Part shown: positions 1-64,000 of the stretch, piece after piece
Numbering within the stretch: the stretch's first letter is position 1
Layout of the letters: every line of letters begins with the position of its first letter
Assembly (NCBI GenBank): GCA_965287045.1
Contig: OZ336876.1
Location: forward strand, 26,102,001 to 26,166,000
Direction of reading: 5' to 3'
Length of the DNA: 64,000 bases
Origin: Carcharhinus amblyrhynchos
Taxonomy: Eukaryota
The notes under the pieces: generated by a model
What the model was told of the DNA's origin: nothing
The model's database searches: none
Seen by the model: the letters and a program-made list of their open reading frames with translations, nothing else
Program-made: the position numbers and the translations under genes

Positions 1-49
1 CACAGAGGGCTCACAACTTTCTTTCTCTGCTGACCATGCCAACTAGCGT

Positions 50-112
50 CCTTTCTCTCCCTCCTCTCTCTCTCTCTTTCTCTCACTCTCACTCCTCTTT
101 CTCTCTCTCCTT
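50..112. repeat. Imperfect (CT)n microsatellite
   Basis: Directly visible. Confidence 0.85.
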
Positions 113-412
113 TTCTGCCCAAAATTTGGAGTATAGCACATCTGCTCTTGCCGTTGTCGAGGTCCTGTCAAGCGAATCTATTGGAATCTGCGAATGATGT
201 TGGACTGGAACTTGCGAAAACTACCATTTCCTTTGTTTTATATTATCTCTTCTTCTTCTTTCTTCCAAAATGTACCACTATATTTATGGAAAATGATATA
301 TTTTGGAAAATGACAAGAAGATGGAAACGATGAATATGTTCCTTGAATAAGAAAGCGATATCTTAAAGATAATTAAACAACAATTATTTAAAATGCTGGG
401 AAAGAGAACATT

Positions 413-1098
413 GGCCCAGATTTTCCAGTCTGGGACCCTCCATGGCTCTTAAGCTGGAGTTGGATATGTCAGGCAATTCTGATTTATTTACCTGGACAGT
501 TGCCCAGGAAATGATGGACAGAAAAGCTGCAATCAAACTCCTGGGTAACGACAGAACTGACCACCCCGTCCCCCTCAGTCACTCACACTGACTACCACCC
601 TTTCACTCACATCAAGCTCAGCTCAACCCCCCAACTGCCTCTCAACTCCCTGATTTCACCCACTGACCCCTTGGCTACCCTCAACCAGGCAATCTCTCCC
701 AACCACACGAACCCTCAGTCACCTGACTACCCCACTGACCCACTCATCTACTTCCCCTCACACTTACCTGCCACCCTATTCCAGCTGCAACTCTATCCAC
801 ATGCAATGTTACCAACCTAAAACATCACCCACCAGGCATCCTACCCTCCTGCCACCATACCAACCTGCCATCCAACCCACCTGCCATCTGACTCCCTTTG
901 TCACTTACCTTACCCACCTAGCTACACTACCCATTCACCCATTTATCTCTGTTGTTAATGAATTCAACCCATTCACTAACAATCATATATTCATCCACTG
1001 GACTTTTGAATTTACCTTCTGGTACCTAGTCTTGCAGAAAGGTGGATTGTCTTCCCTCCAACACTGCAATGAATGAGTCAGTTCCAGAAAATCCAGCC
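413..1098. mobile_element. Old TIR element with C-rich low-complexity interior
   Basis: Ends GGCCCAGATTTTCC / AGAAAATCCAGCC resemble the same TIR class. Confidence 0.5.
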
Positions 1099-2824
1099 AG
1101 AAATGTAGAATAGAGTCAAGGTGAAGCAAAGTATGAGTGGAGTGGCGATCATTGTCACTTGGCAGAAGATCCGGGCAATCAATTAGAAAATGTAGGATGA
1201 TGGGAAGTGGTAGAAAAAGGTTGATTACTTGCCTTGTGCAAAGCCTATCCAAAAGAGGAAGAAGAAATGCAGGGAGAGAAGTGCCTTGCAAACTGAAATA
1301 AAGGAGGGATTACTGAAGAAAAATGCTAGGGAATCTATTTAGATAAGGTGTAAATTTTCCTTCACAAGATCAGATTGAATTATAGGATGGGATCTTGAGC
1401 CATCCGTGAGATTGCCAGCTGGGGCTCAAGATGCAGGGAAACCCAGAAGTCACAGATCTCACCAGCAAGATCATGATTTCTGTTTTTCACTGCCCTGACT
1501 AATGTGGGAGCTGGGAATGCCAGCAATGCCCACACTCGGCATGAATCAGATTTAAATACATTTTAATGGATTTGACTATAATTAGCAACCCTATAATTAG
1601 CAACGCTGTATATTGACCCCCGCCATATATTTCCATTGGCATGGTTTACAACAGGTTCACCTGGACATAAACCTGTTGAGGGAATCGCCTCCCCGGGGCA
1701 TAAAGGTGAGCATCGGTCAGGTTGTCCCTAGAGCATGTGCCTTTTGCCTATACTATGTTTGCTCTCCCCCCCTCCCCCCGCCTCACTAAAAAAAGAAGGA
1801 ATGACTCTTGCTAGGATAGGAAGTCAACAGTTTGGGCAGTATCTTTTCTAAAGAGCTATTTTTCATGTGGTGATGATGAGCTCCTGCTGCCTCAAGCCTG
1901 GTTCTATCCTCAGCTGTTATCCATGAACAGGCTCTGTGAGCATGAACTGCTGGACGTGATCTGATATAATTTTCCTTCCTTTGGTCCCGAGGGCATTGTT
2001 TCCAATTGTACAGCCAAGTACCTGCTTCCCTCAGCTCAGATTGGACCTGAAATCTCTTGGTCTATGTGGCTCAACTAATCGCTGAATAGCTTTGTGTAAC
2101 CTGGTGCCGATGTGTTTCACTCAATGTCACCACTAGGGAATTGAGACATGAGCAGTTTTGATCTGTCTAGCTTACAAGGAAGACAAGTAAAGCATTCCAA
2201 GGTTTAATTTATGAGGTTCATTGGAGTATTGGAGGGTGTTTGGGCACAAATGTTATTCCACAATTCGGTCATGTTACTGCGCTAGGAAACTGACTAGTCT
2301 TTAATCTGAAAAAATATTTGTAGTTCCCATGTTCCAATAAATCTGTTCAGCTTAAGTATAGCAGCAGATGTTTAATTTATTACAGTACAAGAGCAATGTG
2401 GTCACAAAAGTTTACAGGTGCAGCTTTTAATTAATCCAAATTCTGATATTATATTTGAACGAACAAAGCCAAGTACTTGAAGAAATGAACGATTATACTT
2501 GTGGACAATAATATGATCAACTAAGTGATATATCCAGTGACAAAATACAATAGAATGACTTCTCTTCGATGGAAAATAATTCACTCTTTTTGTTTGCCTT
2601 AGTGAAAGAAGGTTCAGCATTTGTGTGTGGGGAGATAATGGGAGAAACAGAAGAAGGAATTGAACAAGGGATGAGAATACAAAATAAGATGAAAACATTG
2701 TACGAAAAGTTTGGGGAAAATTGAAGCAGACAAATGTAAGGATAGATTAAAAAGAGAAACAGAATCACCCTTTATCTTCAGTCTAGATTTGGTTAAAGAA
2801 TTGTGACAGTGCAGTTTGAAACAA

Positions 2825-3185
2825 ATAAGACTCTGAGGGGCTTGACAGCGTAGATGCTGAAGGATGTTTCTGTATCATAGGGGAATCTTGAATGAGGCAG
2901 TGCAGTTTAAAAATAAAGGAATTCCTGTTCCAGACAGCAATGAATAGGAATATCTTTCCTCCAGAGAGTCATTTGGCTTCAGAATTTTTTTTCACAGAGA
3001 TAGGGTCATTCAATATATCCAAGGCTGAGTTAGACAGATTTTTGATCTCAACGGGAGTCAAAGGTTATGGGAGGGCAGGAAGAAAAGGAAAATTAAGGCC
3101 ACGGTCAGTCAGCCACGATCTTAATGAATGATGGAGGTGGCTCATGGAGCACCATGGTCTGCTCCTACTTATTAAGTTCTTATGA
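2825..3185 (+). mobile_element. Decayed CR1 3' fragment
   Basis: GGGCTTGACAGCGTAGATG...AAGGCTGAGTTAGACAGATTTTTG...CAGCCACGATCTTAATGAATG...TTCTTATG. Confidence 0.8.
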
Positions 3186-4430
3186 CTTGTTTCATCTTCT
3201 GCAAAAGAAAGAACTCATCCTCTATTGTTTTAGGTGTACAAGATCTCTGACTCTGGATGAATATCCATCCTCCAAGACTCAGTACTTCATGGTGCCACTT
3301 GTTAGTGCGGCTTGTGGTACATTATTTACTATTTTAGAATGACACAGCAGTTAAAACAGAGCAATTGTATAATTGTTCATAAATTAAGTTACTCCACTGT
3401 TTTAATTACTTGGTGTGATTCTCTCTGTCTCTCAAAAAGATAATGTTATGTCATTATTTGTGCTTTCATGCTGAACAATTGCCTTGCACATCTGCAAGTT
3501 TCACTGAGAATTGACAGTGGTGTATTTGCCAACAGCGATACCACAAACATTATGCTATTTGCTACCACGCCTAATTTTTAGCATTAGCTCAGGCACATTT
3601 TCCTCTGGCAGTCAGATTATAATATGTAAATCAGAAAATTAATGGAATACTGGTGCATCAGCAATAGTTAACTGGACACACTGTCAAAACCTGTGTACTT
3701 GCAGCTAATCAGATTCTTCTACAAAAAAGTTCCCTTAAAGATTGAGAGTTTGGATAATCTGCTTGTCGTGCCAGTTAACTAAATGTTGCACTTTGGTTTC
3801 CTGATGAAAGGAACAGTAAAGTTAGCATTGAAATTAAGATCCCATTCTATCCTCCTCCCATTAACACAACGTGAATGACCCTCCTTTGAACTTCTTATAC
3901 AATATCGCCCCCACTTTTGCCATTTGAGTTCTCAGAGCATAAGTCATTGAAGAAAGAATCATTCATTCATGAAAGGAAATCCAAAAGCAATTCTTCTGAA
4001 GCATTAATTTCAGTGGAAGCAATTTATCTTGTGAAATCTGAAGACTTGTCAGATTTCATAGCATTTGTTAGTGAATTTATTTTTATTTTGAAGAAGTGTT
4101 TGAAATTACAATAATAGATATTTTCTTTGGCGTGGTGTTGTGGTGGCAATGCAAATTGCACATTTGGCGTTTAGCACTGTATTGGGACTGGACTTTCTGG
4201 TTTCAACTGATGTATACATTTTGTTAGTGTTAAGTATCTATTCAGTGAACAGTACACAAAAGTGAAGTTTTTTTGCCATCTCCAGTTTGATTTCACCCCT
4301 GGTGTCTGCTGCCTAGAATCAAAGTTATCATGTTGTCTTGTCCGGACTTTGCATCCAAATACCTGAAAATGCAAACCCATGTTTGTTCTGGTGTTATAAG
4401 TATGCTTGAATTTATACTGCTGCACCTATT

Positions 4431-4758
4431 AAGAACATAAGAACATAAGAAATAGGAGCAGGAGTAGGCCATCTGGCCCTTCGAGCCTGCCCCGCCATTC
4501 AATAAGATCATGGCTGATCTGTCGTGGCTCAGTTCCACTTTCCCGCCCTCTCCCCATAACCTTAATCCCCTCTCCTATCAAGAACCCATCAACCCGCTTC
4601 TTAAAAATATTTAGCGAGGCAGCCTCCACCACTTCAACGGGCAGAGAATTCCAGAGATTCACCACCCTTTGAGTGAAGAAGTTCCTCCTCAACTCCGTTC
4701 TAAACCGCCTCCCCTTTATCTTGAGGCTGTGCCCCCTAGTCCTACTGTCTTTTTTGAG
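4431..4758 (-). mobile_element. Young CR1 3' fragment, same subfamily as 51525-52390
   Basis: Reverse complement matches 52062-52390 with about 6 substitutions and 1 indel by manual comparison; same tail; ATT flanks both ends. Confidence 0.93.
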
Positions 4759-4796
4759 ATTTACATGAGATTAAATCAATTTCATTTTCTGTCTTG

Positions 4797-5098
4797 GAAT
4801 CATAGAATCTCCAAGTGTGGGAGGAGGCTATGCGGGCAATTGTGCTTGCACCGACAACAATCCCACCCAGGCCTTATCTCCGTAACCCCCATGTCTTTAC
4901 CCTGCTACCCCCCCTGACATTCAGAGGCAATTTTGTATGGCCAATCCACCTAACCTGCACATCTTTGGAGTGCGGGAGGAAACTGGAATACCCAAAAGAA
5001 ACCCACGCAGACACAGGGTGAATGTGAAAACTCCAGTTACAGACACCTGAGACCAGAATTGAACTTGGGTTCCTGTTGCTTGAGGCCACTCTGCCAGC
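4797..5098 (-). mobile_element. HE1-type V-SINE (tRNA head, V domain, CR1/HER1 tail)
   Basis: Reverse complement contains GTGTCTGCGTGGGTTTC...CCAAAGATGTGCAGGTTAGGTGGATTGGCCAT and a GATTCTATGATTC tail. Confidence 0.85.
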
Positions 5099-5554
5099 GC
5101 TTCTTCCAGATCTCTTTAATTGATTTAAATAAACTGTTTGGAATGTTTGAGCAATAACCTGAGCAAAATTTGTACCATAATTTAAAAATAACATATTATG
5201 CTGCTGTTGATCATGCCCCTTTTTCCAAATATTTCTTTAGTATTTTGTGTTATTGTTGAATTAAAAATAATGCCAATGACCTAGATCTTAGTCAGGTATT
5301 AAGTGGAAGATATTGAGTAGCGGTGAAGCTGTTAACATCGAGGAAGGAAAAAATCTAAAGCCAGCATCTTTCTAAGAATCTCTAACACATCTTCTAGTGG
5401 TTGAATAAAATTAGCCTTTTTTGAAACCCAGCAGAGGGAAACTACCTGATCTCTCCACTGAACAATCATTTTAAGCTGAATCTTAACATGAAATGATACC
5501 CAGCAGTTAGACATCTATATATCTAGATTATGTGTAAAAACCAAAACTCCTTAC

Positions 5555-5710
5555 CTGTGCTTCCACGCTTGTTAATTTACGTGTTTGCTCAGCTGTCTGA
5601 GTGAGTAGGTTTGTTCCTATTTCTAGCATGGTCGCTGTATGATTTTGTACTGCATTTTGCTGCATCTGTACCATTTCACTCTTCATGTTATCTTGAATGT
5701 AGCTTTCAAG
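5555..5710 (-). CDS. ANGPT2: Angiopoietin-2 exon 2 (coiled coil; 156 nt, 52 codons, phase 0-0); absent from the ORF track
   Basis: Manual translation LESYIQDNMKSEMVQMQQNAVQNHTATMLEIGTNLLTQTAEQTRKLTSVEAQ. Acceptor tcttttccccgttatAG (AG at 5712-5711), donor CAG|GTAAGG (GT at 5554-5553). In frame with exon 1 and same length as mammalian exon 2. Confidence 0.96.
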
Positions 5711-5769
5711 CTATAACGGGGAAAAGACAGACCTCAATGTATTTCCTAAGTTCTTAAATTTATCGAACT

Positions 5770-6240
5770 ATAGAGATATGCAATTTGGAAACAGGACCTT
5801 GGGCTCAACTTGCCCAAGCCAACCAGGTTTCCTTAATTGAACTGGTCCTGCGTTTGGCCCATATCCCTCTAAACCTTCCCTATCCATGTCTGTGCCCAAA
5901 TGTCTTTTAAATGTTGTAATTTTACCTGCCTCTACCACCTCTGGCAGCTCATTCCATAGATAAACCATCCTCTGTGTGAAAAAGTTGCCCCTCAGGTCCC
6001 TTTTAAATCTTTCCCTTCTCATCTTAAACCTATGCCCTTTAGTTCTGGGCTCCCCTACCTTATTTATGTATGCCCGTCATGATTTTATAAATCTTTATAA
6101 GGTCACCACTCATTCTCCTACACTCCAGGGAAAAAAGTCCCAGCTTATCCAGCCTCTCCTTGTAATTCAAACCTTCCAGTCCCAGTAATATCCTTGTAAA
6201 TTTTTTTTTGCACCCTTTCCAGTTCAACATATCCTTCCTT
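5770..6240 (-). mobile_element. CR1/HER1 3' fragment adjacent to the exon 2 acceptor
   Basis: RFKRDLRGNFFTQRMVYLWNELPEVVEAGKITTFKRHL on the minus strand. Confidence 0.85.
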
Positions 6241-6832
6241 TATGTTGAAGAGTATTTCATGACCCCAAAGATATCCAGTCAGAACTGCAGAATATTTGTT
6301 CATCTCATATTTATTGAAGAGCTATCTCCTGCAGACACAGGGACCATAATATCCTTTTCTGTATCCTATCTTCAAATTCCAGTTTGAGATCTAGCTACTT
6401 TTTAAAGCAGTTAAGTAAATGTAGTGTGTTGTACTATTTCACTGTTTTTGAAGAAGGAGGAATTCTCTTTCCATCATCTCCTGTACCACTAGAGGCTTCT
6501 TAGTTGTAAAGTGGGGGGTTGCTAACTCAGTAACTCTCTAACTCAGGAGCAACGCCAACTGCATGGGGCCAATTCTTGTTCCAGCTAAGGTGACCTATGA
6601 AGGCCCACCTTCTCAACCTGAGGTGAGGTGGCCCTCAGATTAAAATCACCACCAATCAGCCCTCTCTGCCCTTGCCTATGGTCATCTGGATCGAGGGTAA
6701 CTTTTTCACTAATTGTAAATCTGTGTTTTCTTGTCACCGATGGAAACTTTCATCATTTTAGAGGGGTGATTGCATTCCACGTCTCCAAAAAAAATGTTTA
6801 GCCTGGTGACTCGTTCTTCAGACAGATATTTT

Positions 6833-8231
6833 GGGGGCGATTCTCCCATCCCGCTGCACTGATTTTTTTTTAGTGCAGCAGGATAGGAGATTTCAGCAGG
6901 GCTGGATTAGCACAATCTACGCTGGGCATCCATCCCCAAGCGTGTCTTCCAGCACCGGATTTCCGGCACTGTCAGCTCCACGTCGATACTCGGTGCAGAG
7001 CTGCATAATTGATGTTAATTTGAATTTGCATGTAATTTACATGCTATTAGTGGGCCCGGGACTGAAATCTCTGGGACTGCATCTTCCCCCACCCACCAGG
7101 AGTATTTCATTCCAGTGGGATTTACAGTATCTCCCCACTGACAGGGAGCTGGTGGGCTGAGCCTGCTGGAGTGAAAGAGGGGCAATCGGGGCTCCACAGA
7201 GGGTCGGGCACTGGGGGGTGCTCCCTGGGAACTTGCACCTTGGCGGTGCAAGCCTAGGCCCTGCCACTGCCCAAGGTGCAAAGTGTCAAAGCCCAGGGGG
7301 CACCTTGACATTGCCCACCAGGCATAAAGCAGGGCCTAAAGGGGGCTGGGGCCTGATAGGGGCGGGGTCTGATGAGAGGGCAGGGCCTCACAGGGCAGTG
7401 ATGGGGCTGAGGGTGCGGGGTCCTGCTGCCATTCTGCATTTTGGAATTGTGAGCAGAGGGAGGCTGGGCTACTGGGGGTGATGGGAGGGGTGCAGGGAAT
7501 TCATAGATTCACAGAATCCTACAGTGCAGAAAGAGGACCTTCAGTCCATCGAGTCTGCACCGACCACAATCACACCCAGGCCCTACCCCCATATTCCTAC
7601 ATATTTCCCCCTAGTCCTAAGCTTCCTAGTATGCTAAGGGACAATTTTAGCATGGCCAATCAACCTAACCCGCACATCTTTGGACTGTGGGAGGAAACCG
7701 GAGCAAACCCACACAGACATGAGGAGAATGTGCAAACTCCACACAGACAGTGACCCGAGCCAGGAATTGAACCCAGGTCCCTGGAGCTGTGAAGCAGCAG
7801 TGCTAACCACTATGCTATCGTGCCACCCGACATAAGCGATCAAGGTAGGCTGGGGCGGTCGGGGCTGAATGCAGACATGCTTGGAGGGGCAGCAATTGGG
7901 CCATTGGGGGAGGGGGTGGTGGTGAGAGGGCCAGTGTTGTGGGGGTCATGGGGCTGGCCAGCGATCGAGCAATTGGCAGGCACTGTCCATGCGCTGATCT
8001 CAGCAATGGCAGATTGGTGCATGCGCAGTGGCCTACTCAACGCTATTCTGCTGGCCTCTCCAGAAGGAATAGGCCCCCCTCCACTGATTTTTAGCACAAT
8101 TTATGCTAGTACACTCAGCAGTGCACAAACTGTGGGAGATTCTTCTCTGAACTCCCATTAAAAAAAAAGCATGATTTACTCCAGTTTTCACATGAGTTCG
8201 AAACTTGGAATTTTTTTGGAAGAACTCAGCC
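6833..8231. mobile_element. GC-rich non-autonomous DNA transposon, Harbinger-like (contains HE1 SINE)
   Basis: TIR-like GGGGGCGATTCTCCCA ... TGGAAGAACTCAGCC; right ~250 bp is homologous (reversed) to 60928-61170. Confidence 0.72.
7501..7828 (-). mobile_element. Near full-length HE1-type V-SINE nested in a Harbinger-like element
   Basis: A-box GTGGTTAGCACTGCTG, B-box GGTTCAATTCC, V domain and CTGCACTGTAGGATTCT tail on the minus strand. Confidence 0.9.
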
Positions 8232-8439
8232 ATTGTTTCTGATAAATAACGTCAAGTCTGAAGCACCAGTTTCAGCTTACCACACTATTCTGAATCCTGT
8301 TGTGATGATACAGTGCCTTTCAGAAATCTCTTTATATAATATTTCTTGCAAAAGGTATGCTTAAAATTCAGCTCTGTTTAATAGGGCGATGGTTTGTTTT
8401 GGAAAACATTTAAGCTAACAGCTGGGAGAACAAGATAAG

Positions 8440-8601
8440 CAAAAGCAATCTGCTGTGGATGCTGGAATCTGAAACCGAAAGAGAAAATGCTGGAAAATCA
8501 CAAAGCTTTGACAAAGGGTCTTCTGGACTCAAAACATCAGCTCTTCTCTCCTCACAGTTGCTGCCAGACCTGCTGAGATTTTTCAGCATTTTATCTTTTG
8601 G
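8440..8601. mobile_element. Short Penelope family A remnant: inverted pair of pseudo-LTR ends with decayed hammerhead
   Basis: GAGAAAATGCTGGAAAATC ... GATTTTTCAGCATTTTATC inverted ends; core TTGACAA 8508-8514; 12-bp TSD GAACAAGATAAG (8428-8439) / GAACAAAATAAG (8602-8613); homologous to 58011-58107. Confidence 0.82.
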
Positions 8602-8823
8602 GAACAAAATAAGTCCTTATTCTGGACATGGAGAGCTTGTTTTAACTGAACTAATGCATTTATGTTTGCTTAGGCTCCTCCTGGGGTTTCAGAACAGAGT
8701 TTTGATTAGGTTCATTGGTAGAGACAGAGCCATGTGGTTAATGGGATGAGCAAAGGAAAGGAAGAGTTTCTATATCATTTTAAAATACAAATTGTTGCTG
8801 TCTTGGCTGTGAAGAAAGCAGTG

Positions 8824-8861
8824 TCTCTCTCTCTCTCTCTCTCTCTGTCTCTGTCTCTCTC
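8824..8861. repeat. (CT)n microsatellite
   Basis: Directly visible. Confidence 0.9.
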
Positions 8862-11259
8862 CCTGTAAAAGTTTTCTGAAAGGCCCAAGTCTGGTAACCT
8901 CATTCAAAGCAAGTATGCCTGTGTTTTAGTAACTAATTATAAGGAGGGGTTTAAGTTTACAAGGGAAATTTTGCTTTATTGGAACTCATAGAGATAGGTT
9001 AATTGTGTCTTGTCATGTGTAAACATAGAGCATTTGCTATGAGCTAAGCTAATTCATTTGTTGTAATTGAATTGTGTTATTAAATAAAGTTTGTTTTGAA
9101 ACAAACTTCAGAGTTTGTCAGTAGAATCATGCCTGGAGAGAAACATTTTATCCTCACACTGATGCCAAAATCAAAAATTGTTCAGATCTAGTCTGGTTTC
9201 GTAACATACCTTGCGATTTCTGATCCTGCACCCGAACACTTCAGTGCTTCCTTTTGAAAGTGGGGTGCTACAAATTGTACCTACTTTTCCAGAAAGGAAA
9301 GAGAGAGCTCCCAATATGTGTTATTTTACCAAGATTAAAATATACTTCTCTTTCTTTAAACTGATAAATTGATTCAGTCTTTTTAAATGCTATTTGATTG
9401 CATAGAAATTGCACCTGACAGAGTTTGGTATCATCAAATGGACAGTTTTCCAGATATCACCATGTTCTTCCCAGTGCTCCGCCAGTTTTCAATCCAACTT
9501 ATTGATTTGTCTTTAATCCATGGGTTCAAACAATTTTCAAAAGTTCATTTTTAAATGTTCTCATGGAAAGTTCTCAATTATCTTCTGAAACTGCTCTTAG
9601 GTTAACCCCTCTAATTAGGTAACATTCACAAAACTGGTTGCTGCTTTGGAGAATTTCCAGCTGATCAGTGAATAAAGACGCATGGTTTATGGATCCATGT
9701 TCAATCTGCATTGTGGCCTCTGTCCAGTTTAGGATAACCTACTATGGAATGCCACTGAGCATTTTACTCATTTCTGATGGCAAGTAAATTGATCAACCCT
9801 CGTTTTTTTTCCTTGCCGACTCTGTGATATATTCTATGAAGACAGGAATTTGGATTCCGAGAGATATATATTCCTGATCTATTTTTTTTTAGGTATCTGT
9901 GACTGGCTTAAGGCAGCATTGGCAGTGACCCCTCAGCAGTAAGTGAAACGTGTGCTGATAGAAACTTCAGAATTTCATTATCTACCAGTATATTATTCAA
10001 ATAACAATAGATAAATTTAAATTCTAGAAAGTTCTATTTAGGGTTTTTGTTGAATGTGAAACCTATATAAGTAAAATTGTAATTTTCTGGCAGTTAAAGG
10101 TGTGCCAAATTCATCCCTTTTATGGTATGGGGAACAGTTTAAGAGTAGAATAAGACTAGAAGAAAAGCAGCAATGCAGTCTTGATGGGGCAATGACTTCC
10201 TTCTATGATTTAACATTTTGCCATTTTATGAGACTCCGTTGTTTTTTGTGAGAGACAGAAAATTCCAGATTTCAAGCAGTTCCATTTGCTTCTGGCACAA
10301 TTATTCATGATTTAAACTGATTGATTAGTACAACTTGTTGCCCCTTTTGAATTCCCCAGAACCTGGTTTATAAATGTTGCCAAATTCAGTGAAATACTAT
10401 ACAAATCAGTAGCTCCATATCGACATACAATGAGATTCTTTCTGTGAGCCATTTGCATTTTACTGACTTGACCTCCCTCTGTATATCTGCCAACATGATG
10501 TCGAAATCTCAGATTTATTTTAAACATAATATGCATCCTCAAAGGAAGCAAATAACTATATGATTGTAATTTATTTTGACATGGAAGACATTTTGTGGCT
10601 TGCAGACATAACATTTTGTAGAAATTCTCAAGTGTGTAGGAACTAATCCAAAGAAGAAAATTCAACCTTAAATGAAACTCCACCTTAACTTCCCATAACA
10701 GCTAGACTGATGTACACAATTTACCCAAAAAATAGTTTTGCTTATCAATTGCTTTCCTTACCAATCCTCAAGATTAGTTACCATGGCATTAATGTCCAAG
10801 GTTTCTGCCAGTAGCTAGGTTTCTCTGCTGGTTGGAGAGTAACCTTACTATATGAACGTGGATGGTGTATTAGTGGAGGTGAATATTTTTTATTGTTTGG
10901 TCACTTGAAGACATAAAGGGTGAGGAAAGGCCACCCTTCTACAGCTCATTCGGCAATCTGTCATCCACGTTCCCGCTTCCCAGTTAATTTCCCGAAGACA
11001 GGTTTCCATATGAACGTTGCTTGACTGTGGTATTTAATGAACAGTCTAGAATTTCAATGTGGTAATTAAGGAACACTTTAGAAAATAAATTCATCCTGTC
11101 CCCATCAGTATTCAAGCATGGGGTATTAGCATCTACGGATGAGCTGGCAGAAGATTGAGTAAGTCAAGGGCTGTAACACTGTGAGGTGACCTGTTAAGAA
11201 ACCCAAGGTAGATTCACCTGGACTCGTAAAGTTTACCATCCAAGTTATAGTCATAGAAA

Positions 11260-11588
11260 TAGATGAGACCGGTGATCTGGCGGAGGGAGGGGTAGGGTTG
11301 GAAAAGTGCCAACTCCGATTGGGTGTGAGAAGGGGGGCCGCCAAGACCTCTCGGGTGGTGGTTTGCTCATGTCCTGATCAGGGCACCCAATAAAGATGGT
11401 GCCCATGATCTCTGAGCAGCTGGGTTTTGCTGGCATATTGAAACTCCACCCCTGTATGATGGTGTGAAACTTTTTCTTGGCAGGGTGTAGTAAGCTGGAG
11501 AGAAAACCGGCATGTTTCTCTCAGGAGGAATACATCGATTTTCTCGCTGGAAACAACACACTGCCATTTTTTTGGTAAGATTCTGGCC
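11260..11588. mobile_element. Terminal fragment of the same subfamily as 18693-19678
   Basis: Shared TAAAGATGG...GATCTCTGAGCA...GGGTTTTGCTGGCAT...GGAAACA...CTGCCATTTTTT; ends GGTAAGATTCTGGCC. Confidence 0.62.
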
Positions 11589-13046
11589 AGTGAATTATCC
11601 CAATCCAGTTTATTTTGAATAAATTATTGGATATATGATCAGTTTCCTTCACACAAAAGCTTTGCACCCATCCATTATTCAGTAGGAAGAAATGTTTTCC
11701 CATGACATGTTAAGTTAATATTCAAGAAAGCAAGCATATCCTTAAATACAAATTCATCTTCAGCCCCTCTAACAGCTCTTCTGATATAAATTATCTGCTT
11801 ACATTTAATGATATATTTGCTTTATCGTTCTGTTCTCAGTTTCTTTTTCTGGGGTTCTTTTATTTTGCATATCTCAGCTGAATTATCTTTTTGGCTGTGA
11901 AAACAAGTAAAGGTCTTTAACTTTCATCATGACCTGGAATTATCCTTGTTTCTATGTTTTAGTTCCTATTCAATGCAGCAATAGCCTTTGAAATTCATTT
12001 CCCAGTGGAATTTTTAATCTGCATAATGCAAGGACTAAGCCCAACTCTAGGAATAAATAGATTTTAAATTATGTAAGGGTCCATGTATGCTACAAGTTTA
12101 ATGTTGATACAGAGCGGTGTAAATCCAGAGTTTAGGACCTTACCTGACACCTGAAAGAACTGTCCAAACCCTCCAGGGTAGTTTTGTGCTACTTTTTAAG
12201 CACAAATGGAGTATAAGCTAATTACAACATTAAACCTGATTGACAACAACACATTTTTGAACCCATCACACTGAGCTTTATATGCCCTAAATATCTAAGC
12301 ACTTAATTTTTGGCGGAGATTTCTTTGTATCCACGCACACAGATCTTACTCCTAGATAGGATAGTTAAACTTCAGACAGACAGGAACTGAACATTGTAAA
12401 CAAAAGCTGCTTGACTGAAACCTGTTTTCATACAGGGAATTGCAGTGCAAATGCATCCTAATAATTGTGTGGCATAATTGTATGCTGATGTTTGTCATTG
12501 TAGTGGCATCTATTTGAGTGAATTAGAAGTGTCACACAAAAGGTGCATTATGCAACATGAACATTTATTGCTTAAAGTTAAATTGCCCTGAAGTTACTGC
12601 TCCCAATATGCTAAATGTACCAAGCAATGGCTATGGAAGCTAAATATTGTTCTCTGTTATAAATTCTTAAAATCTCATGGTCTGCAGTGTCCTAAGGATG
12701 GATAGATATACAAGGTATGGGAAATAGGAATGATAGCATATAATAAGTGGTATTAAACAACTAAAACCTGCCACTGACTCTTGGCAGGAGGAGCAGAATC
12801 AGGAATTTGGATTCTCATTTGGTTTATTTAATGCACCATGGGATCCCAGCGACAGTATATTCTGGCTTTGCTTCTCCTTTAATAATCTCATACAGCTGCC
12901 TGATATTTAGCTATTTATTCACACCATGGCTTCCAGGAAATTTGAAGTTGATTGAACATTTTTTGTCTCAAGATTTTTCTGCAATCCAGCAGATGAAGAC
13001 CTTGCCCTGGATTAGATTCCAAACAGATGAGGTTAACAATTAACTT

Positions 13047-13283
13047 TAATCATAGAATCAGTGCAGAAGGAGGCTATTTGGCCCATTGAGTCTGCACCGA
13101 TAAGAATCCCACCTAAGCCTATTCCTCCAACCACACGTACTTACCTGTACGTACTCCAGAAGGAAACCAGAGCAGCCAGAGAAACCCGTGCAGACACAGA
13201 GAATGTGCAAATTCCACACAGACAGTCAACTGAGGCCAGCACTGTGCGCCAACAGTGCTAACCACTGTGCTACCGTGCCGCCC
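13047..13283 (-). mobile_element. HE1-type SINE with internal deletions
   Basis: Head GGGCGGCACGGTAGCACAGTGGTTAGCACTG and tail GATTCTATGATT on the minus strand. Confidence 0.85.
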
Positions 13284-14024
13284 ACGGTAATAAAGGCTAA
13301 TAATGAGCAAAATCTATCAGGTTCTTCATCCCGGATTATTGTTTAGTGATGGTTGCTGGAAAGTATACATTTCTGCAATAGAGAGAAGCAGACCATGTTC
13401 ATGAGCACAAAGCTGTGTTTGTACATTATGATATAATTTGTAATGAAGTACCAATATCAAGTTATGATTTTGTATTTCCTGTCTGATAATTTTTATATAT
13501 TGACAATTCCCTGTGTGAACAAGACTTTGACTAAGATTTAACACTTTGAAGCAATCTATTTATTACTGACTTTCTCTCTTCCAACACGTGATTTTAGTTC
13601 CACTGAGTCCATCGTTCATATAGATAGCAGTGCATTCTCATACATTTTAATTACTCTCCACATTTATCCTATCAACCCTCTCAGTGGCTTAAGCACCTCT
13701 TTCACGTCAACTCTCAGGCTTCCCTTTTCTGCAGAGTGATCCCCATCCTCTCGTAGGTTTCCTGTTAGTTAAAACCTATCAGCTCTTTTATCATCTTTGT
13801 GAATCTTTTTTACACCTTCACCAATTTTTTCAATCCCCCTTTTATAATGTGCAGAACGGAACTCTTCACAGTGTGGTCGAACCAAGGTTTTCCACGAGGC
13901 ATTCCTGCTTTTCAGCCTGGCCCCTAGAAATGAGCCCTATTAGTTGGTTTGTCTTTTTATGATTTTATTGAACTGTATTGCAGTTTTTAGTGATTTGTCT
14001 ATCTATAATCCATTGATCCCTTCT

Positions 14025-14288
14025 ACAGTGCATTGTGGTTAGCACTGTTGCCTCACAGTGCCAGGGACCCAGGTTCAATTCCCAGCTTGGGTCACTGTCT
14101 GTGTGGAGTTTGCACACTCTCCCCGTATCTGTGTGGGTTTCCTCCAGGTGTCCTTCCACAGTCTAAAAGACGTGTTGGTTAGGTGCATTGACCTGAACAG
14201 TGCCAGAGTGTGGCAACGAGAGGAATTTGACAGTAACTTCATTTCAATATTAATGTAAGCCTTACTTGTGACTAATACATAAACTTAA
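14025..14288 (+). mobile_element. V-SINE with HE1-like head and an alternative 3' tail
   Basis: HE1 head and V domain followed by CAGTAACTTCATT...TTAATGTAAGCCTTACTTGTGACTAATACATAAACTT instead of the CR1 tail. Confidence 0.82.
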
Positions 14289-17200
14289 ATTTGTTCACAG
14301 CTCCACTTAGACTTTTACTGTCCAAGCTTCATATTCTTCATACCAAAATGCACAACTTGCCAAAACTTATGCTACACTTAACAGTATTGAAAATTATTCT
14401 CCAATTAAATGTCATTCTGCCAATTTATTAATGCATGCTTGTCACATTCTTCCTTTGTATGAACTATAGCAACAACCCCCATCTTTCACCACCGCCCCTG
14501 CCAGCACCGCCACCAGTTTGGTTGAACAGTGTTAGTACTATATTTGTTGGTTTGGCTTCCATTTACTATCAACACTAATCATCAAGTTTAGGATGTTTGT
14601 GTTTTCCAGTGTCAGTCATTCATTTACTGGTTGTGTTGAGTACTTTCTCACTGTTCCTGCATGTCTACATGACAAGGGAGCTGACTTTCTCAAAATTCTC
14701 ATATTAACTTTTACCTTTTCACACTACAATGGTTTGGAAACCCATTATTTGACTACTAAGACAATTTGTATCACTATGAGACTCATGAAGATGAAGTGCA
14801 GAAAAACAAATGGAGATGATCAAAATAAGAAGATTTATTGCAGCCAACCAGGACATAAATGTAACTTGTAGCATGAAACAATTGCATTTCCAAAGATTTT
14901 TAATGCATTTATCAGTCTGCAATAACCCGTCAGGTAATTCAAATAGTGTAGGCTATAACATAAAAGCTACTCTTTTTAAACAGTGGGATAGTATAAAGAG
15001 CTTATATGCTGTTTATTCCATCTATCTGTTCTAAACCTGCAGATTATTCAGTTCTGTGTTAGGCTATACAAGATATACAAGTTAGGCAGAGAGTTGATTC
15101 TGTCCAAATTATGAACACCTCTTTTAAAACATTTCAAGAGATTTGTACTCGAACTGTTGCTGCTGAAGTGTCATATTGCTTTTAGATTATTAAGAAAAGT
15201 AAGGGATGTTGTATTTAAAAAGTGCATAGCCTTCATCAATTTAGAGATCAGGAAAACTTTTTTTTTGCAGCAGGAGAGAGGGTATATGAAAAAATTGTGA
15301 AATTGACTTGGAGTTAATAAGCGTAATTATAAAATGCTGGATCAGTCACTGCTGTTCAGAAATCAAGTGAAGAGTTGTCAAGATAGTTAACAAGACTGTT
15401 TGATTTCTTCACAGGAGCTGGGGATAACTAAGGGATCATAGGTGGTTTGGGAGGGAGGGCATGATCGAACAATACCATGAGGCCTCTGGATGGAGCAAGT
15501 TTTAATGGCTGAATAAAGTTTTCTTCCTTTGGATTTTCTTCTGCTCTGATGAGAATGCAAATTTTAGAGATGGTACACTTCAGTGGTAAATTTAACAATG
15601 GTGAGGATATTACAGATATCAAAACTGTGCCAATGACAAAAGAATTTAGTTATAACTTGACAGAACATCAATGCATAAGAACAAGTGAAGAAACATGTAA
15701 ACTTTGTGAATAGTGGAGTTAAAAGAGTTCATTTGTTTTCATCATGATACTTAGATGAGGAAGCCTTAAAGATCCTGTTTCTTCTCAGCAAAGCCTCGGA
15801 AAATCTGATTGGAATTTTTATTATTGGGATCTGTAGTGTTCTGCATGCCATTCGAAGTCTGGCTTCTCTGTTCCAGACCTGTGTTTAAGCCTCAATGTCT
15901 GTGTCTAACTGCTGAGCTTTTGAAACCATCTGCAGCAGGCAAAGATAATAAGAGTCTATAATGAATAAAAATGCATTGTTGAAAGTATTTCTGAGCACCA
16001 AGGTATAGTAATTATTTAAATCTTTTAAAATGAATTTGAAGAATTATTTGACCATCATATCATAGTTCTCGGGAACATCTCAAGAAAATATATATATAAT
16101 AAATTACTGGGAAGTATCATGCCTGTTGTTAAGATACCCTGCCTTTTTATTATCTTACTGTAAAGGCAGAATGTTGGTCATAAAATAATTTTTAAGTTCT
16201 GCAGGATGTTAGTGTAAAACACAACCCTTTGAATTGTCATTGGAAGTTGTTCTATTCCAGTTCTGGGAAAACTGAATCTTTGTGTGAATACGAGATTAAC
16301 TTTTCATGGATTGCACATTTGAACAGGGAAGCATTGGGTTTGTTTAGGCATCGTGGTTATTGGATATCTGTGCACAAATAAAGTTAAGGTATGGATTTAC
16401 TCAGTTGCTATTGACTGTTTGTGCGTTGATCATTCAGTGAGCTTCACAAGCTAGATTAGATGAGGAAGCAGCGGATGTTAGGTGAATTGATATTATACTG
16501 TCATTTCATAAGAGAATTATTAGTTCACATTGAAGTCACATAAAATTTTGAAAAACATGTGTTGTACTCTTGAGATCTAACATATTTTGGTGAAAGGAAA
16601 TATGAATGGTTAAAGGTAAGATGCTCTAATATATAATACAGGTACAACATCTGAAATGGTTATCTGAAAACAGGTCATTTTTATAAACTGTCATGCATTA
16701 ATCAATTCTAGTTATTATTAACTGAGTCAAATAATTTACCAGGGCAGTTTGGCTGAGTGGTGCACTGGCAAAGTGGTACACTGGACTAATATTCAGCTTT
16801 GCACACTGTCCTTTTGCTGCGTTTTGAGTGGTTTCAATGATACTGGACTGAATCCGACTCAGCTCACCCCAAACCTGCTAATTGAATTAAGATTCTGATT
16901 TTTTTTTGTTTCCAAATATTGGCAAGAGCAGAAATCCAGCACGGACTCATTCCCAGGGTTGCCAGTTTTAAGACACTATACGTGTAACAAAGAGTTATTA
17001 CATGTTGTTTGTCCTTAACTAAATTATATTTATAATTATTGAGCTGTGGCTGTAAGCTGAGCAATAAGTGATTCTGATCTCCTGACAAGGATTTGAGCAG
17101 AGTTCAGAAGTTGTTGGTTCGAAACTGGCAGCGGAGGACGATTCTCTTTTCCTCTTTTGTCAATTTCACTGCACGAGAACAGATTATATTGTAAGGCATA

Positions 17201-17380
17201 TCAATGAGGATAGATATTGTCTTCTGTTTAGTAAGATAACTCCACCTCACAACCATGAGGGCATTTCCTTCTGCCACCAACTTTCCCAGCCCAAACCAAA
17301 ATTTTCGGGATGTTCAGAACTTGATTTAAAAGTTAAAAACTATATTCAGCTAATAAGAATATGAGGTAAGAATCAAAAGC

Positions 17381-17536
17381 TAAAAATCTGAAGAAAAGCA
17401 GGAAATGCTGGAAACACAGAAGATGTTTCAGGTCATTGGTCAGACAAGCCAGCAACGTGGAATGTTAACCTTTCCTTCTGCTCTCCGTGGATGCTGTCTA
17501 ACCTGCTGAGCATTTCCAATTTTTTTTCTGTTTTTA
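17381..17536. mobile_element. Older Penelope family A-like remnant with inverted ends
   Basis: GCAGGAAATGCTGGAAA ... GATGCTGTCTAACCTGCTGAGCATTTCCA resembles the family A terminus in both orientations. Confidence 0.65.
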
Positions 17537-18692
17537 CTTAACTTAAATAAATTTGACCTCACAGTTTTGTGGTAATTAGCATCTCTTCATTATTTGGCTA
17601 GCAATTTGATTTCAAGCTCATTTCTCTGCCTCAGTAACATGGTGTGGGCATCCCCTTGCTTTGAGAGCAAAAGGCTTCCTGTGAGGATTAAGCTCAATGT
17701 AAATAAAAGCCACACGTTATTAAAGCTAAATAGGTGCTACAATGTCAGAATATTGGCACAGAGCCTAAGTTGTAGCATTTGTCTTTGAGTTGGAGTGCTT
17801 ATTGTCAACAAGGATTTAACATCAGATATATGGTGTTATATCCTGTCATCTAGTGAAATGTTATTGCTAACATATGATCTATGTGATTAATTTGTGGAGC
17901 AAACAACTTGACATGCTGATAGTACATTGGTTACAAAAATGGATCACAACACGAGACTGCAAGCTGCAAATCACAAATTGGAGTCAACAAAGTAAAGCAA
18001 TTCTTCAGTGACTTAAGATTTTTGTTTGCTTGAGAAAAATCTATATCATTGAATGAAATAAAGATTGACTTGCTGCCTTATATTAAGAATAAAGTATTTC
18101 AAAAGTGCCTACTCATCACTACCCAGCACGGCATGAAGCCATTTGTACAAGAAATGCATTTTTAAAGAAGCTGGCTACTCAGGGTCAAAAGTACTCAGTC
18201 AAAATCATGGCCAAATTGCATGGCACCAAGATATTTCCAAAAATGCATTGATCGTATTGTTAAAAGTAGGAAATATGTACCATTTTCCATCAAGCAGTAG
18301 GCAGGGAAACAACACACTGTTGTTGCTAATCTGTGAGTATCAGCAGATTTTATATCTTTTTTTGTTTTATGGCAATCACATTATTAGTCATTATTTACAA
18401 AACATAATTCTTGCCTCTAACTCAAATGTATCTCCGTATCTTGGACGCAGTAGTACAGATGCCAATAGATGTTCATTAAGCATAGTATACAGCCCTGGAA
18501 GCAAAGACCATGAGAGCAGCAAAAATTCATTTAAATACATATGAAAATGCTCTTGCATCACATCACTTCACAATTAATAGATATTTCACTTCAACTTATT
18601 TTGGTTTGAGGGCCATTATGTGAACGTTAAATTTGTGCTTGGCATTAACTTCCATGTGCTGAATGGTCTCCTCGTGTGCTGTGATGATTCTT

Positions 18693-19678
18693 TGGAGGCA
18701 ATTTCGAGTCCACGTTCTCTGTGGGAATGGCAGCGTGTGCTCAAAATCCAGAAAGTGCAATTCGCACCAGTGAATTTCTGAATTCTCACCTCACTCGCTC
18801 CTTGTCGATTGAGTGTTGTGAAACATGCCACAGGACCGCAGATGGCTCATTTTAATACATTAGCATGTCATTAGCGAGCTCACTCTCCAGGAGTTCCTCT
18901 CTCACTGGATATTCAGCAGGCATCAGTGTGCCATCACACTGGCACCAGTTACAACGATTTACACAGATGTGAACTTCTCATTGGGGGCTCCCTAGGCTCG
19001 TAAAGGGAAGTATAGCCCCTGGGGTGGGGGAGGGGGGGGCGCGGGTGGGCGGGTGACATTGTCAGGCAGTGGCCTGGTAATGCCTATGTGTACAGGTTGG
19101 GAGCCTCATGGAGAGAGAGTGTGGATTCATTTAGATGTGGTGGTGGCCCAGAGTGGACAGAGGAGCAAAGGATGCCAGCAATTGCCATTTTGGGGGAGTG
19201 GTGATGCCAGCTCAGACTGTGTCGGGTGGTAGGGAGAAGGTATGAAGGTGCCAATGATCGGTGTTGCAGAGAGAAAGAATGGGCTGATGATCGGGTGAAT
19301 GTGGGGGGCTGAGAAAGGGCCAATGATCGGCAGTGAGGGAGGGGAGAAGGGGCCAATGATCAGGGGGAAGGGTGTAGAAGAGAAATGCCGACTCCAATCA
19401 GAGGTGGGGAGGATGGTCACTGAGATCTCCATAGGGGGATGCTTACTCAGGTTCTGATTGGGGCCACCTTTAAAGATGGCACTCTGATCTCTGAGCAACC
19501 GGGTTTTGCTGGCATGTTGAAGCCCCGCCCCCATGTATGACAGCGTGAAACACATCACCTTAATTTTTTTTGGCAGTATTTTGTAAGATCTAAAGAGAAA
19601 ACTGACTAGTTTCTCTGGCGATGAAGGTGCTGGTTTTCTCATCGGAAACAGCACTCTGCCATTTTTTGCTAAAATTCA
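18693..19678. mobile_element. Harbinger-like non-autonomous element (related subfamily)
   Basis: G-rich interior with repeated GCCAATGATCGG; right 200 bp homologous to 11390-11588. Confidence 0.62.
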
Positions 19679-19987
19679 ATGTAAAAGTTTCCTCTTATAA
19701 GAAATGTTATTATTTGGGGTTATCACTGTCCTGAGATGAAAAATACCACCTGAAGGTGAAGTGAACATGGTCTGTGTGTGCAGTTCCTTGAAGAGGTTAA
19801 GTGATAGGATTTAATGAAGGATTGGATTGAAAATTGAGTGGAAGCAAAAACCTTAATGTCTTACAGTGAAAACATGCTCTGTTTAGAATAGATGTTTTCT
19901 ACATCATGTAAAATGAAACTTTAAGCAGCAATTTTATAATTTAGCCATAATACCTGGCTGGGACAGGAATGGTGCGATTATAAACAT

Positions 19988-20212
19988 ACCATTCAAGTCC
20001 TTAGTGGCTGGAACAAACTGCCAGAGGCAGTAGTAGAGGCGGGTACAATGTTGTAATTTAAAAAGCAGTTGGACAGTTACATGGGTAAGATGGATATGAA
20101 AGAGATATAAGCCAAATGTGGGCAAATGGGACTCGCTTAGTGGCTTAAAAAAAAGGGCAGTATGGACGTTGGGCCGAAAGGCCTATTTCCTTGCTGCAAA
20201 CCTCTATGACTT
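19988..20212 (+). mobile_element. CR1/HER1 3' end
   Basis: TGGAACAAACTGCCAGAGGCAGTAGTAGAGGCGGGTACA...GGGCCGAAAGGCCT...CTCTATGACT. Confidence 0.8.
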
Positions 20213-22380
20213 TAATAAGTTGTGAAGAGCACATTGCTATCTATGGGCAAACTAAGGCCAAAATGTTGCCTGAAGAAACCTGCGCTGCTTCAACTCCTGT
20301 ACAAGGTTAAATCATGGTTGGTTTGGCAAAAATGCCACATTTCCAATAAAATGATCAGAAGTGAAGATTGTCCTCCTGATTGTAATATGTACACTATGTT
20401 AAGAGACAAGCTCCTTGGGGAAATTTGGGCCAGTCTTGAATGGGTTACTACTGTTTTGTAGTGTAAAACAGTATTGCCAATTCAATGGAGAATGATTTTT
20501 GTGTTTCCTACCCAGCACATTACTCCCAGTATTTAATACTTGTTGAATGAACATAGTCTGTCATTACCTACCAAGCTGAGACAGCTACCTCACCATCTGC
20601 AACAGACAGATATTAGATTACAGATTGACTTAGTGACAGCAGAACTCTGTGCAAAGTGTTGTTCCTCCAGCGGCTCATTTTAATGTAGACAAGAACTTTG
20701 GTTTCGCAGGATTAAAAGAATTCCATGCATGCATTTGAAAAGTTCGCAGGTGGTTTAACTGGGACCATCTGGGAAGTAACGTGAGACAACTTCCTGAAGG
20801 GAGTATCACAGCAATTGGGTTTCTGCTACCCAGATTACATTGCCACTGAAACTACTTTGCAGCAGGAGCAATAATATCTAACAGAGCTGTAGAATTGAAC
20901 CCAACGATGTTACTTAAATGATTGTAGTATACAAACAAATGGATTGTTCAGGAGTTAAGGTTGGATGATGTGATGCATATGTTTTCAACCTGGGATCCAG
21001 AGGACCATTTGGGATCTGAAGTGGTCATCATATTTCAGTCCATCTGAGGCCAGACATACATTAATTAGTACCTCTAGAATTTTGTATGCAATTCTGATGT
21101 CTGATGTCAAAAAAGGAAGGAATGATTCCATTTGACAGGAACACTTTTTGCATTACTGTTGCTGCTGCTCTAATCCTGCATTTGCGTTGTAATGCAAATG
21201 CAAGAACCAGGCATTTTAGGAGCATGGATTTTCTGCGCATTGACTATGAATGAATGAATGGGTGGGAATCTCATTGTGTCGTCACTGCATAAAATAATTC
21301 AAATCTAAACTGTTACAGCCGCAAAAGTTCCACCTACTGTGTTCAGTTTGTGCCATTTACGTCATACTTTTTGAGGCTCGCTCCTTGTTTCTTTATCTAA
21401 TGCCTCGCTGGAAAAGATCAGTAATTCTGACCTTCTCTGTATCTGATTTCTTGGGCATATATGGATGAAAATCCCAAACTGAGTTGGAGTTAAAAAAAGA
21501 CTGGCTCAATTGAAGAAAACTTCTGAACTGTTACAAGTTGGACTGCACTATTGATCTCAAACAGAAAGGCATTCATTTCTGGGCCATTTTGAAAATCTCA
21601 ACAGTTTTAGGGGTCATGGAACTGACCTCAACATTGTTGAAGATGAAAAGATGAGCATTGAATCCGTTTTACTTATGAAATAATTCCCCAACAAAACACT
21701 GTATTTGTTGAAGAATCTGGTCCCTCCAGACTGAAATGCATAGACCATTAACAAAGTGCTCTATGTGAAACAGTCTGGATCTTTATTCCGAAAATCCTTC
21801 GGTTTCCGGTGAAGCCGTGGATTATGAGGGAAGCCTGCCAAAGAGGTTAGGTTTTATGCTGGCAGGCATGTTTGAGTTTTTCTGAGTCGATTGACTGATC
21901 TGCTTACAATTATGAGCTGCTCAATGGTGTGAAATAGACCTCGCAAGATCAGGATTTTGAGGCTCAATTGAAGACTTATGTGGCTGACAAACTGATGAGA
22001 TAAAATAACTTATTAGGATGGAGGGATGTTTAGATCTCTAGACAAGATCATCAGGTGTGAGCTTCATCCTGCTGCTTATTAAAGACAAAATAACCATCGA
22101 CCAATCCACTCAGAAAAGCTCAAACATGCCTGCTTATTAAAGACAAAATGCCATGAGCAAGCGATTAAATTTGCATTTCCTATGAAGTTAGGAATCGGCC
22201 TGTTTTGCTCATTTATTCTGTTTTGGTTTATGAGCAGGCATTTTACCTTTCCTCTTTGAAGAAGCTGACTTTGCTAAAATTCCACAGCAACATTTATTCT
22301 TCAGTGATTTTCCTCCTTGTTCTCGTGTTTGAGTGTTGGAAAGCTGTGGGACGAAGTATCTTCATGACAATACCTAAGAT

Positions 22381-22545
22381 AAAGGTAATATACTGTGGAT
22401 GTTGGAATCTGAAACAAAACAGAAAATGCTGGAAAATCTTAGCAGGTCTGACAGCATTTGTGGAGAGAGAACAGAGCCAATGTTTTAAGTCGGGATGATC
22501 CTTCATCAGAGTTGCTCTGAGATTTTCCAGCATTTTTTGTTTTTA
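22381..22545 (-). mobile_element. Short Penelope family A remnant with inverted end and canonical CUGAUGA core
   Basis: Same pseudo-LTR sequence; minus strand reads CTGATGA-A-GGATC-ATCCC-GACTT-AAAAC (core 22509-22503); short inverted copy GAGATTTTCCAGCATTTT at the right end. Confidence 0.8.
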
Positions 22546-23109
22546 TAACTGAACCTAACCTTTGTACTATGTGACACCTCCACAAAAAGAGTTTGCATCA
22601 TGGGTCTCTCTCTCTCTCTTTAGCAATTAGCAACCCTGGGCCCAGGTGCCGCGTCAGCTTTCCAGCTAGGGTGGGCAATGAGCAAGATATTCTTCGGTAA
22701 ACCAGTACTGAGGAAGTTGATGGGCAAGTTCAGTCGAACAGTGGCACTTTCAAACAAACTTCTCATTGAAAAACCACCTGTTTTCTTGCTTGATATTTCC
22801 GAGTGCAACAAAATGTCCCACACTTCACCAGTTCACCAATTTAAAATCCACCTTCTGACTGGAAATACCCATTGTTGGAACCCAGTGTGCAAATGAAAAT
22901 AGGCAATACTTTTAAATGGAGGTTGGCCTTACCATTTTGCATTCCACAGTCAAATTAGAGGGGAATAGAGGATTCTGGGATCTTGTGACAGACCGAGCCT
23001 TAGCTCACTATTTTTAGACATAGAGCAGATATATCATTTAAACAAAACTTTGCTGTCTTCAATCATTGGTATCATAATAGAGTTGCCACCTCTGGCTCAA
23101 TATATTGCA

Positions 23110-23302
23110 AGAAGTCTCACAACACCAGGTTACAGTGCAAAGGGTTTATTTGGTAGCAAAATCATTAGCTTTCAGGGTGTTGCTCCTTCATCAGGTAATT
23201 GGGAGTGGCTTGTGCTACTAAATAAACCTGTTGGACTTTAACCTGATGTTGTGAGCCTTCTTATTGTGTTTACCCCAGTCCAATGCCGGTATCTCCGCAT
23301 CA
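23110..23302. mobile_element. Penelope-like family B short element: long inverted arms around a hammerhead core
   Basis: Arms AGAAGTCTCACAACACCAGGTTA...GTTTATTTGGTAGCA / TGCTACTAAATAAAC...TAACCTGATGTTGTGAGCCTTCT. Minus strand CTGATGA...GAAAGCTA at 23194-23166. 13-bp TSD TCAATATATTGCA (23097-23109) / TCAACATATTGCA (23303-23315). Confidence 0.78.
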
Positions 23303-23544
23303 TCAACATATTGCAGCAGGTGTCATCACATGAGCTACCCTTAACTGCTCCTCCTCACAGAGTCCTGCCCTTGGTCACCCAATGTGTCAGTCATCATGGA
23401 ACCCTGCCTTCCCATGGTTTTTCAAAGTCTACCAGTTTTGACTTTTTGAAGATCTGGCCACACTACACCCAGGGTTCTGAACCCAACTGCTATCCCAGTT
23501 CACTATAATTTAGTCAGAACAGACTGAAGGCAGTGAGTATTGAG

Positions 23545-24208
23545 TCATAGAGATGTGCTGCACAAGGAAGGCCCATCATGTCTGTGCCAATCAAACACAA
23601 ACCACCTAACTATTCTAATTCCATTTCCTAGCACTTGGCCCATGGTACAGCAAGCACAGATCTAAATATTTAAATGTTATGAAGGTCTCTGCCCCCACCA
23701 CCCAATTAGGCAGTGAGTTCCAGACTCCTACCATTCTTTAGGTAAAAAGGTATTTCCTCACATCCCCTCAAAACTTCCTACCCCTTCCCTTAAACTTATG
23801 CCCCCTAGTAATCCTTCAAAAAGGGGAAGGATTTTTTCTGTCTGCTCTAACTACGCACCTCATAATTTTATAAATCTCAATCATCTCCTCTTTCAATCTC
23901 TCTACTCCAAGGAAAACAGCCCAGTCTATCCATTTGCTCTTCATAATACAAACTCTCCAACACAGCCAATATCCCAGTAAATGTCCTCTGCATCTTTTCC
24001 AATGCTATCATATCCCTCCAATAATGTGGATTCCAGAACTGCACAATATACTCTTGCTGTGGCCTAACCAATGTTTTATATAGTTCCAACATAACTTCTC
24101 TTAAACTTTATGGCTCGGCTAGTAAAGACAAGCATACCAAATGCCTTCTTAGCCACTGCATTCATCCTTCCTGCTACTTCAAGAGGCTGGTATAAATGCA
24201 CACCAAGG
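23545..24208 (-). mobile_element. CR1 3' fragment
   Basis: MLELYKTLVRPQQEYIVQFWNPHYWRDMIALEKMQRTFT on the minus strand. Confidence 0.85.
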
Positions 24209-24209
24209 T

Positions 24210-25850
24210 ATCCAAGTTTGCTGATAGTACAAATCTAGGTGGAAGGAGTAAGCAAAGGCCTTTGAATCAGTTCAGGGTATAGAAAAGAAAGTGCTAGATG
24301 AAATATAATGTGGAGAAATGCAAAGTGATTTGGTTTGATTTAAAAGAAAGCTTTTTTTCTTAAAAGATGAGACTTTTTTTGTGGGTGGGGACCTGACTGC
24401 TCTTGAATACTAATTGCATACAGGTAACATGCAAGTACAGCGAACAATAAGGAAAGCAAATAATATGTCAGCCACTTATTACAAATGCAACAGTATAAGA
24501 GTAAAGAAGTCTTATGGCAATAATAGGGTTTTGGTGAGATCATACCAGTAGAGAAGCAAAATATTGGGGATGCTAGAAATCTGAAATAAAAACGGAAAAT
24601 GCTGGAAATATTCAGCAGGTTGGGCAGCGTCTGTGGAGAGAGAAAGAAAGTTAATGCTTCAGATCAATAGAATTTCATCAAAACTTGGAAAAGTGAGAGA
24701 TGAAATAGGTTTTGAGCAAGGAGTAAGTGGAACAAGGACAGAAAGGGCTATAGGGTAGAAGGCAGGAGAGATTCACTTACAGAAGAACTTGTTTTACAAG
24801 GCCAAAGTGCTGGGTCAAGAAAAAAAAACAAAAGATGTGTCTCGAGCAGGTGTGCTGATGATTGAGGGAAAAAATGAGAGAAAAACTGAAACATGCAATA
24901 AAAGGAAACAAAATAAGGGGACAGAATTTCCCATTTACAATTGTTGAACAATAGGTTAAATCTTAAGTTGAAAAGAATGAGAAGATGACTTCATTGAAAC
25001 ACAAAATTCTTAAGGGGTTACAGGGGGCATATTTCCATTGCTGGGAAATCTATAACTCAGAGTCACTGTCTCAGAATAAGGGGTTGACAATTAGGACTGA
25101 GATTAAAATTTTTTTTTGTTAGAAGGTTTTGAAACTTTGGTATTCTGTACTGCAGATTGGATGCTCTGTTGTTAAGCATGTTAACTAATAACCTTATAGT
25201 AAAGAATTCTCTAGGTAATCATGATCAGAACATAATAGAATTTCATATTCAATTTGAGGGTGAGAAATTTGGGTCTGAAACTCGCATCTGACATTTTAAA
25301 AAAGATAATTGCAAGGAGATGAAAACAAAGTTGCTAAAATGAAATGGAAAATAGGTTACAAGATGAGACAATAAAGAGGGAGTGACTGGTATTTAAGAAG
25401 ATATTTCATAACTCTCAACAAAGATGTCTTCCATCGAGAATAAAGATTCCACAAGAAGGATGCACCATCGATGGGTAACAGGATGGCACCAAATTGAAAG
25501 AAAACTCTGCAAAGATTAGTGGTAGCCCAGAGATTGGGAATATTTCAGAAACCAGCAAATGATGACTTCAGAAAATATAAAAAATGGAGAATTGAAGGAT
25601 GAGAGAAAACGAACAAGAAACATAAAAATGGACAATAAAACTTCCTGCACACATATAAAAAGGACAAGTGAAGCTAAAGTGAGCATTTATCACTTAGAGA
25701 GTAAGACTGGGGAATTAATACTTAAAAATAAGGAAATAGAGAAAGCTTTGAACAAGTCCTTTATATTTGTCTTCATAGAAGACATAAAAAGCATCCCAAG
25801 CATAGTAGAATAGGGGTGGCAAAGAGAGGGAAGAACTTAAAACAATCTGG
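24210..25850 (+). mobile_element. Scrambled decayed CR1 ORF2 pieces (interrupted by a Penelope fragment)
   Basis: TCCAAGTTTGCTGATAGTACAAA (SKFAD-TK), AATGTGGAGAAATGCAAAGTGAT (NVEKCKV), SDHN-like remnant at ~25220 and a lysine-rich linker. Confidence 0.7.
24555..24950 (-). mobile_element. Older Penelope family A 3' fragment inserted in a CR1
   Basis: GATGCTAGAAATCTGAAATAAAAACGGAAAATGCTGGAAATATTCAGCAGG terminus followed by a purine-rich tract like the reverse complement of 57600-58000. Confidence 0.65.
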
Positions 25851-26754
25851 TTTTATACTTCACCATCTGACTTCAGAATGAATTCATAAAGAGAGGGATA
25901 GCAGGAAGGAGAAGACCACCAATATGCTCCTGTCAACCCAAATGGTAAGGTGCATTGTCATAAGTAGTGAAAATTGCACAAAGACAAATTTGTTTTTGAA
26001 GCTTTTAACCAAACAACAACAACATCACAGTCAACCTAAACCTAAAATGCCATAGCTGTGTCCGGTTATGGAATCTCTCTTTCCTCTTTTGTAACTTCCT
26101 GCTCCCTGGCTCAGTGTCATTTGCAAACTTAGGGTATGTCTTTCTATTCCTTTATCCAAATATTTATAGATGTGTTTAGCTGATCCCCGTGGAACATCAG
26201 TTGTCACAGACTAATAATATAGTCTGTAATGTAACAGACTAACAAAAGAATGTTTTCTACTACTCTGCCTTCTACCACTCTCCCAATTACCAACTCACGT
26301 CAGAAGATTGCCTCCAGTTCCATGCACTTTCATTCTGTGAGTAATCATTTGTACAGAACCTGACTAAATGCCATAAACAGCATCCAAAGGCACTTCCATG
26401 TCCTCAAGAAAATGAACTAAATTTGTCAAACAACTTATATTCTATGTGTTCTTTCTGTCCACAATGTGGCCTAATTGAACTGCTATTTGGATTGATTATT
26501 GAAAATCACATTCAGTTATTATGAAGAGAGTGTGCCAGCTGGAATGTTATTGTTCATCTAATAACAATTGTAAGATGATGCTAAAAAATGCTATGTTGTT
26601 TCTTATTAGTAGCCTTCGATCCAGAATGTGATTGTGGTTTCAGCGAAGCCTATTAGTGTAATATCGAAATTTAACGAAGCAATGTACCACATCATAGACA
26701 CGTGGTAGAAATATTTGAAATTTCTTGAATTTACTTACTTTGAATTACTTACTT

Positions 26755-26905
26755 TGAAAGAGACTTTTAGATAAGTACATGGAACTTAGTAAGATAGAGG
26801 GTTACAGGTAAGCCTAGTAATCTCTAAGGTAGGAACATGTTCAGCACAACTTTGTGGGCCGAAGGCCTGTATTGTTCTGTAGTTTTTCTATATTTCTATG
26901 TTCTA
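26755..26905 (+). mobile_element. Short CR1 3' end
   Basis: TTAGATAAGTACATGG...GTGGGCCGAAGGCCTGTATTG...TTTCTATGTTCTA tail. Confidence 0.75.
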
Positions 26906-27922
26906 CATTTAAGGAATTAACTGTTTTCTCTCTATGTACCACATTGCCAATAGTGCAAACATTACTCCAATACCAATGACATGATAAAAAAATCATTGCC
27001 AGTGCAATTTCTTTTTATTATAACAGCTTAAAACGATGAAAATTTAAATTTATTTTGTTCTTGAAGCTCTTTTCCCCTTTTTCATTGTTGTCTCCAGTTC
27101 AGAAAAATGTTTAGAAAATAAAATTGAATTTGCACAATTGTCCTTACTGATTATCAACATAGATCCTAATAATGGGTTTGACAGGAAATTGTTGGTATTT
27201 CTCTCCCTCTTGCATTACTCTCTTCCTGCTCCCCTCCCCCATTTTCTCTCCTCTCCAGCAGATGTAAGGTCTTCAACATGAAGTGTCAATTTCTTTCTTC
27301 ATGTCTGCTACCAATATTTTCTGTTTTTGTTTCCAGTATCAGTGGTGTTTTGTAGAAGTTTTCTATTTGATTATTGTGTGCTAAGTTGTTATGGTGCATT
27401 CCATGTATTGTATTTCCACAGAAGCTTCGTCAAACTGCAGGTCCCATTCACTGTTACTTTGTTATACAAGGGCCATTGGCCCAAGGTAGCTGGAAATCCT
27501 GAGTATCTCAGCTTAAGATGTTAAGGCCTGTGCAAGGAGGGCCTTTGATGGGCATCTCTAACTTCAAATAACCAATGTTAGGGATAAATTCCATGTTGTT
27601 TTTTCCTGAAGTCTGTAAGCTTTTAATGCATGCTTTATTTTGTAAATATTCTTTGAAAAGTTTACAATAAACCTAGGGAAGAAAGGAACAGAGCAAGTGA
27701 GGAAAATTACTTGAGGAACTTGGGCAGTTATGGTATTCGTGGTAGGAATGATTGCTATCAAAATCTTTCAGTACCAACTCAAAAAGAACATAAAAAGGCA
27801 AAACAAGTACTGCAATTTTTATGAATGTCATATAAACTAGCTTGCTGTTGGTCTGAAACCTTGCTGATTAGGTGACTATTTGTTGATAATGACAGCCACT
27901 GCTTAATACAATACATTGCAAT

Positions 27923-28105
27923 ATCATAGAATCCCTACAGTGCAGAAGGAGGCCATTCGGCCCATCGAGTCTGCACCAACCACAATTCCACCTAGGCCCT
28001 ATCCCCATAATCCAATGTATTTACCCAAGCTAGAATGTATAAATTCCACACAGAATGTACCCAAGCTGGGAATGGAACCTGGGACCCTGGCACTGTGAGG
28101 CAGCA
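27923..28105 (-). mobile_element. HE1-type SINE lacking most of the V domain
   Basis: tRNA head joined almost directly to the tail GGTGCAGACTCGATGGGCCGAATGGCCTCCTTCTGCACTGTAGGGATTCTATGA. Confidence 0.85.
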
Positions 28106-29377
28106 GTGCTAACCACTTGCCACCCCATTTTCTGATGGTTAGATGCCTGTGGTAAAAAAATATAACTTTTGGTCTGAATGGTTTCAAGGACTAAAAACCA
28201 CCCCCACCCCAGATCCTGTCCTGAATGGATAAGGTCATTTAAGCAGGAGGGAGGGTGCGTTAAGTGGCCTCCAAGTGCATATAGGAAACTAATCCACAGA
28301 TTCAATTAAAACACATTTGTACAATTTGAGAGAAGCACCACACCAGACTACAGTCACATGACAGGGCAGCAGCCAATCAAGAATGGAGCGCGAGGTCGGG
28401 ACATATATTGGTAATATTTTACTGGTAGGTAATATTTTCCCCAAAACCACATTATTTTACAGTTAGTGCAATGCTGATAGAAACATTGCCAAATTATGTG
28501 CGTGCATGTATCTCCAAATGAAAAGACTTACTTGATATAATTTTAGTTGTCAGTGCCAGATATTTGTTAAATGCCATTTAACTAGTTGCCTTACTTTGAA
28601 TTACATTGCAGCGCACAATAAGAAAGTCGCCTTTTGTCCAAATTTTCTGCGAACTGGTTGCCATAGATATAAAACAGGTGGCAAGCTGAAGAAGTGTTAA
28701 ACAGGAAAGATCTGACTCAGCAGCAAGGGACTGCCTGTCGAGATGAAGAGATTATCATTACAGCTATGTGTTGTTGTATAAATATTTGGGCTATGCACTC
28801 TCTGGAGCGTATTTGGGAAATGTTTTAATTCTTGTCCGGTGACATCAGGTATTGTTAACCCTTGTGAAATACAGCAATCTATCAATATTTGAAGTAATTA
28901 TTTAAGCTGACAGGCTGCCATCTGCTTGAGAAGATAGAACAAGGGAAGCAATATTTAAATTCCAGTCTCCTTACATGTCAGACATGGGCAGCAGATCCCC
29001 CTGGAGATAACCATTTGAAAGAATTTATTTTCTTAATAGCGAGCAGCAAGCTAACAATATAGCTGTGCTTTTAATGAACAAGATTATTACGCATCTTAAA
29101 AAAAACAGATTTTTTTTAGAGTCTATGTGCTAAATATTTACCATTTTCACTATTCTTTTGGACTACATTTTTATAAACTTTATCTAAACATCTTTAAAAT
29201 GGTGCAGATTTCGTGGTCTGATGTTGATGTACACATACAAAACAGCATTTTACTTGTGTGCAATCTCAAGTATTTATGTCAATGTTCACAGACAGTGGGA
29301 AATCAGGGAGAATCTGAGCTTTTTCACTCATCTCTTTCACTCTGTCCTTGTTGACACTTCATGTGTCAACAGTTGAA

Positions 29378-29822
29378 GTGTCAGCCATGGCAAAGTTGGT
29401 ATCACTGTTGTCACGAAGTCAAAAGGTTTGGGTTCAAATCCCATTCCAAACCTTGAGCACACAACTCTCGACTGAAACCTCAGTGCAATACTGAGAGAAC
29501 GCTGTACTGTTAGAGGCGCCATCTTTCAGATGATGCATTTAACCGATGCTCCATCTGCTGCCTGTGATGATTGCACAGCGCTATTTTGCAAAAAAACAGC
29601 AGGGCACCTATCCCCAGTGTCATACCCAATATTTAAACTTCAATCAATGTTATAAAAACAGATGATATGGTTATTATCACATTGCTGCTTGTCAGCCCAA
29701 GCTGTGCTCCATTTTGCTGCCATGGTTCCCATATTACAAAGTGATGACAATGCCAGAAGTTCTTGATAGGCTAAAACTCAGCTTGGAATATCCTGAAAGA
29801 CACTATGTAAATGCAAGTCTTC
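29378..29822 (+). mobile_element. SacSINE1/AmnSINE1-like DeuSINE, near full length, diverged
   Basis: tRNA head (GGTTCAAATCCCA), Deu-domain-like CAGTGCAATACTGAGAGAACGCTGTACTGTTAGAGGCGCCATCTTTCAGATGA and tail CACTATGTAAATGCAAGTCTT, matching recalled DeuSINE consensus. Confidence 0.75.
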
Positions 29823-32042
29823 TACTTCTCTTTAACTTAACTCCCCCAACCATCCAAATATTGCTCAAATTGTGAAATCCGAGCAACTGAGACAGAAATG
29901 CTGCTGCAGCAGCCTCAGCCCCTTGTGTTACAGAGGTGAACACCAAGGACAACAGGCTGTCAACACCAGCGACCCAGTTGGCACCTTCTGCTGAGTTCAG
30001 AGCTGTAAAGCTGCCAGCTTTGAAAGGGATACAGAATCTGGCTGTTAAAATGGGATACCCTCAGCGGGCTAGCAGAATGCACTTTAAATGCAGCGCCAGC
30101 TGATTAGATTCAACAGTCAGTTTGCTTAATAACACAGGACACCTTTTAACTAGATAAAGTTGCTGATTTTAAAGTCAGCAGTTCCACTGTGCTAAGTGCA
30201 GTGAAGACTGCTGTTGACATAGCTGAGGTGGGTGCAACATTGCAATGAGAGGAATCATGTTGGAAGAGCATTGTCAACTAACTTTCTTGGGTGTGTTGAG
30301 TGTCTGCCAGCTAAGTCACAGCTCAGTGAATAAAGAAGCTTAGATTTTGCAGATTAGCCATTCCAGTGCCAACTGATCTTGTTTGCAGAATCAGAGTAAC
30401 AGTGCTTGTTTGCAGAATGATTCTGAAGAGGCCATACATTTGAACTCAAGAGCAGCAATTAACAGTGTAATTTGGAGACTTTTTACTTCAGCCCATAAAG
30501 GTTTACAGCACAGAAGGAGGCCATTCAGTCAGTTATGTTAGCTCTGTGACAGTGTTCAAGTAGTTCAAACCTCATCAAATCACCCTGCTTTCTTCCCACA
30601 GCTGAGTAACTTGCCTGTTATAAAATTTTCCCAACTGTGACATTGGCCTTTACCATTCCCAGTGGCAAAGCTTTCTTTCCTTCAACAATTCACTGTATGA
30701 AGAAAATGCTTCATAACAATGCCCTTACAATGTAATTCATAATTACGCTCTTATCCAATTGTCCCCAAAAAGGAATTGGTGCCTTCTTTAGAGAAAGCAG
30801 AGATTAGAAATAATTTTACACATCAAGGAAAATATTAGACGTGTTCTATGTTTTTTTTATATCATTCTTCTAACTTGGCTAATTGCCACACTTAGGACTA
30901 TGCCAGTATTTTGCAATTGACTGCAGGAAACAATTGAACACAATTTTTTCTTGAGAATTTTTTTTTGCTTAAAAATACTTCTGCCAACTTTGGTTTCATA
31001 GCTGTGATATTAAAAACATTTTAAAGTGCTCCTATTAAAAGAAAAGCCCTTGTCCCACACTGTCTATTTCCCAGACGAGAAAGGTGGACAAGCAGTCTTA
31101 TCCTCGGTCTCTACAATTACTGCTATTTCTTTTTGCCAAGCTTCCCTTGTACGCACTGTGCAACCCAAACTTGCCATTACTACCTTTAAAGAACAGCTGG
31201 CATTTTGTACTTTTGTATCCAGTGATGACAGAACAACCACGGACAAACAATGCAGTGAAAGTCATCCAGAAATAGATCCCAAATGTTTCTTTTTAGAGTT
31301 AGTATCTAACTTTTATTAATCTATTTATGATATGTTTGCTTTGAGATCTCTGCCATGGTACTGTGTCGCAATGTGTATTCGTTTATTTGTTTTCCCTCTG
31401 TGATGGAGACTCCTGCTCCCCATGTCCTCTCCTTAAGTCACTGTCCCAGTGAACTCAGTTAAGATAGGGACTTACCAGGGGGTAATGTATTTGAATAGAA
31501 TTCCTGTTAGCATTGCTTTGACAGCTATTATCCTGTTTGTTTTGTGTGGAAAGGAATTTTGTGCAAATGTGTTAACTGGTACATTACCAGAGCAAACCTT
31601 GATTTATGGAGTTGATAGTTTTACGCGGTAAGTTTTTATGATCAGGGATACATTGCCTGGAAGAGCTGTCAAATCAATTTTAACAGTAATTTTCAAATGA
31701 AATTGGAACTATACAATGCAAATTCTGCAGGAATTTGAGGAAGATTGAGAGAGTGAAATTAATTGGATAGCTTTTTCAAAGAGTTAGCATAGGCACGATG
31801 GACCAAATTGCCACCTCCTGGATTTTTCACGATTCATAAAGATGAAGTCACGATCTACCATTTGTATGAGCCATATTGGTATGGTACAGAAACAGATTTT
31901 GCCATTATAATGTAGTGAGGAAAGAATAAAGCATGCTACTTGAAACACACAAAATGAAATAGGAACTACAGGGAAGTGTAAAATGGTCAAGTGCATAACA
32001 ATGTGCACAGAACCTGGTTATCCCTACTAAATAAAATATAAT

Positions 32043-32249
32043 GGGCGAAATTGTCCAGCCATACAGCTGCGTGCTTCCCACCAGCAGAAGATAGCTTGTT
32101 GTTTGATAGCAGTGGAATTATCTGGTCCTGCTGCTGTCAAAAGAATTCCCATTGACATCACCGCATGCCAGCGGGAAACCCATAGGTGGGGATGTGCTGC
32201 CAGCGGGACTGGCAAATACCGCCAATGTGAATGGCTATAGAATTCCGGC
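32043..32249. mobile_element. Short MITE of the same TIR class
   Basis: GGGCGAAATTGT ... AGAATTCCGGC ends; GC-rich relative to flanks. Confidence 0.5.
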
Positions 32250-33859
32250 AACATTTATTTGCGCTAATAGCAGAGAAGCCTATTTTCCCTCTGTTTAAGT
32301 GCGACTGTATAGAGTTCCTTAAATATTTTCTTTTGACTTTACACGGTGAAGTTTTTTTCTCACACGTTTGGGTACCTTTTCGATATCTGTTGAATGAACT
32401 CTCTTGATACAAGTCCTCGTAAAAGCTAGTCCATTTAACTACAATTACCAGCACAATTCATATGATCAATGCTCAAGTTCTTTACTGCTTTGTACGAATT
32501 TGATCTGGTCATCGCAATAGGTTTGTACCAGGGTATAATAATTGATAAAAGTGTTTCATGTACAATCATATTTGGGCCCAGGAATGTAAGGAGCTTTCAC
32601 TGGGAATGATATCGCTATTTTTAATATTATTAAAACAAAGAGGGTTAAAAGTTAACACTGCTCGATGCATCAGTGATTCTTCACACACTGCTCTGACTCT
32701 CCATGATGCAGCTATAGGGAATTGCAGAACTGACACCAGGTATTTTCCAACAAAGAAGAAAAACAATCAAACGTACAGTTTTGCATAGCCATTTCTGTTC
32801 ACCCAGTGAACAGTTTCCAACTATGTTGATGGGAACTTGGCGCAACTTATCCAACTTTGTGGGTGCTTTAAGCATCAAATGTGAGGGGAAAAGAGGCACT
32901 CCTAAAAATGAATTGCTCAGCAGAATTTGTTACTCCATTTGTAAAGTTTTATGATAGAATGCTTGGGGAGAAAAAAAGTCATAAAATGATGAAGAATGCT
33001 GCACTGATTTGCTTAAGGCCATTCTTAAATGTACTGAAAGAACATAATTATTTTTGCGCTTTTAAACAGTCAAATCATATGTTTCTATGGATACTGTTCG
33101 ATCAGTAAATAATTTGCATATGGCACCGAATATTCCCTGTCTCTTCACGTCTGCACCTTTTGCCTTTCAATTATTAAAGTTATGCTAATTAGTACAGCAT
33201 TATTAGCATTTCTCTTGGGAGGGAAATGGGAAGAATGGAGCTAAACTTGATTTAACATAGCGCCATATCACATGTAGATTTGCAGACTTGCAAACTTGGT
33301 CACTTGTGCCAAGCAGTTTTCACTTGGGTCGTTAATCGTAATTTACAGTGAGGTTTGATCTGTGGAAGGGGGGAGAAAAATCACAGTATCTCTCAGCTGG
33401 AAAGCATTGGTAATTTCAGCCAGTAAAACATTTGTGAAGAAAGCTCATCTTGAAAAAATAGTTTTAATTATTTCATGTTGAAAATACTTTGGCTGAGTTA
33501 TTGCCAGTATGTTGATTTGGACCACTGTTGTAATCATGTGTGGAATATTAAGAATCACGCACAAAAAGTACCTTGACCAAAGCAGTACTGAATACTATAT
33601 CATTAGCCAAAGTAAAATACTGATGCCTTTGCCAGTTCCCAAGCACAGGAACAATGCTGTTGTAACAGGGCTAAGTTCTCATAGAATAACAAGACAAATT
33701 AGCAAACTTTCTCAGTAATCTGTATATCAGACCAACATTTTTATATTGAAGCTTATCACAGTTTACTACTTGATACATTTCCTTTCCTTTTGCTTTTCGA
33801 TATTTACCTTGCTGCCAAAAGAATGCTTCACTTTTCAGAGAGAAAGATGATTTACCTAC

Positions 33860-34141
33860 CTTGTGCAGCCACTGCGTATTGTTTTCCATTATATTTTCAA
33901 GTTGCTGAAGTCTTTGCAAGGAGCCATCATTATCTGTTTCTGGAGAGTCCCTTTGCACCGTGTTAGGCACATATTGATTTGCCATCGTACGGCAGTTGTC
34001 CACCTCAGGAAGCAAAAAGGTATAACTGCAAGGCCCATGCTGTATTTGATAATGCCTTTTTCCAGTGTTATCCATACCCTTGCGAAACCCTGTTCCCAGG
34101 GACAGACTGCAGCTGAAGAAAAAGAGAGAAGGAATCAACAT
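33860..34141 (-). CDS. ANGPT2: Angiopoietin-2 coding exon 1 (signal peptide, superclustering domain, start of coiled coil; 94 codons)
   Basis: Translates MLIPSLFFFSCSLSLGTGFRKGMDNTGKRHYQIQHGPCSYTFLLPEVDNCRTMANQYVPNTVQRDSPETDNDGSLQRLQQLENIMENNTQWLHK, matching recalled ANGPT2 (FRKSMDSIGKKQYQVQHGSCSYTFLLPEMDNC...QRLQVLENIMENNTQWLMK). Ends at a phase-0 donor AAG|GTAGGT (GT at 33859-33858). Confidence 0.96.
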
Positions 34142-34770
34142 TTTCTGTGTCCGTTCAAAGTGCAGAGAGTCCTTTGTATATTAAGTGCAATCCAAGATTT
34201 TTTAAAGATCTGTCAAAAGAATTTTTCAGTTGTTCTGCTTTTATCCTCTGGAATTCTGTGGTAAAATTGCCAAGTACAAAGCACTGTGAACTATGACTGC
34301 TGATGTTCTGTCAAAACTGGAGTATTAAGGTTCTGTATTACTTCCTGTAGTCTTTCAGTCTGTGTTGCGCAGGCAGAGACAATGCTGTAAAGCAAACACA
34401 ATTCCCCACTGGCTTGGTTTCTCAGCTTGAAAGTGCCCTTTTATCTGAAGCCGTATGCACGTTTCTGCAGGCTGCTGTATCTGACTCGATCAATGCAGCT
34501 TTTTTTATGATAACTTAACAAGAATTGCCGAAGTGTTGTATTTGTGTATTCCCCTCTGTGCTGTCAGTAATCTTCCACCAGGGAGATCACTCTCAGACAA
34601 CACAGATACACGAGTATGTTTCTGTCCTACCCACACAGAACTTACCAAAACTCCAAAGAGAGATGATTGGCCAATAACAAAACCACTATTACTTCCCTTT
34701 CAACTCTTCAAGTGGGACCTATGAATAAACAGAAGGAATCATACTGGCTTCCCCTGGACTACGTGCAAAG
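34142..34770 (-). promoter_or_regulatory. ANGPT2: ANGPT2 5' UTR and proximal promoter region
   Basis: Immediately upstream of the ATG and repeat-free. TATA-like CATAAAAA (minus, ~34501-34508), ETS core ACAGGAAGT (minus, 34340-34348), palindromic ATTGGCCAAT (34666-34675), ACGTG cores at 34458-34462 (minus) and 34761-34765 (plus). No minus-strand ATG from 34142 to 34739. TSS position is inferred only. Confidence 0.65.
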
Positions 34771-37074
34771 AACAGTGTACAGCTAGAAATTAAGATGCGC
34801 AAAAAAGCTTATGAAGTGCAAAATGCCTTTTCTGAAATAACTAATGCCTTCATCAAATTACATTTCATAAAAAAGAAAATCTGTATCACTAATAGATGAT
34901 GCATTTAAAGGAAAAATACACCACTAAACAAGCAGCAAATTAGAAATATTTGTCTTGGTTGTGCCACACTTTGCAGATAACTTGATAAAGTGTTGTCAGA
35001 AATTGAAAACTTTCTTACTGTCATATGTACTAAATAAATTTCAGACAGTGAGTTGCAGTGTAAGCTTCGTAAGTCGACACATTTAAATTTAAGCGAACAG
35101 TTTTTAACAAATTCCAGAACTTTTAGTAATGTGCCACTAGCATGATTTTTTATTTATTTTAGATTTCAAGGATGTGTTGTCTGCTGATAAGGTTGCAGAT
35201 TCATTAGAATGCAGGACATAGTCTCCTTTCCGTTCAGAAACCTCGGTTCTGTTCAATTGTGAGAACTAAAAATTGTTCTCAGTATTTTTGAAACTGCTTT
35301 CTTTTGACATCCTTCCTATCAATTAATTCAACATTCTGCCAATCCAAACACATTTATATCACGCAAGTGGACCTTTATAACGAAGTTTCCAGTGTCATGA
35401 ATTAATCCATAAGCTATATCAAAACTTCAATATACTTCAAATGACTGAAGTAATTCTGAAATCAGTTCAGATAATCCTTTTTGACAATTTGCCAAGCTGC
35501 AAATTATTATATTGGAATTATTTTTTCCCGGCAAAAGAAGCAAGAAAGTTCGTTCACAAGGACTCTGCCGTTACCTTAGGTTCAGAGATATTTTGCAGGT
35601 CAGTTTTTTCTCAGGTATAGTGACTTCTTTTTTAAGCGTGATTATTACAGTTAAGTGTTCAGTTTTTCCCCATTAGGGATATGGCCCTCGTGAGGATCTG
35701 ACACTAAGAGTGATTAATTTGCATGCAAATCCAATGAGTTGTGCACTCTTAAGTTTGATAGGTCCTGCACACCAATGGGAAAAAATTATTTTCTTTCTCA
35801 AATGTTTAAAATACGATTGCCAGACAGCCTTCCTTTGGCAGTAAAGCTAAAAGTAATTTAAGTTCTTGAGAAAAAGGAAAAAAAAATCAGCTTGATTTTG
35901 TCGAAGATGGATTGCGAATTTTATGTAAAGTGTACATGGTGTGAGAAATGCTTTCTCGGTAGCACTGGTTATAAACTTTCAATAATATCACTTCGGTGAC
36001 AGATTTGCCCTTTGCAGGAGCGTGTTTATGGAGCAAGCATAAAAGCAGTGAGTTGAGAGGAGGATATTAATTTTCCCAATTGAAAAGGGAGCCAAATTAT
36101 TCAACATTGCTTGTCTGGCAAAGTTATTCAGACAAATAATTATTTTAGAGTTTGACTGCATGTGTACAAAGGATGATTGTCTTAAAATGGTAAACTGTGG
36201 GATGGCACAGTGGACACAGTGTGGTTGGCAAAATGTGGATAAACTTTACTGCAGAGGTTCAGATCTCAGCTATTCAATTGGGAGATACCTCAGAACAAAC
36301 TCGAAGCACTTCTTCAGAGGGAGCAACAGGAAAATTATCCAATTGACCATTCTTGCTCACTTTCGAGCAATTTACGGAGCAGCAAAAAAGAGGGTCAGAG
36401 AGCACTCAAGTCACTGAATATATTTTCCAAATTCTCTTAAGCATTCTCCAAAGGGAATGAACTCTGCAAGCATGTCTATTTTTAACTTATTAAATCAAAA
36501 TTCTTTTGTCCATATCCTCTGTTTATCTCTGAATATTATCACTTTGAACCGTGTTTGCAATTAAATGCTTTGTCTCAAGTGCTAAACATGTTTTTAGCCA
36601 CAGGATATATCTTAATTTGTTGTTCAAAAACTATTTCTTTATGAGCTGTTTTGGCAAGGTTCACACAACAGACTCAATTGGGCACTGTTTAACAGACGCA
36701 AGTGGGCCCTGTTTTCACAGAGTGCCAGTTCATACTAGATCTCTCGCTGTGCATTTCGTGTCTCACGGCAAGTTAAATGGAGACACAAATATTATGAAAG
36801 GCTAAAGTAAAAAGGAAGGAAAAGTAATTGTTCATCATTTTAGTTATCCTTTAGTAATTGACACCATAGAAATTTATGATGTCCTGTGGCTTCAATGCTT
36901 GGGGCAGATATTTCACCAAATGGACCCACTCGAAGCTGGGATGGAGTGAGTCCTACATCTGGCCAGGAATCCAACAATTGGACTGGAATTTGCTGTGAAT
37001 CTTGAGTTTAGCCCTGGCATTAGGATCACACTCCTGGATTTCCTGTTCAATAAAAGTGTGAGCTTAATGACTTG

Positions 37075-37479
37075 GGGGAGATAGTGGCGTAGTGGTAAGT
37101 CACAGAATTAATAATCCAAAGGCCCAACCTCGAATGTCCTGGATATATCAGTTCGAATCCCACTGTGGCAGCTAATGGAAAGTGAATTCAATTAAATAAT
37201 CTGGAATGTGAAGCTAGTCTCAGTAATGGTAACCATGAGTCATCAATTGTTGTAAAAATCTTTCTGGTTCATTAATACTCAGATGTCTTTTAGGGAAAGA
37301 AATCTGCCTTCTTACCTGGTCTGGCCTACATCTGGCTCCAGACATACAGCAATGTGGTTGTCTCTTAATTGCCTGCTTAAATAACCTCGCAAGCTGCTCA
37401 GTTCAAGGACGATTAAAGAAGGGCACAAATGCTGGCTCAGTCATTGATGGCCACATCCCATGAAACAACGCAGAAAAAA
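37075..37479 (+). mobile_element. tRNA-derived SINE (third family) with LINE-derived tail
   Basis: A-box GTGGCGTAGTGGT, B-box GTTCGAATCCC, tail GGGCACAAATGCTGGC...CCACATCCCATGAA; the same tail occurs reversed at ~39180-39300 and ~41285-41380. Confidence 0.78.
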
Positions 37480-37484
37480 GCCAT

Positions 37485-37611
37485 GGCTGGAATTTTACCG
37501 CCCTGCCTGCTATGGGAATCAGAGCAAGCAAGGGGCGGGTAGGGGGAAGGTCCATTGACCTTGGTTTGGATTTTACGGTTTCAGGACGAGCAAGGCCATA
37601 AATTACTGCCC
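37485..37611. mobile_element. 127-bp MITE
   Basis: TIR-like GGCTGGAATTTTAC / ATAAATTACTGCCC with 3-bp TSD CAT. Confidence 0.65.
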
Positions 37612-37619
37612 CATATGTC

Positions 37620-39170
37620 AGTTATAGGACTCATTTTAAAGTATTCACAGTAGAAATCAAGTGGATCTATTACAAGCGAGTAGAAGGATAGATCTGCAAT
37701 ATACGAAGGCTAGCCCCCGCCCTATACCCAGTTCTCTGATGCTTTAGTCCAAGGCCATGTTGTTAGCAATGAATGCCCAGTGGATGGAAGGCAGAGGCTA
37801 TCCTCTTAAATCGAACAGAGATAGATGGAAATTTATTGAAGAAAATTATCCAGAAGTCTTCTGTAGGATGTCAGTGGTGAAAGTGTGGTCAAAGAAGGAG
37901 TGGGACCAGTCAGGGACCTAAAAGAGGATTGATGTGCAAAGGCAGTACACACAGCTGTGGCAATAGCTGAATAATTTGCATCTGTCTTTATCCAGTAAGA
38001 AGATGCTGTTTGAGCCATAATGAATGAAGGGATAGTTGCGACAGTGGATCAGCTAAAAATTTAGAAAGCTAAAAGTTGAGAAGATACCAGGACTGGATGA
38101 GTCATATCTAAGGATACTGCAAGCATGAAGAGTGGAAATTACAGAGGCACTAGTCATAATCTTCCAACCCTCCTTTGATACAAGGGTGGTGCCAGAGAAT
38201 CAAATGCTCAAAAAAAAAGAGTGCAAGGATAACCCTAGCAGTTATGTGCTAAGCTGTATGTTCAACCTCAAGCAGTGGGAAAGCTTTAAGAAATGATCAC
38301 TTAGAGCAAAAGCAGTGGTCACTTGAACAAATATGGATTAATTCAGGAAAGCCAGTACAATGTTGTGAAGGGAAAATCATCTTTAACTAACTTGCTTGAG
38401 TTTTTATTTGAAAGAGCTAACAGAGAGGGTGTTGATGAGGATAATGTTGTGATGTAGTGTACATGAACTTCTAAAGAGCATTTGATAAAGTGGCACATAA
38501 GAGGATTGTCAGCAAAGTTAGATTTATTGGAATCAAAGAGACAGTGAAAACATGGATATAAAAGCTAGCTGAGAGACTAGAAACAGAGTGAATTGGTGAG
38601 CAGCTAATTTACAGATTAGAGGAAGGCAGATAATGGGTTTCCTTAGGGCTTGGTATTAAGGCCGCTGCTTTTCCTGATTTGTATTAATGATCCAGACCTG
38701 TAAAGAATGCAATTTCAAAATATAGAGCTGGTATCACATTTGGAAATATTGTGAACAGTGAGAAGGATAGTGATGAATTTCAAGAGGACATTGGCTGACG
38801 GAATGGATAGAAAAGTTGCAGATCAAATTTAAAGCAGAGAAGTTTAAAGTGATTCATTTTGGCAGGAAGAATCAGGAGAGGCAATATAAAAGAAAGTGGA
38901 CAACTCTAAACAGGGCAAGCAGTAGAGGGATTTCTATGAAGATAGATCTCTGGGATTGGAGAACAAGATTGAGCATAGACATTTCAAAGGGTAGGTGAAA
39001 AGGAAATAAGAGAGACAGAGGGAGTGAGAAGAGACTGGCAGCTAATACAAAAGTCTTCTGGAGACATCTAAAATAATAAGTGAGGTAAAATGAGGGTAGG
39101 ATCCTAATCGAGGACCGACCGGTGGAGGCAAAGGGAATGGCTGAGGTACTAAGTGAGTACTTAAAACTAA
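37620..39170 (+). mobile_element. Decayed CR1 reverse-transcriptase region
   Basis: Remnants of SQ..VKGKS.LTNLLEF, DVVYMNF.RAFDKV.H, LGPLLFLI.IND and QIKFKAEKFKVIHFGRKN with many frameshifts. Confidence 0.85.
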
Positions 39171-39399
39171 TCACAAGATGTGTCCCTTGTTGGCTCGGCC
39201 AGCATTTGTTGCTCAGCCCTAATTGTCCTTGAGAAACTGGTGGTGAGTTGCCTTCTTGAACTACCCTACAGGCCATGTGGTGTCGGGACAACCACAGTAC
39301 TGTTTGAGAGGAGGTCCCTTAACATAGGAGTGCCAGATGTCTCTCATACTCAGGTTTAGCTGAGTTGTGCCTGGATGAGCCTGTCATTAATTTTTATAG

Positions 39400-40370
39400 C
39401 AGCTAGGTGACTGGCTGCAGGCATTCAAGCTTTATCAGGCGCTGCTGTACCCTATTCCTCCTGTTATTGCTTCTCCTGTTCCAAGGATGCAGAGCAAACA
39501 TAAGTTTTCACCTCCTACAAGTCCAGTCCTCCCTGCAGCACAATGTTTTACAAGGCACAGCAGACTACAACCAACCTGGGCACAGAGTACATACAGTAGG
39601 TCATCCTCAGGTCTGTTCAGGCCCATGAATCACATTTTCAGCAATCAATGGCTTGATCTCTGTTGTAATTAGTACTTTCGAGGGAAGTAGCCCTTGTCTC
39701 CAAGGAGGCAACTGCTGACTCTGCTTAGATGTTCGAAGACCTATAGGAAATGTGTGTGGTGTATTATGAAAGAACTGTGGCAGCTTTCAGGCTATCTTGT
39801 ACAGACATGCATGAAAATCATCTTCAGGCCACATATGAACTGAAGATTGACGGAATGGAACCCTTTCCAGTTGATCAAGATTGCTGGCTGGTCTGAGAGC
39901 ACGTGTGCCATTTAGCACTTCCTGAAAATCCAGCCACTGCAGCAAATCCAAAGGCCGCCTTATTCTAACTGTCCTCATCAGTTGCAAAGTGGATGTAATT
40001 GGCAACCCTGACCAATATGGCATTGGTCACTTGGGAGAAGTACTTGTGCACAATAGATTGAGTGATTCTGCAGATCGCTGTGGGACCCAAAAGCTATGAA
40101 ATTAAGGGATGTGCTGCTGTGCCGACTTTGACAGCCACTGGCAAAGCACACCCACCTGTGCCACTTGTAAGAAGATTTGTTCCAGAAGGCTGCCAAAAAA
40201 TTCTGGCGTGCGGCCACTCAGTCACGGCGAAAAAACTGATCCTCTGTCTATATACACTGTGTTCAGGCTATTGTCTCCTTCGAGACCGACCATTCCCTCT
40301 GTTCTGTGGAGTAGCATGTGGCTGAGGAGAAGTTGGCATCGGCAATCAACTTTTGGTTTGAAATCTGGCC
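39400..40370 (-). mobile_element. Possible heavily decayed RTE-like LINE
   Basis: Minus-strand remnants ATDEDS-NKAAFG and LDQLERFHSVNLQFICGLK resemble RTE C-terminal motifs; higher GC than flanks. Confidence 0.4.
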
Positions 40371-43099
40371 GAGTCAGAGTCTTGCTAATAGAAGACATAT
40401 TTTTAAAGGTTCAGTTTTTTTGTGAAATTAATTTGAATCAGGACTCAATTCTCATGAATTACTGCTTCATGAAACTTCAGCACAAATTGATATTAAATGA
40501 GTAACAGCACTTCTTGGATCACAAAGCTAGTTTGTATGAAAGAATTCCACAACCAGACATGGAAAAGGATTTATGCCCTCCTGTACTTAAGATGAGAATT
40601 TTGCCTAACAATTGAACATTGTTCACTCCTGTCACCAACACTCAGTTCAACAGTTCTCCAAAATCCATGAGAGTTTTTTTTTGTCCTTGTCTCTAAAGAA
40701 TATTTGTTTCCCCAAGTCGAAGGCTCAGGTAAAAGGAGTGTTCTCCTTGGTTTCCCAGAACATTGCTGACAGGGCAACTGCTGAAACATGGTACTGTTGG
40801 CTGCCCTCAGACCTCGTACGTCTATGGCTAATCATGGTCGAAGGCACAGGCTATAGCTTTGAGGGTTTTTCACAAGCAACCAGAGTAACTTGATTTCCAA
40901 GTTGCAACATGTAGCTATAGGTGAGGCCAAGCCTTGCCAGGGAACAAGTAATCTCAAATGTATTTGTTAACATGCATTTGTTTTAACATGCATTTAAAGT
41001 GTTCTGTCTTTAAATTTTCATTGTGAGTTCCAAGAAATAAAAGTGAGCTAATGGACATTTGTTCAGCTGGATTTTTATTTGGTACCAGTGCATATTCATC
41101 TCTTTGTTTGGCCCAGGGCTTAATTTCTCTTGGGTTTTATAACTTAATCATGCCTACAAGTCATTAATGAGCCAGCAGCCATAAGGTTGCTATATTTAAT
41201 ACATTGAATTGAAGTTTGGATAGGCAACAACTTGCAGGGGGTGATTATTGTAAATGAGTCCAATGAGTTTGCTCATTTTTTTTATTTTTTCAGAGGATGT
41301 GGGCATCACTGGCAAGGCCAGCATTTGTTGCCCATCCCTAATTACTCTTGAGAAGGTGACGGTGAGCTACCTTCTTGCATGGCTACGTTGATGTATGTGA
41401 CGTTTATTAGTATTCAAGTGAGAGAATCTGGTGCATATTGAAATGATCACAGCTCAGTTGTTGCCTGGAGTCCTGTAAAATGATTTTAAGATACGTTTTT
41501 TATTCTCCATCTTTCTCTCTCTCAAAAAGAATTTATTTTGTGGGGAACTGTATTGTTCGAGAGCAAGGTTGCAAGAAACTTTAAGAAGAGTATTTTCACG
41601 TTTATTTGCATTCAGAAAAACTGCTTTGCTGTTGAAATGAAATAACTATCCCTGAATATTGTATATTGAGCTAAACTTTCTAAAAACCCTTACTTTCTAA
41701 AAAGCGACAATTCTCGCAATAACCACACAATGCAATTCTATAATACATAAGGGTACACCCAAACTTGCATGCATGCTTAATCATGAGCTTATGATCGATG
41801 GCCAGCAGCAGGTAAAAATACTCACTGTTTATATTTTACAATACATGAATTACACAACATATAAAACAAAATTATTATAATAATTAAGACCATAAGCAGA
41901 TACATGCTATGTATCAGTGCTTTCAAAGAATATTATATTGTCATCCATAAGTCAGCCATTACCATTGACCATTGGTTTAACTTGACTATATCTGCTACAA
42001 CAACAGAGTAGAGATTTTGTCTTTTGTGACAAACGAGTCATTCTAGCTAATATTCCCTTAAATTTTGCTTTGCTATGTGTGGTCTGCTTGTTGCACTGTG
42101 AAGTCCCTTTAAGATTGACTCACAGCCATGCATGCATCTTAATGAGAACATCGGTTGTGTGTGATCTGTCTGCTTCATGCATGGTATGTTCAGGTTTGCA
42201 CGAGGGTACATTCAGGATTGCTACACATCCACTTCTCAACCATATGTAAGCATAATTTAGAAGGGTCATGATATCTAGACAGGAACAAAGGTAACAACAT
42301 TCAAAACTCAACATCTTCCAGGACAGAGTAATTTACTTCATCAACAACATCCCTGTCATTGGATTTTTATCTATCCTTTCCATCATTGTACTGCAGTTGC
42401 AATGTATATAATGCACTGCAACAAATTACCACAGGTCCTTCAACTCTCTTGACTCAAATATATTTCATCCTTCCTTTATTGTCCCTAGCCACCACCACTG
42501 CAGGAACAAGAATAAGTTGAAGAAATAAGAACCAGTGGTTTCATTGAAAAGTTTTAGTTAGTCAGTTGAAGATGTTATGTGTGAATATGATTCAGCGGTT
42601 TTTAAATCTGTGCCTTGTGTATTTGTAGTTGCATCCATGCCAATTATCAGCATTGCAGACTTAAACCCAAATGTTAAGGATTGCTCACAACATCCGTGTT
42701 TTCAACACTGCCTCTTCTGAGGTCAAGCCGCATTTGCCGCAATTTGTTTTGGCATTTGCACTCATTGTGTGTTCGTGTGAAAACATCGAGGACCCATGTT
42801 AGCTTATGATCAGCAGCAGGTAAGAAAATCCATTCCTTGGACAGTGCAGAGTTGATTCAGGTTTGACTGCTTCTCCAGGGGAAAGAAGGAGGAAATGGCA
42901 AAGACCTTGTAATGATTACCAAATGTTGAAGAGAAATCAGAGGAATAGAAAGTTTGAAGGGGTGGGTGGTTGTACGTTATAGAGTTCAGGTGCAATGACC
43001 ATGAAAGGATTTAAACACGTTCAAATTTGAAGCCTTTGGAAACAGGGAGTCAGTCGAACTTGCACAACAGTGATAAGTAAGTTATCCTTGAATAGCGGT

Positions 43100-43940
43100 C
43101 ATAGGCGAGTTATACTTGGCCTAGTAGAGGAAACAAACAGTGAAAGTTTGGCTGAAGTTAAGAGAATGCACGGGGTTTTGGGCCAGTCAGAACAACATTG
43201 GAATAGTTGGTGCAAAACCATTGAAAAAGGTAGTTAATTGCAGATAGGCAGAAATAGGGTTGGAAGCTGCTGATGATGTGCAGCTGCAAGCAGACAATCT
43301 TTAAGATAGAATAGAATGGGAAGCACTGCTGAAGGTTGAAATGGAAACTAAGGTTCAATCTGAGGAGGTGACTGGGGAAAGAGATGAAGGGCACAGAGTT
43401 TGCACTAAGGACCAATGGTGATGACCTCAGTCTTCCTATTACTTAGCTCAAGAACAATTGCAACTCATTGAAAACTGAATGCTGGACAAGCAGTCTGACA
43501 ATGCAGAGTCTGTGGAAAGGTCTATGCAGGTGGTTTAAAAATCAATCTGGTGTCATGGACTTTGTTAAAACTGGATGCATGTATACTGGTGTTTTTCTCG
43601 AGAGATGGCATACAGCAAAGGAGGAAAGAGCAAAAAGTAGATCATTGGGAATTCCAAAAGTAACACTGTGAGGTTGAAGAGAGAAGCCGTTTCTGGAGAT
43701 GTCTTGGCCGTGATTGGATAACTAACAATGAATCATCCAGGGGCCAGGCCGCCAAGTTGGACAAAAGAGAGGAGTTGTTTAAGGAGGATGCTGTGGTTTC
43801 CCATGCCAAAGGCTGCAAATATGTTGAGGGACATGAAGAGGAAAACTGCACCACAGCCACCCTCAGGGGAAATGTTGTTTGTTACTTAGGATGAAGCCAA
43901 ATTGGTGCAGTAGAACAAAAACCTAACTGAAGAGGTTCAC
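43100..43940 (-). mobile_element. Decayed L2-like LINE fragment
   Basis: Purine-rich plus strand with GCTGATGATGTGCAG, GAGGATGCTGTGGT and CAAAGGCTGCAAATATGTTGAG, resembling reversed L2 RT motifs (LS.AFD). Confidence 0.5.
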
Positions 43941-44914
43941 ACAATAGTTATTAACACAGTTTTTGTTTTCCCTTTCTCATGGCAAACATATTTTGGAAGC
44001 CCACAGGGTAATCAGAAAGGAATGGGCTGCATTTTTAGCTCATGAGGAATATGGAAAGCCGATTGCTATGTGGCTTGCTATAAGATCACAAAGCATATTA
44101 AGACTTGGGGCAGAAGGAGGGGAAAACTGTTTAGATTGCTTTCATCAAATGTTGTGACTCAGAGGTCAGCATGCTTTCAACCGAGCCATGGCTGACATGG
44201 CTGTCAGTTTTGTTTTGATGGTGTTGCTTGGAAGAGACAGGAATCATCTGTCATAGCAGTTGATTGGCATCTCTAACTGGAGATTCTGGTGGATACTAAC
44301 TTCAGTTCTTCCAGACCCGGACAAGAAGGGCATAGGGCACTCTGGTTCATCTTAATTTCCTTAAATAACAACAAATTTTCATCAAGAATAAAGTTATATC
44401 ATCCAAAGTATGTTCAAAAGTTTAGTTTCACACAGACTTTCCCAACCACAAGATCCAGAACCATTTATTATTTACATTATTATAGCAGGCATATTGAACG
44501 TTGTAAGCATATTGAATGTTACTCGTATTTGAAAGTGGCCCTTCACAAAAAATACTTTTGTCTTCAAATGTAGCTTTACAATTAAGTTGAAAAAAGGATA
44601 CTTCCTTTTATATGGTATCTTCTCATGTTTTAGAAGGTCCAAAATCATTCTGCAATTAGTTAAATGTGTTTGAAATGCAGTCATTACTAAGTTGAAGGCA
44701 AACATGACTGCCAGATCACTTCATGTTTGTCCAAGTGCTTAGTCACTCTGTCCCTTACAGATTTTAGTAGCTTCCTCACAACCGATGTTAGACGAACAAT
44801 TCTATAATTTTTTTGCAAAGACTTTCCCACCTTAAATCATGGAATGACTTTGGCAATTTTCTAATCCAGGGGGCTAGTTCCTGATTTTCAGCAAATGCAG
44901 TGTTTTGTTTTTGT

Positions 44915-45105
44915 TTTGTTAATGTTGGTTGAAGAAGAAAAGAATGTTGGCCAGGGCCCTGGCAGAACACCCCGATCTTCAAATAGTGTCATGGAATGTT
45001 TTGCATTCATTTGAGCAACCAGAAGGAAACTCAGATTAATGCCTCATGTAGAATCGGGGCACCTCCTGCACTGAGGTGCCAATTTAGATTTATGCGCGCA
45101 AGTAC
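44915..45105 (-). mobile_element. DeuSINE Deu-domain fragment
   Basis: Reverse complement has CCATGACACTATTTGAAGA...CCTGGCCAACATT...TCAACCAACAT. Confidence 0.65.
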
Positions 45106-46297
45106 TTTGTGAGCTTTGTTCAGACAGCCTTTGTCTCAGAACCAACATTGCTGCGGAAGTACAAGAGAAGGTTCCAAAATCAAAATTTTCTGGCTGCTTC
45201 CCAAAATAGCTCATAGATCTTCAGTGTTTCACATTCTTTTTCTGCCATGTTTAAATCTTCCACTACAAAACAAAAGACATATTTTTGTGTGCTTTACCTA
45301 CAATAATGTTTTGGAGCCTCAGGTATGGTTGCAGTTTGAATTGAGTAAGGTTCAATTCCCACAACGCTCTGTGTAACTGTTTACTTTCATTGGGAATAGT
45401 TAAGAACTTGGTGTATTGGATTTCAAAGAACACCAGAACAAGGTGAATAATGTGTTTTCCTCAACTATGAGTAAAAGTACTGAAATTCAATTCATAAATA
45501 CAGAATTTATTTTATTTGGCCACCTTAAAGCAGTGACTTGGGTTAGAGACATATATCGACAGCTTTATTTTTGTGTTTTCATTTTATTTTTAAATTGTTA
45601 ACTTATTGAGCATCACTCACGTCAATTTTGGTGTGTTTTCTGGCTTAGCGTGTGAGAAGCATTGAAGAGTAGGTACAAATTGCGTGAAGTTAATGCTATT
45701 CCATTCCATCATCCAACCCACATACATGATATCAACCTAACATGTGCACCATTACAATTTCTATTGTATGCAGTGGCACATCTCGTTATCTTCTGTTTCA
45801 ATTTAATTAATTTAATTCTAATTTAATTTTAATGTTGCTCCCCCATTCTGGATAATAATTTTGGTCTTGATTAGAATCTGAAAAAATTCCTTATTTTTCC
45901 CCATTTTAAAATTTAAATCGTGGGAAAATAATTTAAAGTTTTTTTGCATTCCTTTAATTTTGATTCTCAACGGCAGACACTCCTGTTATATTAGCAGCAC
46001 AATAGAAGCTGGTTTTTTATCTGGGGTAATGTTTTTGTCCGAAAACAGCACATATCCTGATTTGTTATGACTTATATCACAGGATAAATTATTCCAACTT
46101 TCAACTGATTGCAAAAAGTCAGGGAACTTCCTCAGAGCTGCTCCCATTCTTTTCTATAATGCTTCAGAGAATGCAGCAGTAACAATGCTTATGCATGTGT
46201 TTCACATAAGACTTCAAAAATACAGTTTCTGATATCTGTTCTATGTACTTTATTCCTGATTACATTTATTCAATTATCTGTGCCAACTGTGACTAAT

Positions 46298-46630
46298 TAT
46301 AGAATCATAGAATCCCTACAGTGCAGAACGAGGCCACTTGGCCCATAAAGTCAACACTGACTCTGTGACAGAGCATCCCACCCACACCCTATCGCTGTAA
46401 CCTCATGTATTTATCCCGCGTATCCCCCTAACCTACCCCTAACAGACAACTCACTATGGCCAATCAATGTAACCTGCACATCTTTGAATTGTGGGTGGAA
46501 ACCGGAGCACCTGGAGGAAACCCACACAGACACGTAGAGAACATACAAACGCCACACACCCATCCAATTGAACCTGTGTCCCTCGCACTGTGAGGCAGCA
46601 GTGCTAACCATTGTGCTACCGTGCCACCCC
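46298..46630 (-). mobile_element. HE1-type V-SINE
   Basis: Head, V domain and CTGCACTGTAGGGATTCTATGATTCTA tail on the minus strand. Confidence 0.88.
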
Positions 46631-46989
46631 CATGTTCTTAACCATTTGTCAATTCTGTAAAATTTTCTACACCCCAGTGAAACAAAACATATATGATGCC
46701 TTAAAAATTAGAAATGGAAAATTTGTGCATCTTCATCAAATATTGCTTCATGTTACCACAGGCAAAACTGCTGTGTTTGTTCTTGTATTTTTCCTGTCAA
46801 AACAGTAACATTCACATTACAATAATTTACTAAATTAATATGAAATATTTGAGAAAGCAGAAATCAACTTAGGAAGTTGAGATTGGAAAGGTTTGTTTTA
46901 GTTATAATCACTATAATGCTTGTTACAGAATGGTTTGCAACTTTGCTGTGATTTACTGTAAAATGGTGGCATATTAATTAACCTTTGAA

Positions 46990-47490
46990 TTACTTACCTA
47001 GACTTAGTCCCTCTGGTGCCATGTGCGACAATGGGCAGTAAGACTCCACCACCAGCCCCAGTCCATCACAATCTCTTTCACTCCAGCCCAGATCGTATTC
47101 CGTTCTTGAATGGCCTCTTTAAATGTGCTTCACCAGGTTTTATTTGGTCGGCCTTGACTTCTTCCATCTGGTGGTGTTCAATTTACTGCCCCTCTAGTTG
47201 GGGCACACATTGAGGAAACAAAATAGTTGTCCTCCTCGCCTCAGTCATCTCTGTCAAGATGGGTGTCTGACAGGCACCTCTAATCTGTCCTCTGTGGAAC
47301 TTCTTTATTGGTGATGCTGTCTCTCTCCATGTGATGCCCAGGAACTTACATAGGCAGCACCGGTGAAAGATGTCCAATTTACGTGACACCTTTGCTGTTC
47401 TCTTCTTTGTCTCACTGGCATAGAATGCAACATAGAATGCATTTGGTGCTACTGTGGATATGTAGAGTCACAGCTTCATGGCCAAGTTGT
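46990..47490 (-). mobile_element. RTE-clade LINE 3' fragment
   Basis: SRKLDIFHRCCLCKFLGITWR matches the RTE motif KLD.FH.RCLR.ILGI.W.D. Confidence 0.7.
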
Positions 47491-47491
47491 T

Positions 47492-47790
47492 TAAAGTTTA
47501 TTTATTAGTGTCACAAGTAGACCTAAATTAACACTGCAATGAAGTTACTGTGAAAATCCCCTAGTTTCCACACTCCAATGCCTATTCGGGTGCACTGAGG
47601 GAGAGAATTTTGCATGGCCAATGCACCGAACCAGGACTGTGGGTGGAAACCGGAGCATCTGAGGAAACCCACGCAGTTATGGAAAGAACACACAGACTCC
47701 GCAGAGACAGTAACCCAAGTCGGGAATCAAACCTGGGTCCTTGGTGCTGTGAGGCAGCAGTGCTACCCACCGTGCCACCATGCTACCCAC
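47492..47790 (-). mobile_element. V-SINE with the alternative tail, inserted in an RTE fragment
   Basis: Minus strand ends CACAGTAACTTCATTGCAGTGTTAAT...CTACTTGTGACACTAATAAATAAACTTT, the same tail as 14025-14288. Confidence 0.82.
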
Positions 47791-49422
47791 GGTGTTAGAT
47801 GTCTAGACCATGTGGAGCTGTTGGAAGACAGGTGATGCTTTGCCGTTGCTACATCACCTTCCCGATATTGCTTTCCAGGCAAGGGAAATGATTGACGTCC
47901 TTGATTTCTTGTCCAATGATGAGATAAAGGCCTTGTTGCCATGCATGTCAGCATTGTCTTTCACTGTCATCCATCAGTAGTCACTGATCCACCACAAGAT
48001 GGTGCCCATCCTAGAGCACTGTTCTAACATCTTCAAAGCCCTTGTACAACGACTCCAGTTGCTACTTCATACCATGGACTCCTTCAGCACCTTCACAGGA
48101 GTACAGCAAGGTTTATACTCTCCCAATTCCTTTTCCTTATGAGAAGATCTAGACAATGTCAACCTTTGAAGCCTCCAAAAACAGACATGAATTGATATGC
48201 TGAGTGCTTTTATTAATTGCCATTGGCTTTAGTTTTGTTCCAATGGCCATACAGGTTCATACCACTGTCAACCTTGGCTTCCCATGCACTGTCATTTTCT
48301 CTGCACCACAGACAAAGTACAATTCATGACATACATGATGATGTACATACACTTGCCTGGATGGGTGCAGCTACAGCAACACTCAAGAAGCTCAGCACCA
48401 ACTAGGGCAAATAAGTCCTCTTGTTCAGCGCTTCATCACTGGTGTGCAGTGACTGCAGTTCCATCTCCAGGATTGCACTGCAGTAATTCCCAAATCCGTG
48501 ACCCTTTTTTGATGGTCCCTTATTGTACAGAATCAAACATGATTGATTTGTTCACTCACATGCTTGCCATCATTCTTCCAAAACTCAGCATTAATACAAG
48601 GACAGATATTTCAGCAGTGATGAGTCAATAGTTTTAATAATTGAATGACAGCTCAAATAACTTGAGAAGTGTTACCCTGAAATGGCTTCTTTATGAAGCC
48701 ATTTCATGAACAGCCCTACTGTTTGAAAATCTGGTTGGCTTATATTTCATTTAACCTTTGCCAGTCCAGCTTCTGATGCTCAACTCGTTGTGGATTTTTA
48801 ACTTTTGTACTGCTTAAGCTGTCGCCAAAAATGTCCCAGCTGGTTTGAGGCGGAAGTGGGGCCTGAAGGAAGGGATTTCCTTTATGTTGAGGACCCATGA
48901 GCAATGTACTCTTAAAATACAATATAAAAAGCACATTTCTCGATGATTTAGTACATTGCTCAATGCATAGTATCTAATGACTTTTGGACATTTTTCAGCC
49001 CTTTCCAGAAAACACACTGCTTTATAAAAACATATGGGTTAATACACATTCTTGAAACTTGGACAAAGTTGCTGCAAATTTGAACATTGGACAAGAGCTT
49101 TAAATCTGGAACTGTTTGAGTTAAATCTGAACATTTGAAAAGTCTATGACAAACAATTACATTCCCTCTAAATGTTCAGCGGAGCTGTGTGGTTATTAAA
49201 GAAAATTAAATTCAGATATCTGCTACTTTTTCATGAAATAGTACATTCAATTGACAAGAACTCTTGGGGGCTCATTGTCGGTCATTGTTTCAATGCAGTC
49301 AACGTGAAATGTCAGGGCACAATGTTGAAGTCATCACAGCATGCCACAAAACCTGTCCATTATGAAATTCAGTAACTTTTCTAAGAACTTCTGGCATGTT
49401 GCCGCACACAGCTGAGAACTGA

Positions 49423-49722
49423 GGCACCACGGTGGCACAGTGATCAGCTCTGCTCCCTCACAGAGCCAGGGGCCTAGGTTCAATTCCAGCCTTAGGTGAC
49501 TGTCTGTGGGGAGTTCGCATATTCTCCCTGTGTCTGCATGGGTGCTCCAGTTTCCTCCCGCACTCAGATATGCAGGTTAGGTGGATTAGCCATGGTAAAT
49601 TTCCCAGGATGGATTAGCCATGGGATAAGGTGAGATGATGGGCCTGGGTAAGATACTTTGTCAGAGGGTTGGTGCAGACATGATGGGCCAGTTGGTCTCC
49701 ATCTGCACTGTCGGGATTCTAC
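49423..49722 (+). mobile_element. HE1-type V-SINE
   Basis: GGCACCACGGTGGCACAGTG...GGTTCAATTCC...GCAGGTTAGGTGGATTAGCCATG...CTGCACTGTCGGGATTCTA. Confidence 0.88.
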
Positions 49723-50148
49723 AACAGCAGGATCCAGCCAAATAAATTATAATTTGAGCCAAATCTTCCATGGACTGGCAAACACCACCGATTGTTGCTC
49801 TGCTCCTATTTTCTTGCACAATGCTGGAGCTCCGCATTGCTGTCTCGGGCCTCTGAACCAGAAGTCTTCAAAAACACGGAGTGTACCTGATATCACAGTC
49901 CTCCTTTATATTGCAGGATCATCAGGAGACGCCAAGTCATACTCCCTTCTTATGGCATGTGTTGCCATATTTCTGTAATTCTCCATTCATTAACATGGCT
50001 TTGAGACATTTGAATAGCATTTCAGTGTATTAGTGTGTGAGTGCAAGTGAGGTAAGTGCCAGATAGGTTGGGTGACGAGATGCAGAGTGAGTAGGGTAGT
50101 AAGTTCAGCCCACTGCTGGGAGGGGGTGTGGTGGAGTTGGAGGGTCAA

Positions 50149-50226
50149 GGGGAGTGGGAGGATTGGGGATGTGAGGGGAGTGGAAGAATCGGGGATGTGA
50201 GGGGAGTGGGAGGAATGGGGATGTGA
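50149..50226 (+). repeat. 26-bp G-rich minisatellite, 3 copies
   Basis: GGGGAGTGGGAGGATTGGGGATGTGA x3 with few mismatches. Confidence 0.9.
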
Positions 50227-50849
50227 CAGTTTCCGATGGTGGGTTGGAGGTGGTGGGTCAGTGAGAGTGATTGCAAGACTGGTTTAACAATTAACTAGAA
50301 ATTAGACATTTTTTTCCAACCGTCTAGAGATAGGATGATCTATAGGCCCATTTGCTTTCTTCGTTATCAAGTTGATTTAGTATGGTCACTTTTTTTGTAT
50401 ATATACTTCAGGCAGTGGTTATTGTATTGTGGGGAGCTTGTGGCCAGGTTTCAATGCAGTCATATTTTATCTTCTCTACCCACCTCCTCTTGTTAACGGG
50501 CAAATAATTAATTCTAAAATCTTGAGAGTGTTTGCTCAACAAGTCGAGTGCCAAATACTCAGCTACAAACATCTGAACTTGGCGTAAATTAGCAGCTGAA
50601 CCCATTTCCAGATTTTTGTTCCCAGAGTTTGTTTCCATTAATTAAATACTCATGTCTGCTATATTGTCCGCTTTATGTTATTACATTAGATTTAAGTCTT
50701 TAAATTACAATTTGGCAAAATTCTAATGAATCTTGTGGTGGTGATCTTAGCGTTGGGCCCTGCCAGCCGATGGAGAGGGTGAGCTGGTAAGATCACAGGA
50801 GAGCCGAGAAATCAGGTTCTTGTCTAATATCTTGCCTCTCACGACCTCA

Positions 50850-50968
50850 TAAAAAGTCTGACAACACCAGGTTTAAGTCCATTTGATCAAATAAATCGGT
50901 TGGACTTAAACCTGGTTTTGTCAGACTTTTTACTGTGTTTACCCCAGTCCAATGCCGGCATATCCACA
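50850..50968. mobile_element. Penelope-like family B short hairpin element
   Basis: 31-bp inverted arms with one mismatch; 13-bp TSD TCTCACGACCTCA (50837-50849) / TCTCGCGACCTCA (50969-50981). Confidence 0.8.
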
Positions 50969-51334
50969 TCTCGCGACCTCACCAGCACTGGATGTCTGGC
51001 ACAATCAGCTTCATGCCCATTTCCTTGATGAGGCTGAATATATTATTTAAATATATTTAAAACTTATTTCATATTGATTTGATAAGCCTTGGACAGAATC
51101 GTTTCGGCTCACTTGCCTGTGTGACCTCAGCAGGAAATGTTATCTCTGGCAAGAATAATAGCTAGTCCCCAGTAACAAGGACTAGTTGTGATGGCCTTGC
51201 TGGCAGAACCAGAGCTGCTGAGGCCCCCTGGGGAAGTTGGGAGCAAGAGAGCTGCTCTTTGGGCAGTGCCAACCCACTTGGCACCCTGGCACTGCCCATT
51301 GTCTGTGTTTTAAACATGCTGTCTTTTCTTTCAG

Positions 51335-51422
51335 TCGCATGGGATCAGCAATAACCCTCGTCACCAGGAGTGACTGGCGATTTGCTGCAGAGTTGATTGC
51401 AATTCTGGAACGAGCGTGTCAA
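51335..51422 (+). pseudogene. DDX43: Isolated 88-nt exon of a DDX43-like DEAD-box RNA helicase with its intron flanks, embedded in a transposon insertion
   Basis: Acceptor gtcttttctttcAG, then T + RMGSAITLVTRSDWRFAAELIAILERACQ, then donor CAA|GTACGT. Matches recalled human DDX43 RTGVSITTLTRNDWRVASELINILERANQ, the segment directly after helicase motif VI. No neighbouring helicase exons seen in the window. Confidence 0.8.
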
Positions 51423-51524
51423 GTACGTGTTTATACTTCTCGTGGCGTGCATAAGAATTCACTGATACAGAGAATTCCATTCTAAACATCTCGTCTTTTT
51501 GATTTGATTTATTATTGTCACTGG

Positions 51525-52390
51525 GATACACTGGGCGAATGGGCCAGGAAATGGCAAATGGAATTTAATGTTGGCAAGTGTGAGGTGGTCCACTTTGGTA
51601 GGAATAATGGTAGGAAGGACTATTACTTACGTGGCAAAAAACTGTAGCAGGCGACGGTGCAGAGGGACCTTGGGGTCCTTGTGCATGAGTCGCAAAAACC
51701 CAGCTTGCAGGTGCAGCATGTGGTCAGGAAGGCGAATGGGATGCTGGCCTTCATAGCGAGGGGGATTGAATATAAAAGTAGGGAGGTCTTGCTGCGGCTG
51801 TATAGGGCATTGGTGAGGCCGCAGCTGGAGTACTGTGTGCAGTTTTGGGCGCCGCACCTGTGCAAAGATATTTTGGCCTTGGAGGAAGTGCAGAGGAGGT
51901 TTACTAGGCTGATACCGGAGTTGAGGGGGTTGAGCTATGAGGAGAGGCTGAATAAACTAGGCTTGTACTCGTTAGCGTTTAGAAGAATGAGGGGAGATCT
52001 CATTGAGACGTATAAGATGATGAATGGGATGGATAGGATAGAGGTGGAGAGGCTCTTCCCGCTCAAAAAAGACAGTAGGACTAGGGGGCACAGCCTCAAG
52101 ATAAAGGGGGGGCGGTTTAGAACGGAGTTGAGGAGGAACTTCTTCACTCAAAGGGTGGTGAATCTCTGGAATTCTCTGCCCGTTGAAGTGGTGGAGGCTA
52201 CCTCGCTAAATATTTTTAAGACGCGGGTTGATGGGTTTTTGATAAGAGAGGGGATTAAGGGTTATGGGGAGAGGGCGGGAAAGTGGAACTGAGCCACGAC
52301 AGATCAGCCATGATCTTATTGAATGGCGGGGCAGGCTCGAAGGGCTAGATGGCCTACTCCTGCTCCTATTTCTTATGTTCTTATGTTCTT
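51525..52390 (+). mobile_element. Young 5'-truncated CR1-clade LINE (ORF2 C-terminus, 3' UTR, (TTCTTATG)n tail)
   Basis: Frame LGEWARKWQMEFNVGKCEVVHFG...QRDLGVLVH...LYRALVRPQLEYCVQFWAP...RRMRGDLIETYK...FFTQRVVNLWNSLP is typical CR1 ORF2. Only one stop seen (TAG 51645-51647) and CpGs are retained. Confidence 0.95.
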
Positions 52391-53119
52391 ATTGGGCACC
52401 AGGCACTGCCAATGGGGTGGGGCCTACTTGTGCGTGGGGCTATGCCAGGAGCAACTGGTCAGTGGGGGAGGGGCAGCCCACTGCCTACTCTGCTTCAGGG
52501 ATCATGGGGAAAATGATGGGGGTGTGATCCAGGCCAATCATAGTGGAGGGGAGGGGGTCAGTCTGTCGATTGGGGGGTGGTGGACCACTGATCACAAGTG
52601 GGTCGAATCACCAGTTGTGGAGGGGAGGAGAGAGAGGGGGATTGGTCCAGGCGGGTGGGGGAATCACAGAGTCGATTGATCTTGGCAGGTGGAGTGGTCG
52701 TGATAGGCTGTGGGCCCCCATGGTAGCTATGGAGAAGGAGGTGGATGACGGGGTTCTTCTTTCTGAGGCTGACTGACAGCAGCAGAGGCTGAGTGACAAG
52801 TGTCTGCTGCGAGAGACCTGCATATGCGCAGTACTGACATCTGCTTCTCTCAGCCTGTGTTCAAGCAATTTACTCCTACCCCCTCCCCTACAGGCAAGGA
52901 ACTTTTTCTTTACTCTTAAATAGATAAGATCGCAGATATTAACTTGCTCAAAACCGGATGTGAAACTCTCCCATTTTCATCCCATTCCAGACTTAGAATT
53001 TTTTTGGTAAGATCACCCCTTTGGAGGTTAATGTATTATTCTGTGTTCAAAAATACACATGCAGTTGTAGATGTGCTAAGAACTGGTGAACAAGCATTAA
53101 AACATAATAAAAGGCTGAT

Positions 53120-54520
53120 GGGCACAAGAAATCAGAGGAGGAATGGCACCAGGCCCTTCAGACCTGAACAGCCATTCATACAATCATGGCTGATCTATGC
53201 CAGCCTCAACTCCTTTTCTGTGTCATTTCCCCAGAGCCCTCTATACCTCAATCTATCAAATATTTATCTATCTCCACTTTAAATACTTCTAATGATCCAA
53301 CCTCCGCTACCCTTTGGGGCAGAGACTTCCAGAGATTCCCCAACCTCTGCAAGAAGAAATTTTTACGCACCTCAGTTTTAAATGACCAACCCTTTATTTT
53401 GTAGCTATGTCCCCTAGTTCTAGACTCACCCACGAGTGAAAACATCTCACCATTTATCCTGTCAAGTCTCCTTAGGACCTGATATGTTTGAATAAGGTCA
53501 CCCCTCACTCTTCTCAACTTCAAGGAATACATACCCAGACTATTTAATCTCTCTTGATGAGACAACCCTCTCATCCCAGAAATTAGCCTGGTGAATCTCC
53601 TCTGGACTGCCCCAATGTTCTATGCCCTTCTAAGATAAGGGGAGCAAAACTGCACATAGTATTCCAGGTGAAGTCTCATCAACACTCTGTACAATTGCAA
53701 CAAAACCTTTTTTTAAACTCCAACCCCTTTGCAATTAAGGCCAAAAATGCCATTTGCCTTCTTAACTACTTGTTGTACTTGCTTGCTTGCTTTTTGTGAT
53801 TCGTGCACTAGAATACCTAGATCCCTCTGCACTTCACGAACCTGCAGTCTCCCTCCATTTAGATAATAATCTGCCTTTTGATTCCTCCTACAAAGTACAT
53901 GATCTCAAACTTCCCCACACATTCCCCACAAGATGTTAAACTCTATTTGCAAGTTATCGCTCAGTCATCCAATCTACCCTTGCAAAGTCATAATATCCTC
54001 ATCGCAACCTGCCCTGCCACCTATCTTCGCATCATTGTCAAATTTGGAAACTTTACAATCTGTTCCTTCCTCCAAGTCTTGAATGTAAATAGTGAACAGT
54101 TGCAGGACAAGAACTGATCACTGCAGTACTCCATTAGAATTCAAGCAAATTTGTCAAACATGATTTACCTTTCATAAAACCAAGTTGACTAGCTTTGATC
54201 ATATTCATCTTTCCAAAATGAATAGCTATTTCCTCTATGGTTATTGATTCCAACATCTTGCAAAGAATAGATGTTGAACTAATTGATCTATACTTCCCTG
54301 CTTCTGTCATTCTCCCTTTTTGAACAAAGGTGTCACATTGGTTGTTTTATAATCTTCTGGTACCCCCCCTCAATTTAGCAAATTACAAAAAATTTCAACC
54401 AATTAGTCCACTATCTCTGGAGTCAGTTCCATTAAAACTCTAGCCTGCAGTTCATCGGGTCCTGGTGACTTGTCCACCTTTAGCCTCGTGAGTTTTTTTC
54501 ATACTCTGTTCCTTGTGATT
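53120..54520 (-). mobile_element. CR1 fragment (ORF2 3' half and 3' UTR)
   Basis: RGLSHQERLNSLGMYSLKLRRVRGDLIQTY...SRTRGHSYKIKG...FFLQRLGNLWKSLP. Confidence 0.88.
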
Positions 54521-54529
54521 GAGATTTTT

Positions 54530-55150
54530 TTAAAGATGAAGCTGAAAAGCATAGAGGTTTGAGGTATGCTGTGGTTGTATGAAGTTCTGGTTAGGTTGCA
54601 TCTGTATACTGTGTTTCGTTCGATACACTGGATCTCAAAAAGGGGATATTGACCTTGGAGGAGGTGCACCAGAGGATTCACCAGAATTTATAAAGCATGA
54701 TGACAGGTTGCAGGGAAACGGGATTAGATTTCCTTGCATATTGAAAACTAAAGAGAGAGAGAATGAAAGTTTAAAGAGAGATCAAATGAAGGTGCTTGTG
54801 ATGATTGAAGGATTTGATAAGATTGATTGACAGAACTGAATTTTTTTCAGGTGGGGGAGTCCAAAGTCATATTTGAATTATTAAAGAGGGGTTGGTCAGG
54901 CTGATATCAGGAAATACCTTTCCACACAAAGGGGAGTGGAACTCTTCCCCTACACCACCCCAAAAAAAGATTGTTGAGGTCACACCAATTGAAAATTTTA
55001 AAACTGCATTAGAGTTTTGTTATGTGCAGGTGTGAAGGACTAAGGAGCCAAGGTGGTTAAATGCAGCTGAGGCGCAGAGCATCCAGAATCTAATTGAATG
55101 GCAGAGCTGGCCGAAGGGGCTGAATGGTCTCCTACAGTTGCTATGTTCCA
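54530..55150 (+). mobile_element. Decayed CR1 3' fragment
   Basis: GATATTGACCTTGGAGGAGGTGCACCAGAGGATTCACCAGAAT and 3' UTR ATTGAATGGCAGAGC...GGGGCTGAATGGTCT. Confidence 0.72.
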
Positions 55151-56890
55151 ATTGCCAAAAAGTGATCAGGAATAGTTAATATCCCTCATTTCTCCTCAAA
55201 GTGAATTCCTGAATTTAGTTATTCCACCAGGGAAGGGAAAAATGCAAACATTTGAAGCAGAGGATGATGTGTCCAGGACTATGCAAAGACAGCATGGCCA
55301 GCGATTCATTTTCATACTTCTCTAGTGATGAATTACACAAAAAATGACCAGCCATCATTTCTCCTTACTGTAAAATTCTATCATTCAAAGCAAAGAAGCA
55401 TATCCTTCCAGAAAAAGAGAGAAAGATGGATAGCTTGCAGAAATTTGCATGTCCTTGTCCTCATTATTAATGAGGAATGATGTTGGGATTTCGTGAGGGA
55501 TGAAAATATAAGCTCAAGAAGTTGAACAAGAAACTGACATCTTTGCAGACAATGAGAAAAGACAGATACTAAATGTGAAAGATGAAAAGAAGATCTTGTG
55601 GGAAATTTTACTGGAGAGCGTTGCAAAATGGATATGTTATTGCGACATAAACCCAATCACCTTGAAGTTATTTATATCATAGCAGCAGGGTTCTTTAAGG
55701 AGACCCTTACTTTTGAATTTTAGAGAAGTGAATGCGCCGAAATGGCGTAGATCAAGGGAATCCCCAAAACAGTGCATCGTTATTATTGTAGCAGATAGAT
55801 GTACAGAGTGCTGTATCATTATATATACCTTTTATTTTGAATATTAAAACATTTTGCTGTTTTGAGGGCTATGTCTGTGTTCTGTTGTCTAACCGCTGCT
55901 GGAATTAATGCAAAAAGCCGGCAAATATACAAAATCACAGCATGTGATCATTCTTAGCATTTACAGAGTAAAACGAAAAAACATGCGCATGTCAAAACCA
56001 GTTAGACAGGTTGCGTTCTTCTGGCGAGCTTAGACTTGAATGTCTGAAATGAATGCCAGAAGCCATTTATATAAAGAAATACTGCTATAATCTACAAGTG
56101 AAAGATAAAAGTCCATCTGAGTCCCACCTAATTTTAGTTATTCCGTGGTTTACCTGGGATATCTAATGTCTGGAACAATGTATGCGAAAAGTGCAACTGC
56201 TACACAAGCCAACATAGCAGTAATTTCACCACATTTAAAATGTACGTCTGGTTTTACAGATGGATGAAAGCTTGTCTCAATTATTGAGGAAATAAGGCTG
56301 AGGATCAGATTTTATTTACCGTTGTACTACCCAGAAAGGAAAAGGAAGCTTAGAGTACAGTAGTGAGGAATTGAATCAAATTACAGGTGCAAACTGGCTC
56401 ATTCATGCCAACTGGTGGAAAAAAATATTTTTGTTTTGTTTTCAATCTGTAATTAAAAGGAAATTGGGAAGGGGATTCATCGTGGGCCAATTTTGCCAAA
56501 CCTTTGAAGTGGCAACCACGTCATTCTCAAATTAATTGGTAATTGCCGTATAATTGGAAAGCAAAGAGTCACATAGTGTGACTAATTTCCATTGTTTCAG
56601 TTTATTCTCAGCACAAACAAGACAAAGATTTCAAAATACTGTTATCTTGGCATCGGCACCATTATCTTCCAACTTTTTTCTGTGATACACATTTCTAGGT
56701 ATGTAACCTTGTAAACCGACTCAGTAGAAATTTTAACCAAATAAAAAGTAAGAATAGAAGGTGCGTATCAGGCATTGATATTTTTTCAGTGAATGATACA
56801 GATTGCGCTCTTCTGGCTAGAATGTATGAAATAAATGCCAGAAGCTATTCATATAAAGAAATGCTCCTCTAATCGAGAGAAAAGTCACAT

Positions 56891-58107
56891 TTGCTCCAAT
56901 TATGCCACTTTCCAAAATGGTGTGCTTCTAATATGTGCTCCTTTTTCCTCAACCGTAGATTCCTATTTACAGTTGTCAACAAGGGCCTCAGCAGTGTGCA
57001 GTCCATCTCCTGCACCATGACCCTCACCCTCTCCCCTCCCTCCCAGAACAATGATAGAGTCCCCTTTGTTCTCACATTTCAGCCCACCAGCCTCCGCATG
57101 CAAAGCATAATTCTCTGCTATTTTCACCAACTCCAGCATGATGCCACCACCAAACACATGTTCCCTTCACTCCTTCTGTCAGCATTCCGCAGAGACTGTT
57201 CCCTTTGGGATAACCTAGTCCACTCCTCCACTGTACCCAACACCTCTCCCATTACTCATGGCACCTTCCCATTGTCCCATTTCCTCTTCTGTGCTTACCA
57301 TCCAAGGTCCAAAATATTAATTCCAGGTTAAGCAGCATTTCACTTGCATCTGTTTCGAATTGGTGTATTGCATTCGCCACTCCCAATGTGGTCACTTTGC
57401 TGAGCACCATCAGTCTGTGCGCAATCAAGACTCTGACCTTCCGGTTCCTTGCCATTTTAACACACGATTATGCTTCCATGCCCACATGCCTGTCCTTGGC
57501 CTGCTGCAGTGTTCTAGTGAAGCTCAACGTAAACTGGAGGAATAGCATCTCATCTCCCAGCTGGGCACTTTACAGCCTTTCAGTCTCAACATTGAATTCA
57601 ACAACATCAGATGATTTGCTCTACCCCACTTCAACCTCCTTGTTTTCATTCTATTTTATTTAGTATGTTACTGTCCTCTACCTTTTATTTCTTTATTGTC
57701 TTTCTTCATTTTTCTTCCCCCCCCAACTCTTTCCCCCTACTTTATCCCTTTTCTTTTACCTTTTCTCCCCCTTTGCTTCCCCTTTTCTAAATTTTACCTC
57801 TGTCCCATCCATTTCCCCCACCCTCCCCTAACATCTTCATTTGTCACAGCTTACCCTCTCATTTTTGCTTTTCTGCTGTTTGGCCATTCATACCCTTTAT
57901 TCTCTCTGTGAACTGCCATTAGCAGTCTTTTCCGCTGGTTTCTGTGGCTATGACTAATGTTTCATTCCCTCACCCTACAGTATTAATATCTTCCACTTTC
58001 TAGGCCTTTTAGCTTTGATAAAGGGTCATCTGGACTCGAAATGTCAGTTCTTTTCTTCCTTACAGATGCTGCCAGACCTGCTGAGATTTTCCAGCATTTT
58101 CTCTTTT
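56891..58107 (+). mobile_element. 5'-truncated Penelope-like retroelement (RT thumb/linker, decayed GIY-YIG endonuclease, 3' pseudo-LTR)
   Basis: NNDRVPFVLTFQP...LSAFRRDCSLWDNLVHS...FQVKQHFTC...LVYCIRHSQCG (YIG segment deleted) HFAEH...LPVPCHFN...RKLEE...LGTLQP.SLNIEF. 12-bp TSD GAAAAGTCACAT (56879-56890) / GAAAAGAGACAT (58108-58119). Confidence 0.88.
58011..58049 (+). ncRNA. Putative minimal type I hammerhead ribozyme (U3-A8 variant) in the Penelope pseudo-LTR
   Basis: AGCU [UUGAUAA] A GGGUC-AUCUG-GACUC [GAAA] UG UC^ AGUU: stem I AGCU/AGUU, stem II 5 bp, loop-less stem III, predicted cleavage after C58045. Confidence 0.65.
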
Positions 58108-58687
58108 GAAAAGAGACATGTCCGTGTGAATCCCACCTAATTTTAGTTATTCCATGACATCCAAGATAAAAATTGTTTTACCTGGGACTACAAATGGTTC
58201 AGAGTTTGATCACATTGTAACCTTCTCAAACATAAATGCAACGTTTAATATCGAGCATTTATATTAATCCTTCAAAGTAAAAAGCATCATGAGCAAAAAG
58301 ACAAACACAAAACTTTGGATGAAAAAAATTAAGAAATGGATGCCTAAACAAGGTGAGAGAGCTGAAAGGGATAACCAGAATTTTGGTTGAAGACATACAT
58401 TTTCAAAAGAGTTGTCAAGGAATTGAGTGAGCGAAAGATGGCTTTGGCGTTCATTTTGGGATAAAGAGAGAGGTGACACACAAAAGGCAAGAGTTGGAGA
58501 ACCGGAGGGGATAAAAAGTTGGGGATGTTGCAGAATTGAGGCAAGTCAAACCATTGAAGGATTAGGCAGCATGTATGAGGATCTTTTAATTACTTGATCC
58601 AGAACAAGAAGCAGTGCAGAACTGAAAGAATGGAGTTGTACATCAATGAGATAAATGAGACTATGTTTTCTGGATATTGGAACGTTG

Positions 58688-58881
58688 TGATGTGGAGATG
58701 CCGGCGTTGGATTGGGGTAAACACAGTAAGAAGTCTTGCAACACCAGGTTAAAGTCCAACAGTTTATTTGGTAGCAAACGCCACTAGCTTTCGGAGTACT
58801 TGCTGCTCCTTTGTCAGGTGAGTGGGAGGTCTTTCCAAATAAACCTGTTGGACTTTAACCTGGTGTTGTAAGACTTCTTAC
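58688..58881. mobile_element. Penelope-like family B short element with inverted arms and hammerhead-like core
   Basis: Inverse arrangement of 23110-23302. Minus strand CAC-CTGACAA-A-GGAG-CAGCAAGTA-CTCC-GAAA-GC-TA-GTG. Flanking direct repeat TATTGGAAC (58675-58683, 58882-58890). Confidence 0.8.
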
Positions 58882-58914
58882 TATTGGAACATCATCAAGG
58901 AAAAGAATTTTGAT

Positions 58915-58963
58915 AGGGTTCAGTAGAGACAGGTGCAAGTTCGTACTGTCTCTACTGAACCCT
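58915..58963. repeat. Perfect 18-bp inverted repeat with 13-nt loop
   Basis: AGGGTTCAGTAGAGACAG (58915-58932) / CTGTCTCTACTGAACCCT (58946-58963). Confidence 0.92.
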
Positions 58964-59049
58964 CCAACTTGCACTTTCCCAGGATCTGCATAATACTGCA
59001 GAGAGAGGATGCTTCCTAGTCCAAACATGTCCAAGATAACTGAAATTAG

Positions 59050-60127
59050 GGGGAGGGAATTCTCCCAAAAGTGCTGAATTGGAAGGAAAACTGTTCTAAA
59101 TCCTCACTGTTCTGACAGTTCAGCTTCTCACCTGAATTTCTGCATTCTGTGCATTGAAGAGGTCCCAGTCATGAGTATCATTAAAAATCCAGGGGGACGG
59201 GCTATTCACGCCAGAGTTTGACAGTTCTGGAGCTCTGCGCATGCGCAGTGACCCCAAGCTATCAACCTCCTGTTTTCTGGCTTGCTTAATCGCTGACCAG
59301 CGTGGGAACCACTGCAGTGCTGCCTCTCCAGCCTCCCCCACAGTCAGATCGCAGCCCCCCACCCCCACAACAATTCCTGAGCCAGCCCTGACCCACCCTA
59401 TCCTGGAGCGTCCCAATGTTCAGGCTCCACCTCCCAAAGTGGCAATCCCCCAACCATCCCCTCACTCCAGCTGACCCCCTTCCCCATTGAACTCCCCCCA
59501 CAGGATTAGACCCCCCCCCCCCCCCGAGGCCCACCCTAATCACTTCCCTCCCTCCATCCCAGACCAATCCTGTCTGCAGAGTGGCAGCAGGGCACCCCAC
59601 CCCCACCGATCGCCCCTAGGCTCTGCCCACATTGGGCCCCACCCCCTTAGCATTGCCCGATGTGCAGTGCCAAGGTGCTTCCTGGGCATGGACACTTTGC
59701 CCCCTGGGTAGTGCCAGGAGGCACTAGTTGGCACTGCCAGGGTGCACATGATGTGGACTTTAACCTGGTGTTGTGAGACTTTTTAGGGTACTCATGCCCA
59801 GAGGGCATCAGCTGCCCACTTCCCGACTCCCTGGGGGGGGGCCCCGATTCCCCATCTCTTCATTCCAGCGGGGTCTCCCGCTAGTTCCCCGACCTGAAAG
59901 GTCCCGATAATGAACAATATACATGTTTAAAATACATGCAGAAAAGATTTAAATCACTTGCCTACCTGCCGATTTCCAGCGTGGTCTGGCTGGTGACTGT
60001 TCATCAGCTCTGGGAGATACGCATGCGTTCCTGGCGCATGTGCAAATCCCTGTCTAAGGCCGCAGACGTGCGTCTCCAACCACGACCAGCCAGAAAAGTT
60101 GCGGGTTACAATGGGAAAATTGTGGCC
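59050..60127. mobile_element. Harbinger-like non-autonomous element
   Basis: TIRs GGGAATTCTCCCA / TGGGAAAATTGTGGCC flanked by TAG on both sides; C-rich interior with GGCACTGCC motifs. Confidence 0.72.
59751..59784. mobile_element. 34-bp family B micro-insertion
   Basis: ATGTGGACTTTAACCTGGTGTTGTGAGACTT flanked by 12-bp TSD AGGGTGCACATG (59739-59750) / AGGGTACTCATG (59785-59796). Confidence 0.7.
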
Positions 60128-60927
60128 TAGATTACACAGGCGTCTTTAATGGGAAAAATTACATGAATCAGCTCACATGCGTTGGAACACTGTGACTGCA
60201 TAGGAGTTGTGTTTTTATTACATGTGAGAGAAAAGTGTCTGCAGAGGCTTAAAAACTGAATACTTAACATTCTTATTCGACACTTAAAAGGTCCGTTGCT
60301 ATCTCATAGAATCTCTTGCAAGGCATTTTAATAGGTTTGGAAATGCAGGCGCACACAGTGGCACCATTAAAACTAAGAAAAAATGTATATATTACAGATG
60401 TCTTCTTTGTAGCAGCATTGGTAGCTAATCAAACACACTACTACACAAGCTCAATGAAGGAGAAAATCCATTACTCACAAAACCAAACAAAGAAGTATCG
60501 TGGAAGTGATTATATCTGTGTGCATCAGATTTTACAATCAGTGTTTTGCACTTAAAAACTAGCACGTCCTCCCATGGATTCCTTAGTAAATTCTAGTCAA
60601 AATCAAGATGCCTCCTGACTGCACAAATAATAGTTCATCAAAATTCTATTGTACTTAATTTTTACTAAACAAATACTTAGAAGAGGAAATGGGAAACACA
60701 TTTTCATTCCAGCAAAAATACTCTCTGGGTGCTGTTCAGAAGTGTGAAGTTGCACTGGTATGCGCATGGCTCACTGCAGTTGGAACAAAAATAGAGAGTA
60801 CGCAGTAAGACTTGGTTCATTGATAAGTTTTGTGGTGAATCAGGGCGCGATATTATTTCTGGAACATGGAATAGGTCCATTTTGGGCACCTGGTATAAGC
60901 TCTCACATTCCAAGAATAGCAAACCAG

Positions 60928-61559
60928 CGCTGGGATTCTCCCAAAAGATTCTCAGTGCTGAATTCACATAAAAATTGGAGTAAATCCACTTTTTTTTAAC
61001 AGGATTTTCAAATTGAATCTCCTACACTCTGTGTGTCATTGAATGCCCTAGTGTAAATTGCAATTAAAAATCAATGGGCGGGGCCTATTCCCATTGGAGA
61101 GACTGGCAACATAGCGCTGAGCAGGCCACTGCACATGTGCCAATCTGTCAGCGCCAGGATCGGTGCATGCACAGTTGTCCTGCACTGGGCTCCCAATCAC
61201 TGGACAGCTCAATCATTGGCCTCCCAGACATCTCCGGGACAGCCCCAGTTTCTTACCCCCCCAAGCCCACCTTGATCCCCCGCCCTCTTCCACCATCTTC
61301 CACCCCGCAGGCCGAACCCCCCACCTCTTCGATGGCCAGCCCTAGTCAGCCCCTTCGCTTAACACTGATCCCAATGCAGAGTTTCAGTAGGACCCACCAC
61401 CCCCACTGATCCCCCCATAGTCCCTACCACCCAATAGGTCCCAGGAGACATAACTGGAGGTCATGGCGCCCAGCAGGGAACCTGCTAAACAGCCTCCGCT
61501 TATGTCTCCCAGACTGCTATGCTGCCAAAGTAATTCCACAGGCTGGGAGAATCACACCC
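60928..61559. mobile_element. Harbinger-like non-autonomous element
   Basis: 16-bp TIRs CGCTGGGATTCTCCCA / TGGGAGAATCACACCC with 3-bp TSD CAG (60925-60927, 61560-61562). Confidence 0.78.
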
Positions 61560-62539
61560 CAGTTGTCATTACTCTGAACCAACAGAACTACACTTATCGT
61601 TCCCCCCTCAGTTAGTTGTTTTCCTGGAGGCTTTAGCCCTTGACTTCCTGCCTTGAGCTGCCATACCACATAACCTAACCATCGTTTGCCCAACTGCCTT
61701 CTCATGACAAATTGGAGAGCAAGTGGACTCTTCATCACTCAGTTGAGTGGTTCTTGACTGTCAGTCAAATGGCCTGCTATGCTTATCTCAAATTTTAATA
61801 ACTAGCAATCAGAAATGTATAAGAAAAATCACAACTTTATTTAATTCTCTCTTGCTTATTCTTGATAACCTCAAGCTTTTTTTTGAGAGCTGATAACCCT
61901 AACCATCTCACCCCATCACCTTTTTCTGATGAAAACAGCTTTGCAGCAGTTTCTGATCTCTTATGAGCAGAATATCGCTTATTCTCTCAGTGTTTGAATT
62001 GGCATAGTCTAGAGGAATTTGTAACTTGCAACAAATATGATTGATTGCTATGGGAGAATGTATGGGATATCCAGCACCTTCTGGTCAACAACAAGGGGGA
62101 AGATTGAGAAAGAAGAACCAGAAGCAAGATGTGGAAAAACCTTTTGTACACCATGAGGAGCTCAGATTTGTAATGCATGGTTTGGTGTGTTGAAATATGT
62201 TAAATAGTAATTCTGAGAAGGAAATTAAAGTTAAAGAACTTGAAAAAGCAAAACTGAACAATAAGGGGCAACAGCAGGGGAATCAAAATAACTGAATTAT
62301 TATTCAAAAGAACCAGTATGATTAGATGTTGCAAAGAGCTGCCTCCTCTGGTGCACTATTATATGATTTTTCTATTGTCTTGACTATCAGAACAATATAA
62401 GTTCACTTCTTGAATGTTCTGAATTTTATTTGTTGATAAAGATTAATGCTGAAACTGAAAGACAAAGTTATTATGCCCAACAGTATACCTATATAAGTGA
62501 ACTGCAGTTGACCTGCAAGGAGTTTATCTCACCCTAGTA

Positions 62540-63480
62540 TTTATTTCTCCCGCAGATCTTCATTGATCTTTCCTTCTGTGCATCAATGCTTCCTATTTCA
62601 ACCATTCCATCTGACTGCTCCACATTCTCACCACTCTCTGTGGAAAGAAATTCCACTTAAATACTTAATTTGATTTGATGGTGGCTATCTGGTAGTTATG
62701 CCTCTTTGTTCTGGGCTCACACACAAATGGAAACTGCTTCCTCATGCCCATCTTATCTCACCCTTTCGTAATTTTAAAGACCTCTATTCGAATTGTACTT
62801 TTCAGAGAAAATGGCCCTAGCCTTTTCAGTCTTCCCAAATAGTTGCATCTTCTCAATTCTGGTAACATTCTTTTAAATCTTTTCTGCATTTTCTCGAAGG
62901 CTTCAATATCCTTTTTGCAGTGTAGACCACCCCAAGGATGAAAACAAACTTATCATTACCCCTTTGCTCTGTGTTCAGTTCCTTTAGAAATGAATCCCAG
63001 ATTTAGTTTTGCATTCTTTGTGGCTTTTTCAATTTGTGATATTACTTAAACAACTCACGTCTGTATTCATGAATTGTGATGCTTCCATACTCCACTTAGT
63101 TTTTTTATCTTCCAGTCCTCCTCATTTCTATGACCGAAAAGAGCCTCTTCACTGTGTCAGATTTAGTTTGCCATTTATCTGACCAATCTGCAAGGTTGTT
63201 TGTGTCTTTTGTATTTTGCTGCAATCTTCAATCATTAATTACATCCCCCAGTTTGACATTATCTTCAAATTTCAACAACATACCCTCCAATTCCTAAACC
63301 TAAATTACTTGTAGTTGACAAAGTAGTTCCGGCGTAAGCCCCTCTTGGGTAGGTGCCATTTTCTGGGTATCAGATAAACTTCCCTTCGCTCCTCATCCCT
63401 GTTTTCTGTATCATAGCCAGATTTCAATCTCTTCTGCTTTCTGCCAGCTGACTCCACGTGTCCTGATCTTTATTGCAATT
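62540..63480 (-). mobile_element. Highly decayed CR1 fragment
   Basis: Recognisable reversed CR1 motifs such as CCACATTCTCACCACTCTCTGTGGAAAGAAATT and GTAATTTTAAAGACCTCTAT. Confidence 0.6.
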
Positions 63481-64000
63481 CTTCGACATCCTGAACAAAA
63501 TTCAGGCTTTTTTTCCTTTTACTGCAACAGCCTTCATTTTAATTTCATTAATGGCATAAAACTAAAGCTAAAAAATCCTGTTTCCTCATGTTATCAAGCC
63601 CGTACCTCAGAAAAGCACCCCACAGTATGATTTGCTTCCACACTTAACAGGGGATAAATTAATCTGCATAGTAGTACTTGCAGTACTCAGACTTAGGTCA
63701 ACTGCTCACAGCAGTCAGCCCTATATAGGCTACCAAACTAGTAGTAGTAATAAATTTGGAATCCTCATGTGGCCATTAATTGGGCCAAGATTAATCGGGT
63801 TAGCTGAAACAAAATGGCCGCTGAATCTCTGTCTTATTGGTTGAAGTTTTAATTGTTAATTGGGTTAGCTGGAATAACATTTCGCCAAAGCTTTCTCTTG
63901 TAATGCATAGCTTCCTCTAAGAGTTCCATATAAATATGGCTACTGTAACCATTGGTTCAGAGAGAAGCACTCCTTTACATGCAAGTTGAATCCACCAACT

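Follow-up and report, generated by a model that had tools for sequence, protein, structure and literature searches.

LINEs of the CR1/L2 type are regarded as copying only RNAs that bear the element's own 3' end; thus, genomes dominated by CR1/L2 should seldom duplicate pieces of host genes. Unspliced single exons have been dispersed by the L1 system, as in the copies of CFTR exon 9 and of ATM, in which the exon and its intron flanks were spread together with the LINE; the case described here belongs instead to CR1. Template-switch chimeras of stringent LINEs are also known, with U6-L2 and U6-Mon-1 chimeras described in platypus and lizard and one tentative U6-CR1 chimera in turkey (PMC4476161). 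In human, 17 cases are reported in which mRNA sequence lies at the 5' end of LINE-1 (Law and Burns, 10.1101/2025.02.02.635956). Finally, templated extra nucleotides of less than 250 bp, joined by microhomology, can be found between the target and a truncated LINE, as described for the elements ZfL2-1 and ZfL2-2 and for L1 templated insertions (PMC4245944, PMC4760211, PMC2666801, 10.1101/2024.08.27.596794, PMC11702581).

The shark locus analysed here, in which an exon of the helicase gene DDX43 is joined to the 5' end of a truncated CR1, shares features with each of these systems. As in the chimeras of Law and Burns, host-gene sequence is present in sense at the LINE 5' end, inside one target site duplication (TSD). 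However, the human chimeras as described mostly contain first exons, are spliced, often end at a splice donor and include a near-full-length L1, whereas the shark copy is an internal exon, unspliced on both sides, that is joined within an intron, at microhomology, to a short CR1. In the human set 15 of the 17 source genes contain no intronic LINE, with the same caveat of a lost allele that applies to the shark gene, and the chimera tables could include unspliced cases. The U6-L2 and U6-Mon-1 chimeras (TSD 1-9 bp) resemble the shark locus in combining a stringent LINE, a short 3' fragment and a foreign RNA copy at the 5' end, but their partner is an abundant small RNA and they are recurrent, whereas here a protein-coding pre-mRNA or locus has contributed just one piece. 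The extras of ZfL2 and L1 are reported to be mostly templated by flanking DNA, while the shark template lies 20.7 Mb away. A literature search, with most subscription journals outside its coverage, returned no published CR1 that carries a host exon. The new aspect lies in the partner of the CR1, an unspliced internal exon whose source is far away; otherwise the locus is a variant of LINE 5' chimeras that are already known.

The insertion lies in the window, a stretch of 64,000 nt (G000:C7:26102001-26166000) within a genome of 2.92 Gb. Exon segment and CR1 occupy one insertion site (Table 1), and, as read from the sequence, the parts of the insert are all on the + strand. A GT donor at 51423 lies directly 3' of the exon, and the 860-nt CR1 3' fragment has a tail composed of an 8-nt repeat. 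An earlier, sequence-only reading had described this arrangement, an intact 88-nt exon between intron flanks followed in the same orientation by a CR1 3' fragment with its tail, and the analysis confirms it. That reading also placed the two ATTG borders correctly, but started the copied segment at 51302, whereas the segment begins at 51299 because the TTG of the left ATTG also fits the source intron. The AT of the right ATTG also fits the tail repeat. All four TSD bases are thus microhomology shared with the ends of the insert, and formally the target could instead have lost 1 bp. A TSD of 4 bp agrees with the length peak of 3-5 bp reported for L2/CR1 (PMC4245944).

Table 1. Features of the exon-CR1 insertion and its host repeat (window positions)
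Feature	Position	Strand	Remarks
Left host-repeat part	50738..51297	.	old non-autonomous DNA-transposon-like repeat, TIR at ~50738
Left copy of 4-bp target site	51298..51301	+	ATTG; final 3 bases also fit DDX43 intron
End of DDX43 intron preceding exon, copied	51299..51334	+	identical to G000:C7:5489068-5489103; pyrimidine tract, AG
Copied DDX43 penultimate coding exon	51335..51422	+	88 nt, aa 597-626, start phase 2, end phase 0
Start of following DDX43 intron, copied	51423..51530	+	108 nt; 3-nt loss and 2-nt gain relative to assembled source
DDX43 intron/CR1 junction	51525..51534	+	8/10 bases match; crossover at shared A, 51530
Young 5'-truncated CR1-type LINE	51531..52390	+	ORF2 end, 3' UTR, TTCTTATG-repeat tail
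Right copy of 4-bp target site	52391..52394	+	ATTG; initial 2 bases also extend tail repeat
Right host-repeat part	52395..53019	.	terminates in TIR

The insertion interrupts an old element of ~1.1 kb with 14-nt terminal inverted repeats (TIRs). The inverted match of its right end, at 50738, has 2 mismatches, and in 6 of 10 family copies such a match, with no more than 3 of its 14 nt mismatched, lies 0.85-1.2 kb upstream of the right end. Harbinger/PIF elements typically duplicate 3 bp of target (TAA/TTA) and have an autonomous partner that encodes a Harbinger transposase. When inspected by eye, the 3-bp flanks agree in a few copies of the host repeat (e.g. L038) and are not consistently TAA/TTA. 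Thus, the short TIRs of the Harbinger-like element proposed earlier are present, but the flanks are inconsistent, and Harbinger is kept as a candidate label. Another repeat, unrelated to the host repeat, is inserted in the transposon at 50845-50965; it is ~120 bp long, present in very high copy and has 32-nt inverted arms. Copies of the host family align across the empty site in 23 HSPs at 59-72% identity, and the empty site itself is found in organism B, a related organism (run X6, contig 26), where 51298 is joined to 52393 with one base between; the contig extends 357 letters to one side of the join and 708 to the other. The flanks in organism B diverge from the window by ~2%.

The peptide of the copied exon had been recognized from the letters alone as DDX43, and this assignment holds: 29 of its 30 residues match a shark DDX43 (aa 597-626), and the closest DDX43 proteins are those of sharks and rays. 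When three shark proteins are used in tblastn, the whole DDX43 gene is found, in order, on the + strand at C7:5436045-5490946, on the same contig as the window and 20.7 Mb from the copy; this contig contains 4.4% of the genome (128/2924 Mb). The copied exon is the second to last coding exon of the gene. The upstream source exon ends with the first two bases of a Gly codon, the third base being supplied by the copied exon, and a Helicase_C exon 1.7 kb upstream of the source match encodes a peptide that retrieves proteins named DDX43. Window positions 51299-51530 and the source differ over 232 nt by 0 substitutions and 2 small indels, both in the downstream intron, so that the near-identical match anticipated at the true locus does cover the exon and both intron flanks. 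Homology ceases at 51530, with 36 nt of upstream and 108 nt of downstream intron flanking the exon. The segment holds 9 CpGs and the source has the same 9; consequently, the CpG retention that had been singled out earlier is uninformative.

A 209-nt query from the segment has exactly two matches in the genome, the window and C7:5489071-5489280, and a count of further copies thus ends with the source and the window copy. A chimeric multi-copy family is ruled out, since the segment is present at only these two places. A search of the window with shark proteins (tblastn) finds no DDX43 exon besides the copied one, so the window does not contain the real gene, and a genome-wide DDX43 protein search, a stricter first look that sets a floor, reveals no other exon near the window copy among the matches listed. 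With a single exon, and with homology confined to the segment, a second DDX43 gene or a larger segmental duplication is also ruled out. Elsewhere, two intronless DEAD-box helicase ORFs are present, at G000:C17:16183361-16184530 (642-aa open frame, 41% identical to DDX43) and C4:42936828-42938024 (594-aa open frame, 32% identical).

At the point where the intron meets the CR1, the source sequence GATACAATGG and the CR1 sequence GATAGACTGG have 8 of 10 bases in common, and the window crosses from one to the other at the central A. Random pairs reach such a match in 0.33% of 200,000 draws in a post hoc test; thus, the join was probably steered by base pairing. This match suits an RNA or a DNA partner alike, and a primary insertion of CR1 into the intron could yield the same join. 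One of 50 CR1 matches covering the junction (L055) would provide a perfect 6-nt join, but it is only 96.5% like the window CR1 and was not adopted. Among 40 of 200 candidates scored with a junction query, no other CR1 copy is joined to the DDX43 intron. Neither is the 5' end of the segment, at -36, accompanied by a branch-point-like motif when inspected by eye, and a reverse transcriptase (RT) stop at a lariat branch point was rejected. The source has no unusual RNA fold (z 0.0). The jump point (window 51495-51530 / L002:1695-1870) lies inside an apparent older repeat of the DDX43 intron, and many contigs join at 51498.

The LINE is taken to be a CR1 from its tail and from its likeness to the CR1/HER1 elements of sharks; the protein clusters that it matches in Atlas are generic RT/endonuclease only. 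The window fragment is 94-98% identical to many copies and aligns at 97.7% with a longer one, L115, whose 1014-aa ORF contains endonuclease and RT domains (PF03372/PF14529, PF00078). When compared with 58 loci, it has 3 private substitutions in 860 nt; it also contains a premature stop at 51645, with the true ORF2 stop at 52290-52292. A hairpin is predicted just 5' of the octamer tail, although the fold is weak (z -1.1); in CR1 elements, the 3' end is described as consisting of a hairpin and, after it, a microsatellite tail with an 8-nt unit (PMC8665684). Panels of 1,054 kb chosen regardless of family contain 32 young copies, three of them inside DDX43, which extrapolates to on the order of 90,000 young copies genome-wide. 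The frames at L115:3724-6765 and in the matching part of L120 are intact (ORF2 of 1014 and 989 aa), and the element that they share seems to begin near the ORF2 start, ~3.2 kb from the tail. The window contains a second young copy of the family at 4431-4758 (- strand; 330 bp), which shares 98.5% identity with the reference copy, and at G000:C3:40096120-40098900 (L152) young copies are nested, one of them having inserted into another's 3' UTR.

Extra bases at the 5' end were surveyed in 53 young copies, of which 14 had flanks in a suitable repeat family and were callable. Thirteen of these have -9 to +30 extra bases, and the remaining one has 150, which by eye is a direct insertion into a SINE tail. 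Of the 53 copies, 21 come from loci picked for length. Since the method missed the exon-CR1 locus itself, the survey yields no rate. By eye, the ~55 extra 5' bases of one copy (L116, G000:C21:31343606-31351106) are an apparent mosaic of inverted copies of its right flank, and two other young copies (L122 and C12:10029077) have local duplications at the 5' junction. L121, which is very young and lacks a clear TSD, has a unique 5' flank.

The reading that fits these observations best, and that is adopted tentatively, is that RT switched templates from CR1 RNA onto nascent DDX43 pre-mRNA. A young CR1 would have started to insert at a 4-bp site within the old transposon copy, with the enzyme primed at the tail repeat through a 2-nt match to the target. 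After 860 nt of the element's own RNA had been copied, the cDNA end may have re-paired in the DDX43 intron through the 8/10 match; copying would then have continued across the exon and 36 nt into the upstream intron, 232 nt in all, and the cDNA would have been sealed to the target through TTG. The template would be nascent, unspliced RNA tethered near its gene in a germ cell transcribing DDX43, which would explain why the source is on the chromosome of the insertion and why the intron sequence on either side of the exon is unspliced. DDX43 is reported to work in germ cells of mouse and silkworm. The DDX43 segment lies in sense with respect to the CR1, in agreement with what is predicted for switching onto an RNA template (10.1101/2025.02.02.635956, Fig. 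7 legend). Given the 3 private substitutions in the CR1, the exon copy would be predicted to differ from its source by 1.4, against 0 observed (P 0.25). The exon copy and the CR1 therefore look equally old from their substitutions, and a two-step history was set aside since no age gap is seen. It is the sense orientation, the unspliced introns, the germline gene, the same-chromosome source (4.4% by chance) and the equal ages that together fit the RNA switch.

Each of these points has a limit. The insert contains no marks of an RNA intermediate (no intron loss, no editing, 0 substitutions), but nascent RNA would leave none either. A DNA template would yield the sense orientation half of the time, and the junction match, present on both sides of the crossover, equally suits the annealing of two DNA ends. 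Furthermore, other family copies, such as L116 and L122, seem by eye to bear short 5' extras from neighbouring DNA, which would make DNA-templated synthesis common at these junctions. An explanation that the sequence-only reading omitted is that the DDX43 locus was invaded during 5' joining, by the end of either the cDNA or the target, and that 232 bp of genomic DNA were copied by ORF2p on a DNA template or by a host repair polymerase. This is somewhat unlikely, yet it accounts for the same observations apart from the orientation and the kind of gene. Neither intron is spliced; the source and the insertion share a chromosome, and the locus would be close by in the nucleus; and microhomology flanks the segment at both ends. 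The 5' extra nucleotides of L2-type LINEs are reported to be mostly templated by flanking DNA (PMC4760211, PMC4245944), and L1 templated insertions of <250 bp and captured distal DNA fragments are on record. However, the DNA templates described in these sources lie nearly all within bases of the insertion site (within 15 bp), as opposed to 20 Mb here, and both the sense orientation and the germline gene would be coincidence, although the finding was selected for its exon content. Template switching onto DDX43 pre-mRNA, proposed earlier as a second option, fits best, but the present evidence cannot separate it from copying of genomic DNA.

The first option of the sequence-only reading was 5' transduction, in which a truncated CR1 resides in a DDX43 intron and the pre-mRNA is reverse-transcribed from the CR1 tail. 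In the form weighed here, the allele with this CR1 would have been lost since or would still be polymorphic, and reverse transcription would have stopped 36 nt before the exon. The source site would itself suit a CR1, because the bases that come next there match the tail repeat, and the junction resembles an ordinary CR1 5' join with microhomology. The family is also very active, with three of its 32 sampled young copies in DDX43. In organism A (run X5), the 3 nt and the 2 nt of the downstream-intron indels are both present, and the copy has the organism A state at the 2-nt indel, so the template may have been another haplotype. Nevertheless, in the one assembled haplotype the source intron continues past the junction point without any CR1, and the shared CR1 junction that had been looked for there is absent. 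A search of the genome found no second daughter, and neither of the two fixed, sense-strand young CR1s in DDX43 introns has a 5'-transduced daughter (0/2, a weak test in which one search scored 40 of 3806 repeat candidates). The lack of an age gap between the exon part and the CR1 part, and the need for an additional unseen event, also argue against transduction, which is therefore judged unlikely; the idea of a promoterless LINE that borrows the transcription of a germline gene would likewise need an unseen intronic CR1. A broader form, in which dead CR1 3' ends in germline-gene introns act as handles from which the CR1 enzyme copies exon and intron out of host pre-mRNA, with this locus the daughter of a polymorphic or lost DDX43-intronic allele, is more doubtful still.

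The remaining explanation is that the DDX43 segment was inserted by DNA repair and the CR1 inserted independently at the same place, or else that the parts were misjoined in the assembly. Read data bearing on it come from runs X1 and X2, two samples from one study, of which one may be the assembled animal. Each contains a contig (51032-51328) that crosses the left junction with 0 differences and 30 letters on the insert side, and X2 contains a contig (52368-53100) over the tail junction with 0 differences and ~23 letters on the tail side. The depth of the shared DDX43 segment is 1.7-2x that of the flanks in both runs, as expected from two copies; window-type indels in the shared contig may stem from bubble removal, and source haplotypes are not readable there. 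For the middle junction (51530), which is absent from the read contigs shown, the assembly is the sole support, the side junctions fall just under the 31-letter bridging rule and the TSD bases are all ambiguous, but one empty site accounts for both parts, 0-difference contigs cross both outer junctions, the depth is that of two copies and an 8/10 match at the join is improbable by chance, so that separate events or a misjoin are very improbable.

Whatever the template, the copied exon is of little evident use where it landed. It lies inside a dead DNA transposon, without a promoter, and with its 88 nt and phases 2/0 it would shift the frame of most host genes. No host exon was recognized around the insertion: of the 324 window ORFs of at least 50 aa, 150 were scanned and 0/150 match Pfam, a scan that short exons would escape. 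No RNA data set that contains the locus was listed, an outcome without bearing on expression. The exon-shuffling route suggested earlier thus finds little footing here, with one copy, asymmetric phases and no host exon found nearby. The single exon-CR1 copy is predicted to do nothing and is probably a dead one-off.

The locus nonetheless provides a clean young case for which source, daughter and empty site are all available. Its value is that of one data point toward a genome-wide count that could separate RNA jumping, DNA capture and transduction from intronic handles. If the handle reading were true, a LINE supposed to copy only itself would shuffle exons routinely in sharks. What the locus shows is that an intact exon, together with both of its splice sites, can travel 20 Mb along a chromosome as part of a CR1 insertion.

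Follow-up and report, generated by a model that had tools for sequence, protein, structure and literature searches.

The motif at positions 58011-58049 of the window (the whole 64,000-nt stretch of shark DNA analyzed here) resembles a minimal hammerhead ribozyme in which the C3-G8 pair of the core is replaced by U3-A8. This raises the question of whether the replacement reflects the decay of individual copies or the master state of a subfamily and, in the latter case, whether it speaks for selection on self-cleavage. The reading that appears quite probable is that of a decayed minimal type I hammerhead in the pseudo-LTR (pLTR) of a Penelope-like element (PLE), belonging to a U3-A8 subfamily with a C3-G8 sister, whose master would likely have been a slow cleaver, active only as a dimer and probably aided by a protein. 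The parts of the motif are the following:

58011-58014, plus strand: 5' arm of helix I, pairing with 58046-58049 with one G-U; commonest 5' end of short copies
58015-58022, plus strand: core U3 U4 G5 A6 U7 A8 A9 and an extra A before helix II, from the sequence; the family has C7
58023-58037, plus strand: helix II, with 5 bp, a 5-nt loop and the closing pair G10.1-C11.1, from sequence and fold
58038-58045, plus strand: G12 A13 A14 A15.1, palindrome center, U16.1 and C17; predicted cut after 58045
58046-58049, plus strand: 3' arm of helix I; 58048 is C>T relative to the family

Within these, the arms of helix II are 58023-58027 and 58033-58037, the extra A is 58022, and the letters at 58038-58045 read GAAATGTC. 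The target has the core of PLE minimal hammerheads (3-UGA-7-8-A ... GAAA ... UH, with a Watson-Crick 3-8 pair), together with a helix I that the 5' and 3' ends close, a G10.1-C11.1 pair and an extra base past A9. Position 1.3 (58048) is U for C in this copy, as is position 15.2 (58042), where TG in place of CG disrupts the 15.2-16.2 palindrome, which is ACGU in the family majority. The pairing of stems I and II and the GAAA/GUC at 58038-58045 that the initial annotation had described are confirmed by reading of the sequence, and the cores that it compared are indeed present, namely TTGATAA at 58015-58021, TTGACAA at 8508-8514 and, on the minus strand, CTGATGA at 22509-22503. The hammerhead models of Rfam expect a full helix III; a scan of the window with Rfam at E<=1 returned no hammerhead and three weak unrelated matches. 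That the motif exceeds chance is indicated by 1,452 exact genomic matches to its stem-II pattern, versus none for a reversed control, and by 128 matches of a hammerhead descriptor in 982 kb of fetched loci, a sample enriched for the U3-A8 element family, versus none in one mononucleotide shuffle.

The host element

Judged by homology and translation, the motif sits in the pLTR of a 5'-truncated PLE of the Neptune/Nematis type, with a reverse transcriptase (RT) and a GIY-YIG endonuclease (EN). The target copy is about 1.2 kb long (about 56884-58108), with the motif toward its 3' end and the rest laid out as follows:

56884-57614, plus strand: 3' part of the PLE ORF (end of RT, Cys linker, GIY-YIG endonuclease), 5'-truncated, frameshifted and broken by stops, from homology and translation
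57615-57980, plus strand: pyrimidine-rich 3' UTR or upstream part of the pLTR, common to ORF-linked copies in a coverage map
57981-57987, plus strand: TATA-like box, mutated to TATTAAT where relatives read TATAAAT and placed 30 nt before helix I; putative promoter element
58050-58108, plus strand: remaining pLTR to the 3' end of the element, the shorter of two ends common in the family and about 35-40 nt apart; this copy lacks the optional tail of 35-40 nt

About 40 scored genomic copies are homologous to the query 56800-57620 from near its position 85 onward, with 76-82% identity. In one relative (L233), a 557-aa stretch free of stops contains DKG, YIDD and a CNCRTCNTC linker, as well as a GIY-YIG-like region bearing two cysteines. 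This linker, of the form CX2-5CxxC between RT and EN, reads CNHRRCNTC in another relative (L255) and is a mark of the Neptune and Nematis clades according to the accessible text of Craig et al. (2021, PMC8557442). The element has the make-up of an EN+ PLE, i.e., a single ORF, an RT with DKG and, at the C terminus, a GIY-YIG bearing CCHH, and its Atlas look-alikes are RT/GIY-YIG/HTH_animal clusters at 0.97. In Pfam, RVT_1 gave a sub-threshold match (E 2e-4); no GIY-YIG was found and the endonuclease fragment of the window gave no match. Partner hallmarks of PLEs are also seen, with a direct pair of pLTRs in L266 and inverted partners in L257 and L259. L266 (G000:C23:45883600-45891600) is near full-length and carries a direct pair of U3-A8 pLTRs, spaced by about 6.7 kb and with other repeats interposed; the tail of its first pLTR runs on toward the ORF. 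ORF linkage and anatomy thereby uphold the earlier assignment to a PLE with a minimal type I hammerhead. Moreover, 28 of the 30 endonuclease-linked loci examined (target included) have a pLTR match, and 27 of these 28 carry U3 and A8; the swap therefore belongs to an autonomous lineage.

Other repeats share the window. More decayed fragments of the target's pLTR lineage lie at 17385-17533 and 24579-24648. A second hammerhead-bearing repeat family occurs in an inverted arrangement at 58688-58884, where the motif, from about 58821 on the minus strand, is C3-A8 and has an AGCU palindrome at helix III; the 17 descriptor matches of this family comprise 12 C3-G8, 2 C3-A8, 2 U3-G8 and 1 U3-A8. It has further copies in the window:

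23104-23302: second-family copy
50850-50970: second-family copy
59754-59785: second-family copy

An inverted repeat pair of about 330 nt (4425-4758 and 52062-52396, 95-97%, 47 kb apart) probably represents two young copies of one repeat, and the SINE-like repeats of the window are ones that we take to resemble elasmobranch repeats.

The U3-A8 core as a subfamily state

Two readings of the core can be set against each other: fixation of U3-A8 in a subfamily, as the initial annotation proposed, or decay of a C3-G8 master after insertion, through C>T change and CpG loss. Among the 1,452 genomic matches, obtained by holding stem II constant and leaving positions 3, 7, and 8 free, C3 occurs in 59, G8 in 48 and both in 18, versus 1.95 expected (odds ratio 19.9, p 1.8e-14); by subtraction, 1,363 (about 94%) have neither, and U3-A8 is present in 88 of the first 100 listed. 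The C3-G8 excess is due to subfamily structure, since all 11 C3-G8 loci listed carry, by eye, the downstream flanks of the sister subfamily. A core-unbiased sample was picked on downstream sequence alone, from 90 loci among the first 100 of the 1,252 matches as listed; it comprises, among these matches listed, 95 copies, of which 68 span the core: 62 with U3-A8, 2 with U3-G8, 2 with C3-A8 and 2 with other combinations. When copies were clustered without columns 3, 7, and 8 (278 of 364 anchored copies kept, and 100 core-biased copies excluded from the counts), one cluster had U3-A8 in 128 of 142 copies and the other (n=36) had 13 C3-G8, 16 C3-A8 and a single U3-A8. A tree built without the trait columns places the target with 34 U3-A8 rows in a 41-row clade (95/88) and assigns the 22.5 kb copy to a C3 clade of 27 rows (98/94); its columns are few, its bootstrap is unsettled and one of its rows (L278, actually C3-A8) is mislabelled. 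At 58015 and 58020, contigs of four organisms (one possibly of the same species) show no further letter at 3%, in an alignment at 80% that favors the U3-A8 subfamily.

The sister subfamily gives a view of what decay produces. For its stem-II pattern 784 matches are found, and a hand count of the first 100 listed gives 49 C-G, 29 C-A, 7 U-A, 5 U-G and 10 other; CpG decay therefore yields C3-A8 and rarely U3-A8. Among those 7 listed U-A matches, 5 have a loop one change off that of the U3-A8 subfamily. With a pattern for more distant families, C3 is found in 16 of 20 matches, and C3-G8 is the core pair in these families as well as in the sister. The decay reading thus has in its favor that C7-G8 of the sister is a CpG that is often lost, as these 29 C3-A8 matches illustrate, but C3 lies outside any CpG, and U3-A8 dominates the listed core-unbiased copies of its own subfamily (62/68) while being nearly absent from the sister (1/36). 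Subfamily counts, clustering and the sister stem-II listing together refute decay as the source of the swap, and we give it next to no credence. Nor do U3 and A8 occur independently of each other, as C>T change and CpG decay would have it. By the sequences at hand, one subfamily has U3-A8 as its master state, in agreement with the fixation first proposed. The copy at 8508, previously regarded as independent, turned out to belong to the same U3-A8 subfamily as the target. This copy and the sister one are described as follows:

8504-8600, plus strand: short copy of the U3-A8 subfamily starting at helix I, with G12>A and an inverted fragment at 8478-8502
22415-22513, minus strand: short copy of the sister C3-G8 subfamily, with C11.1>U and G12>A

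Given these changes, both are dead fossils.

Cleavage, copy ends and selection

In the mechanism proposed here, the swap would have arisen once in a master copy whose G8 lay in a CpG, the 3-8 Watson-Crick pair being retained. Residue 8, whose 2'-OH is the general acid in hammerheads (PMC11300833, accessible text), could owing to this retained pair still serve in that role, and helix III would be formable only between two motifs, via the ACGU palindrome. Even for the majority sequences, the hammerhead is not the fold of minimum energy: the dimer minimum is at -23.2 kcal/mol and the double hammerhead at -14.9 kcal/mol, while 0.024 is the probability of the two-stem fold of the monomer, with a folding program that does not score the 3-8 pair. 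The double-hammerhead fold of the target is at -5.8 kcal/mol, compared with -14.9 for both majority sequences; with its dimer palindrome lost to CpG-type decay, the target copy is probably inactive.

The 5' ends of copies provide a different kind of evidence. In the 95 copies among the matches listed, 35 start within the three opening bases of helix I, 20 of them at the very first, as compared with 4 that start at most 2 nt from the start of the cut product, 1 of them exactly there (35 versus 4, p 1.6e-9); 21 of the 95 reach at least 99 nt upstream. TATAAAT is located exactly 30 nt before the first base of helix I in 41 of the 45 long copies holding the exact box, and a similar box at similar spacing is seen in a few long copies of the sister subfamily. 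Position 57984 is A in about 99% of the contig depth over four runs, and opposite-strand joints at 58011-58013 recur in 4 of 4 other runs (contigs). Transcription thus likely starts where helix I begins, at its first base and 30 nt past the TATA-like box, a start placed from the ends of DNA copies, and reverse transcription primed about 100-140 nt downstream would run to the 5' end of the RNA, giving rise to many short copies. The RNA would then likely begin at the ribozyme and be mostly copied uncut, since short copies ending at the 5' end of the RNA imply that most templates were uncut.

As to what precedes the short copies that start at helix I, 32 of 59 have inverted element sequence at most 60 nt upstream, and some inverted ones are head-to-head palindromes centered on a self-complementary AGCT, e.g., at 8478-8600 of the window. 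Across 56 short copies, no enrichment was found for a preceding G, the signature of a cap; an untemplated extra C (19/56 versus a 21% background, p 0.03 uncorrected) was considered and dropped.

The accumulation of ends at helix I could also mark a 3' splice site, i.e., a pyrimidine tract followed by AG, or a stop of the RT at structure, rather than a start. The sequence upstream is acceptor-like, and in Penelope of Drosophila virilis an intron has its end at helix I and the promoter lacks a TATA box, but the 27 non-inverted short copies have no upstream exon in common (on average 4.0 of 15 positions match), TATAAAT stands 30 nt upstream in the great majority of long copies (41/45), and an RT stalled by structure would be expected to stop on the 3' side of the fold, before copying it in full. 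This explanation is accordingly held to be quite unlikely.

Whether the double change was selected is a separate matter. Between the majority sequences of the two subfamilies there are 6 differences in 39 positions, namely 3, 8, 17, 1.1, and two loop bases; every pair is preserved and no invariant base is affected. By simple counting, 6 random differences in 39 nt would hit both 3 and 8 with p 0.02 and miss all 11 invariant bases with p 0.115, values computed before allowing for both changes being transitions and for G8 lying in a CpG. The earlier proposal that the swap implies selection for self-cleavage stands insofar as this p of 0.02 and the kept fold speak for it; a single origin, two transitions and a hypermutable CpG at position 8 speak against it, and selection for cleavage would seem to be weakly supported by the sequences; the 8508 copy, being of the same subfamily, adds nothing to this support. 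On copies after insertion no selection is evident, with non-CpG substitution at 6.2% of invariant, 7.9% of stem and 8.5% of free sites under a filter that favors invariant sites; CpG-site substitution is 32%, and core and palindrome survive together in 12 of 124 copies.

It can be argued instead that the hammerhead was already dispensable, and that drift fixed U3 and A8 in the master, each by an ordinary transition and one of them CpG-driven, the motif persisting as promoter-proximal sequence, as an overlapping reading frame or as a protein-binding site. The single event fits this scenario, as do the copy 5' ends indicating uncut templates and, by eye, an open frame that crosses the motif in the family sequence; furthermore, catalytic mutants of the anole element left in vitro insertion unaffected (PMC11167929) and Naiad elements thrive without canonical hammerheads (PMC8557442), both according to the text available. 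Yet all 6 majority differences preserve the fold while including both 3 and 8 (p = 0.02), and a mismatched 3-8 pair was not seen in any expanded subfamily, the 2-3% of mixed classes matching the background rate of transitions. More distant families also seem to swap the 2.2-1.2 pair of helix I from C-G to U-A (7 of 20 matches, a pattern-biased count for which the search pattern forced the A). On balance, fixation by drift is regarded as unlikely, if more plausible than decay after insertion. A rather speculative proposal, also on the unlikely side, is that the ribozyme acts as a decapping switch, triggered by dimers, through which transposition is limited or timed, and that it was selected long enough to fix the compensatory core pair. 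In that case, cleavage past C17 would take off the first 35 nt together with the cap, making the template would not require the ribozyme, and the copies would amount to a fossil 5' RACE.

Several further observations were made on the family sequences. In that corresponding to about 58015-58110, an open frame runs, by eye, from UUG (core positions 3-5; CUG in the sister) through the hammerhead into the tail, and it is possible that UUG/CUG acts as a near-cognate start or that an overlapping coding constraint applies. Two acceptor-like pyrimidine-CAG sites lie downstream of the hammerhead. An apparent second compensatory change, U2.2-A1.2 for C-G in helix I, is found at L281, L284, L285, L287, L290, and L271. 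U3 and A8 together create a 4-bp hairpin scoring +0.6 kcal/mol; template-switch correction of a quasi-palindrome was considered as a source of the double change and rejected, as by eye it is templated by neither arm of the C3-G8 form and the hairpin energy is positive.

Comparison with known systems

The U3-A8 swap is not new. Lunse et al. are said to have described hammerhead variants of PLEs that may already include the present family. The variant, which the initial annotation described as tolerated, has been published both for natural hammerheads, in which C3-G8 covaries to U3-A8 and such ribozymes are reported to be active in vitro (Perreault et al., 2011, PMC3088659), and for those of PLEs in Schistosoma mansoni, with about 1,300 matches to U3-A8 minimal hammerheads (Cervera and De la Pena, 2014, PMC4209133); in the latter work, minimal hammerheads of schistosomes were not cleaved as monomers and little as dimers. 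In the accessible text of Perreault et al., the examples are not tied to retrotransposons, whereas here the motif is in a PLE and helix III would form only in the dimer. A search by title and start of abstract, with most subscription papers outside it, gave no earlier report for sharks and none of the 5'-end pile-up; the accessible text of bioRxiv 10.64898/2026.07.22.740005 and PMC6765202 likewise has none for the host group or for a pile-up, and two files of the PMC4209133 supplement, in the parts available, have no shark term and no TATA.

The closest relatives in organization are the Cercyon PLEs of S. mansoni, which, by the available text, share with the present element the core swap, the pLTR location, the extra base at 9/10.1, a short helix I and the palindromic 15.2-16.2, as well as copies that are mostly single and dispersed, and pairs on opposite strands. 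The element described here differs in its host (with a 2.9 Gb genome) and clade, and its helix II has 5 bp instead of 7-8. With Neptune/Nematis EN+ PLEs, as described in the text available (Craig et al., 2021), it shares the RT, the Cys zinc-finger-like linker and the two-cysteine C-terminal GIY-YIG, together with the tail and the inverted 5'-truncated partner; placed by the linker and not by an RT tree, it is assignable to the Neptune and Nematis pair. The inferred TATA-driven start at helix I is unlike the D. virilis Penelope, for which a TATA-less internal promoter is described (PMC2377424, accessible text).

Descriptor searches fixed on CUGANGA would overlook the large U3-A8 subfamily, and what this genome adds, beside Cercyon, is a natural C3-G8/U3-A8 subfamily pair with only 6 of 39 differences, which would lend itself to a clean in vitro comparison. 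The short copies, which start at the first base of the ribozyme and rarely at the cut site, additionally give a genomic hint on the role of the ribozyme for the element. The PAc Poseidon element of Anolis carolinensis also has a pLTR hammerhead and two 3' ends (a tail), and in the accessible text of Frangieh et al. (2024, PMC11167929) its hammerhead needed the element protein, its catalytic mutants inserted normally, and its main template was uncut RNA with no reads at the cut site. PAc belongs to the Poseidon clade, with a canonical C3-G8 core and a cleavage shown to be protein-assisted; that text gives no 5'-end pile-up at helix I, unlike what is seen here, but the rarity of cut-site starts in the shark agrees with this in vitro work on an uncut RNA template.
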